Shown in pieces: positions 1-64,000 of a stretch of DNA of 64,000 nucleotides. The notes beneath the pieces are model-generated. The model was not told the DNA's origin, did no database searches, and saw nothing but the letters and a program-made list of their open reading frames with translations. Within the stretch, counting starts at the first letter, position 1; every line of letters starts with the position of its first letter. Source of the DNA: Geosiphon pyriformis uo1 (Eukaryota; Fungi; Glomeromycota); the NCBI GenBank assembly GCA_016748015.1, contig JAAOMT010000690.1:310001-374000 (forward strand), in the 5' to 3' direction. The position numbers and the translations under genes are program-made.

Positions 1-1056
1 ATTTGTGATATCAGCGTACTGTTCTAAGCCAGTTGTATTCCTCTGGTATTTATTGTAATCAGCCGTGTAGATTATGGCATCAGGATATTTCGTTTTAAAA
101 CTGGCGACGGAAGTTTTCAGGGCTTCATTGTGTTTGAGGTAAATTTCAAACGCTGCTGATTTTGATTCCTTCTTATTAACCAATTCGATGATGGGTAAAA
201 GGGAGAAATCCGGGAGACTTGGTGCAAGGATATTTCGAATTCCGATTTCGTATAAGCTAACCCAGATTTTAGCAAGTCTTCCTACAACTTCCTCAGGCAC
301 TGCTGATAGTTCAGTGGATTGATAATCTGATCCAACAGGCCAGGTCTATAAGAAAGTAAGAATTTTAAATTTTAATAATAATTTTTTCTGAAATGATTTA
401 ATATTCATTTTGTCAAATAGCAAAGGAAAAGGACTCACAGCTACTAAGGTTTTGTTCAAATCAGTCCCAAATTTCAGTGTATCTTTGTATGATTCAACTT
501 GCTGCTTGAGGCCTGGTATCTCGAGTTTCGTTTCGTTCAGTTGGAGAAAGCCTATACAAATAGATGCATATAAATTGTTATTAGGCATAAAAATTCTTGA
601 TTTTAAATTTATTTAATTACCTTGAATCGCATCATTGCTTTGATTTAACGAAGAAAAAGTTTAACAATTTGTTAAATCTTTATCAGATAAAGATCGATCT
701 CTTTCTTATTACATACTCTGTAGATGCCCCAGCATAAGCAAAGTCCTCAATCTCCGCGCCTAAAAAACTAGCAAGATATTCTGGCCACACTAGACCATTT
801 GAAAAACGGCCTTGGTAGTAATCGTCGGTAACAAGATCAGTTCCTGCCAACTTGTAGGCATTTCCATTATCTAGAACAAAGAGAGTTTACTCATTTTGTT
901 TACTAGGATGCGACTTTTTTCATTTTGACACTCACCTGAATATGAATCACCAAATACTACTAGCTTATTGAATTTTTTTCTTAAGGCAGGAAAGCCATCT
1001 GTTAACGAGGCACAAGCCAAAAAGGATACGAACAATGCAAAAAAGTATGAATTCAT
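1..1056 (-). CDS. Secreted GDSL/SGNH lipase-esterase, multi-exon, 3' end runs off the window
   Basis: Signal peptide MNSYFFALFVSFLACASLTDG, then LVVFGDSYS. After a GT-AG intron (935-871) it reads DNGNAY...GRFSNGLVWPEYLA...DFAYAGAST. A later exon reads TWPVGSDY...GIRNILAPSLPD. Intron positions match the paralogue at 59447. Confidence 0.9.
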
Positions 1057-3552
1057 GATAAAATTTCGAAATGAATTTTAAATTCTGACATAGTTTCTTC
1101 TTTTGGGCAACGAGATAATTTATATAATTTCGGCAAAAATTTCCCATAGTCATGACAAGTGTTATCAAGTCAAATATTTGATCAAACTTTTTGATTTGTT
1201 TCGACCAAGAAAATATAGTTATCATGTAACGTGCGGTATGTTTTCTAGCGTGTCGAAAGAAGATCTCGCAATATCGGCAGAAATTTTCATGAGAATCGGC
1301 AATTTCATTCAAAATTTTCTAATTGTGTCGGATATTGTTCCCAAAAAATCTGATGCATAAAAAGGTTGACTGTCTGTTGTGATTTGAAATCAAAAATCAC
1401 TTTCAATAATAATAACTTGAACGATCTATCAATAACTTATTTTGCACACTAGTTAGATTTTGCCTTTTAAAGATTCAAATCTGAAGGCAAGATTTGTCTT
1501 TCTTTGTTGCCAAATAATACTCTATTCATTTGACGCTATTGAATGAAGGTATAAGACTTTTCTTTGTGAATTATTAAGCAATTTCTCTGTTGACCTCTAT
1601 CAAAATTTAGATTTTCTAATACCCATTGTCAATCTGATATGAAACAAACATTGAGCGACAAGCAAAAAATTAACTAGAAGGAATTTTTTCCTTAATGAAA
1701 AACATTCCAAGTTGAAGAATTCTTTTATATGCTTGAATGAAATAGCAATGTGGATTTTTAATTACTTACCTCCCATTATATATCTTCTAAATCAAGAACG
1801 ATGCTTGAGATCTTGAAAGATTCTCAATTAATAATAAGCATTAAAATATTAAATCAATAAATCATACACAATAGTTAAAATTACCCATATCATTGCATGT
1901 AAACTTTAACTATGAAAAATCCTTCTAGTTCCAAAAAATTTCCATTATTAAAATTCTTTAAGTATTTAATATGGTAAGATTTTTCATTTTGATTAATATA
2001 ATATTGATTGTAACATATAAAATATTTTATAAGATGGTGGAAAGTCATGAAAAATTAAAAAGCTCTTGACCTCATTAAAATAATATTACAAACGATTGAT
2101 TCATTTTTAAGCTCTTTCAAAATTATTTTTCTACTGCAAAAATTCAAAGAATATTAATTAACTATGAATAACAACAATATTTAGAATCCTTTTTAAAATT
2201 TCGTTAAAAAAAGTGAAAGAAACCAATGCAGTCAAAACTTGTTAAACCCAAATGGTTTATAATTTTGACAAATTTCAAGGAAAATCATCATTAAGAGTAA
2301 TACCAACATTAAAAATATAAAATTCTTATTTTGATTGGTGGAAGTGCGAGACTATCTCGGATAAAAGATCGTTAGTAGTTTTAATTCACAATTACATGTA
2401 TAAAGTTTGTTGTACGAATAAAATGGAAATGATTGGATTTTATCTCTATTAAAAATTTACTCGCTATTTGGTGAGATTGGATGGTCAGCATTATGTGCTT
2501 TAAAACAATAAAGTATTTTCCTTCCGGCTTCATGTATATATTTTTTACATTCTTAAATTCCCCGAGGAAATTGCCCTAAGGAATAAACAAACCATAGGTT
2601 TGTAAGTCTTTGTGATTAATATAGTATCAGCCTATTGCATTGAGAATTATCCCGAGCAATACCAAACTTATTCAAATATTTCTAACATGATTTAACTTTT
2701 CAAGCTATTTTATTTTAGACTCATTGTCAGCAAATTGGATTTCAATTCAAAAGATTCTTTACAATAGTGCTACGAAACATTCCAAATCAGGTCAAACAAA
2801 ATTGTGTACTTTCTGAGTTATCAATTCTTAATATTTTTGAATAAAGATGCGGCATGATTATACATAAAATGAGGTGCACTTCATGGCACAAAGCTTCGAG
2901 TTGTGATTATACTCGTAATTCTTTTAATGATTTTAGAATCAAAGCTTTTTCTTTTAAACTAAAGCAGGCATGTTTAATCGCCTTTTTTAAATGTTCACGT
3001 GAAGAGATTCAATTGGTTTACATAAAAAATAAGAAATGTGAGAAATCTTTTTAATAAAAAAATATATTGAATCATTATTTTGATCCAATTGCCAGCAAAC
3101 CTAAGATCTTATCATTGATCCATGCTCTATACTTTTTTTAAATATTGAAATAACAAACTTTTATATGGTTTCACATCTGACGGATGAAGAAGCTTAAAGG
3201 ATTCTTTGGGAATTGAGATCTATTCTAGCAAGTTTAATAGGCCTCGTTTTCAAAGATATCAAACACATCAAGTTTGAAAATTTGATATGTATTTAATTTT
3301 TTTTCATTTTTTATTTCCTATTCAAGGGCTATGACGAAAAAGATATGCTTTTTTCACAATTACATGTATTATGAAATAGTTAACCTCCAAATTTTTGCAT
3401 CCCCTGTGATTGGGACGCAAAATCTGACCTTGCAGAGTCTTTTCCACCATTACCAGGAATTTGGTGTTGATATTCCCAGTTTATGTGAACCTATCAGGAA
3501 GGTATCTTGGAAAATTTTTGTCCAGATTTGTGCCTTAATATAATTTTCTGAA

Positions 3553-4420
3553 GGCTTACTTCCTGGACCTCTGCAAGGTATTAGTGAACAAAGCAAGACA
3601 GAACTAATTGCTGAAAAAGCTACCCTACATTAATAACACAGTGTTCTTTTGTGTCAAAGGAACTTGTCAACTGTTTCTGTAGGTGGGGCTTTGTGTTTTT
3701 CATAATGTTTTTTGCAATTAGATTGTCCATAATTACAACTCCATGTTGAATCTGCTCATTGGGAACTATCTTTGAGGACAAGCTCCAATAAAAGCATGTT
3801 GATAGATGGTTTAAGTGAAGACATTGGATTAGAGGCCTATGAAAAAAGACTAGTCTACAACAGACCTGGTAAGCATTTAAGACAAATGCCTACCCCTTTG
3901 TGATTGCTCTTCAGTGTGATGATTTCTCATCTCCTGAAGGATTCTCCTATAGGACAGGAGTGTGGTGGCGATAGGCGCCTTAAATATTAAATTTCCCAGA
4001 TTTTCAATCACAGGAGGTGTTTGTGGATTATTGAGGGAATCGCGCTTGTTTGATTCTTTTTCCACAGTGGCATCAGACTTGAGAGAAATAGACCAGTACG
4101 CATTGGCTATTATGAGAAGCGTGTCAAGGCTGGTAAGAAAAGCAGGAAGCTGTTCAAGTGACATTGGGACATTGAGATGACCAATCTCCGTCACAACATA
4201 TAAACCCATCGTACAAGAGAGTTGTAAGGTAGAACGAAATATGTTGCCCTAATGAAAGTTTTTGTTTAATGATGTTTAATGATGTTAATTAAAAATAAAA
4301 GGAAAAATATCACTGCGAATCTTACCTACAACCTGAAACCCAAACATGCACTCCATGTTGTAAAAATCAATCCCATCTTTGTTAAACACAGCGGTTGAAA
4401 GTTCCTCAACTGGCATGATT
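3553..4420. pseudogene. Fragmented remnant of an unknown fungal repeat-associated protein family
   Basis: Minus strand reads VFNKDGIDFYNMECMFGFQVVG, a GT-AG intron, then QHISFYLTTLLYDG, a frameshift, then LYVVTEIGHLNVPMSLEQLPAFLTSLDTLL. No start is visible. A stop-ridden, GC-richer coding-like piece lies on the plus strand at ~3553-3870. Confidence 0.45.
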
Positions 4421-5306
4421 TTTTTGATACTAAACGGCTTATTTTTCTAAAGAGATTAATCTTGATGGTTGTTCTTAAAAATGAGCGTTATTATAACAAT
4501 ATAACTATATTTTCGTTGATGTAAACAGAATTTTTGGAATAAATAACGAGTCGTTCTCTAGTTTATTAAAGGATGAAACCCAGTTTTGTTAATTATAAGC
4601 GAGAGATCATCAGATATAGTGAACCTTTTATCAATGAAGATCAGATTATCAATCAAAAAGTCATTTTGTACCCGATATAGAGTATAATGGATAAACCCGA
4701 GATCTTGCGAGAGTGAGAGTAAAATTACAAATATTCAAAAAAATATTTTATCTTAAAAAAATTTCATGCCAATATTCGTTTTAAATGTTAATTTTTATAA
4801 ATTTATTTTTAAAGATAAGAATTTAATTTCCTTTGATATGGTAAAAAGCTTAAATAACCTGTTGTAAATTTATCTTGTGCATGAAAATAAATTTCTACTA
4901 TAAAAGGTTTAAAGAAATTATTAAATAAACTAATCATATAACTTAGAATATGATCTAAATTAGCATAATTAAATGGGTTATCTATGTAATTCGGTCTTTT
5001 GAATAATGATTTTTCTCCAAAAACTTTATTCATTGATCGCAAATATATTGTAAAAGAAATGAAGTGATAATAGCTAAAATATTTACATACATAGCTATTT
5101 CATAAAGAAACTGACCTACTAAAAATTCCTAAAAAACCCACAGTTTATAAATTTGAATCCAAATCCCTAAAAATTAGTTAAACAAATGTAGTTATCTGAA
5201 TAATTAAGCAATGTAACGCGCGCAGTCATCCTGATGGTTCATCATTTGATCAAATATTTGGATAAATATAATTGTACCCAATATCAAAATCTGACCTCAA
5301 TTTACC

Positions 5307-6790
5307 ATGACAATAAACAAACTTGCTATAGTCACTGGCGCCGTAATTTTTCAAAATTTGATTCCTTCGAGTTTTTTTTATTTTTTAATTATTTCTTTAC
5401 TTTTAGAACAAAGGGATCGGTAGAGCCATAGTCAAGAATCTAGCACTTGAGCATACAAAAAAAATCCGTCCAAATACTACGCCTTTGCTCACAATATTTT
5501 TGACTTCACGAGATGAACAGAAAGGTATTGAAGCTACCAATGAAGTTATCAACGAATTAAAATCTCGAAATGCACATTATGATAGTGGAGGTGCAGTCAA
5601 AGTAAAGTTCCATCAATTGGATGTCACTGACGAAAATAGTGTTCAACAACTGAAGAATAATTTGCAAAGAGAATATAAAGGTTTGTGTTTCATCTAAAAA
5701 CTAAAATTCATGCTGTATTAACATCTTTGACTCAAATCCATTTTATATAGCTATTGATATACTAATTAACAATGCTGCCGTTGGTAAGTTTTCACTGAAT
5801 CAGCTTGAATTTTTTCTTTGAGCAAAAAAATAACCCAATGATTTTATAAAGGCGATGAGTTCCACCAGGAACCCTTTACCTCAACTCTAGCTGAAAAAAC
5901 CTTGCGCACGAATTATTGGAGCCTAAAAAAAGTAACCTTTTTTATTCTTAAAACATGTTTTCAACATTGAGCTAATTCACTAATAGTCTTTTGATTACTG
6001 TTCAAAAGATCACTCAGGTCTTATTACCTTTAATTCGTGATCCAGGTGGTCGTATAGTAAACTTAGCTAGTGGTTTAGGGCATTTGGGCTATATCCCATC
6101 TAAATCACTGCAAGATCAGTTTAATGCCAAGGATTTGACATTTAAAACATTGGATGAGTTGATGAAAAAATTTGTCGTAAGGTCAATTAATAGTTGGAAC
6201 ATTTTAATACAGCTGTCTTTTATCTTAGTAACGCGAGAAATTTTTCATCCAAGAATGATGCAAATACTAATAACCTAAGAAAAGAAGGATGGCCAACTTC
6301 TGGTGAATAATTCAGCTGCAATATTATAATTTTATCAAGAAATTCTCCATTTTTTCCAACCAACAATATTTCGCAGGCACAATCGCATACAAGGTATCTA
6401 AAGTGGGTGTAATTGCTTACAGCAAAATCTTGGCTCAAAACCTTTCACAAAAAGGAAAGAAGATCATAGTTAAAGCTTGCTGTCCCGGATGGGTAAGCAT
6501 TAAACTATTCGAAAATTTTCTATTCTTCTTAATTGCATTTGTCCTCACACATATTATAACTTATGAAGGTTCGAACAGATATGGGTGGCCAATCGGCTGA
6601 ACTTTCACCAGGTTTTGCATTTTCAGAATACATTAGCAATCAAGAAAAGTTTACCAATTATTAATTTTCCTTTTGTTTGTATACAGATCAAGGTGCTGAA
6701 ACCCCAGTGTATCTAGCAATCGGAGATGATGAACGTTTTCTTGAAAATAATTTGTTCTTGTGGAAGAGTAAGCAACCAATTGATTGGTAA
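5307..6790 (+). CDS. Short-chain dehydrogenase/reductase, carbonyl reductase 1-like, multi-exon
   Basis: Spliced MTINKLAIVTGA|NKGIG (TGxxxGIG), FHQLDVTD, IDILINNAA, GRIVNLASGLG, catalytic AYKVSK (YxxxK), CCPGW|VRTDMGG, GAETPVYLA; stop TAA at 6788-6790. Confidence 0.9.
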
Positions 6791-7083
6791 AATCTCACTA
6801 CTTTGCTATTTGATGATTTAACAGAATGACTGTAATTTTTTTGAATGGCCTGACTTTTGTGCGATACTGGATTTTATTTTGGAAGTTTAGCGTTGGCAAT
6901 TAATTTTTCCTTGGAAAATCCATAATTCAGGAAATTTTTCTGAATGATTGTCTCAAATTAGAATCTTCTCGAAATTTAAATTCAAATATTATGCTAAGGT
7001 TTCATCAAATTAAAATTTTATTTACAGTTAGAAAAAATCCAAGATAGTTTGGATGGGGTTCGCATTAGGCTGGGCATAAATTT

Positions 7084-8571
7084 TCAAACTTTTGTTCCAT
7101 ATATCCTTGGAAAAAAAATTTTAATTATAATAAAATTTTAGGAAACTAATTTCTAAAAGATATGTAAATTTTAACTAATACCTGTGAATGGGTATGCATG
7201 TATTATACTGGTCCACTTCTGTAGTAAATAAGGCTTTGATCATTTGTTCATAAGCGTCACAACTGATTTTTAGTAAAGGGGCCTGAAGACTTCGTTGTGA
7301 TATACTCGCCTGTAGCATATCTTGAGCCATCTAAGGAGATGTTACGATCTTTTAAAATTGCCAAAATTTTTTTAAAATAATGATAATCATATATGTAAAC
7401 GAAACAAACCAGTTCCCCAAGTTTCCCGTGACTTTTTCCCATCTGAGCGTATAATACTTCATGATGTAGATCAATTAGCTGTTTAGTGTCCCTTAATGCT
7501 TCTGCTAATCGAAATCCTGGATTTAAATCTATACCTCTTCTGGTAAGAAATTGGGAGCCTTGAATTCGAAAACATGATCAGAAGAATGCGATTAACAATG
7601 ATGAAAAGAAGATTATTTAAATTTGGATTATACATGTGTTGGCCATATATCGCAAGAGTGGTCCTGGGCTCTTCCATTCCAAGTCCATCTCGACAAATTC
7701 CAATATTCCACCAGATTTAGTTATTCTGAGTAATTCCGGAATGATTTTTTCAGAGAATTGAAACCGGGTAAACGCTGATGCCATATATCGTTGATGTACA
7801 AAATCAAAATGACCATTAGGAAATTGTAAACCATCGAATAAGTCCATTTGTAAAAATGATGCGTTTAATGGGATCGAATCCTTTGGAATTACTGGTACTA
7901 TGTCTATTCCGGCAAACTCTGAGAAAGGATAAGTAGAAGCCATATCTATTGTCCAGGAACCACCCCCGCAGCTAATATCAAAAAAAGCTTTTCTTCATCA
8001 TTTGCATATTGTATTAATTAATATTCAAATTCTCTTGCGATAATTTGAAGATGCCATTTACCATGAATCAAGCACTTTTGCGTTTCCTGCTATTAGTCTC
8101 CCCTCTATTGGACCGTGAAAATTACCTTGCCAAAGAGCTTTTGATATGAAATGACTGATTGATCCGTGATCTAATTCTTCTAAATTCATAGGTAGCTGGA
8201 AAAAAATAAATAAATTTTTGGACAAATCAAAGAAAGCTTATTGGAAGTGATACATCTAAGATGCTACCAACAAATTTGAGGACCAATGGTTCCATATAAT
8301 GAAACTGTCGTCCATCCAAATAACGATACTCGGAAGAACAAGCTGTCGAAGAATCTTCTCTATCATCTTCAAAAACTGACTTTGCCTTTGTGGTAATTGA
8401 TGAACCATTAATTGACATTTTTAAAAACTCTTCATCTAATTTCTTTCGTCTTAATTTTGATGTGCGACGAAAAAGTGATGGTCTTCGTTTAGTAGGTTGT
8501 GGCTGTGGTTCAAACTGACTATTTTGTTTACTGATATTGTTTTTATTTCGTTTGCTTGAAATTTGGCCCAT
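7084..8571 (-). CDS. Class I SAM-dependent methyltransferase (fungal Methyltransf_25/LaeA-like), multi-exon
   Basis: MGQISSK...YRYLDGRQF, ALWQGNFHGPI, spliced KVLDSC|CGGGSWTIDMAS, FAGIDI, FPNGHFDFVHQR, ELLRITKSGGILEFVE; last exon IYGTKV-stop. Confidence 0.88.
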
Positions 8572-9908
8572 TATTGAAAATTTTGAAATTGGTGGAAATT
8601 GAGAGAGTTTCCTCGAAACTTTTTACTAAAGGGGGTGATGTTTGAAAATATTTGAGCTTAAACCAACTTTTCATTTGGATATTTTTTTGATTTCTTGATT
8701 GAACACGGAGAAAGGCTGATTTAATGTACATGTATTATAATTCTCAGTCGGAGATTGATCCCAAATAGATGATCAATCCTAATTTTATCCGTCAAAAAAA
8801 AACGCCGATAACTTTTGGTAGGACGATGATTCATTAACGTAATTAAGAATACTTTCTACTAACGTAACATTTTCAAAAATTTGCCTCATGATAAGCCATT
8901 TGTTTGTTTTTACGATTTACATTACAGCCGGTTGTCCCCCACAACCATTTTATTTATTGGATTTGATTCAAAAATTGCCCAGGCAAGTAAGACTTTTTCC
9001 GAAAGGTTCTCGAAAATTCTTCCAGAAGGATAAAATGGAATTAGCAACAATTATATTACCGATTTTTCTTCTGCATGAAAAAGAGTTCTAGGTCGAACAT
9101 TTAATTATTTTGGAAGAATCCATTAAGAAACGAGAAATATTTTTGTTTATTATATGAGACTAAATTTTGAAGAAGATTTAATACAGGTCAAATTTAACTT
9201 TTCGACAATCGGCGAGCGGGCCTTTATCGTGGTCACAAACTTGTAGCATAAAATTTTGTTTTCTACTTTTTCTGCTCCCCTAAACTCACAAGTATAATTG
9301 GGCGTATCCAAAGATAAAAGTCCATGAATAATCGCGACTTTTAGTTTAAATAAGTCGAAGAAAAAAAGGGTTGATATAAAACTTTTCCCATGTTAAAAAG
9401 TTCCCCAATTTTCATGAAGCGGGGGATTAGCAAAAAATTTTAAGAATGCTCCGATAATATAAATACAGGGATGATCAATGAATTTCCCTCAGCATGTGTG
9501 ATGCATGATGATCTAACCTACTATTCAAATTGATTGACGAGATATTTACTAATGAGTAAAAATAGGGGCCAAAATAGTCAAATAATCGAATTAAAACGTA
9601 TTCGAAATATTAGATACTTGCTCAATTTCCCCCATCTTTTGAAAAAAATCTTGGAACTATGACCTATTAAAAACATCTCGATGTTTCATAATAAATTAAG
9701 CCAAAAATGAATTTTTTTGTATTATATTTCCCATTATCAAGATGGTTACCTCATTTTGATCTCAAAGCTCCTTATTAGTTTAACCATTTTACAAAAGTGT
9801 GATTCTATCCTTCTATCACAAATTTTGAAAATTGAAAGAGTTTTATATTATGAATTTTTTCAGATAGATATGATGATGATTGATGTCCATAAGTTGAAAA
9901 AAATATAA

Positions 9909-10321
9909 TCAATCGTCTGTGAATATGGCCCTTTGAATATATGAAATGAACGCTGGATTTTTGAATGCAGGATCATTTTCCGGGGCCTGTGAATTTATTA
10001 AGAAGCCTCTGTTACACTTAAATAAAGAAACCAACCAACAACAGTCACCAATAAAAATATGCTCACGTATTTTGCTTTGGGACCTTTGAAATCTGAATCG
10101 TTTTGCATCCAATAATTAGCCGAATTTCCTTTGGATTTGTGATATCGGCTCCCTCGTACCTTTTAATTAATTAAAAATCTCATAATATATTGGACGAATA
10201 TTAAGGATGTCTTACTTTGAAATTTTTAACTTACATCTATATCAACTGGATATGCAGCAATGCCACCGAAATTCATAAAAAAAATTGATATTGTAATAAA
10301 TAAAAATTGGTTTATATCCAT
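9909..10321 (-). CDS. Small secreted protein (~85 aa, 3 exons), not in the ORF track
   Basis: Exons 10321-10235, 10159-10067 and 9986-9909 are joined by phase-0 introns of 75 nt (GTAAGT..AAG) and 80 nt (GTGAGC..CAG). Protein: MDINQFLFITISIFFMNFGGIAAYPVDID|VRGSRYHKSKGNSANYWMQNDSDFKGPKAKY|APENDPAFKNPAFISYIQRAIFTDD*. TATAA-like boxes lie ~60 bp upstream. Confidence 0.6.
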
Positions 10322-10659
10322 TATTATGAACAATTAATGAAAGTTTGTTTGAAAAACTTATTGAGGAAAAATAGCGCTTTATAAGGCTTATAGAATTTTT
10401 CACGCTGATAATCTTTTCCGGATTAGTTGGCAGAGCCGACTTGTAAATACGTTTCAGCCACCCACCTATCAAGCAGGAATAATTCCAATAAATTTAGGTT
10501 GATCTACCTTCTTATTGAGTCACGTTTTAGGTGTGAGCGATTTTTACAAAGTTAGAACTCTTTTCGCCATACAATCTCTAATTTAAATCATGTAAATTTT
10601 TTTATATTTTTTTATTAGCCACCCAAAGAAAAGCATCTTGAATGTTTTTAAAAAAAGCT

Positions 10660-12580
10660 CTGTGAGTTGACAAGTTTTTTATTAAAACTAAAAAATCACA
10701 TTACGCGAAGCGAAGTTTTACAATTCATTAATGTATGAAGGCGCACTAACTTGTTAATAAACTACTCACCAAGCATCCCTTTTCCACTCTTATCTCTTTG
10801 AGGATGAAAGAATATATGAAGATAATTCAATTTAGAAAAATGAATCAGCTACCTCTTCATCCTTCCAATCATCATCTAATTCTTCATTTTCAACCTTTGA
10901 TTCTCATAAACTCAATTTTTTATCTAAACTGTGTCTACTTTTGTCTACAAAATCTTAATCACTTACTATTTGTAGTCCATTTTTACTATCAGTATCTTGA
11001 TCTATGTTGTTTATCAGATCTTTATTAACATTTAAATAATACATTTGTTTAATTTGTTGAAATTCACAATTCTGATGAGATTGGTTTATTACATCTTTTA
11101 TTTGGGCCATTGTTAATACTTTAGTACATTAAAAAAGAAATTAGAATAAATTTAAAATTATATTTGTTCATATGATAATTTTTTTAAAATTGATTTATTT
11201 TTTAAAATTAATAAATTTCTCAAAACAAAATGTAAATAATTTATCAAAGACAATAATATTTCTACAGATGTGGCATTTAAATAAATATTCATGCTCAGAA
11301 ATTCTCCAATTTCAATATCTGAATACATCTTGGTTGAATTGATTAAAGGATATATTATTAAATGAAAATTTTTTGGTTTAATAATTTTCAAATTTTCACA
11401 AAATACTTATTAATGTGGCACAAATTCAAACAGCATAATAATATAATAATTATTTACTTAAATCAATCTAAATTTAAATTTTGTTAAAACAAGAATTAAT
11501 ATAAAGTGTTCATAAAAAAATAATAATTGCTTAGCTTTATTATTGTCATTCTTTTTCAATAATTTAATTAAATGTCAAACTACACATTGAAGAGTCCAGA
11601 CCAAAAGTAATAAATTAATTACATTATAAAAATGTGTTTTATGTGCTTTATTTTGCTATAAATGTTTAAAAAGCCATAAATATAGCCAAAAAAGTTATTT
11701 AATAACCAGTATATTTTAATACAAGTGTTCTATATAAAAAACTAAAAGAACTATAATATAATAATAACTACAATAAATAATAAATAAATTTCAAATTCTC
11801 AAATTTAAATACAGATAATTAAATAATTTTTTATTATTTGCTATTGAATATACTATATATGGCTAATTCTTTACAAATTATTATTATTGTTATTATTTTA
11901 TTTGTTACTGTTTTTAAAATAGCATTGATTTTGATCATTTTTGTTTGTACTTTTTTATTACTAATATTTATTGCTTGCTAAATTAAAACTTTATCAGAAT
12001 TTGTAACAAACAATTAATAGACCATTAAATAATTTTGCCTTTTATTAATTTTTTAAAACAAAACTTAAGAAATTGAATTATATGCTAAATTTTAAATAGA
12101 TATAATTTTTTTGAATGCGAAATTTTAATGGCAATTAATTTTTTTATATTATTTAAATTTTAAAATTATTAATTTATATAACTAATTTTCTCTTATTTTA
12201 TATTTTTAGTTAAAAAATTCACATTTATAAAATAAATTTTATAGCATTTTTTAGTGTTTTTAAATTACTTTTTAAGAGCATAAATTTCTCAATTTAACTT
12301 AATATAAATTAAACATATTGTATAATTATTATATTGTTTTTGCATATTGATCAGATATTTCAATACAAAAATTTAATTGATAATGACTTTTTTGAATAAA
12401 AGGCTGCCAAATAATAAAGACTTTGATTAAGTTAGTTATATTAATAATAAAAATTATTTCATATAATTGAAATACTATTAGACCAAAATATTTAAGTTCA
12501 ACTATTTGCAATTCAATAAAATGAAATTGAAATGGAATATGTTTTTTAATGAACTGAACTAATTTGAATTAACAACTCTG
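10660..12580 (-). mobile_element. Decayed hAT-family DNA transposon
   Basis: Minus-strand remnant LNATSVEILLSLINYLHFVLRNLL resembles the hAT C-terminal dimerisation motif (SAxxERxFSxxGxxhsxxRNRL). An acidic tail and HPQRDKSGK...APSYINEL follow. Many stops, very AT-rich, CpG-poor. Candidate terminus ...AACAACTCTG at 12571-12580. Boundaries are approximate. Confidence 0.6.
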
Positions 12581-12722
12581 TTATCAGGTATTTTTACAAA
12601 AAAAGTTTTTTTTCAATTTTACCGTTGAAAAAAATGCTTTGTTGAATAAAACAAAATGTCATAAATAAATTTGTGACTTCAAAAAAATTCTTATTAGCCA
12701 TATAGGAAAAAATATTTTGGAG

Positions 12723-12838
12723 TATAAATAGAAAGTATCAAAGTATTACAACTTGGTACTAATAATATATTTTCGAATTCTAATTGCTTCGAATTTCACT
12801 TGTAAAACGTTTTTAGTATTCATGTTCTTTACAGAAAA
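12723..12838 (+). repeat. Dispersed ~115-bp repeat, copy 1 (copy 2 at 29301-29415)
   Basis: Shared colinear blocks AGAAAGTATC, TTACAACTTGGTA-TAATAATAT, CTTCGAATTTCACT, TGTTCTTTACAGAAAA. Confidence 0.7.
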
Positions 12839-15800
12839 GGATATTCGATAAAACAATTTGCTGTACGAGAAAATGTAAGCTTATTTTTGATTGTATAAAT
12901 ATCCGAAAATAAAGAAGTTGCTTAATGCTTTAATGATAAACCAAAGTCAAGCGGTCCATAAATTATTTGGGTTTATATGTTGTTCGATAAATTCAGTATG
13001 GAAAATATTTACTGCTGGTCAAGCCAAAAAAAATAATTCTGTTGAAATATAAAATGTGTGTTCAAATAAATCGTTTATTCACAAGAACAAAACAAAAAGA
13101 GCCATTTCTTTAAAAAACTGACTAAATAATATCAAAACTGGACTATTAAAAATTGGAGACAAGTTATTTAGTCTAATAAAAGTAAATATTTTATATTTAG
13201 AGTAATATTGTAGGTGTACATTTAATGGACTAACATGTCATCCCAAAAATCAAATTTGGGATGGCAAAATAATGGTTTGGGATTGATTGACAATTAATTA
13301 CATTTCAACCTTTGTAAAATTGATGGAAATAAACGAAGAATATTATTGAAAATTGAAAAAATAAATAACATAATAAGAGTATATAAGATGAAATTAAACA
13401 CATGTACCATAAAAATTTTCATCTTTACTAAAACTATTTAAAAGAAATGTAACATTCAATCAAAATAAAATTTGAATATCTTTTTTGTGTTCGATTTCTT
13501 TTGTAAGTCACTTTAATTAACACCTTACTTCTTAAAAAACATTCTTTAAAGTTCTTTTGAAAAAATACAGTTATTGCATTGAAAAGTTTAAAAAACCATA
13601 CAAATCTAAAACCAATCATTTCTTCTGATGATTACTGTTAACGATTGGATTTGATTCGATCATGCAACGTTGATTTGTAACCATTACTGTTTGATTCTTA
13701 CACTGTAAAAATTCAGTTTTTCTTTTTTCTCAGGAACAAATATATGTTTGTTTAACAAAATTATAGATACTACCTTTATATTGGAATTTTAGCATACATA
13801 TTTCACAAGTCAAAACAAATTCTAGAAAACGACGAAGATTTTAATATGATAATTCCCAAGCATGCAAGTCATCTTTCTAATGTTAAACTGATCATTCAAC
13901 CGCCCTGACTTGGGACCAATAAAAAATTTTTTACTTATCAATTGGTTCACTACATAAAACTTAATTATTGATCAAAATGGGAAACTCAAACTCTAAAGCT
14001 ATTAATTATAAAAATTTGGTGCAGTAAACATTTAAGGTACAACGCCAGATCTTCGTTTAAAATGCATAAACCCACTCAATCGCACATAAAATTTGCAAAT
14101 TAGAGGTCAGAAATATTTCTATTGGTTGCTTTCAAATTCAAGTTTATTTGATAATGTTAATTGTCATAGAAAAAAATTCATATGAATATGGTTTCTCTAA
14201 TATTTGTAAGTTTCGATTCTCTGGTAGATTATTGACCTAAGTTGCCAAATCAACTTTAGCAGAATTCGAATTTTCTCAAGAGATAATAATATATGATCAA
14301 GAGGCAGTCCATGCGTTTTTTTTGTAACTTTTTGTGAATCAGTGTCGCCATCCGCATGAAATCTACTTTTTTCACGTAGGGGGACAAAATAGAAGACTAA
14401 TTGCTTGAACAATCAAACTTTTTACCATTATCAATTCTAATCTGCTATAAAAACTACCTTTAAAAATTTTCATCGTTTCCCGAGTAAAACTTTTTCATTA
14501 CATAATGACACAAATTTCTATTTAAGAGTTTGGCGTTTATTTGCTAACTGTTCCTCGGCAATTTGTACATCGGATATTTTAAACATGTTATTCTTACAAA
14601 ATCAATAGTCTAAATTAAATTAGGATGAAGTAATTTTGACTAATTTATCCTCCTGAATATTGGGTGCTTATGTGAGTCAGATACTCAACCACCTGGGGTG
14701 ATTTACAATATTTCTAAAAGTTTAAGGTCGTCGATTGACGTTCTTGAATGAAGTTTATGATCGAAAGTTTAATTTTCTAATCTTTGACATATTAGTTTTG
14801 GGCGATTCTTATGTTTGAAAAAATATAACTCAAAAATTGAGTTTCCAATGATTAAGATTCGTAGCCTCGAAAAGGTTTCATTAATTAAATTCAAATTGAC
14901 CGTTGATATATTAAATTTTACTTTTAAACTATTAAAAAATATTTTCTAATTTAAATATATATATATCTTTTAACTTAACAAGTTCAAGAAATAGTCCCTT
15001 TTTAAATTACTCAGTTCTTTACATAACAAAAGGGTCATTTATTAGCTGCTTCAATGAGCAGGCCTGAGAATCGTTTTTTGAGCTATAAATCATAAATTTC
15101 AAATGAATAATTATTTAAGAAGCGTTTTGAGTGCAATCACTCAAAGAAAGCATCCAAAACGTTCAGAACTATATTGATAAAAACTATTTTTAGAGAATTA
15201 AATCACGATCTAGTTAATTGAAAAGCTTTAGAGTTTAAGGGATGTTGAACATACAATCCTTTAATTTTTAAAAAGTGTTGCTTATTAATGGTCTTTGCTC
15301 TTAGAAAATTGATGATCTAAGACAAAAAATCAATGCATCATCAACTGCCCCGTGCGTCATTTAAATTTGTGTATTATTGGAATTTAAGGTTTCTCTTTAT
15401 CAATGCAAAATTTTCACTGCAAGCTGTTTCATTCAACTTCTTTATCCGGAAATTCACTCAATTTGAAAGCTTTTAGAGGAATGTTTATGTATTCCATTTA
15501 AGACTGGTAATTGTCTTAAATTTTCAAATTAGAGAGTAGTTATTAAATGTAAGATATTAGAAAATTCAAAGTTGAAAAAACGCAAACATGCTTGACGTTT
15601 TTCAGATTCCCTATAATTTCTTGACCAGGCACTCTTAAAATCTAATACCAAATACAAGGATTCAAAAGAACTTCTATTTATGAACAAAACGTTCACAGTA
15701 TTGTTGAAGGAGCTTTTCATTGGCTGAAACCTTATACTCCATATTAAAACTTAATTCTCGTTATCTCAGCTCCGTGATGTGTCACTCACCATTACACGGT

Positions 15801-15953
15801 CGATTTCGATCCCACCGTTTCTCATGTAAAATTTGTAAGCACGTGGATATTATTAATGCATGAAATTGAAGATTGAATTTCTCAAAAGCATAAATATGAG
15901 CCACCGGGGAAGCTTGTTGATTCCTCAATCTCAATCAAAAACTCTTTCTTAAA

Positions 15954-17381
15954 ATGGGATTTCATCATAGCAAACAAATGTCATATGCCAAAGTTAATGA
16001 TAAGAACCATCGCAAATCCCCTTTCAAACATAAAAAAAAGCAATGTCATAAATTCCACTCGCAGAAACCCTTGAAAGAATCTTTTCGACACAATGATTCC
16101 AAAATTTCTGAAGAGACTGCAAACTGCTCATCACGCAGTAACAGCTCAAAGGTTTCGTATCATATGCTGGATGGTCGTCGGTATCTCAAAGAAGAGGAAT
16201 GTGTTTATTTCTTCCCGGTAGATGTTAAAGAATCAGATCGAGCTATTTTATGCCACTTCTTGCTGAAAGCTCTTTGGCAAGGAAATTTCAAAGCTCCAAT
16301 CGAAGAAAAGTTGAGGAATGGTGAAATGAAAGTGCTTGACATAGGGTATGTAATTAGATGGATTTTCTTTCAAGATTATTTTAAATTTTCTTTCCGCCAG
16401 ACAATAATTTTCAAGAAATACTCATTCATGTAATAAATGCTTCCTCTTATTTTTAAACTTTGTACAGCTGCGGACCCGGCCCCTGGGCATTAGAAATGGC
16501 ATCAACATATCCGAATTCACATTTTACAGGCATCGACATAGCACCAGATTGTCCGAACGAAATAAAACCAAAAAATACAAAATTTTCCCAAATAAACATT
16601 CTTGAAGGTTTACCTTATGTAAACAACCATTTTGATTATGTTCATCAACGTATGATGTCTACATCATTTACATCCAAACAATACGATGAAATTGTGTTAC
16701 CTGAATTAATTCGCGTGACTAAATCTGGGGGCGTAATAGAATTAATGGAATTCGACCAAACGTGTATTAAGATTGGACCAATCTTTGCTCAAATGGATGA
16801 GTTTTGTAAATTTAGAACTTAAAATTATTTATGTAATTTTCACGCGCTTCAGACACAAACCGACTAACTTATTTCCGATCAAATATTTTAGATAAAGACT
16901 TTCTAAAAAAAGTTGGTATAGATGTTTATCAAGGATCGAGGCTAAGAAAATTACTGGAGAATTGTGATGAACTTCGGGATATAAAAATGGGATCGATAGA
17001 AATACCATTCGGTTCTTCACATGGAAAAATGGCAAAATTGGTGACTATCTTTGATACATTTTTTGGTTTAAATTTGAGCTTTAGGAATATAAAGACCAAA
17101 CTAATTCATATCCGATTCTCAATAGATGGCCGAAAATTTTTATGAAGGATTCTTGGCAGCAAGAGGTCAAATCTCTGCTGTAATGAACATATCCCATGGG
17201 GAATACGATCAATTGATCGAACCTGTTTTTAAAACAGAGCTGAATCAAAACCAAACTGCCATCTTTGCTCACAGGTATTCATCTTAGCTAATTTAAGTTC
17301 ACACTTATTTTTTCGTTCATCATTTTTTTCTGAAACTCTTGCATCCTTTTTACCGACAGATTTTATGCTACCAAAATTTAA
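15954..17381 (+). CDS. Class I SAM-dependent methyltransferase, multi-exon
   Basis: MGFHHSK...YHMLDGRRY, FFPVDVKESDR, ALWQGNFKAPI, spliced KVLDIG|CGPGPWALEMAS, FTGIDI, LPYVNNHFDYVHQR, ELIRVTKSGGVIELME; last exon FYATKI-stop. Confidence 0.9.
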
Positions 17382-18040
17382 TGAGAGAAATTTCCCTCTT
17401 ACCAAAATCTTGGTCACTTTTTATGATATTCTAAGATTTTGCATCTGTTATTGATATTTGTATATATATTTGTAGATGTTTGTACTAGTATTAAATAAAA
17501 TAATCATTCTTACAATTGTACGCAAGCAAACGCGGAATAGCTGAACTTTGTAGTCCAATAATTTATTATAACGACACGCAGTAATTTAAATTCCCTTTTC
17601 AATTGATTGCTAGAGAAACCAATATTGAGAGTTTTTTGAGTTTAGATCAAGTACTCGCAGAGTCATGGTTTTTATGTGGGAAGGCATTCATGCTTATTCT
17701 TTTTGATAAGTGCTTAATTGTGTCATGTGAAATTGAATTCATGCCTTTTCTTGCACCAATTTAGAATGTGCTATTAACCGATAGCATTGACCAATCGCAT
17801 TATCAGGCCAATATCTATTTTTAAGACTAAACTCGACTGCAAGGAAAAATTTTGAACATGATACGCGTTTTTCTACTTCCAAACACTTGAAAAATTCTTA
17901 GTCTATTATTTATCCGATTATTCTAGTGTGATATTTATATAAAAATTCCTCCGAAAACAATGTCAAACAAAGACACAAGCTCATATTATTATTTAAGTAC
18001 GAATTACATATTAGAACAGGTTGCTTGTGGTTACTGCCAT

Positions 18041-19466
18041 TCAAATTTTGGTACAATAAATTCTGTAAATAAAATGAAGATTTTCAAAGTTCAGAAAGTT
18101 GGCTTCGTGATAGACTACGATATCTGAAGGCCATACAGTAAACTTACTTGTGAACTCGAATACAAGTATTATATAAATCCACTTCTGATTTGAATATCGT
18201 ATCACACATTCGAATGAATTCGGAATCCGAGATTTTCATAGAACATGATAAAATTGGTTGCTGCGCCAAGCATAAATGATACATGCTATTTTTGGACTAA
18301 AAATTTATTCAAGAAAAAGTTTGAGCCCGTAATAACGTGACTTTTCCATAGAAAAATTCTTACTCTTACCAGGTCACTGATACTCCCATTCTGTTTTCCA
18401 AGAGGAACAATTTTCTCTTCATAATGAATATTTTTAACTTGTTTTGTTCTTTCTAGGGCTTGTTTTAATGTGGATCCTATATTACAATTTATCCCGTTTG
18501 ATTCAAGAAACCGTAAGTCTGAATAAAAGTCATATAAATTTAATTATAAGTGTTATGATAGTAAAAAAGCCCAATTTATAGGACAAACTCACAATAGTTG
18601 GCCAGGAATCTGAGAACAGGTCCTTGATTAATAAATTCAAAATTCATTTCTGTAAATTCTAACAAGCCCTCAGGCTTTGTAACACGCAGAAGCTCAGGAA
18701 TGATGACTGAACAAAATTGAAAATCCGTCAAAGTAATGGCCATTAGCGTTTGGTAGACAAAGGAAAACGTCTCATCTGAAAAAGGCAACCCGGCCAGGAT
18801 ATTGGTATGCGTAAAGGTCACATTGTAAGGTGAAGTACTATTAAATTTCTCAATAGATGGATCAATATTAATCTCTGTAACATTTAGTGATGGATAGGAT
18901 TTAGCCATCTCGATTGCCCATGATCGTGTACCACAACTAAAAAATTGAGTGAGAAAAATCAGAAAGCCTGCGAAGATAAAAATTAATAGCTTTTTATCTA
19001 TGAAAATTTGTGCTACTTGATGGTCAAAACTTTTTCATTTCCTCCCTTTAAAATTGACTCAACAGGTGCCTGAAAATTTCCTCCCCAAACAGCTTTCATC
19101 CACACATGCTGAATATCGAGATTTGCTGGATCGGCAAAATTATTCGAAATCTGTCAAGTAATTGATTCATCAAAATATTCAAAATTAAGCAGAAACAGCT
19201 AAAACTTAATTCACAATACTAACTTTTCCATCAATCAACACACATCCTCCGGACTGAAGATTTTCCATACTTGAAATACTTTTTAACTTACTCCAAATTC
19301 CCTCAACCTCGACATTTGAGCTTTTAGAGGGTGTCTCAAATAAAAAGTCTTCCTTGTCTTCTGGTTCACTCTGGGTAGAAACAGTATTGGTAACGCAAAT
19401 TAAACATTGTTGACATAAATCTTGCTGGTCTTGGATCTTGTGACTTTGACTTAAACAGTTTCCCAT
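18041..19466 (-). CDS. Class I SAM methyltransferase-like protein with degenerate motif I, multi-exon
   Basis: MGNCLSQ..., AVWGGKFSAPV, spliced KVLTIN|CGTRSWAIEMAK, LPFSDETFSFVYQ, ELLRVTKPEGLLEFTE; last exon IYCTKI-stop. Intron positions match its two paralogues. Confidence 0.82.
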
Positions 19467-20912
19467 GGCTTTTAAAAAGTATTTTGAACCCTTTGAGTTG
19501 TTGTAAGAATTTAGGCTAGCTAGTTTTATATTCTTATTAAAACCTTCAAGTTATTTTTAAACAGCCAAAATTTTAAGGTTATTTAATAAACATGTTTATA
19601 AAATCTGCAATAGATTAATCCCTTGCAACTTGGGATTGATTTAATACTTGCTTTCCAATTAATGAGCACAACTCCTTGGCCGGACAGATTTGCCAGAATT
19701 TAGCGACCAATTGTGCAGTTATTTCTATACTATTTGCATACAATCCTTCGCATTTTGCATATTTTGGGAGTTCCTTCTAAATTCTTATTAAGCTTTAAGT
19801 GCTAAAATGATTCTCGTCATAATCAGGTCGACGGATCCCATGATTTCATAAGGTTTTTAACCTGATTTTAAACATTTCATCGGAGATAACGAACTGGGTA
19901 GAACAATAAATTTCTTTAAAATATAATTTAAAATATTAATCACCACAAGGAGCGTTTTAATAATCGTTTGAATTCTCTGTGAAAAATTTGGTGGCCAAAA
20001 AATTTTCTTATTAACATGGTGTAAGTTTTTGGAAATGAGGTTTATTAAAATCAAGGATTGAAATTATCTATTCATCCACACTACAATGAAACATAGAAAA
20101 AAACCAATTTATCAATAGACTGATTATTTATAATCTTTATGGTCACTTTCTATATTGATTCATCTAATCTGAGGTTGAATAAATAGAATTTGATCTATTT
20201 TTTCCCCCATCTTTTGAATGTAGTGCTATAGTTTGATAATTTTAAGAAGTGTATTTCATGAAATCTTAGATGACAATAAAATAAATCTTGTCGCCCCAAA
20301 TCCTAAGTACTGAAAAACAGACTTGCCCAAACTTCTAATTCAAATACTCGAAAATATTTTTTCTATTTATATTTTTGCTCAAACATGTCTTGAAATTCCA
20401 AATAGGGAGTATACACTCGATCTGAGAGACTTCCGGGTTAAAACTGAGATAGTTTTCAATTTCTTTTGTAATCAAGGTGCTCTTATCTCAATTTTTGTAA
20501 AATTTGCACAGCACCTGCATATTTTTGATCAAGAAATCAAAAGGTCTAGCCGCGTCTCGAACACTCCTCTTGACGTTCTCGAACGATTCATTAAAAAATA
20601 AAATTCTCTCAATTGATTTCACTGGTAATCTTCCACCGAATCTTTTTTTTTGCATTTCTTGTCCTCTTTATCCTATTTTTTATTATTTGTGTAGAGTCTA
20701 GAATCAATTTAATCAACAATGTCGACCTGTGCGGTTTTGTGCTTTCATGTAAAATTATTCAATGATCATCAATTTGTGAATCTGTAGTAAGGAGAGGCAT
20801 GACAAATATCTATCTAAAATTGCCCACAAGATCAATTTGCAATGGTTTGAAATGTTTTCGCATGTCTTGCTTCACGACTTTCTTTTTCAACTTCGAGATG
20901 ACCCTTCTCAAA

Positions 20913-21605
20913 ATGAACGAAGGCCTGCCTACTGAGACTATGATTCAAATCTTCTCTGAAGTTGCCGAACAAACAAGGTATACTTGTTTATCGCAAATTG
21001 GTTGTTTTTCTTGTGGCTCTGCTCAGCAATTTATTAAATATATAAATGCACGCGTGATGGATGAATAGCTTAAGGAGAGTGTGGCGGTTTCGATGTCTTT
21101 CCAAAGATATGAAAATAATCATTGAGGCAGTTATCGCTGATAATTTTCGCCAAAATATTGAATGGCGTGTAACTGGATGGGTACAATATTTTTGGTGAGT
21201 TTTTGGAATCTGCGCTTTTTTTAAATCAGACTCAAATTTTTATAGACATATGACGAAGACAGCACATGGTCATGGGAAATCGTCCCATTTAAACCGCACG
21301 TCATCTTAGCGTCTTCGCGAGATGAGCAAGTATTTCGAATTTTACCGATTGTGTGTTCCAAAGAAATTAATTGGTCATTAATGCTTCCCTGGTATGAATT
21401 CTGGCTTCGTGCAAAGAAAAGAGACCATTTTAAATGGAGGGATCTCAGTGAAAGGATTGAGAAAAGGCGGATGGTAGCTCATGGAGAAGAAAATTGGTTT
21501 GGAGATGTCTGTGTTGTTCACAGCTATCATGAGGCGGGTAAAAAATTGATCAAGGAATTTAAAATTGAGCTGGGACATTTGTTTTCACTTTTTGAAGGTG
21601 CTTGA
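20913..21605 (+). CDS. F-box domain protein (3 exons)
   Basis: Removing introns 20978-21068 and 21181-21245 gives MNEGLPTETMIQIFSEVAEQTSLRRVWRFRCLSKDMKIIIE (F-box-like LPxExxxxIF...), open through ORF 21351-21605. Donor sites GTATAC and GTACAA are weak. Confidence 0.6.
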
Positions 21606-23396
21606 AGAATGACAAGGTAATTATTAATGGGTTTTTCAATTTTATGAATATTATTCAGCTTGGCTTTTTCTGAGTGAATTAAAGTGATTAAAATTTTCTC
21701 CTAACTTTATAAGCACCCAGCTAAGATAATTCGGATTCTTAATCAACAAACTTGGGCATTGACATGCAATTTTTTGCAATACATGCTTAACAAAAACTCA
21801 TTCTTAAACACTTTCCAACATAAATAATGTGAAGTCTGCGCTTTTTCTTTTATATTAAAAAACCATGATTACGAAAAGTGATATATGTTAGCCTTCGCAA
21901 TTTGGGTTCCGGTATTCGCTGAGCTCAGAAGGTATAAAGATATGTTTATTACGAGAAACGGGATTGTGGTAAAAAAATCTAGTTAAATCACAAAACAGTT
22001 ACTTTTGAAAGGAATGTAGTATCACTGACAGAAGATAGTTGATTCTGGATTTCATGTCATCAGTACAAAATTATAATACTTAAGTACAAATATAGCGGCT
22101 CAAAAATGACTCAGTTTAACACAAAATTATGTTATATGCTATTTCGTCTGATCTCGTACTAATTTTTCCAACTTTTTGGGGTGATTTACTTGAATAAAGA
22201 TTTTTTCTTAAATTCGGTTGCTAGGTCTCATGGCCTTATAGCTTTTGAAGATAATTCAGAGGCCAAATATAATGAAATTTTTAAAGCCTCAGAAAAGAAT
22301 TCAAAGGTTTTGTGATTTATTAAATTAGAATTTTAATCATGGCATATTTATGGCTTCAAAAATGGAAAAATTTAATTTTATTAACTTGATTTCTGTTTAG
22401 AAAAATCTAATGTTTACAGGAATATGATAAAGGGTTTTTAGGTTTCCATTATATATTTTAAGTTTTAGAGAAAGTGATTTAACAATTATCTTTTCTTTTC
22501 TACAATTTGCTTGCAAAAATAGATTTCCCATTGAACTTTTATTCATATTTTCTCCTTTTGTATAAACAAATAATTTTAGGTCCAATTTTTTCTCAACCTT
22601 TAGAACATAACATTCAGGTTAAAGAAATCAGGACAACCATTTTTAGCTACTTGATTTTTTGAAAAGCATAATTTTTATAATTGAATGAAACGTGCAAAAT
22701 TTAATATTAATTTAGTTTGAAGAAAGAAATCCAAAGAAAACTGTAATTTTTTTTTACCTCGATTTTTTTAGGCTCATATTCGATTCTTCACTTTCAAAAA
22801 AAATTTTGAGATCTGAAATGGTTCTTACCTCTACCGCCAGGTACCCCATTTTTTAAATTGGAAACTTCATCTCATTTTTACAATTTTAGTGGTTAAAACA
22901 TGGCTCTTCAGAAAGTATTTTTGTGATATAAAGACTTCTTTTAATATATAAAAATTTTACAATAGGAATTCGGGAACAAAAAACAGGTACAAATAAAAAT
23001 AAATGAAAATTTATTTTATTTATACCCTTAAAACATTTTCTTATTTTCAAGATGAGTAATTTAAACACCAAAAAGATAATGTCCAAGTATTCCTGAAACT
23101 ATTTTGGAACACCCATACTGACAGAACAGCATCTCATGTTGCACAAAGAATGTCCAATATTTGTGATATTAAAAGGATTGTGATGTTTATTTCGGTTCTT
23201 TCTTAGGAAAATAAAGGGAGAAAAAATATCAACCTTCGTTATACTTGCACCAAATATCATGGCAAAGAATATTTCTGTTTTTTAGTTAAATATTTAGCAC
23301 CATTACCTATGTCAATTAACGAAATACTATATACATGACATCATACTTTTCACTTGTAAAGCTACTGGTGTTTTCGATGAAAAGTGGATTTGGTTT

Positions 23397-24134
23397 TTAA
23401 ACTTTAAATATAGTGCTGAGAAGACACTTGATTTCGTTCTCGTTATTTTTTTCCATGTTTGCTGTGCAAAATTTGATAGCTGAAAATATATCAATATTGG
23501 TGCCAATTCCATTTTTAGAATAAAGTGCCAATTGTCTACTGGCAAGTAAATTTCCTCCTTGAGCACTTTTTTCTAAACAAATTACAACGTTCCGTTTATT
23601 AGGTGTTCTCTCAAGATAGCATCTGGCGAGTTGATTGTACGCTTCAGGATTACCACGATTAGCCGCATATTTATACCAATAAAAAGCGGACTGAAAATTT
23701 TCATTTGTTCCAATTTCCCACTCATAGCACCTTCCAACCATAACTGCCCCATTCATATCTCCCATGTTAGCTGCCTTTTTATAATATTTGTAAGCTATTA
23801 GTTTATGATTGAGAACCTCCATGATCCTTTCGTAGAAAAATCCAGCCAACGTCATGCGAGCGGCATTTGTTTGATTAAAGTGTAATTCAAGCAAGATACC
23901 TCTGGCATCATACGCCTCCCATTTGATCGTAAGACGAATTACATGAAGAATTTTATCCAGTGATGTTCCATTATTAAACGCTTTATTGAAGATTTCCAGG
24001 AGCGTATTGATAGCTGCCTCGATTTCTGGCCTTTTTGTTGGCTTTACATCATTCTCGTATGTCTCGTTAAACCAATATTTATTAGGAAATGCCGAGCCCC
24101 AAGGAATAACGGTCTCGTTAAAATTATGAGCCAT
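23397..24134 (-). CDS. Sel1-like repeat protein, intronless
   Basis: AYKYYKKAANMGD, VGRCYEWEIGTNENFQSAFYWYKYAANRGN, EKSAQGGN, LALYSKNGIGT. First ATG at 24134. Confidence 0.88.
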   Translation of the reverse strand: MAHNFNETVIPWGSAFPNKYWFNETYENDVKPTKRPEIEAAINTLLEIFNKAFNNGTSLDKILHVIRLTIKWEAYDARGILLELHFNQTNAARMTLAGFFYERIMEVLNHKLIAYKYYKKAANMGDMNGAVMVGRCYEWEIGTNENFQSAFYWYKYAANRGNPEAYNQLARCYLERTPNKRNVVICLEKSAQGGNLLASRQLALYSKNGIGTNIDIFSAIKFCTANMEKNNENEIKCLLSTIFKV

Positions 24135-26251
24135 GATATTCAAAAATGTTTTATTGATGCTTGAAAATCAGGGCAGCCCGTTTTTTTTTTTATAGTAAGT
24201 TTGACATAACATGAAATTGCGTAACAAATTGATAATAACTTCAGACCCACGATCACCTGACTACCAGCAAAGTGTCTGCCTAGAAATAATTGTTTCATTC
24301 TAAAATAGTTCAGCATTTATAATCTGCTATGGTAAAAAAGGCTAGTTAGATTTGTTATGGATTATCTATCGGGCCACATCTTAAACTATGGAATGCTGTT
24401 TATAGGCCTTATTAGTTTAATATAATAAGTTTAAGCTATTTTCAAAAATCAGGACACAGCAACTTGTGTATTTATTCCATATATTGTACATTTTAGCTTC
24501 AATTCATACTTTATTTCATTTTATTTTGTTTAATTAGCGCTAGTTACTTTATTCTTGTAATTATAAAATCAGATAATTTCATAAATTTTTGAGCTTTTCA
24601 GTAACAATTCCATAAAAATGCTCAATTCATTATTGAAAATAATATCTGTTTGATTTTACAAGTCTGGATATTTTATATCAATTTTTAAATGTAAACTGTA
24701 CCTTTGAAAAATATTTTTGTAGTGATTACTATTAAAAAAAAAAGGTAATTAATTCGAAATAAAGTAGTCGAGTATTTTTAATTTTGGTCATTATTTTAAG
24801 CTTATCAAATTTAAAAGAAAAAGTACACTTAATTTATAAATTTATAATTTAAAAATTAAACAAATTTATAACTTATAAATTGTCTTAAACTTTAGAATAT
24901 TTCTAAGGACTTGGTTAGTTTTAAAATTTTGCTAGTTAATAATCGATAATTTTTTGCAATTTTTTAATCAATAATCACTTAGTATGTTTAGAAAATTTAA
25001 CTTTATATGTTGTACTTGAAAAAACGTGTTAAAAAATCTGCGTCTTTACCTTTTCTCAAACCCAATTCAATCAAAAATTTATCAGAATTAATATAGTTTT
25101 AACTTTGAAGAAAATATTTAATGTGAAACCAATTTTTTACTCATAAGTGGATTTTTAAATTACTATGAAAACTCAATTATTTTTTCTTATATTAATCGAA
25201 TCATCAAGGTTAAGGTTCATCTTTTTTTTGTTGTGAATGAATATTTTGAATACATGGAGCACCGAAAACATGTTTACTTTGATTCCGGTTAACAAGATTA
25301 GAATTTGAAAATATAAAAGATTTATTTTTTAAACTGGTATAGTATTCATTTGAGATTTTCAAATATCAAATTTTCTAAAGCACTCTTTTTAGTTGAACAT
25401 AGAAAGCCAAATTTAAAATTCTCCTAAAACTCAAATTCTGGATCGATCGTTTAATTCGGGAAAAAGTTAAGTTTTGATATGAAAATTTAGAGTTTGGGAT
25501 TTCCAATATTTCTTTTTTTATTCCACATAAACAAACTATAAAGTTTAAAAGAAAGCTAGATATCTATAGTGAGACAAAATTAAAGTTTTTTTTGAATTGA
25601 TATTGTCACCTGAAAAGATTATTCTAATTTTCTCTATTAGAGGAAAATTTAAACCTCAAAGTCTTTCTGTTTAACATTGGATGAAATTCATAGGTATAAC
25701 CGGCTTTATGACAAAAGGTTTTTCAAGGATCCATGACCACTTATGAACCATCAAAATTGGTCAAGAAATTTAAGGTTACTTGAATTTTAAAAAAAGGCTT
25801 CATAAAACTAAAATTCTTATGGTTCAACTTGGAAGAGATTTTACAATCCGAGTTTTTTGAACTGGTTAAAGGAATTTGAGTTTCATTATATTGTTGAAAC
25901 TTTAAATCTCAATACATTCTGTAAAATATATCTTCAAGTATGAAAAAAAGGGAGAAAGTTGCTTAAGTTTGAGAATCTATCATAAAAATGTTTACAGCTT
26001 AAAAATTTTTTTTGGTTAAACTTTCTAAATCTTAATGGTACTTATATAGTTAGAAATTTGTAAAATCATCAACCTTTTAGGTCTTAATAAAAAGAAAATA
26101 AATTTAGTAAGGTAGTAAATCTTAGATAAAATATTATTTTAGAAAATTATACATGCTACATATATTCAAATTCCTGCTACAAAAATTGATAGTTTACAAA
26201 ACTTTATAGCTGCTGCATTAAAGAAGATGTTTGACAATATTACTGCTTTTC

Positions 26252-26950
26252 TTAATTTTGACCTTGCCTTTCTTCTGGGCTTTGATTTTTGGGTTTTGGA
26301 AAGTCAGGGCCAGTTAAAGTTTGACTTAAAAATGAACTGTTCTGCTTAATGGCATTTATATTAGGCTTAACACTTTCAAAAAAAGCGTTTGAATTTGTTC
26401 TGCTTAAATTTGAGATCAAGTGTGATATTGAAGGTAGCCAAGGGTGGTTTGGTAGTGTTGTAAATTGATTTCCCACTGTTTGTCGTGGAACTGGCAAAGT
26501 CCAGTTTTCTATCCAAGGAAATGTTGGCTGTGAGACTGTATTTGGATACCTTTGGCTCAATTTTGATATATTCGAAAATGAATTAAAGTTCCAAGATTCC
26601 ACAATTTGTGGTTTAAAGGTTTGTTCTTTGGATGGTTTGACAAGAGTAAGTTTCGATCCGAGTATTGGGTCAGGATCTTCTGAAAAATCGCTTTTATTTT
26701 CGAGCAGGGGAAAATTTGGGCACTTTTGTAACATCCTATCTATCCGTGTTTTCGTTGAGTAAATAACCTCTTTGGTCTTGGACTGAGGCCCTCTTTTTTT
26801 ACTAATCGGTTTAAAGGTACAGCACAATTCGTTTTTTTTACAATTTTTGCATGGACCCGGAAAACCACTACATTTAATCTTTTTAACTTGGCAATAAGTA
26901 CAAGCGTAACGAACCTTGAATTGCTTTTCTGGGACATATTCGTCCGACAT
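26252..26950 (-). CDS. Zn(II)2Cys6 transcription factor, intronless, 232 aa
   Basis: ACTYCQVKKIKCSGFPGPCKNCKKNELCC fits C-x2-C-x6-C-x6-C-x2-C-x6-C, followed by KKRGP. Confidence 0.92.
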   Translation of the reverse strand: MSDEYVPEKQFKVRYACTYCQVKKIKCSGFPGPCKNCKKNELCCTFKPISKKRGPQSKTKEVIYSTKTRIDRMLQKCPNFPLLENKSDFSEDPDPILGSKLTLVKPSKEQTFKPQIVESWNFNSFSNISKLSQRYPNTVSQPTFPWIENWTLPVPRQTVGNQFTTLPNHPWLPSISHLISNLSRTNSNAFFESVKPNINAIKQNSSFLSQTLTGPDFPKPKNQSPEERQGQN

Positions 26951-29300
26951 TAAAGTGGGATCCCAGAAAAGCTTAAAAAGAAAGAAAATTCAAAAGTAAT
27001 TATACCAAGGGTACTGTCAGAGGCTTAAAGTGTTTAGAAAAAAAAAATCTTTCCTAAAAGTAAATTTCGCGAGGAATTTTCTTCGAGTTTTAGGGAATTT
27101 GGTAGAGATAAATTTAGGTTCTTGTCCCATTAAATTTATAGTTTTTAGAGGTTGTCCCTCAAAAAAATCTGATATTTTCGATTTCTAAAACCAATTTTTT
27201 CCCATTGTTCTGTAATAAGGCACAAGATTTTTTATCAGTGATCCTCACTAGACAAAAGAATACACATTTAAAAGGTCAGCTCACAGAAAATTAACGCGAA
27301 AAATAAAGCACATCACGAGTTTATCACCTTGTGTTTCAAAAGCCATGTGCAATATTTTCCATTAAAGTTTTATGCTTATAAAATTATTTAAGAAATTTAT
27401 TTAATAAAACACAGCCTTTTCATTACAAAAATATTTCCTTTTTTATGAATTATATAGAAAGAATAAGGTTCACATGAATTGAAAACAAGATCAAGTCTTA
27501 GCTCAGTCTTAAATAATTACCTTTTTCATACTCATAATACAAGAAAATTATGTAAAAATAGCACATAAACCCGTTTCAAGGAATTAGAACACACAAATAT
27601 CACTTATTGAATAAGTTAATTAATCATTGAAATACGTTTAGAGCAATTTGATGTGAACCAATAACATTGAGCTATTTTTTAAATTTTGAATTAGATCATC
27701 CTAATTTTTTTGATAAATATAAACCATATTTTTCTTTGTTTTTCATGAAATAAAGAATTATTTTTCTTAACTTTAAAAATCTCTTGATTATAAACTCTAA
27801 AAAATTTAATTAAAAATTTAAGTAATTGGGATTCAAAACAAAGAAATATGTATTAAGATTGTTTCACTAACCAAAAATATATTAAACCAAACATAATTTT
27901 TTCTTCTAATAAAGTTATCGAATTTATTTAAAATTTTTTGCTGTAACGTTAAGCTCTTTTGTTTTAAAATTGTTGTACCCCAGATTATATGTGATTCTAA
28001 ACCTAGCCTATGGTCTTTGATTTGCAACGCATATAAGAAACCAGGATTTTGGTAATAGCTACCACAAAAGAGCCTTTGTGTTTACGAGACTCAATTTAAG
28101 CTTTTCGATTAAACCTCCAAAATTTGTAATGTTTAATTTACCAAAACCAATAAAAATCAAGTCAATATATGTTTTTCACTCTGGATCCTTTAATTAAATA
28201 GATTGTAAGTAAAATGGATTTTAAAAAATTAAATTGGGAACGAATTTTGATAGAATTTAAAATTTAAAATTTTTTTTAGCATCTATGAATTCAAAGTTCA
28301 ATCGCATGTTTCCCTATGAGATGAGATAAGCCCGAGCCATGGTCTAGGCCTCATGAATACATATACGTTTAAGCTCTGGGATGATTGGAAATAATTTCTA
28401 CTCATAAATATTTTCAGTAGCCTGATGGGTATTTTTTAGAAACTTTGTTTCATATTTTTCTTGAAAGATTTCTTTATAAGGAATTACAAGAATTTTATTT
28501 TATCTTTTTAAATTAAGAGCATCAATTTCGATATTCCAAAGTAAAATTTTCTAAGCAACATTCAAAATGGTATTTGAAATGTTTGTTAATGTTTTATTAT
28601 TCAATTTGAGTTATCTCATTGTATATTTTGAGAATTAAATACTACCAATCTGTTCAAAAAGATAAATAGCAGGCTGAACCTTATTAAATTTTCAAGGCCA
28701 AACATATTGAAATATTCTGTCAAATTAAAATTAAAAATTCTTGGAAATAAAACAATTCTTTCTATGGATATCTTGTATTTTTCGCGGCATATATTTTTTG
28801 TAACTTATTCTAGTGGAATTATACCAAATCTTCTACTATTTTCCAATGCCATTTTTAAGATTCAAAAAACTGCTCAAATTTTTATAAAATAAAAAATTTT
28901 CTCAAAAGCTTTATATTTAATTACGTCTTGACTTAAGAAAAGGAAAGTTTATCATTACTTTATAAACTTCAAATTTTGTCTTTAATTTATAACGAGTGTA
29001 AAGGAGGAAATAGGCTTAAGATAAATATGTTATAGATTTCCCCCCAAGTCTTAGAAAATTTTAAAAAGTCGAATTTATGATGAAAGAAACTCATGCGTTT
29101 CGACCTGAAAATCAGCCAGCGTCATAAAAACAGTTGCAATCGCACACAAAAAAAATTCTCAAAATTTCAAATTATTTTTTATTTAAAATTATGAGACTTT
29201 TATTATTAATTACGGAAATACATACGACATTTATTTCAAACAAAAGACTGCGGAACTAATTAAGGTAAGCTTAGATAACAATTTTTTTCGCTACATCATA

Positions 29301-29415
29301 TATACAGAAAGTATCGTTATTTTACAACTTGGTAGTAATAATATTTTTATTTAAATTCAAAATACTTCGAATTTCACTCGAAAAAGATTTTCATATTCTT
29401 GTTCTTTACAGAAAA
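29301..29415 (+). repeat. Dispersed ~115-bp repeat, copy 2
   Basis: Colinear similarity to 12723-12838. Confidence 0.7.
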
Positions 29416-29867
29416 AAATAGTGAGGACAACATTTATAATTATTAGAAATTAAATGAATATCTAAAATTCCTTTTGTTATTTTTCCAATCTCTAATTCTT
29501 ATATAAAAAATGATGCGTACCAAAATTTTTGGTGTTCGATTTCTTCTGTGAGCCACTGTAAATCCTCTGCTATACTTAAAAATGTTAATAGCGAAAGGTA
29601 TTCATTAAATAAATACCAAAGGATGGAAAAGTCAATCACGAGATTGATCATGTTAACAGTCCCTGATCAACTCATAATTTGTGAGTCTAACAAATTAAGC
29701 AATATTGGGAGGCATATCTGGCAACAGGATATAAAAGGCTTCAACAAATATGGATCTTAAAGGCACTTAATTTTTTTTATTCTGTTTGATAATACATAAT
29801 GCGTATTCTATAAAATAATCTCCTAATAAAAGCCGGTATACGTTGTTTTCATCCCAGGCCCGCAAAG

Positions 29868-32565
29868 ATGCTTTGGAGAAATTTTAACCGTAAAACTTGC
29901 ATCAGCTTTGATATGTTGAATTTCCAATTTTGGGCGATAATTGAGAAATGATTTCAATTAATAGGTTACGTTTCGAAAATAGCGTTTTTTTCTCATGGAG
30001 TTGTTTTGCAACAAAAAAGATTTCTTGTATCAGGCATTTCCGCTGCAACACGATCTCTTAGAAACCCAATGTATCCGTTATTTCCCCCTTTATCTAAATT
30101 GATTATTCGAAGAAGCGTTACGTCTCTTGGCAAGACTCAAGGTATCTTAAAATCGAATCTCTGCTTCCAGTAATAAAGCCTTTTACTAATTAAATTGATT
30201 GAATTTTTAAATGTTTTAATCCAGGAAGATTGCTTATCCTAGGTATGAAATTTTAGATTTTCATAAACTTTGTTTGAATGACTTTCCCGCTTCTAATGTC
30301 ATTCATTATTGAATCATAGGTTCTGGATGGGCAGGTAAATTATTTGGTTCAATCTTAATAGCTTTTCGGTATAAAAATTTCTGATATTAAGCATTGTTTA
30401 TTTTTAGGATTCAAGCTTTTAAAAGATATGCCGACAAAATTTTATGAACTTGTCGTTATATCACCAAGGCAATTAATGCTCTAAATTTTAAAATCTGCAA
30501 TTTGAATATCAAAGAACGTCAAAATTTAACTGGTTGTTCTGTATTCCCTATCAGAAACTACTTTGTCTTCACACCGCTTCTCGCGAGCACTTCAGTTGGG
30601 ACTTTAGAATTTAGGTGTATAACAGAGCCTGTGAGAAAATTTTCGCCTAAAGTTTTATATTACCAGGCATATGCTGATACGATAGGTAAAATAAAAAAGT
30701 AAATCTTTTTACTTCAATCGCAGAGGAGTTATTAATTTATTTTCTTCTTTTAATTTCAAAGATTTTGATAAGCAATTAGTTTATTGCACATCCAATCTAG
30801 AAGACAAGCGTGATAAGTTCACAGTACCATATGATACCTTGGTCATAGCCGTGGGAGCGAACTCAAACACTTTTGGAATTCCTGGAGTTGGTGAACACGC
30901 ACTCTTCTTGAAAGATATTTCTGATGCTCGAAAAATTCGATCAAGAGTTATTGAATGCTTTGAACATGCCAGTCAACCTGATGTTTCAGAAGAAGATCAA
31001 TTAGGATTGCTACAGTTTGCTGTGATTGGAGGAGGGCCAACGGTAAAACAAATTAAATTTTGCTATGTACATGTAAATGGTTGTTAAAAATATTTTAAAA
31101 TTCTAATTTTTTAAATATTGTCTCCTCTCTTTATTATCACACACCATAGGGAATTGAATTTAGCGCCGAGCTGTACGTATCACCTTCTATGAAAATCTGA
31201 TGAAGCTTGGTTAATAATCAGGATTCATTATTAGCTACGATTTTATATCTGAAGATTTGACAAAATTATATCCATTGTTAATGACAAAAGTAAGTTGCAC
31301 TTCAAAATTACTGAAATTTTTAAGGACTATCGTCTTTCAATTTTTGCTCTTGCCATTTCTCGAATTTTTCTAGGTTAGGCTTGCAGTTTATGATATCGCA
31401 CCACAAATACTGGGGTCTTTTGATGTTGGTCTTCGTGATTATGCAACTAAAAAGTTCACCAGAAAGGGCATCTCTATTCGCACTGGTAGAACTGTACTGG
31501 AAGTTAAAAAGACCCATCTTGTTATAAAAGAGGACGGAGAGGTTTTGTTTTTCAAATCGTTCGAAAATTCCCGAGTAAGATCCTCACACAAATTATCTGA
31601 AATTTTAGGTGCCATATGGAATGGTTGTATGGGCAACAGGTAAGTTGGAAAACCATGAATCATTCTACAAAACAACAATTTATCTTCATAATGCGATAAA
31701 CTTCCGCAAGGTCTTACCGATAATCCTCTAACCAGAAGCATCGGAGACAGAATCATAAAAGATCAATCGGCGAAAAGGTATTTCTAAGAATAAGGGCTCT
31801 AATGTAGATTTAATAAAAAAACAAACCTTCGCTCTCTTTTCTTAGACTTTTAACTGACCCACGGCTAAGAATTTTAAAGAAAGACACTGGACTGCCCATG
31901 GCGAATGTGTAAGTTGTCTTTTTCATGTTGACCAACCGTTAATTTATTCACTCATTATCACTAGGTATGCAATTGGAGACTGTGCAACAATAAAAGATAA
32001 TGATCTTCCGGCTACAGCACAAGTCGCCAATCAAAAGGCGATGTATCTTCGCAAAGGTCGGGGGACATCAATAACTCTCTTAGTACGCAATTATTTGAAA
32101 CACTACTAATTGTATACCATCTTTTAGTTTTGGACGACCTTTCAAGAGATCCTAATGCTGACGTTAAACCGTTTGTCTTTCACAATCTCGGTTATTATTT
32201 TCTATGCACTCAATTTTTGGTTTCTATGTCAATTTACCAGGCTCTATTAATTAACATGCGGAAAACAATTTATTTAGGTGTCATGGCATACATTGGCAAG
32301 AAAGAAGGTAAAATTTCAAATCATCATGTTTTTCTCACTAACTTCGAACGTTCAATCTTACATTAATGAACCATATTTGTTTTAAAAAGCGCTTGTTGAC
32401 CTGACAAAAGTTGTGAGCCCCAAGGCCAAGGAATCAGGGGTTCTTGCTTGGCTATTGTGGCGATCGGTTTATTTCAGTTATACAGTTTCCCTTCGAAACA
32501 AGTTGCTGATACCAATGTATTGGTTTCTTACCTTTTTCTTTGGTCGTGATATCACCCGATTTTGA
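29868..32565 (+). CDS. Type II (alternative) NADH:ubiquinone oxidoreductase, NDE/NDI-like, very intron-rich
   Basis: Arg/Ser-rich mitochondrial-type leader [12 protein letters not shown]..., [74 protein letters not shown]-terminal GRDITRF-stop at 32563-32565. Confidence 0.92.
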
Positions 32566-32883
32566 CCAAATCGCCTTTATTTGGAAGAAGATTTTTAACC
32601 TTAGTATGCATTTCAGTCATATTTTTAGTTTGAAATGATATTTTATTTTGAAAACCGGACAGATATTAATCTTGTTACTTTTTAGAAGATTAATTCATTA
32701 ATATTTTATTTAATTTGGTTTTGGAATAGGCCAAAGTATAATTTCCGGTGACAATTTTTCAAACTTGTTATAGTGAGGAAAATATTTTTTCCTTGATAGC
32801 GTTTCTGTCTTGAAATGTCATTTTTATGAACTGGAGAATTAAATCTCTTAAAAATATTTGCTCAGCTTCACAGATCATATTCA

Positions 32884-34248
32884 TTATTCAGTTAAAAATA
32901 TTGCATCCACTATTTCTCTAGCAAGTATAGAAGCTTTTTCCGAACGACTACTTTGTTCAGCTATATATGCCCACCTGACAGCGGCATGTATATCCTGTTG
33001 CGTGCCCAGACCATCTTTGTAAAGTTTAGCTAGGTCAGCGCATCGTGAAGAAATGACAAGATCGTCTCTGGCAGATTTATAATAGCAAATAAAAGATTTC
33101 GCTGGATTTCGCAAAATACCTTTCCCAAACATATATGCATATCCCAATACAGCCATTCCTTTTAGACATCCATGAGCTGCAGATTTGCGGAGCCATAAAA
33201 CGGCAGTTTGCTTGTTCCAACTTGTGCCATCACCATACCAATAACATAGGCCAAAATGATATTGCCCCATGGGATATTCATTCTTTGCTGAGATTTCAAA
33301 CCATTTAAAAGCTTTTTCCAAATCTTGCACAGTTCCAATCGCTTTAGTGTAACACATTCCAAGGGCATTTTCACCTTCGGGACAATATCCAGACTCTACC
33401 GATTTCTGATAACAATTAAAAGCATCCTTGTGATTTTTTGCAAATCCCCATCCATTTTCAATCGATTTTCCTAATTCATACCAGCCATAAGAATCTCCTT
33501 TCCTTCTTGAATAACAGTCAAACCCACTAGCACCATATTTATTAAAACCTTGGATTACTTGACTAGCTTTTCTGCAGCCGTTTCTCGCGGCTACTTGATA
33601 AAAGTGAAATGCTGCATAATTGTCTATTCGAGTCCCAATTCCAGAATGATAACACAGTGCAAGGCCAAATTGTCCCAGCGGATCGTCTGAACAAGCGGAT
33701 AATTCGTAAAGCTTAAAAGCTTTTTCGTCATTTTTAAAAACGATGATTCCTTCAGAATAGTAAAAAGCCAGTTCGGATTGAGCAACAGAATACTCGTTTT
33801 TAGCAGCGGTATCATAAAATCTAATAGCTTTTTTTTCATTGTACTCTGCTCCTATTTCCCATAAATGAAAAAATCCCAGAAGAAATGCATACTCAGGTCG
33901 ATTTATCTCTGACCATAAAGTTTGCAACTTCTCAAATACTTGAACTTCGTCTCCATTATGATCATGAATCCAGTCTACCAATCGGCCAGCTATATGATGC
34001 CTTTCATATGTTGTACATCGAAGTTTTAAGTAAAATTGAACGAGGTTGTTGAAAAAACAAAGATTACTTTGTGCATTTTCGGTTAGACTTTGAATTTCGG
34101 ATGTTTTGGGGATATCCCCGTTTAAGTCTTTTTTTGGATCTGTAATATCAGGCTCTATGTGTTTCCTAGTTTTCGGGTTACTTTTTAGTCGATTAATGAG
34201 ATTCTTGATAAAAATTTTGCTCTTTTTTTGGAGAAATACATTAGCCAT
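32884..34248 (-). CDS. Sel1-like repeat protein, intronless, 454 aa
   Basis: Multiple AQxxLG/AxxYxxGxG...AFxxYxxSA units, e.g. GQFGLALCYHSGIGT, LEKAFKWFEISAKN. Confidence 0.93.
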   Translation of the reverse strand: MANVFLQKKSKIFIKNLINRLKSNPKTRKHIEPDITDPKKDLNGDIPKTSEIQSLTENAQSNLCFFNNLVQFYLKLRCTTYERHHIAGRLVDWIHDHNGDEVQVFEKLQTLWSEINRPEYAFLLGFFHLWEIGAEYNEKKAIRFYDTAAKNEYSVAQSELAFYYSEGIIVFKNDEKAFKLYELSACSDDPLGQFGLALCYHSGIGTRIDNYAAFHFYQVAARNGCRKASQVIQGFNKYGASGFDCYSRRKGDSYGWYELGKSIENGWGFAKNHKDAFNCYQKSVESGYCPEGENALGMCYTKAIGTVQDLEKAFKWFEISAKNEYPMGQYHFGLCYWYGDGTSWNKQTAVLWLRKSAAHGCLKGMAVLGYAYMFGKGILRNPAKSFICYYKSARDDLVISSRCADLAKLYKDGLGTQQDIHAAVRWAYIAEQSSRSEKASILAREIVDAIFLTE

Positions 34249-34731
34249 TTTGAAATATTGAGAGATATTTAGAAGACATTAATTAAATCAGGTGTTAGAA
34301 CGAATTGGGTTGGGTTCTAAATGCGATGTAATCAAGGGGCAAAAATCCTTGCAATTTCCTGCAGATGCAATTTCTAAACAAATATCCTGGCGCAAGTGCA
34401 ACCAATTAATTATCACGTGTTTGATATTCCGAAATATATATAATGTTTTTTTCTATGGTCCAATCTGCGTGATTGATATGATTTGAATTTTAGAAAAAAT
34501 AATGTCAATCGTAAAAATTAATCCACAATTTAATGAATTGTTTGAATGCATCCTTGAACAAAATCTCATTCATACTCTACTTTCGGTTTTGGGCCAATTT
34601 TTTGGGAAAAACAAAATAGAGAAATAGCTCATATAAAATAAGATTTTGAGCAATTATTTCAAATATCATTCATCATTCAGATAGATTTTGAAAATTGCAC
34701 AATTTTAAATGTTTAGATTCGCTGATTGATA

Positions 34732-35565
34732 CAGTTATGGCGGACAACTTTTTTTTTGGATTACATGATTTTTTTAAACACAAACCTAGGAGATTTTTTT
34801 ATTCAAAATACCTTAATACCAGTGTTATCAATATATAAAAAACTGATAAGTAGTATGGCCCCCTGCATCTATGCAAGCTTGAATGTGGACAAGCATGCTT
34901 CGAATATTAGTAAGTACAACCTCCTCTGGAAGGCTTGCCATTCTTTTTTACTAGTCCAATAAAACCTCTTGAGACGCAGTTTTTTTTGCCCCATTCATTT
35001 TACTTTCTCTTTTTTATGCTTTAAAACAGCCAAATATTCTCAAAGAGGTTGAGGTCTAGGCTATATAATGTCCATGGCAGAACACTATATGTAAATCTTG
35101 ATTGGAGGTCATCATGCACATTTTATCACAGGTGAGGAACATGTTTGGGCAGAATCGCAGCTTGTCCCGGATAGTTTATTTGGGACTTCCAACCCTGTGT
35201 GGATTTCATTGAGTGCTTTGATTTCGGCTGCCGTGACGGAATGATTCCTGCACGATTTTGCTGATCTGACGACGTTTGCGAGAAGTAGGCTTGTGAATGA
35301 AATTTACCCGTTTTTGGGAAGTAGTGGATAGTTTGGTGATTTTGGTTGTATTACGATGAAAATTGCGTCAAAAGTACTTAAACACTTCACGGTTGATTTT
35401 ATGGGGTTTAGAGTGCATTAGGTAGGTGACAAATGGGTGGCGGCAGGAATAAATTAGAGATTTGTGACATCAGGTAACCAAAAAATAACATTTACGGGTC
35501 GACCTTTTCTGCAAGGAGGTTCGTAACGCTAATGGTGTTACCACCATTACTTTCCGTCGGGACTG
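34732..35565 (-). mobile_element. Internally deleted, decayed Tc1/mariner element
   Basis: Minus-strand remnants: HTH-like VTAAEIKAL...TIRDKLR; VLPWTLYSP/DLNLFENIW (Tc1 WPxxSPDLNPIENxW); IRSMLVHIQACIDA/GGHTTY (Tc1 C-terminus). Right end reads TA-CAGTCCCGACGGAAAG on the minus strand. A degenerate left TIR TA-CAGTTATGGCGGACA lies at 34730. Confidence 0.75.
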
Positions 35566-36385
35566 TAATATCAATTACCAATGGCTGGGAAGGTAGATTT
35601 AAAAAATTTTGCTCTGCAGACAGTAATCAAAATAATATGAAATCGGATGCATTATCAAGAAATTGTTAAAGTCAAAGGTGAATTCCAAACAATTTTTGGT
35701 CAAAGCGGCCAAATTTTGATGAAATTGATTGTAAATGAACCAATTAATTATACCTTGTAAGCTAATCTAAATTTTTTAAAAATTAGGTGAAATATGGCTA
35801 AAAGAAAGCTTTTTACTGGGAATATAAAATATTTTTTCAAAAATTCAGTAGATTGTATTTTAAGCTTTAAAACACTGAAATCGCTTAATATCAATTTGTC
35901 CAAAGTTAATGAGATAATTTAATCTGTCAGGTGCAGTTTAAGAACAAAAAGATAGTAATTTTTTCTTTAATGTAACTGTTATTTATTTTTGATAAGACAT
36001 TCTTTCATCATTTCTAGACTTTCGTATATTTTTGAAAATTCATGGTAAATATTTTCCAGAACAGGGAAAGATTGCCTTGGATTTATCCCTTTCAATTAAA
36101 ATTTTCCATCAACTTTTGAATCCATTTCCAGCATCAAAATGTATTTTAGTTAAAATCTTAGCTCAAAATACCAAAATCTGGTTACATGAAGAATTTATAT
36201 TAATTGCAAATTGGCTCTTGGAGCAAAAAGAATAAAAAGTCAATTATTTGATGAGATTTTATTATCAGAGTTTGCCTTCTATATTCAAATTTATCCAAAG
36301 GAGTAACTCGGATTTGTAATATAAGAAATCTCCAAGTAAAATATCAGTTTAAACTTAAATAAGTGATATATTTTCGAGAACAGGA

Positions 36386-37189
36386 TCAGGAATTAAAAAT
36401 TTCTTGAATCGAATAGGGGTCAAAGTTAACTCCGTTTCGAAGAGCGAGCCGACTAACTTTTAACCCTTGATGCTTATCAACCAAAGTTCCACGACCAGAT
36501 AGATGATATTGTGCCAAAGCTTGAGATCCTAACGGTGAGCCTACCATTTGACTATTATTCTTTAACCAATGGAAGGCTTCAAGAACATTTTTCTTGACCC
36601 CAATTCCATTTTCATAACACCATAAAACCATTTCTATAGCGTCACTAAATCCAGCCTGAGCCGATTTTTTAATTAACTTGAATCCTTCTTCTTTTGATTC
36701 CGGACCAACAGGACATACTAAATACATTTTCCCTAGACGAAATTGGGCAATTGCCATATCGGCATCAGCAGCTTGTCGAAACCAATACCTAGCTTCTGCC
36801 AAGTCTTCAACAATGCCGATTCCACGTTGAAGAAAGCAACCAAGTTCTTGTTGACCCAGAGGATCATTATTTTCAGCGGCACGTTTGTACCATTTGTATG
36901 CTTCGTAACTGTGGTCACCCGATATTCCTACTTCACAAAGATTGAGAAATGCCAAAAGAGTCCAATAGCGTGGATTATCTTGATGGCTACTGACAATTTC
37001 GTAGACGTATTTCGGGAGGATTCTGTTTCTTGAGAGCCATTGCAAAATGTTAGTTTTGATCTCGTCGTCATATTTCCATTTTGCATTTCCTCCGATGAAT
37101 ATCTCCAAAACTTTTTCAATTATCTTTATATCATCATATTCTGATTTATTTGTATTTTCTGAAGTAGATATTTCAATATTTAGTGACAT
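36386..37189 (-). CDS. Sel1-like repeat protein, intronless, 267 aa
   Basis: AYKWYKRAAENNDPLGQQELGCFLQRGIG, ARYWFRQAADAD, AQFRLGKMY, CYENGIGVKKNVLEAFHW. Confidence 0.92.
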   Translation of the reverse strand: MSLNIEISTSENTNKSEYDDIKIIEKVLEIFIGGNAKWKYDDEIKTNILQWLSRNRILPKYVYEIVSSHQDNPRYWTLLAFLNLCEVGISGDHSYEAYKWYKRAAENNDPLGQQELGCFLQRGIGIVEDLAEARYWFRQAADADMAIAQFRLGKMYLVCPVGPESKEEGFKLIKKSAQAGFSDAIEMVLWCYENGIGVKKNVLEAFHWLKNNSQMVGSPLGSQALAQYHLSGRGTLVDKHQGLKVSRLALRNGVNFDPYSIQEIFNS

Positions 37190-38763
37190 TTTGTAAAGTT
37201 AACAAAAGGTTTCATAAAAAATAGAGCTCAGCCCACATTCTTTTGAGCTCATTTGCTGGTTTCACGAGTACACTTGTTAGTCTGAAAAAGGAATAAACTT
37301 GATTGATCATCAAAATTTTTAATTCATATCTATATGCATCAGTTGAAATATAAAATTTAATATTTTTAAGATAAAGCGATTATTTATTAATTTATCAATG
37401 GTGGGAAGAGTGATTTAAGGCTGCGAAAGAGGAAAGCTCAAATATCTTTATCAATTCATAAATTCGCGTGCAATTATTAAAACTCTTTTTCGTTTATGAT
37501 TTGGAGAATATGCATACTTTTTTCTCTACACGTCATTCTTGGTAACGATGTTCACAATAAAAGCTCGTGATCAAACGAAGTGACCCTGTCAATAAATATT
37601 GCTTTTCCGCTTTTTGGCAAAAGAAATTTTCTCATTCCTTTTAAGAAACCTGATGTTAATTTTTCGATGAGAGTGTGAGGAATATCTTATTCTTTGATTC
37701 TAAAGATGACCAGTGGCGATATAACTCATTCTCGGTTCCATCTGGCAGTTGGAAGTAAGTATGAATTTATTTATTTTCCAAATCTCTTGTTTTAATGACA
37801 CGTTCTTATAACCAACCGACTCAACCTGAAATAATATTTGAATTCGGTAACTCTAGAAAGTCCTACTAATATCGTAAAACAAATTCAATATGGATAATCT
37901 TTCACGATCCAAAAATAGTGTCGCTAAATCCAATCATTTTTATTACGATCCTTAGTATGCTTTAAACCAGGCTGCCAATTCCAATTACACCAATTTTTTC
38001 CCTCGTAACTTGTACGATTCGTTCGTTTTCTTCATTTTTATCCTCTTTCAATTTTGTCTTCTTGACAATAACTTTAAAATAGGTGTTTCCTTTCAACATT
38101 ATATTGTTCAATAATCCGTAAACAAAAAAGTTATTGGTCCCAAGACCTTCATCCTCATTTAGCCTTATTAAAACAATGTTTATTTTCCATCCAAATAACA
38201 CTTGATTAGATATAGCGCAATCATTTTTGCAGATATAGAATGCTATAGGCTGCAATTTTTATTATTTCCAAGTGGTCATATGTTCCTAACCCATCTTGAT
38301 CAAAAATTTGAATTTCATTTTACCACCCAATGTAAAAAAATCTTGATTTGCAGTTCTGAATTTGGGGGCCTTGAATCTGTACCAAGGGCTTCATAAAAGA
38401 ATTTTGTCAAAAATATGGTTGTAAAAACCTTTCCCTGAAACCAATTTTGAAAATTGTTATCTCTATTACCAAATAAATATATATTAACACTAATTTCAAA
38501 TATTTTGAGAAAAAAATGGTCCATAGCAATATGATCGGAATACATGTACAGTACCCTCAAAAATTTACCCAATTTGCATGTGTAATCATTTTTAAAAAAT
38601 CAAGAAATCAAGATATTAAGTTTTCTCAAATAAACTTACTTTTTACGCGCCAACATTATAATATCCTTTAACTAAAAAAGTGACATCCACTCGTACACAG
38701 CTAACGAAATTGAAAAAGGGAAGATTCTGGCATACATGGAAGCCATAAATACCGCTCAAAATC

Positions 38764-38951
38764 CAAAATAGAGGGATCAATTCATGAGGATAGGATGTAG
38801 CTTACAAGAATTCGAATCTATATTGAGATAGGATGCCTAATAAAGGATGAGCCGTTTGATGGGTAGATTGGGTACTTCATGAGGTAATGTATTAAATCCC
38901 CAAAATAGAGGGATCGATTTACGAGGATAGAATGTAGCTTACAAGAATTCG
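38764..38951 (+). repeat. Direct repeat of ~51 bp, two copies ~136 bp apart
   Basis: CCAAAATAGAGGGATCaATTcAtGAGGATAGgATGTAGCTTACAAGAATTCG occurs at ~38764 and ~38900 with four transition differences. Confidence 0.8.
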
Positions 38952-40413
38952 CAAAATTGGTGAGACGTAAACCCACAAAAATACACCACTTTATTGACAA
39001 ATACCAAAGAACAGGAAAAAGTAAAACTTACCACGTTCTAGAATACTACCGATTCTTAGCAACCACGAAAAAGATTTACTCGTATGTAAAGCCAAGAAAA
39101 AACGATTTCAAAAATTTAGCTGCAAAACTCTTGTTTCAGAAACACATACTTATATCCGTGTCAAGTGATATGAGGAAATAAAAATAAAAATTCTTACGAT
39201 TGGATGAATAAAAAAAATTAAATACGTAAAATAAAATTATGATTATTAAATGAATAGCAAATTTGTCAATTGAGAAGATTTAGAAGTTGTCGAAGGAAAA
39301 TACCCAAAAAATTAAAGTCTTTCCAAAGTCTGTGCTCAAACTTAAGACTGCGCTAAAGGAGGAATAGGGAGAAATTCAATGCCTCTGTTCTCGAAAAGGT
39401 TATTGCCTCGATGCCAAGCAGTATTAATGTAGAGCCGAAAAAGTATTAATTAGATATAATTTTTTTTGGTGTATTAATTGTTAAAAATAAAATAAAATAA
39501 AACAAATTTTCGCGTCTAACTTTGAATTGGGGGATTACTTTTTTGGGGGGGGGGGTTCTATAAAAATCTAATTTTATCTAATCTTCAGGGTTGAAAAGTG
39601 AATAGCTCGATAAGGGTGAGTAATCACAAACTCTTAAATTTAGTAAAAGTTCGGTAAATTGAAATCGAAAAAGCTTTTTCGTCAAGATTAAAATTATTCT
39701 TATCCATATAGAGTTTTTTTTTTATATGGTTTGAATTTTTAATTAACCCCCCGAATAATTTTCCCGAAAAGTTTTTTTTTTTTTTTGAAAGAATATAGAT
39801 TCATTATCGCAATATAAACAAGTGCCCCAGTTTCGAGATCTGGCAAAAATTTATTAATAAGAATAGTACGTGAATTAATATTCCAAAACATGTAAATGAT
39901 TTTCAAAGTGTTTACTATCTCAAACAGCGATAATCGTAGATTGCTTGAATTTTTCAAAGGTAAAGATAACTGATATTTGCCGCTCTTAGATTTTCAAATA
40001 CCCATAACACCAAAGTTACAATAATAATGATTTTTTCGTTAATAAAAATTGAAAAATTTTTTTTTTTCTAAAAGCAACCTATGAAAAAAATTTCACGAGT
40101 TCAAAAAAACGTAAAGAGTTACACTTGGAATGGATAGTGTGCACTTTTTTTTTTTTTTATATTGGTGGGTAATTTACGATAACTTTTAGTAAGAATAATT
40201 TTTCGGCAGGATAGAAACAAAATCTCATTTTACCCCAAGATTTTCATAAATCATTGTTTGGGACCTCCTTAAGAATGTGTTTCATCTAAAGATCCTCTCA
40301 AAAAATGACTTAAAAACCCTGATTTTCCGTTGAAAAAATATATTTAGTCATTGAGCGACATGAAAAGAGTCCGTTTCATTGGTTGTACTGATGGTTGTAA
40401 TTGTTACTGTTTT

Positions 40414-40434
40414 TGTGTGTGTGTGTGTGTGTGT
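40414..40434 (+). repeat. (GT)n microsatellite
   Basis: Direct reading. Confidence 0.9.
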
Positions 40435-41444
40435 TAAAAAATATGAAGATACAACCTTTAAATTGTTTCTCCTTTCCTATAATCATTGCTAGCACCCAGA
40501 AATTAGGAACAAGGTTTTATTTTGAAAATTGAGTTATCGTTCATGTCTTTGGCTAGTGGCGGTAAAAAAAAATGCGGCTTAAATCTTGAATTCAGTCATC
40601 AAATTATGCTGCTAGCTGAAACGTAAACTCAAAAAAAAAAACGATATTTACCACAGATAGTAAATAAAATAGTGCTCCCTTTCGTTGGAGTATATTAAAT
40701 TAAAAAAAAAAACACTTTGGAAAACTTCGTTCAGCTTTGACCGAAATTCTTACGAAGAAAAAACCTCCGTTAGTCAAATATACACGTGTAAGTCCTTTAA
40801 AAAAATTTACTTTACATACAATCTTAAAAATTTCAAAGTAGTTTTGGGTAAACATTGGGTAGTTAAGTTTTTTTGATAGATAGTGATACTATCCACATCT
40901 TTGATGTCATAGTGACTCTGATTTATTGTTAGAGAAAGTATTTTAAAGCCATATAACATCAACAATCATGTTTAGTTTTCACAATGAGATTTGATAAACC
41001 CGATTTATAATAATAAAACAATGATTAGTAATTAAGTTAATTACTGAAATTTGTCCAAAGATAGTGTTCTTACCCAAACCTGCATTCCCCTTCTCATTTA
41101 ATATTAGACCATTCATTTAAAATGTCTTTTTTCGTAAAAGTTTTGTTTTTACACAAATTTTTTACACCTTGTTTCACTGATTAAAATTTTTTTTAAAAAT
41201 ATGATAAAAGAATAAAATAAAAAATGCTTTTCTCGAATTGGTTATTCATAATTTTTTATTATTATTATTACTAACTAGTTCTGACCCTCAAAGCTAATAA
41301 ATTAAATCAGTTTATTTCAAGTACATAGAAAGCTATCTATGAATAATTTGTTCTATCCAACAATTGCTTCTCTTTGTAAATATTCTTGTTGAATTGTCAA
41401 CACCATATTGCCAAGGAATTTGCACAAATAAGAGTTACAATGAA

Positions 41445-41475
41445 CATACATACATACATACATACATACATACAT
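41445..41475 (+). repeat. (ACAT)n microsatellite
   Basis: Direct reading. Confidence 0.9.
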
Positions 41476-42380
41476 CAATGAATTTTCAAGAGATGCAAGT
41501 ATAGTTAAAGAATCATTGCCAAAATCTTGGCATATCTGAAAAATGTGAATTTTCATCCAATAATGCTTATTAAAATGAGCATTATTGAATTAAACATTGG
41601 TAAAAATCTATTTTTGTTATCGAAAAATCTCTTGTTTTCTATTTTTAATTATCTAATTTTCCCACAATCTGATGCTATTTTTAAACTAATTTAATCTTGA
41701 ACTTTTAAAAGATTGCATGCATCAGCGATCTTTTGACTGGCAAATTAGATCTTCGTTTTTTTAGACCAAACCCGTATAAAGTATGTTTTTGATTACCCCC
41801 CCCCACCCCAAAGTTCATGATTAAAATCGACAATTCGAATTTTGCTGCGGCCCTTCAAAAAATCAGTTGAGATAATATCACCCTATCATGTGACTAGATA
41901 GCCAGCTTAACGAAACTGCGCCAAAATTTTTTAAAGGATTTATTAACCGGAAAAACCCTATGCTTAAAGAAATTATACAAGAAAGGAAGATCATGAACTT
42001 TAAAAAAAAAAACGTGAATAAATCCGGTTGAATTAAGGTTTCATTAATGATTATATTTCTGTCCCACTTTTATTTCTAATTATAAAAAATTTTCCGATGG
42101 CGTACAATGATGTTATTTTTAGGGTCTTCATCCCTTTACCCAATATGGATTTTCAAATGACTTTAGAGTTTTGATTGCTAATATTTTTTTCTTTTGAAAG
42201 TATCGCTCGAATATTCGCTTTAGGAAATTTTCTGATAAAATTCTTTGAAAGCAAAGAGTTTTCTTTAATAAACTTGTGTGTGTGTATGTGAAAGGAAAGT
42301 GAAAAAGATTTTACTTCCCTATAATATTAACTTTATTTAATTGCCCAATAATTATGAAAAAAATTAAATTTTCTAAAATC

Positions 42381-42382
<2 letters not shown>

Positions 42383-42421
<39 letters not shown>
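42383..42421 (+). repeat. (TAT)n microsatellite
   Basis: Direct reading; a similar tract lies at ~58824-58855. Confidence 0.9.
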
Positions 42422-42422
<1 letters not shown>

Positions 42423-44529
42423 TAAAAACATATTTCACGTGGGAGATACGAATAAGATTTTCAATCCTGATTAAGCTTCACATGCAGAAAAGCTGATTCG
42501 ATAAGCTCATTTATTTTTTTCTGTCAAAATGAATTTTTATCATAGCAAATTTTTTTTCAAAGAAAATGTTTCCTCGGAAAAAAAAAATGTCATTGTAAAA
42601 ATTTCTGGCTTCATAGGTATTTACAGCTCGGTAAAATTTCATAACTTTCTTCCAAGTTTAGTGTTGCAAACAATGGGATTCAAAAATTTCCATCAGTTTG
42701 ATAAACTCCTCTGATCATCTCCTCGTACTTTCAAAGGATCAATCAACAATCACATGCTAGAACTGTTAATAATAAATTGAATCACTTCATGTTTATTAGT
42801 AAATTCATCATAGGCTTGATGTATAAATTTTTACAAGTATATTTGTACTAAGAGTTACTATTTTTTAAAAATTTCAAATTCTAGATTTTCACGTGAAGTT
42901 TGTTTTCATAATATTGACTTTGAATAAAACTCAAATTAGAAGATGACGATATTTATCATCTTGATCAAATAATAAAAAAATTTATTATAACATTTATTCT
43001 TGTTACAATTGCTGACGTCAATTTTAAAGTTGAAATTTGAAAAAAGAATTTATAATTTTTTTGTCCAGAATGAACAAAAAGAGGAGTAATTAGTCCCGTA
43101 GAATTTGATTTATTATTTGTTAAATAAATTCATTGGAATCAAATATTTAGAATCTTCTACATGCATAAAGTGAAGAAAAATATGTATATTGTTTAAAAGT
43201 TCCAATAAGCTTAAACCTCTTATCTCTGAAATTTTTATACAATCAAATAGCTCGTGATATTGACACTAAATAACCTTTTTATTATTTTTCAATCTCTTGG
43301 CGTTTGAATTTATTAATAGAATTTCGTAAAGAGAAAAATTTATATATGATTACTCAGTTTCTTCAGAGTACAAAAAGGCACCAAAATAGAAAATAAATAC
43401 GTAAATTGAATATATAGCCTTTTTTACTTTATGATATTCAATTAATTTTTATGATAAAAAAATGTATATTCACTAAAATTTAATCATGCTTATTTCTATT
43501 TTTATGTTAATCCCCTTCAAAAATTTTCAAGTTCACATTTTAGTACTACATTCGTTAAAAATATAGATAATTCCCTCCTTAAAATAATAAAAAAAGGGAT
43601 CATAATTAAAAAAAGTGACTTTTATGCTATAATTAATCTTTATCTTTATCTTTATCTATATCTTTAAATATTTTTTACAAGCTTTTCTTAAATTAGCATG
43701 AGATAATTGTTTTCCCGCTAAAAAAAAAAGATTATATACTTGACACGTTTTTTTGTCAATTTTGATTTTCAAAAAAAACTAAAAATTCCTAAATTGATCT
43801 TTGGAAAAAAGACTCTGACTAGGGGCTTTGATACTTTTTCATTATCATAGAAAACAATATTTTCAGTCATTTGAATAAATGATCGGGAAAATCTTTTAGT
43901 AACAGATGAGGGTACAACAAAAAAATTGGTCGTACCACTTTTTCGTAAAAATAGTAACAGACAATCTTTCCTTAAAAAAAAATACTGCATTTGGCTAATC
44001 ATTTCTCAATAACAATTTTCTATTTTTAAATCAGAAAATGATAAAAATAGACTAATTATGAATCAGCAAAATAGGCTTAGTCATATTTGTCTTTCAAATA
44101 AATAATAAATCTATTTTAAATTCAAACTAGTTGTATATTATTTTTTTCAATTGTCGGAATAATTTATTTTATATACGTTACAAATATATTATTTTATATA
44201 CTATATCACGAAATTTAACCTATCTGGATTCTAACCGTTTAAAAAGAGGTAACACAAATCATAATTTCGATTTTCAAATGATTACAAAATAAAACTATAA
44301 ATTCTCAGGATTCGTGGTTCTCCAAAATCATCCAAAAAAGATATAAATAAAAAGGTTAATTTTAAAGATTTAAACGCGACGAAGAGAAATATTTGTTACA
44401 TAAAGACAATTATTCATTCAAAAACTTTTGCTAATAACGAATTGTACAATCCTTTTCAAATATTCTAAAAGATAATTTGGTCAATATAAAGTCATATTCA
44501 ATCAAAAAAAACTTTCAAATCAAATCAAA

Positions 44530-45091
44530 ATGTCCAATAGCCCCCTTCATAATCGTTCTGAACTTCAAGAACGTTTCCGAAAAAGAGTTGAACGAGGCAC
44601 CGGTACTACAAGACCAACTCCAACAAAGTTTAATGAATTACCATCCCATCTTCGACAAGCTCTTCCTGAAAATTATACATATATAATTAAATCGTATAAA
44701 GAGTTAGAGGTTGAACCAGTCCAAGGGGCTCCAACCGCTGCTTTTGATTCCACGTTTTACATAAATATTTCATCTGCTGAAGCAATCGAAGAATGGCGAA
44801 GTGCTTTCCACGAAAAAACTGGAACCATATTTCGAATTACGAGGGCCGATAAAGTGAAAGGAATAAAAGTGATTTATCATAAAGATTTTCATTGTCGCCA
44901 TGCTGATATTGCCGCTATAAAGTATATGCAAAAAACTTATGCTCAAAAAACTGGTCAACGTAGAAGTCGAAATACGAATTGTCAATGTTTAGCGAAAATT
45001 CGACTTGAAAAAGCTCGACTTCAACTTTCCCACCCTTGTGAAATTCATTTGGTTTATAATCATAATCATCCGCTAGAAGGTTTTCCAACTC

Positions 45092-45126
<35 letters not shown>

Positions 45127-46455
45127 ATCCAATCAGTACAGCAGCATGTTATTGCAGCAGATATTGTTGGTTCTTCACCTGCTCCAATTTTTCAACATTC
45201 AACTTCGCCTCTGATTCAACAAGCACAATTTTATGATTCACCATCCCCTCTTCATCAATCTCCTGCACTGATTCATCATTTATCTTCTCCACTTATTGCA
45301 TCTCCGAGTGAGTCATCGACAGATACCGCGGCCTCCTTTAGTACCCACAGCAGTCCTGGATACCTGCCTGATCTTCATGAACTTGACTATCCTCAACCAA
45401 GTATGCAAAATCAGAACATCCTCATTCAAGATAATTCTGTTGTTATTCCCAGTGACATTATTTCTTCAGATGAAAATAACATTATTACTAGTCTTCATAG
45501 TCGAAATAATGATACTGAAAATGCTGTTGTAATTTCTTCTTCATCCTTACCTTCCATTTCAATTGCTCAAGATCATCAACAACAAAACACTAATTTATCA
45601 ATTTTACCTTCTTCCTCCCCCTCCTCTTCACCACACCAATCTCCTCCACCGAAATCACAATTTCACCCAACTTGTTTACAACGTTCACCTTCCAATTCTT
45701 CAATCATTTCTTCTCACGCTTATTCTGACAATAACAACACTATCAATCAAAATTCAAATGCTTCACCACTTTTAGCAGATTTTCATGAATTTGTCAAAGA
45801 AGCTCAAATTGATATTGTTGATGGAGATATGGAATATTGTGAAGGATTAAGGAGATTTGTGAATTTTCATCGAAAAGCAAGAAGAACGAGCCTTGCCCAT
45901 GCCACTGAATTTTTAAAACAATTTGATTGGCAGGTTTATACAGATGGCATGACAACCGATCCCCTTCAATTTGCAATTTATAATGATAATAGTCATCGTC
46001 ATCATCATCATCATCATCAACAACAAATTGAATCGCAACAACATTCATATAATCAGCAACACCTTCCACAAATAATCTCCGCATATCAGCACACGAGAAC
46101 TCCCATTCATTTGATGAACACACAACATCAAGCATACAACCAGCAGCAAGAACAGATACCACAATCTTATGAGCAACAATATCATCATGATCAATCACAA
46201 ATGTTTCAAAATCATATTCCCCCGAGAACCTCTACCACATCGGACATGGTCAACTCTCGAAAACGAAGCGCTGATGAATTAATAGGCGAAACAATTGAAT
46301 CTAACGATGAAATGCGTAAAAGATTTCGAAATCCTGTACAAAAACGAGTTGCCATGGTCAGGGAAATGTCCCAAATCCCAAATAGACAAATTCAAAGGCT
46401 AGGTGATGTTGTAAATGACCATCACCATCAATTAGTCATGCAGAGTCAATTGTAG
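44530..46455 (+). CDS. Putative transcription factor with a FAR1/WRKY-like (Mutator-derived) N-terminal zinc domain and S/Q/H low-complexity tracts
   Basis: Intact 641-aa intronless ORF. FHCRH...RSRNTNCQCLAKI...EIHLVYNHNHPL gives C...C...HxH. Poly-S, poly-H/Q tracts and NLS-like SRKRS and MRKRFR are present. Confidence 0.75.
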
Positions 46456-47979
46456 ATAATCAAAAAACCAGCATCAATTTTCTTTTTGAGGGATTTTGAA
46501 ATTAGAGTTTCGCAATTGTAGATTATTCAAATTATATATAACAAGACAGAAAAGACTTTTTTTTCTAGAGCAGAGCTCTAGAAACATTGGCAAGATTGAT
46601 AAAAATTTTATCTTTTACGCCACAAAATTTTTACTGGAAAGTTGATTAATAACTTTGCTAGTATGTAAATATTTTTATTTTAAAAAAAAATTTCACTTAG
46701 TATATACTTTCTCAACACAAATTTTCAATATTTTTTTGTATCTATTGTTTTTTTTTTCTTTAACCCTTAAAGAGTGTCAATATTTAAACTTGTGCGCACC
46801 AAAATGTTTTAATTCAAAAAAAAATTCGTCCAATAAAATCGAAGTTTTAAAAAATACTTGAAGACTGCCTGAAAGGAAGTGAACTAATAATGCATGTACA
46901 TCACAGATGCATTAAAATTTTGCCTAAAAACTACTTCTCATTTCTGGAAAACAATAGCAGCATATTAATGTTTGTAACTTTGTTTTCCATTTTAAGGTTA
47001 GAATGTGTCGGTAATACCACATTACCAAACATAATATGTTTAAAATGGTGTCAATTGCAATCATAGGCCAAATTCTTAAATAGGCTTTTAAAATTATGAC
47101 TTTGGTAAACATATGATGATCATGAAAAGGCGCGAAAGAACCCGATAATTCCCTTTGTGTTCGTAATCTATTTTTATATCAATTGACAAAAACAACCAAA
47201 CAATCAACAAATAAAAAATGATCACAATATGATTGATTAAAAATAGATTTAAAGATGTTTCTTTAATGCGGATATGGTCTGGATGTCTGACGTTTTGTCG
47301 AATTTTTAGAGTTTTTGGAAATGAAAAAGTATCGCAGCTAGAATTTTCGAGATTTATCTTCAGGGTTTGTAACAAGCACACCTCAATGATAAGGAGATTT
47401 CCCGAATACGAAATCTTTTTTTTCACCGTCAAGACTGTTTTGACTCACGTTACTTAATTTATCAAAAAATTATATATGCTATCATATTGCGTCAAAATGA
47501 AAGAGATTTTATTTACCCGAAAAAAGTATCCTTCACTTTAGGCCTCTGGTTTTCACAATTCTCTGCCAATGAGAAACCATGTAACGCTCTTTTTTTAGGA
47601 AACCTATATCCGGTGAAAAACAGATCGAGAAAAAATAATAGATATAGGACAATCCTTAATATATAAAAATAGAATTTGAACATGTAATGTCCAAAGGAAG
47701 TTAAATTGTGAATTGTTTTTAGAGTTTAAATTTTTCTGGCAAGATTTTTTTATTTGAATTTCAAAATTCGCAACTTTCAAAATTGTCACATTGATTGAAT
47801 TAGTAGTGGTTCAACATAAAGATAATGATGAAAATTATTAGTCAAATTTATGCCAAAATAAAACTGGTGGCTTCTTATGGATGTTTACACTAGTGATATT
47901 CTCTTTATAGTGTTTGGGATTGTAAAAATCTGTCTAAGGTGCTATTTGGCCAAGATTGTTCTTCAAGTAAGAAATGGGT

Positions 47980-48412
47980 AAAGGCAAATCTCGCCAAGCC
48001 CATCCATCGCTTCAATGCTTCTGAGGGTGGTTTGTATACATCCTGACTAGTAACGTGCGGTTAAGGATACCTTCCGTCTTCTGGCGTTCGTCACGGCTTT
48101 CCCTTGCATTTTTTTGTTCCTGCGTTCTCTTCAGTAGCGAGAAGCTCTCCTTCCCTGCATGCAGCAGATGAAGACTGTGTTGACGTCAAGAATATCCTGG
48201 AAGAGCTTGCGCCCGTCAGAGGTCGCATCGTCGAAGAAGACCATGAGTTTTGCAGAATGGAGGGAGAGGATATATTGTAGGGGGCCAAAGGCAAATAGGC
48301 AGAGCCAATCACAGTGAGTAAGGGTAACGCACCGTGGTTTGATCGTTCCAGTAGGGTCTTAAGCCACTTGAAGTTGACATCAGAGCCAATATTCCTGATG
48401 AGCCCATATGTT
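47980..48412 (-). pseudogene. 5' fragment of the Fanzor2/TnpB-like gene, co-duplicated with the kinase
   Basis: Colinear with 54655-55090. Encodes LRPYWNDQ, QNSWSSST, RTLLVRMYTNHPQ/LKRWMGLARF, then is truncated. Confidence 0.75.
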
Positions 48413-48578
48413 GGGAAATCCAACAAATATTTTTATTTGCTATCAATAAAAAACTAATCAGGTTCAAAATCGCGAAATTAAATACCCAACCTTTTTCCTC
48501 TTTCCTGAACTAACTTCGCAAACTGCTACCAAAAAAGGTTAGCTCTAGGCCCGTGTCTCTAGTGCAAAACAAAAAAAG

Positions 48579-50482
48579 GATATTTCTCAAAAAACTCCTT
48601 CGCTTGATTTTACTCTCGATCATTCGAAGTTTTTAGATTCTGCTTGCTATATAGTTTTGAATTTTTTTCCCGAATGGGAACGGAAAGATATGAAGCTGGT
48701 AGAGAAGAAAGGAGGGCTTACTAATAAACGTAATAGAAATACGATTTGTGAAGTTTTAAGATATTTTATTGATGAAAATTCTATATTGATTCAATAGTCG
48801 TCATTTGTGAAAACATTCAAAAAAAGTCAAAAATCTTGGTGCGTGTTTTTGGTAAAAATTCCGAGTTACTAATTGATCGTGAACAAGAACTAAGGGTAAG
48901 CTTTCTACCTGGAAAGCACGGTTTTTTCTTTGATCATATCTCACCTTACTTGACCATAATAGACATTATTGAGCCTCTCGAAATTAGGATTATCACCACC
49001 CGTGTATGGAAGATTTCAAAACGGAATAGTCTATGGATNNNNNNNNNNNNNNNNNNNNTGAAGCTGGTAGAGAAGAAAGGAGGGCTTACTAATAAACGTA
49101 ATAGAAATACGATTTGTGAAGTTTTAAGATATTTTATTGATGAAAATTCTATATTGATTCAATAGTCGTCATTTGTGAAAACATTCAAAAAAAGTCAAAA
49201 ATCTTGGTGCGTGTTTTTGGTAAAAATTCCGAGTTACTAATTGATCGTGAACAAGAACTAAGGGTAAGCTTTCTACCTGGAAAGCACGGTTTTTTCTTTG
49301 ATCATATCTCACCTTACTTGACCATAATAGACATTATTGAGCCTCTCGAAATTAGGATTATCACCACCCGTGTATGGAAGATTTCAAAACGGAATAGTCT
49401 ATGGATGTATTCCAGGGGAACATCTTTTATTGAGTGATTTTAGTGATTTTAAGAAATCAGCGTTGGTGGCCAGACAGTTGGCTTTACTACATTCTACAGA
49501 AGTAGCAGGCCCAAATAATGTTGTTATATGGGGAATTATAAAAAAATGGCTTAATCAACGGTTTGTACGATTAAGAGTATAGCTGTATTGGTTGGATAGT
49601 AGATATCGCTTAAAAAAAATTTAGTTTCGAAAGAATTCAGTGATCCCAAAGACACGGAAAGATTTGCAAAGCATTATAAACTCAGCGATTTGAAGCAAGA
49701 GGTATTATATTCTTATAAAATGAAAGTCAATTTTTTTCACACCTACACCTACATTTACTATTATAATTATAACTTGATAGGCGACGAGCCTTCAAACAGC
49801 CCTCGAAAAAGTTCGCTCTCCAATTGTGTTCTGTCACAATGATTTATTACCTTTAAATATAATTTTCAATAAATCTGAAGAAAAAATTTCTTTCATCGAT
49901 TACGAATACGAATATTATAATTACAGAGGGTATGATATTGCGACCTTTTTCAGTGTATCTACTGGTGAGTTTCAGGTTTTAATTTTTATAAAAAATTTTG
50001 AATTGCTAAAAATGTTTTCTTCGTTAACAATAAAGGGCCTATGTATGATTTTACCCTTTTTCCAAAAAAGGACTTTCAAATTCGTTAGTTACGTGAATAC
50101 CCAGATCAAAGTGAACCTGGTAATAAAAATTTGGATATCGCCACTTGCCCCGATAGATTCTTAAGTAAATGTAAACACATCTTTTTTTTATCCCTTTAAG
50201 GACGACAAATAACACCAAATGAACTCGAGCAAATGTATGCTGAAGTTAACAAGTTTGCCCTGATATTACTTTTCCACCGTGGTCTATGGTGTTTAGTATT
50301 TGTCACCTTATTTATTGAGTATTGGTTTTATTAATCAGTATTTTTTAGAATGCAATTTTATCTTAACTCCATCCTTTCTTATTTTTTTATAACTGGCCGA
50401 CTTGAGCTATGATTTTTTAAAAATTTCGATTAGAGCTTTAGATCTGTATTTCCTGATTCGTGACGAAGTTCTCATGCTTTGA
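48579..50482 (+). pseudogene. Choline/ethanolamine kinase, copy 1, probable pseudogene
   Basis: GGLTNK, VRVFG, LIDREQE, GRFQNG, CHNDLLPLNI and IDYEY are present. Lesions: ATG replaced by AAG at an inversion junction; +1 insertion (AATCAACG vs AATCACG) at ~49557; ~20-bp deletion near 50396 removing the last splice acceptor. Confidence 0.8.
49039..49058. other. Assembly gap (20 N) with artefactually duplicated 348-bp flank
   Basis: 48691-49038 is repeated identically at 49059-49406. Confidence 0.9.
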
Positions 50483-51089
50483 TGAATAATGAATTTTAAC
50501 AAATTCTGGGGCGAAGAAATTAAAGAGATTACTGATTCATGATCTTTTTTAACGGTCCTATCGGGAAAATGAAATTTAAAAATTATTTTTACACTATTAA
50601 TTTATCTAAGGCTTGGAAAGTTTTTGTGATTACCTCGAAAATTTCCCGTACCGCTTACTGCTGTATAAAGATTGACATTTATGTTATCAATAAAACCTCG
50701 GTCTTTTTTGCCAATGAATTTAATTAATTTTTCAATATGAAGCTTATCTTTACAACGTCCGAGGTAGAATATGTGACAGAAACCCCAAATATACGCTGAT
50801 GATAAATCATAGCATGCACAATTTTACTTTTTAGTTTCTTAATTAGTTTTAACCACATTCATACTCACATCGCTGAAGGAAATGAAGTGTACTTTTATGC
50901 ATGCCATATATATTTCGTTTTTTCCCAGCAAAATATTAATACAAACCTTAATTTTATTCAACCAGAAAAATTGGCCCTAAAATTAAAAACATTATATGCG
51001 TTTTTCCTTAAAATGATTTGTTGTAAAAAAACCCCTTGTAGATCAATGCAAATTTCGTTTAACACTATTAATTATAGCAATTAACCAAT

Positions 51090-53370
51090 AGTAATGATGA
51101 ATAATTAAATAACTAAATTAAAAAGATTGAATAATTGAGATAAATAAAATGGATAAAGTGAATAATAAAAATAAAAAATGTTTTTGAAAACTAATTTTTA
51201 AGTGGTAAAAGTGTACTAAAATAAATTTGAGAATTAAATGAAATAAGATGGGTAATTATTTTGCAGGCTTGGTTATAAAACCAAATTTTAAGATGCCATA
51301 TAGAATTTCTGATGGTATTTGCACTACAAAAATAGTTTAGCTAATGCTTGGCATTTTGTTTACTATGTGTATAATACTATTAATTGCATTTAATAGGAAA
51401 TTTATTAATAATATTGATTTGAAAAAAACTGTCTTAATATACCATTCTAACTTACATTTCAATACCGGTTTGATTAATACTAAGATTATTAACTTTTATA
51501 AAAGTGGTTTGTAAAAACTTTTTTACAATAAAATATGAAAAAATTTATGATATTAAATATTTAAGTATTGTCTATATAAAGTGTGATAAAATTAAAGTAT
51601 TTGATTTATATATTCAAATACATAACTAATCTGAATATTGCAACTAAAATTGTTGTTGAATATGTCAAATTATTCTTAAATTAAGTATTCACAAATTTAA
51701 TATTCTGAAAAATCTTAATTTGTTTAAATATCAAGATAGAATATAAATATTTACTATTAAAATAAAATCGAAATATGAAAAAAATGAATGAAATTATCAT
51801 GAATAAATTAATACTTTTTAGAAAAAAAGTTATTAAGTTAAGTCTAAGTTATTTAAAAAAATTTGATAATTAAGTATATTTTACAAATAAAAATACATTT
51901 TACATATAATTATAAAAGTAATAATAAAATTAGTAATTGTATTAACTTAGCATAATAATGTTTTAACACAAAATTAAATAATTAATTATATAATAAAAAC
52001 ACATATTTCACATTTAAAATAATATTATATAATTAAAATAAAAAAATAAACATTTTTATAAAATCTGATTAAATTAAAGCAAATTTATTTAAAAACTTTT
52101 TATTAATTGTAATTTAATATTTAAAACTTTATAAACTAAAATTATTTAAACAACTACAAGCTAAAAAAAAGTTGGTTAATATATTTATATTTACAAATAA
52201 CTTAACATAAATTATTTAATATAAAACTTATTAATAATAGTTAAGTTGTTAAAATAATTAATATGATTAAATATAATATAATATATAATACATTAAAAAT
52301 ATGTTTAAAAACTATATTACATATGTTACCATATAAAAATAAAATTATAATACATATTAAGTTTAATTATAATAATAAACTTAAAAAAACCTAATGTTTA
52401 ATAAATTTTAAAAATACATAAAATATTTAAATAATAAGTTAATTAAAAATTTGGGCCAATAAAACATATGTATATTAATATAATATTTAAAAATTTGGTT
52501 TTTTTTAATTAAAATTAAGCTTAAAATAATTATATTAAAACTAAAATATGTTTTAAATAATAGCATTGTAAATTTAATTATATAGATTATGTATTAATTA
52601 TTAATATTATATATATTGGTTATTCTATTTTTAAAAATAGTTGTTAATTTAATTATTAACTTAATTATTAATTTAATTATTGGCCAAATTATTAATCTAA
52701 TTATTAAAAATATATAAGCAAGATTTTTTAAAGTTATAGAAAAGTCTTCACACTTAAATTAATTTATTTAGACAAAAATTAATACAATAATATCTATTTT
52801 TATTTTATTATCTTAATTTATATATTGTTAGCTTTTGTAAAGTATATTAAATAAATATTTAATAAAAACATTAACATAAGACATATAATTATAATAGTTG
52901 TGTTATCTTTCTTAATAATATAAAATATTTTTAAATTTTTAAATTTTTAAATTTTCTTATTATCTTTTGGAAAATAATGATTAAGATATTTATAAAATCA
53001 ATCTTTTATATTAAATTCTTACCAATTTAATTTGATTATTTATTTGCCACACAATATTTGTTCTTTTTTGCTATCTATTAATATGTTACTTCAATCTGTA
53101 ATACTACTTTTTAAGCCAAAACCAAAATTAACTTTTTCATTTATTTCCTTATTATTAGTAACAGCCATCTTGTTTCTACTCATATCATTGTATTTATCTT
53201 TAGAAACAAAAGATGTTTTCAGAGACATTATTATTATTATTGCCAAAAGCCTTAATATTACCTTTCTTATTCACATTTTTCTGCTTGGGCCTTGTAATAT
53301 CCCTATTGTTAACAGAGCCAGAACTTTTTTTAGCTTTATTTTTAAACATAATCTTGCCAAAAATATCTAG
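51090..53370. repeat. Extremely AT-rich decayed sequence, probable mutated repeat of unknown family
   Basis: About 11% GC in 52141-52740 by hand count, with no CpG. A residual coding-like frame survives at the left edge (~51248-51540, +). Confidence 0.55.
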
Positions 53371-53459
53371 CACAGCCAATTTCTAAACAAAGAGGTTTAT
53401 GAACACAATATTGTGCTATGTAGCGCCTATTATTTTCTCCATGGTCATTTTAGGCCTAA

Positions 53460-55084
53460 GGCAATGCCCGGAGGAAGATTCATCTATCACAATCCCATAA
53501 TTACAACCGTTATAGATTTTGGACCCTCCGATTCGTTAAATGTAGCCACATTGACTACAAGTCATGGATGTGTAGGCTTCGTTCTGGATAATAACGTGAG
53601 CCCTTAATTTCTCACCTTAGATGATCAGACGTTGACAAAATAGATAGTGCGCTAGGCTAGCATATTTGCAACTGTTTTTCGTGTAATTATTCTCGCTTTT
53701 CGATTCACCATGTCCGATACCTCAAAGGGAGGAATGACAATAGCATCACGTTGGTGGGTGAAAAATGTGATAGCCTTTGTGTATTTCCGTTTACAAGCGA
53801 AAGATCTTTTGATGCATGCACTCAATCGCCTTTCTAATTAGCTTTCTAACGTTTTGAAGAGGTATTGCATTTATCTTTCTTTGAGCAAAGGTCATCCATA
53901 AATTTTCAGAGGCGAATAAAACGACTGATGTCACAAGAGCCTATTTTTGGTTAGGTAAATGGAGTGCGAATTCCATGATCTATGAAGACTGCATGAATAG
54001 AGCATCCCCTTGGGTTTCGTGGAGCTGTTTTTGGGTCTCGTATACCAGGCAAACTTCCACTCATTAGTTTTGTGAGCTTGGATTGGATCCACTTATTAAT
54101 TTTACGTTTTTTTCGAAGTGGAGAGGCCATAGTACATGTTTATCCTCGAAAAAAAATAAGAAATGGCATAAAAACAATGTAAATGATGATATAAAACAAT
54201 TTAAAAAATATAAAACGTAAAAAATTTATTATCTTTACTTTGGGTTGATGTGCATATTATTATATGGAAGGTAAGATACGTAGAAGCGGTTCGACAAAAT
54301 CCTGAGCACAAATTGTAATGTTGTGATGCAGTGCCTTGCAAGATTGAAAAGATGATGTGTTGTTACATCTTATTGTTGCTATCCATTACGTTTAATAACT
54401 TCATTTCGCGCAACCATTGCTTGATCAATCGCTTTGTCTGTAATGTTGGCGGGAGCTGAACCTCAGCAACTTCTTAAGAGCATGCCAAGACGGAAGATGG
54501 CCCTGCAAAATTTTCTTTCACGCCAGATAACCGAAAGATCATCAAAAAGAAGTTGTTTCTGTTGAAACGTTATAGGTTTTAACCATCCTTTTTTGTGATA
54601 CTATCTTGTTTCATGATGATGCGACGTCTTTGGTTCTATTTCACCACAGTATTAAAGGAAAATCTCGCCAAGCCCATCCATCGATTCAATGCTTCTGAGG
54701 GTGATTTGTATACATCTTAACTAGTAACGTGCGGTTGAGAGTACCTTCCGTCTTCGGGCGTTTGTCACGGCTTTCTCTTGCATTTTTTTGTTCCTGCGTT
54801 CTCTTCAGTAGCGAGAAGCTCTCCTTTCCTGCATGCAGCAGATGAAGACTGCGTTGACCTCAAGAATATCCTGGAGAAGTTTATGCCCGTCAGAGGTTGC
54901 ATCGTCGAAGAGAATCATGAGTTTTGTAGAATGGAGGGAGAAAATATATTGGAGGTCAAAGGGAAATAGGCAGAGCCAATCACAGTGAGTAAGGGTAATG
55001 CACCGTGGTTTGATCGTTCCAGTAGGGTCTTAAGCCCTTGGCATTTGAAGTTGACGCCAGAGCCGGTATTCCTGATGAGCCCAT
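53460..55084 (-). mobile_element. Decayed Fanzor2 / IS607-TnpB-like RNA-guided endonuclease gene (pseudogene)
   Basis: Ordered motifs across stops and frameshifts: STSNAKGLRPYWNDQ; RWMGLARFSFNTVV (HTH); PANITDKAID; RuvC-I IHAVFIDHGIRTPFT (Asp at 53980-53978); KIGSCDISRFIRL*KFMDDL; DAIVIPPFEVSDMVNRKARIITRKTVANMLA*/AHYLFCQRL; VIIQNEAYTSMTCSQCGYI*RIGGSKIY; GIVID[deleted]IFLRAL. Confidence 0.88.
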
Positions 55085-55306
55085 ATGTCGGGACTCGAGT
55101 GAGAAGTTGTTTTCGTCGTTTAAATCCTTTTTTTGTTTTGGACCACCTTTTTTGGTAGCAGTTTGGGGCATTTATTTTCGCGATTTTGAACCTGATGAGC
55201 AATTGATTGGTAGCAAACAAAATATTTGTTTGATTCAAGAAATTTGTGTAACCCTGATTGCATAAAGCAATCTCATTCATCAATCATCAATCGGGTGAGC
55301 GTAAAA

Positions 55307-57233
55307 ATGGATATTTCTCAAAAAACTCCTTCACTTGATTTTACTCTCGATCATTCGAAGTTGTTAGATTCTGCTTGCTATATAGTTTTGAATTTTTTTC
55401 CCGAATGGGAACGGAAAGATTTGAAGCTGGTAGAGAAGAAAGGAGGGCTTACTAATAAACGTAATAGAAATACGATTTGTGAAGTTTTAAGATATTTTAT
55501 TGATGAAAATTCTATATTGATTCAATAGTCGTCATTTGTGAAAACATTCAAAAAAAGTCAAAAATCTTGGTGCGTGTTTTTGGTAAAAATTCCGAGTTAC
55601 TAATTGATCGTGAACAAGAACTAAGGGTAAGCTTTCTACCTGGAAAGCACGGTTTTTTCTTTGATCATATCTCACCTTACTTGACCATAATAGACATTAT
55701 TGAGCCTCTCGAAATTAGGATTATCACCACCCGTGTATGGAAGATTTCAAAACGGAATAGTCTATGGATNNNNNNNNNNNNNNNNNNNNTGAAGCTGGTA
55801 GAGAAGAAAGGAGGGCTTACTAATAAACGTAATAGAAATACGATTTGTGAAGTTTTAAGATATTTTATTGATGAAAATTCTATATTGATTCAATAGTCGT
55901 CATTTGTGAAAACATTCAAAAAAAGTCAAAAATCTTGGTGCGTGTTTTTGGTAAAAATTCCGAGTTACTAATTGATCGTGAACAAGAACTAAGGGTAAGC
56001 TTTCTACCTGGAAAGCACGGTTTTTTCTTTGATCATATCTCACCTTACTTGACCATAATAGACATTATTGAGCCTCTCGAAATTAGGATTATCACCACCC
56101 GTGTATGGAAGATTTCAAAACGGAATAGTCTATGGATATATTCCAGGGGAACATCTTTTATCGAGTGATTTTAGTGATTTTAAGAAATCAGCGTTGGTGG
56201 CCAGACAGTTGGCTTTACTACATTCTACAGAAGTAGCAGGCCCAAAGAATGTTATTATATGGGGAATTATAAAAAAATGGCTTAATCACGGTTTGTACGA
56301 TTAAGAGTATAGCTGTATTGGTTGGATAGTAGGTGTGGCTTAAAAAAAGTTTAGTTTCGAAAGAATTCAGTGATCCCAAAGACACGGAAAGATTTGCAAA
56401 GCATTATAAACTCAGCGATTTGAAGCAAGAGGTATTATATTCTTATAAAATGAAAGTCAATTTTTTTCACACCTACACCTACATTTACTATTATAATTAT
56501 AACTTGATAGGCGATGAACCTTCAAACAGCCCTCGAAAAAGTTCGCTCTCCAATTGTGTTCTGTCACAATGATTTATTACATTTAAATATAATTTTCAAT
56601 AAATCCGATGAAAAAATTTCTTTCATCGATTACGAATACGGATATTATAATTACAGAGGGTATGATATTGCGACCTTTTTCAATGAATTTACTGGTGAGT
56701 TTCAGGTTTTAATTTTTATAAAAAACTTTGAATTGCTAAAAATGTTTTCTTCGTTAACAATAAAGGGCCTATGTATGATTTTACCCTTTTTCCAAAAAAG
56801 GACTTTCAAATTCGTTGGTTGCGTGAATACCTAGATCAAAGTGAACCTGGTAATAAAAATTTGGATATCACCACTTGCCCCGATAGATTCTTAAGTAAAT
56901 GTAAACACATCTTTTTTTTATCCCTTTAAGGACGACAAATAACACCAAATGAACTCGAGCAAATGTATGCTGAAGTTAACAAGTTTGCCCTGCTATCACT
57001 TTTCCACCGTGGTCTATGGTGTTTAGTATTTGTCACCTTATTTATTGAGTATTGGTTTTATTAATCAGTATTTTTTAGAATGCAATTTTATCTTAACTCC
57101 ATCCTTTCTTATTTTATATAACTGGCAGATGCAAGTCCATTTTGCAGCCGACTTGAACTATGATTTTTTAAAAATTTCGATTGCACATTTAGATCGATAT
57201 TTCCTGATTCGTGACGAAGTTCTCATGCTTTGA
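55307..57233 (+). CDS. Choline/ethanolamine kinase, copy 2, apparently intact apart from the gap artefact
   Basis: MDISQKTPSLDF..., GGLTNK, LVRVFGKNSELLIDREQE, YGRFQNGIVYGYIPG, Brenner motif VFCHNDLLHLNI, FIDYEYGYYNYRGYDIATFFNEFTG, HRGLWCL|MQVHFAADLNYDF; GT-AG introns. Confidence 0.88.
55770..55789. other. Assembly gap (20 N) with artefactually duplicated 348-bp flank
   Basis: The same 348-bp segment sits on both sides of the gap, as at 49039. Confidence 0.9.
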
Positions 57234-58823
57234 TGAATAATGAATTTGAACAATTTGGGGCGAAGAGATTACAGGGGTTACTGATTCACGGTCTTTTTTA
57301 ATGGTCCTATCGAGGAAAATGAAATTCAAATTTTATTTTTACACTGTTAATTTTTCTAAGGCTTTGAAAGTTTTTGTGATTACCTCGAACATTTCTGTAC
57401 TGCTTACCGCTGACATTTCTTTTTAATGAAATCTCGGTCTTTTTTGCCAATGAATTTTTATTATGTTTTCAATATGAAGCTTATCTTTGCAATGTCCAGC
57501 AAAGAAATTTTTTGATGATACTATAACAGAATAAAATTTGTCACAGAAACTCCAAATTGTTAATCAGTTTTAACCACATTCATATTTTCTAATCTTTTAA
57601 GTTTTTTTCATATTGCTGAATGAAATAAAGTGAACTTTTCTGCAAGTCTTATATATTTCGTTTCTTTTTCAGCAAAATATTAATACAAACCTTAATTTTA
57701 TTCAACCTGAAAATTTTGGAAATAATAAAAGACTAGCGTGGCTACACGTTTAATATGAAACATTATTTGATGTCAAAATTTGCTTTATAAGCGTCTTTCC
57801 TTAAAAAATATGATTTATTGTAAAATAATAATATACTAATAAAAAAGACAACGTTTAATAAAAACCTTTAATTCAGTATACACGAACCAAGCTTCATTTG
57901 AAAGTGTTCAGAGTTCCCAAGTTTTTCGAGAAAAATTTATTATTTCAGCAAGTTTTTAAAAAGAGTTTGAAGCTAAAATTATGGATGTCATCTTTTTACC
58001 TATTCAAATCTTTTTTTCTCCAAACATAAATATTTGGTTAGCTGAAAACGTCTCACCTATTAGCTTTTATTATCATTCGAGTACACGACATATTTCATAG
58101 AATATTATAATTTTCTTTAATTAAACTTAATAATTTAAAAGTTATCAATCGGATGTGGCGGGTTATTAGCTTACTTTTTCTAATGTAAAAGTAGGAGCCT
58201 CAATTAGAGATGTGAAAAATCTAAAAGATACTTTTTATTAAGCCTCAACCAAAACTGTATCTAGATTCTGAATAATAATTTACTCTTTTATTTTGAAGCT
58301 TTCTAGAACATAAAGTGCAAATCACCAAATACTTGCGTATTTTATCAGAAATTCGATTTGAAAATTTTAATTATGGGTATGTTAAGCTTTGGGCAAAACA
58401 TTTGGTTTTTTACATAAAATTTAGAAAGAAAAGCATAATATTAGTCTAATAAACTTTTAAGGATGCGAGATAAAAATACAAATGATAAAGGCTATAATCA
58501 TAAGTTGTTTATTTTACAAAAATAGAGTTTTCCAAGTCTATTTCAAATTCATAAAAAAATATTAACTTGAAAATCTAAGGATATTAGAATTTTGGCACAT
58601 AATATAATTTACATTACATTGTTATATTTTGTAATTTAAAGCATTAAAAGAATAGAATGAATTTAAAATAAAATTATGCTAATATCAATTTAACGATTAA
58701 AAAATTTGCATGGTTTAATTTTTTATAATCTTCATATTATAGCATTAAAGCATTAAAGAATCAAAGTATTTTAAGAGACAAAAACAATGTTCAATTTAAA
58801 TTAACTTTTTTTGTTTATTAGAA

Positions 58824-58856
<33 letters not shown>

Positions 58857-59446
58857 AAAACAATATATTTATTATAAATTGAATACAAAATTTTATGATA
58901 TCATATAAATAATAAAAAACTTTGAAATAAAAAATATTGCTTATTCAATTAAGTTTTTTTATTTAAAATCTAATTTTATTTATTGATTTAATTTAATTTT
59001 TTGTTATAGTTGATATCATATGAAATCAATTAATTATCTTTTTGATTGTTTAATTTTTAATTTTCAAAAAATAAAAATTATTAGATTTTTTTTTAGCTAA
59101 AAATAATACAAAATAAACACAAGATTATTGGTTTTTAAAACAATTGGTTAAATTTAAAGTTTGAACCAAACCATAATAGAAAAAACTCGGCTTGAGCAAA
59201 GCCATTCAATACGGGTTGATGGCTTAAAAAAATTTAATTTGAGAAATTATGAATCGTGCACATGAACGACACATGAAAAAGAAATGATTTTCCCTCTCCA
59301 CAAATGATATTTTAAACACAGGGCTGAAAAGTCTCGCTCCTAATAAGCCCATAAATAATGAGGGCTTTTAGGCTTAGCCTATTTTACCTTATATAAACGA
59401 ACCAGAGGGAAAATTTTCTTGCATCAATTGAAAATTTTGAAAAATA

Positions 59447-60681
59447 ATGGCCACAAAAGCTTTCTTTTTGATATTCATTACCTCTTGTTTATATTGGGTA
59501 TCATTAACCCATGCTGTTCCTACTAAAAAAAACAAATTCGATACCTTAGTGGTTTTTGGCGACTCTGCAACAGGTAATTTGACCATTTTCTTTCAAGACA
59601 ATTTACCTTTAATTCTCTATAATTTTTGATAATTTTTACGAATTAATCCACACCATTTCTTTATTATAGATAATGGAAATACATATAAATTGACAAATGG
59701 TACATGGCCAGTATCCGTTTACTACAATGGCAGATTCACGAACGGTAAAGTTTGGCCAGAATATATGGCCGAAGAGCTTAACTTGGAATTATTGGATTTT
59801 GCATATGGTGGAGCGACAACAGAGTATGTTAACTCTTAAATTAAATGGAGAGTTCCTATTTTAAGAATAGGATTCTAAATACCTGTTCTGTCTCAATTTC
59901 GAATATTAATATAGCAATAATTTGGTTCAAGGTAAAGCAAATAAGTTCTTTCAAGAATTATTATGATTAAAGATTTATGGAATTTTTTGATACAGGTGTG
60001 TCTGGTAGATCAGGTACAGTTAAAGTCCCCTCAATATTGGAACAAGTTGACTTATATTTAGCCACAAATCCCACAAAGGAAAAGTTAAAGACAACCATTG
60101 CAGTGGTAAGCTCGTTAATTGATAATTCTAATTAAATCTATTATTTGATTCTATTATTGAGAGAGGCTGAACTCCTATTTTTATTTTAGACCTGGGCTGC
60201 TGGTAATGACTATGTATATAGCAACTTCACCGCAGATCCAAAACAAGTTGTGGAACACTTATCGAAATCTTGGGTAAAACTTTACAACAATGGAATCCGG
60301 AACTTACTTTCCCCAGGTCTACCTGATATTTCAGTTGTGCCCTACTTGAAAAACTCTACAACCGAAGTACATGCTAAGTTGGAAAAACTCCACGTCGTGC
60401 ACAATCAGATTTTGAATGCAGCTTTGCAAAAATTTAAGAAAGAGCACCAAGATATGAGAATATACACATTCAACCCTGCCGGATACCTGGAGGCTCTTGA
60501 AAAGAACTATTTAAAGATTATGGGCATAACTGACTATGTAGATGCTTGTTTTAATACTTTAGTTGACCCGCCAACTCTTTGTGAAACCCCTCAAAGTTAT
60601 TTGTTTTGGGATCCTCTACATCAAACTACCTACTTTCATAAACTTATAGCTGAGGGATTTATAATTAAATTAAAGCTTTAA
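59447..60681 (+). CDS. Secreted GDSL/SGNH lipase-esterase, multi-exon
   Basis: Signal peptide, LVVFGDSAT|DNGN, GRFTNGKVWPEY, DFAYGGAT, WAAGNDY, YLFWDPLH (DxxH). Confidence 0.92.
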
Positions 60682-61229
60682 TTTTTAGTCATACATGTTT
60701 TGAAAAGAAGCTAATTCTTTAATGGAATTTTTCCTATAATAATTCTCTTACCATGTAAATTATTCTCGTTAAAAACCAATTAAAAAAGTCCGAATTAAAA
60801 GCTGTGAAAAATTATAAAAATTTAGTTATTTGTGAATGACCATTAATCAGTTTGGAATGCCTACTTTTTAATTAAAGATTTAATATGAAAAGAATGCAAA
60901 TAGAATTTAGACAGCTCGAATATTCGTTAACCACAAAAAAGTTCTTAACTTTTTTGATTAGCGGCATTATACCTTGATTATTCGTTTTCAGGTTCATAAC
61001 CCAAAATATACATAAAGGAATGTTTATCAATCAAACTTCATGTATTTAATGATACTCTTATCTATTTCCTTTTTATCAAACTAATTTTAATAACGAAGCC
61101 ATCATCCCTATTACTAAAAAAAAAAGTTTACTTTTACCTGCGGTCTTAGCACCAAGCAAAAAGTTACTAAATCATTTTAAATGCTAAAATAATTGTTATT
61201 AAAATTAAGAAGTTACATCTGTGACAATT

Positions 61230-62335
61230 TATTTCAAATAAAAAAAATCTTAAATAACAATAGCAATTTCTTTTTACTTTTTTTTTTATTATAAAATGGC
61301 TTTTTGAATAATAACAAAATTAAATTTAATTAAAATATTTTCATTGTCAAAACTATTTGTATCTATTTAATATAAAAAATAACCAATAAAGTAATAATAA
61401 TAATAGCAGCAACATATGCCAAAAACCATTAAAAAACAATTTCTCACTTAATATTTTAGAAAAACGTTTCTATAATAATAAATGAGTTCTGTTAAATTTG
61501 TTATGATATAATTATTATTATTTATTAATACATTAATTTTGACTAAATAAATTTTGAACTTAAAGTATATTAATAAAAATCAATTTTAAAAAAATATATA
61601 TTTGATTAAATACATTATTTATAGTACCTATTATATTATATTATAATAGATTGAAACTAAATTTAAAAATAAATTTAATAAAGTAATTTATTAATTTGTA
61701 TAATTTTTTTATGAATTTGATATATCATTATTATTTAAATATATGTTATATATTTTATTTATCTAAACTAAAAATCAATTAAAAAATTAGGTTAAAAAAA
61801 AAAATAATGATTATTCAAAATATTTATTTTTTTAATATATTTTGTTTTTTTTTTAATATAGTTTTTATAAAATTATTAAACACAATTTTAAATAAAATCA
61901 AAATATTTAAATGTAAAAAACAGTAATAATGTTAACAAAATATTTCAAAAAATTTTGTGTTTATATACACAAATACATTTATTTCATACATAGACTAATT
62001 AATTTTTTTTAATAAATTATAGTTAATTATTTTTTTATATTAATATTTAATGTAATATATTTTAATAAAATTAGTAATTAAGAATTAAAAATACAAAGTA
62101 ACTTATTAAGATATACCAATACATTATTAAATTAAACTAATTATTTATTATTGTGTAATCATTTTTATGTTTTTTATTTTAACAAATTCAATTTTAAATT
62201 TTATAAATATGTATAAAAGCAAATTTATAAATTCCAAATGAATAGCATTATATATGCAGTCTTTATTGATTCTGGGCGTTTGTATACTCTTCATTTATTG
62301 TTTTTGTTAAAAAATTTATAAGTAAAATTAAAATA
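61230..62335 (+). mobile_element. Second, heavily C-to-T/G-to-A mutated Fanzor2-like copy (5' part through RuvC-I)
   Basis: 62215-62275 aligns to the reverse complement of 53973-54032 (39/61 identical by hand) and reads YAVFIDSG. Upstream FISNKKNLK (~61230) and *MSSVKFV (~61478) correspond in order to STSNAKGLR and WMGLARF. Confidence 0.65.
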
Positions 62336-64000
62336 TCCAAACAATGTTTTATCTTTTTTTAATTAATATTCTCAATTTTTTGCAATTTTAAAGATATTTT
62401 TATATAATTTTACTCAAGAGTGTTAAATGAAGAGTTTTTATAAAAATACTCTTTATTGATTGTCTCTTGATTTTTTACTTCAACATAACCAGTTTTCAGA
62501 GTTAACGCTATGAAAAATACTTGGAAACTGTATGCTCTTTTTATAGCTTAAGCAAATTGATTCTGGACCTATTTCAAAAATCTCAGTTATATATATACAC
62601 TTTTCAAAAGATGCCTGGCAAGTTCTATAATTGTTGTTTAGCCATGGGTAATTTAAAAAAATCTGGCATTATAAACGCTCTGATTCTATAAGCGTAAAAC
62701 TTTGGCCAAATCATTATAATGAGAACAATAATTTGATCTGGCTTGCCTTTAAGATTAGTTTGCAAATAGTCGTTTCACCACCAAATGAGTCAAATGAAAA
62801 AGAAAAATTTGGGAAACTGAAAACCAATTTCAAAAACCAAAAATATTTTCAAAAGAAAATTACAATTTACCAAGACTATAGTCTTTCTGAAAGTTCTCTT
62901 ATCTTTTTGGAATGATAACTTTATTCTTGGCAAATTTTCTTTGTGTCTAAAAACATAGCAAATTTTACAAATGGTTTAGTTCGAAAATAATTAATTTTTA
63001 CGTAAAAAAGTATCTTGAATTAGCATTCAATTAAATGATCAAATTCCTTTTGGCAGAAAATTTAGAATATAATTTTGACTGGCAAACTGAGCGCTACCAA
63101 AAGCTAAATTCATTAATTTCGATTCCTAATAATTGGCAAGGTATTCTGGCCATGGAAAGCCCAAATTTACTTCACATATTGTCTTTTGGAAAATGCAAAT
63201 TCATTTTCCAAATTCAATTGCTAACCTTTTAAACTGATTTATTATCAGGATTTTTCCATGAAATTAAAAAGCTGAGCTAAAGAACTCGGAGGCTCGAGAA
63301 AAAAATTTCGATATGAAAGAAATATTTTTTTACTTAAATATAATTTTTATTAATGTTAAAATATTTCTTTCATATTAAAATTTCGGAGTTTTTTTTTCAC
63401 CATTAACAATTGTAGAAGTCAATGAATACAATGAAACCAACCGGGGTGAAAATTAACCAAGATTACATACATGCACTGTATTTTTGTTTCAAATTTCCTA
63501 TTCTATCTGACAGTTGAAGTTTGAAGTAAATCTCTCCCTTTTCCAGGTGACAAAGCGGATCCCCATAAAGCCATTTTCGAGCTATAAAAAGATAGAATAC
63601 ATTTTCTGAGCAAAAACCATCAATTTTTCAACCTATACATTTAGAGCTCTTTCATGAAGAAAAAAGCTCCGAAAAAGATATACAAATTTCAAAAAATCCA
63701 AATGGTAAAAATTTCGACCCAGCCAGTGAACTTGAATGTTTTAAAAACCTAACATTAACTTTAGAATGTATTATTAAAAAAAATATAGATTGAAAATATT
63801 TTTTCCAGAATAATTATTTAGTAATCAATACAGAAAAATTTTTTTTTTGTAGAAATAAAAGGTTTTAAACTTTCCTTCATTTTAAGATAACAATCATGAT
63901 GATACATTGCTAAATCACATGTTCAAACATTCCCTTTGATCATGTCTCATAACAATAAATGTTTTGAAAAATGGATTGGGCTTAATATTTCGAGGTACTA

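Follow-up and report, generated by a model that had tools for sequence, protein, structure and literature searches.

The closest solved relative of the gene family considered here is Fanzor2 of Acanthamoeba polyphaga mimivirus (ApmFz2, 9B0L), an intact and active nuclease of 520 amino acids with an omega-RNA (PMC11832414). In a search of the PDB this protein (9b0l_P) matched the family over the TNB/RuvC-III region at E=3.9e-11, ahead of bacterial Cas12f/TnpB structures (about E=1e-6); Fanzor1 (8GKH) was absent from the PDB matches at E<=1, and a phmmer search of the PDB with the RuvC-I open frame of one member locus (L003) gave no match at E<=1. The rearranged catalytic residue Glu467 of ApmFz2 ('NEY[LT]T') aligns with the E of 'NEVYTS' in the better-preserved copies of the family (PMC11832414), and Asp501 aligns with the second D of 'DRD' in the same copies. 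At the canonical place, too, a Glu is found in the copies ('PPFEVS'), and the relic that is the subject of this report has the equivalent of the RuvC-I Asp (the D in 'IDSG'). The two systems differ in preservation, however, as the copies seen in this genome are all broken and the relic, at about 100 nt, is without the downstream catalytic and zinc-finger parts. Fanzor2-like would seem a fair, if provisional, label for the family, its placement being based on the best PDB match.

For Fanzor proteins in general the motif D-X(125,275)-[TS][TS]-X-X-C4 zinc finger-X(5,50)-RD has been given, and zygomycetes and chytrids are listed as fungal hosts of Fanzor1, IS607-type elements as the main carriers of Fanzor2 (Bao & Jurka 2013, PMC3627910). 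The family described here is similar in that a TnpB-like gene is carried by short, multicopy eukaryotic elements and the motif is recognisable across the family copies, the better-preserved of which carry the full [TS][TS]-X-X-C4 zinc finger together with the RD. A likeness to prokaryotic TnpB and Cas12f (PF07282, Cas12f1-like TNB) is also evident: the better-preserved relatives score 45.1-72.8 bits against PF07282, for which the gathering threshold is 26.3 bits, and even the decayed copy described below exceeds this cut-off when its stops are read through. Unlike the prokaryotic systems, the family lives in a eukaryote and its gene contains an AT-rich, intron-like stretch; by E-value, Fanzor2 is also closer to it than bacterial TnpB is.

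The window, that is, the whole stretch of 64,000 nt that was analysed (G000:C785:310001-374000), comes from a fungal genome of 128 Mb in 792 contigs with roughly 30% GC. At 53414-55131 on the minus strand it holds a near full-length Fanzor/TnpB-like pseudogene, referred to here as copy 1, which belongs to a subfamily that we call A and is matched at 1676 bits by profile A, the profile of that subfamily from 13 other loci. Copy 1 has many stops and frameshifts, between which recognisable pieces occur in all three frames ('NEWKFAW', VYETQKQLHETQGDA, SIHAVFIDHGIRTPFT, AIVIPPFEVSDMV and IIQNEAYTSMTCSQCG). Reading through two TAA codons (window positions 53482-53649) gives a PF07282 score of 29.3 bits; 'YTSMTC' lies about 138 residues past the Asp, and the second CxxC and 'DRD' are degraded. 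In the genome as a whole there are at least 74 DNA matches to copy 1, at 68-90% identity, and a second subfamily, B, typified by the locus L027 (G000:C666:348641-351835), has at least 74 genomic matches of its own. The two subfamilies are related, profile B matching copy 1 at E=8.4e-66.

At least 82 matches to the TNB domain are present in the genome, and the preliminary description, which had proposed from this stretch that Fanzor was a multicopy family here, was right on this point. None of the copies seen is intact: the relic is no more than a fragment, stops and frameshifts interrupt copy 1, and the longest open frame among the TNB matches is 183 amino acids, so that an open reading frame as in an active Fanzor element was found in none of them (loci listed with TNB open frames include L031:1441-1950:- and L037:1201-1731:+). 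That at least two related subfamilies spread in this genome, with all copies seen now dead, is relevant to the mining of fungi for Fanzor2-like nucleases. As to composition, subfamily B is much AT-richer than subfamily A (consensus GC 0.27 vs 0.42, and 0.11-0.26 in the 5' half of L027). AT-rich B copies still align well with one another, which argues that the AT-richness is largely a shared, inherited state of the subfamily. The analysis of the family worked with search profiles, with majority states from which substitutions were counted, and with a single consensus stretch of 76 nt as a comparison.

The sequence at 62194-62311 on the plus strand, with its aligned core at 62213-62289, is very probably a non-functional and truncated remnant of a Fanzor2-like gene of subfamily B, derived from an insertion separate from copy 1. 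Profile B, which was made from B loci outside the window only and includes no window sequence, matches the core at 22.2 bits (nhmmer; E=1.6e-7 window-wide, and E=1.7e-9 when the target is a 1.5-kb sub-sequence around the block), and 62194-62311 is the envelope of that match. The relic is therefore significantly homologous to members of the family located outside the window. Our empirical null for profile B was about 243 kb of reversed real DNA, in which the top decoy score was 1.1 bits, and this confirms the calibration of the E-value. A sensitive blastn search with 61000-62750 as the query and the Fanzor-bearing loci retrieved from the genome as targets aligned the block with L027 at 49 of 64 identical positions and with L036 at 46 of 64, each above the identity between the block and copy 1. 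Used singly as queries, the copies L048 and L046 also match the relic (E=1.8e-5 and 2.3e-3, respectively); they and L047 are diverged B-type copies that have in common with the relic non-consensus states such as 'ATAGC' and 'TTTGTA'.

Relative to the B consensus the relic is identical at 53 of 76 positions, and the differences, apart from 1 indel, are transitions (14 GC>AT and 4 in the reverse direction) and 5 transversions. The reading frame is kept: the relic reads KQIYKFQMNSIIYAVFIDSG where the consensus reads KQVHETQVDRFIHAVSIDPG, with 9 of the 20 residues the same and 7 of the replacements explicable by codon changes consisting of transitions only. The RuvC-I catalytic Asp stands in its 'h-h-h-D-P-G' context, as 'AVFIDSG' in frame where most copies have 'AVSIDPG', the change from Pro to Ser being a single C>T. 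A [TS][TS]-X-X-C4 zinc finger with an RD, sought 125-275 residues past the Asp, was not recognisable downstream, the relic carries no TNB part, and Pfam gave no match to its 34-codon frame. When the genome was searched at the DNA level with 61100-62400, all matches, whether on one strand or the other, were AT-rich and of low complexity and none lay over the block, and an Rfam scan of 60700-62900 was without a match. The relic has no present-day function; it is ordinary transposon debris in a genome with well over a hundred such decayed copies, and of little consequence, being a further dead piece of a nuclease gene that was carried by transposons and whose family is abundant here and is known from fungi.

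A larger feature had been proposed in the preliminary description, namely a second Fanzor copy of 1.1 kb at 61230-62335, and what we can detect of it is 62194-62311 together with one weak 19-mer, the signal-bearing length of the relic being only about 77-118 nt. A whole second copy (about 61230-62335 or longer) might nevertheless have been hypermutated in place by a RIP-like process, leaving only the RuvC-I block visible, and the position of AT-rich DNA where the N-terminal half would be expected fits such a scenario. We regard it as unlikely, and largely refuted by the absence of colinear similarity outside the block. In anchored global alignments to copy 1 the 1000 nt upstream gave z=0.75 to 1.0 and the 551 nt downstream z=-0.2 to -0.3, even though transitions were scored as cheap or free; the lack of such similarity was the outcome that the preliminary description had itself named as speaking against its proposal. 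Similarly, the flanks of the relic gave z from -1.6 to +3.0 against 8 B copies, with an upstream mean near 0, whereas true B copies aligned with each other as positive controls gave flank values of z=8-37. For 61230-62190 we found no homology to copy 1 or to the B copies even with transition-tolerant scoring. This DNA has 7-18% GC, the spacer at 61180-62200 having 7.5-18% GC and the DNA upstream of the block 7.5-12.5% GC with AT-rich tandem arrays. Moreover, once a gene is dead, nothing would preserve a single 100-nt patch (70% identity) when the DNA on either side of it is erased.

Two further observations had seemed to extend the copy. Upstream, the 21-mer TAA ATG AGT TCT GTT AAA TTT at 61479 had been read as back-mutating to 'WMGSARF', and it does fit 'WMG.ARF' after back-transition, with 12 identities and 6 forward transitions to copy 1. 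Its distance to the block is 736 nt, the equivalent distance in copy 1 being 648 nt. However, an equally good match was found within 150 nt of the colinear position for 18 of 136 copy-1 21-mers (13%), so that matches of this quality are common by chance and the 21-mer at 61479 is not evidence for a longer copy. Downstream, weak colinear signals do exist: the flank scores slightly above zero with some of the B copies (z=3.0, 2.5 and 1.9), and 62505-62523 (+) is a candidate second colinear scrap of the relic, corresponding to profile positions 972-990 just past RuvC-II. This match is weak and was recognised post hoc (nhmmer score -9.4, on a diagonal 13 nt off that of the block), and a colinear match at least as good arose in 3 of 300 bin-shuffles (p about 0.01). 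It is possible that a patchy longer remnant reaches to about 62523. Pairwise nhmmer searches with L046, L047 and L048 did not extend the relic past the block. Since L047, a B copy of similar divergence (69-81% identical), was detected over about 850 nt, the rest of the relic's element would appear to have been deleted or replaced and not mutated away in place, and this is the simplest reading of the truncation.

The substitution spectrum also bears on a RIP-like origin. The changes left by RIP are almost all transitions, and its C>T/G>A mutations cluster in a single dinucleotide context. The relic resembles the RIP relics of ascomycetes in being a dead, C>T/G>A-enriched repeat copy beside very AT-rich DNA: of the 23 differences that separate the block from the B consensus, 14 are GC>AT transitions, and C>T/G>A changes outnumber C>A/G>T changes 14:1. 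Unlike those relics, it shows no preference for CpA or for any other dinucleotide, the contexts of the 14 changes being CpA (4), CpC (4), CpT (4) and CpG (2), nor can its AT-rich flank be read as the element altered by transitions. The same holds for the family, as private C>T events among 38 aligned copies occurred at 0.030-0.042 per site-copy across CpA, CpC, CpG and CpT (within subfamily A at 0.038, 0.030, 0.035 and 0.034, respectively). In every copy the most frequent change is the GC>AT transition, with a share of the differences of 33-50% for subfamily A and 14-62% for subfamily B; the share in the relic, 52-61%, is at the high end of the B range and within it, and does not exceed that of many other copies. 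Family-wide, transversions are about as common as transitions. A RIP-like origin is thus unsupported, and the spectrum looks like ordinary AT-biased neutral decay.

A broader version of the idea would be that the AT-rich islands of this non-Dikarya-like fungal genome are transposon graveyards made by context-free GC>AT hypermutation, of which the block is one surviving patch. This we consider very improbable, judging it on one 100-nt relic and not genome-wide: the purine/pyrimidine pattern of the element has left no trace in the flanks, and the spectrum, as noted, is like that of ordinary decay.

The relationship between the block and copy 1, from which the relic was originally recognised, deserves separate consideration, as it is here that one would have to argue for an accidental likeness of AT-rich intergenic DNA to the best-conserved motif of Fanzor. 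The alignment of 62215-62275 (+) with the reverse complement of 53973-54032 stands, with small corrections to its counts. Where 39 of 61 identities and 21 substitutions, 13 of them C>T or G>A, had been reported, we count 40 of 61 identical columns, 20 substitutions (8 C>T, 4 G>A, 1 A>G and 7 transversions) and 1 indel. In a test area of 1.3 kb x 1.7 kb, the local score against copy 1 was equalled by none of 200 dinucleotide shuffles with a transition-tolerant matrix and by 3 of 200 with a plain matrix, and so the alignment does beat a shuffled null. Real AT-rich DNA scores alike, however: with the permissive matrix real AT-rich chunks reached 65 and 72 and reversed decoys up to 65, as compared with 67 observed, which means that the dinucleotide-shuffle null is too lenient. 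Nor does profile A find the block significant (E=1 window-wide, -1.4 bits). Against copy 1 alone the block is only marginal and indistinguishable from chance.

It is the comparison with subfamily B that makes a chance resemblance barely credible, given that profile B reaches its window-wide and sub-sequence E-values against decoys of at most 1.1 bits in 243 kb, that single B-type copies match the block, and that the block has subfamily-specific states as well as the correct indel. The contrast between 22.2 bits with profile B and -1.4 bits with profile A also places the block in another subfamily, and it is not a sister of copy 1. The earlier suggestion of a second Fanzor-derived sequence on the strand opposite to copy 1 is borne out by the profile-B match on the plus strand. 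That a relic invisible by way of its nearest copy becomes clear with the profile of a second subfamily calls for caution in counts of Fanzor relics.

Several details of the codons around the catalytic Asp were read correctly from the two sequences. A single step separates CCT (Pro), the codon of most other genomic copies, from CAT (copy 1) and likewise from TCT (the block), and copy 1 is short of one family base that the block has, with the frame kept. The ancestral D-P-G deduced from this comparison was also correct. There was no need to reconstruct it from two copies, as most A and B copies directly show GAT CCT GG; with both the DPG and the extra base visible in most genomic copies, the two-copy reconstruction adds nothing.

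The relic lies in an AT-rich spacer between an intron-bearing GDSL-lipase gene (59447-60681) and a dead lipase copy (63161-63090, minus strand). That the block is itself the decayed first exon of a lipase pseudogene ('VVFGDS' to 'AVFIDS') is scarcely conceivable, since, for all that the live lipase begins '...DTLVVFGDSAT' and dead lipase DNA is found just downstream (the exon-2 match at 63161-63090, E=0.003), tblastn with lipase exon 1 gave no match at 62200-62300 (E<=10), local DNA alignment to the lipase gene passes over the motif, the minus-strand orientation of the adjoining dead copy would put exon 1 to the right, and Fanzor profile B accounts for 77 nt at the DNA level.

We favor, then, a history in which the relic is what is left of a subfamily-B insertion. 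A short transposable element with a Fanzor2-like gene (a eukaryotic TnpB-like, RNA-guided nuclease) would once have multiplied in this fungal genome. The relic would represent an insertion separate from copy 1, in the opposite orientation and of the L027-like subfamily B as opposed to A, of which nothing more than the RuvC-I segment with the first catalytic aspartate has been kept. Once it was inactive, substitutions, for the most part GC>AT transitions, will have built up in it to about 30%, as in other old copies, and the rest of the element was probably lost by deletion or replaced with AT-rich, partly tandem-repeat DNA. The order of these events, and deletion as the cause of the truncation, are what we infer from the comparison of copies; the homology itself, the assignment to subfamily B, the length over which homology is detectable and the spectrum of substitutions were demonstrated.

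A third Fanzor piece in the window has a different explanation. The sequence at 47979-48416 on the minus strand is a partial duplicate of copy 1 covering its 5' 440 nt (90% identical to 54653-55093), and it lies within a segmental duplication in which 54653-57716 corresponds to 47979-50972 (roughly 3 kb, about 6.7 kb apart, 90-92% identical). The duplicated segment carries the 5' 440 nt of copy 1 together with kinase-like ORFs. The piece therefore stems from duplication and not from transposition.

Some minor observations concern the surrounding DNA. The left end of the relic block (62214-62247) and 60770-60803, just past the lipase stop codon, are identical at 26 of 33 positions, with a score near chance. 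A resemblance between 62818-62923 and 60770-60868 in the 3' flank of the lipase gene is likewise near the chance score, and 62818-62923 may belong to the dead lipase copies. Elsewhere in the genome, an AT-rich stretch of L023 (about 2288-2411; G000:C784, near 626.8 kb) aligns loosely with positions 952-1088 of copy 1, where SPLRKKRKINKW precedes RuvC-I at a short distance, and may be a further relic or a chance match. Finally, within the segmental duplication, 55422-56137 (with a run of N near 55770-55790) and 48691-49406 contain two 348-bp blocks beside the N gap that are 100% identical to the paralogous segment, in surroundings that are only about 92% identical, and there is also a 368-bp internal tandem repeat; these features look like an artefact of assembly or gap filling.
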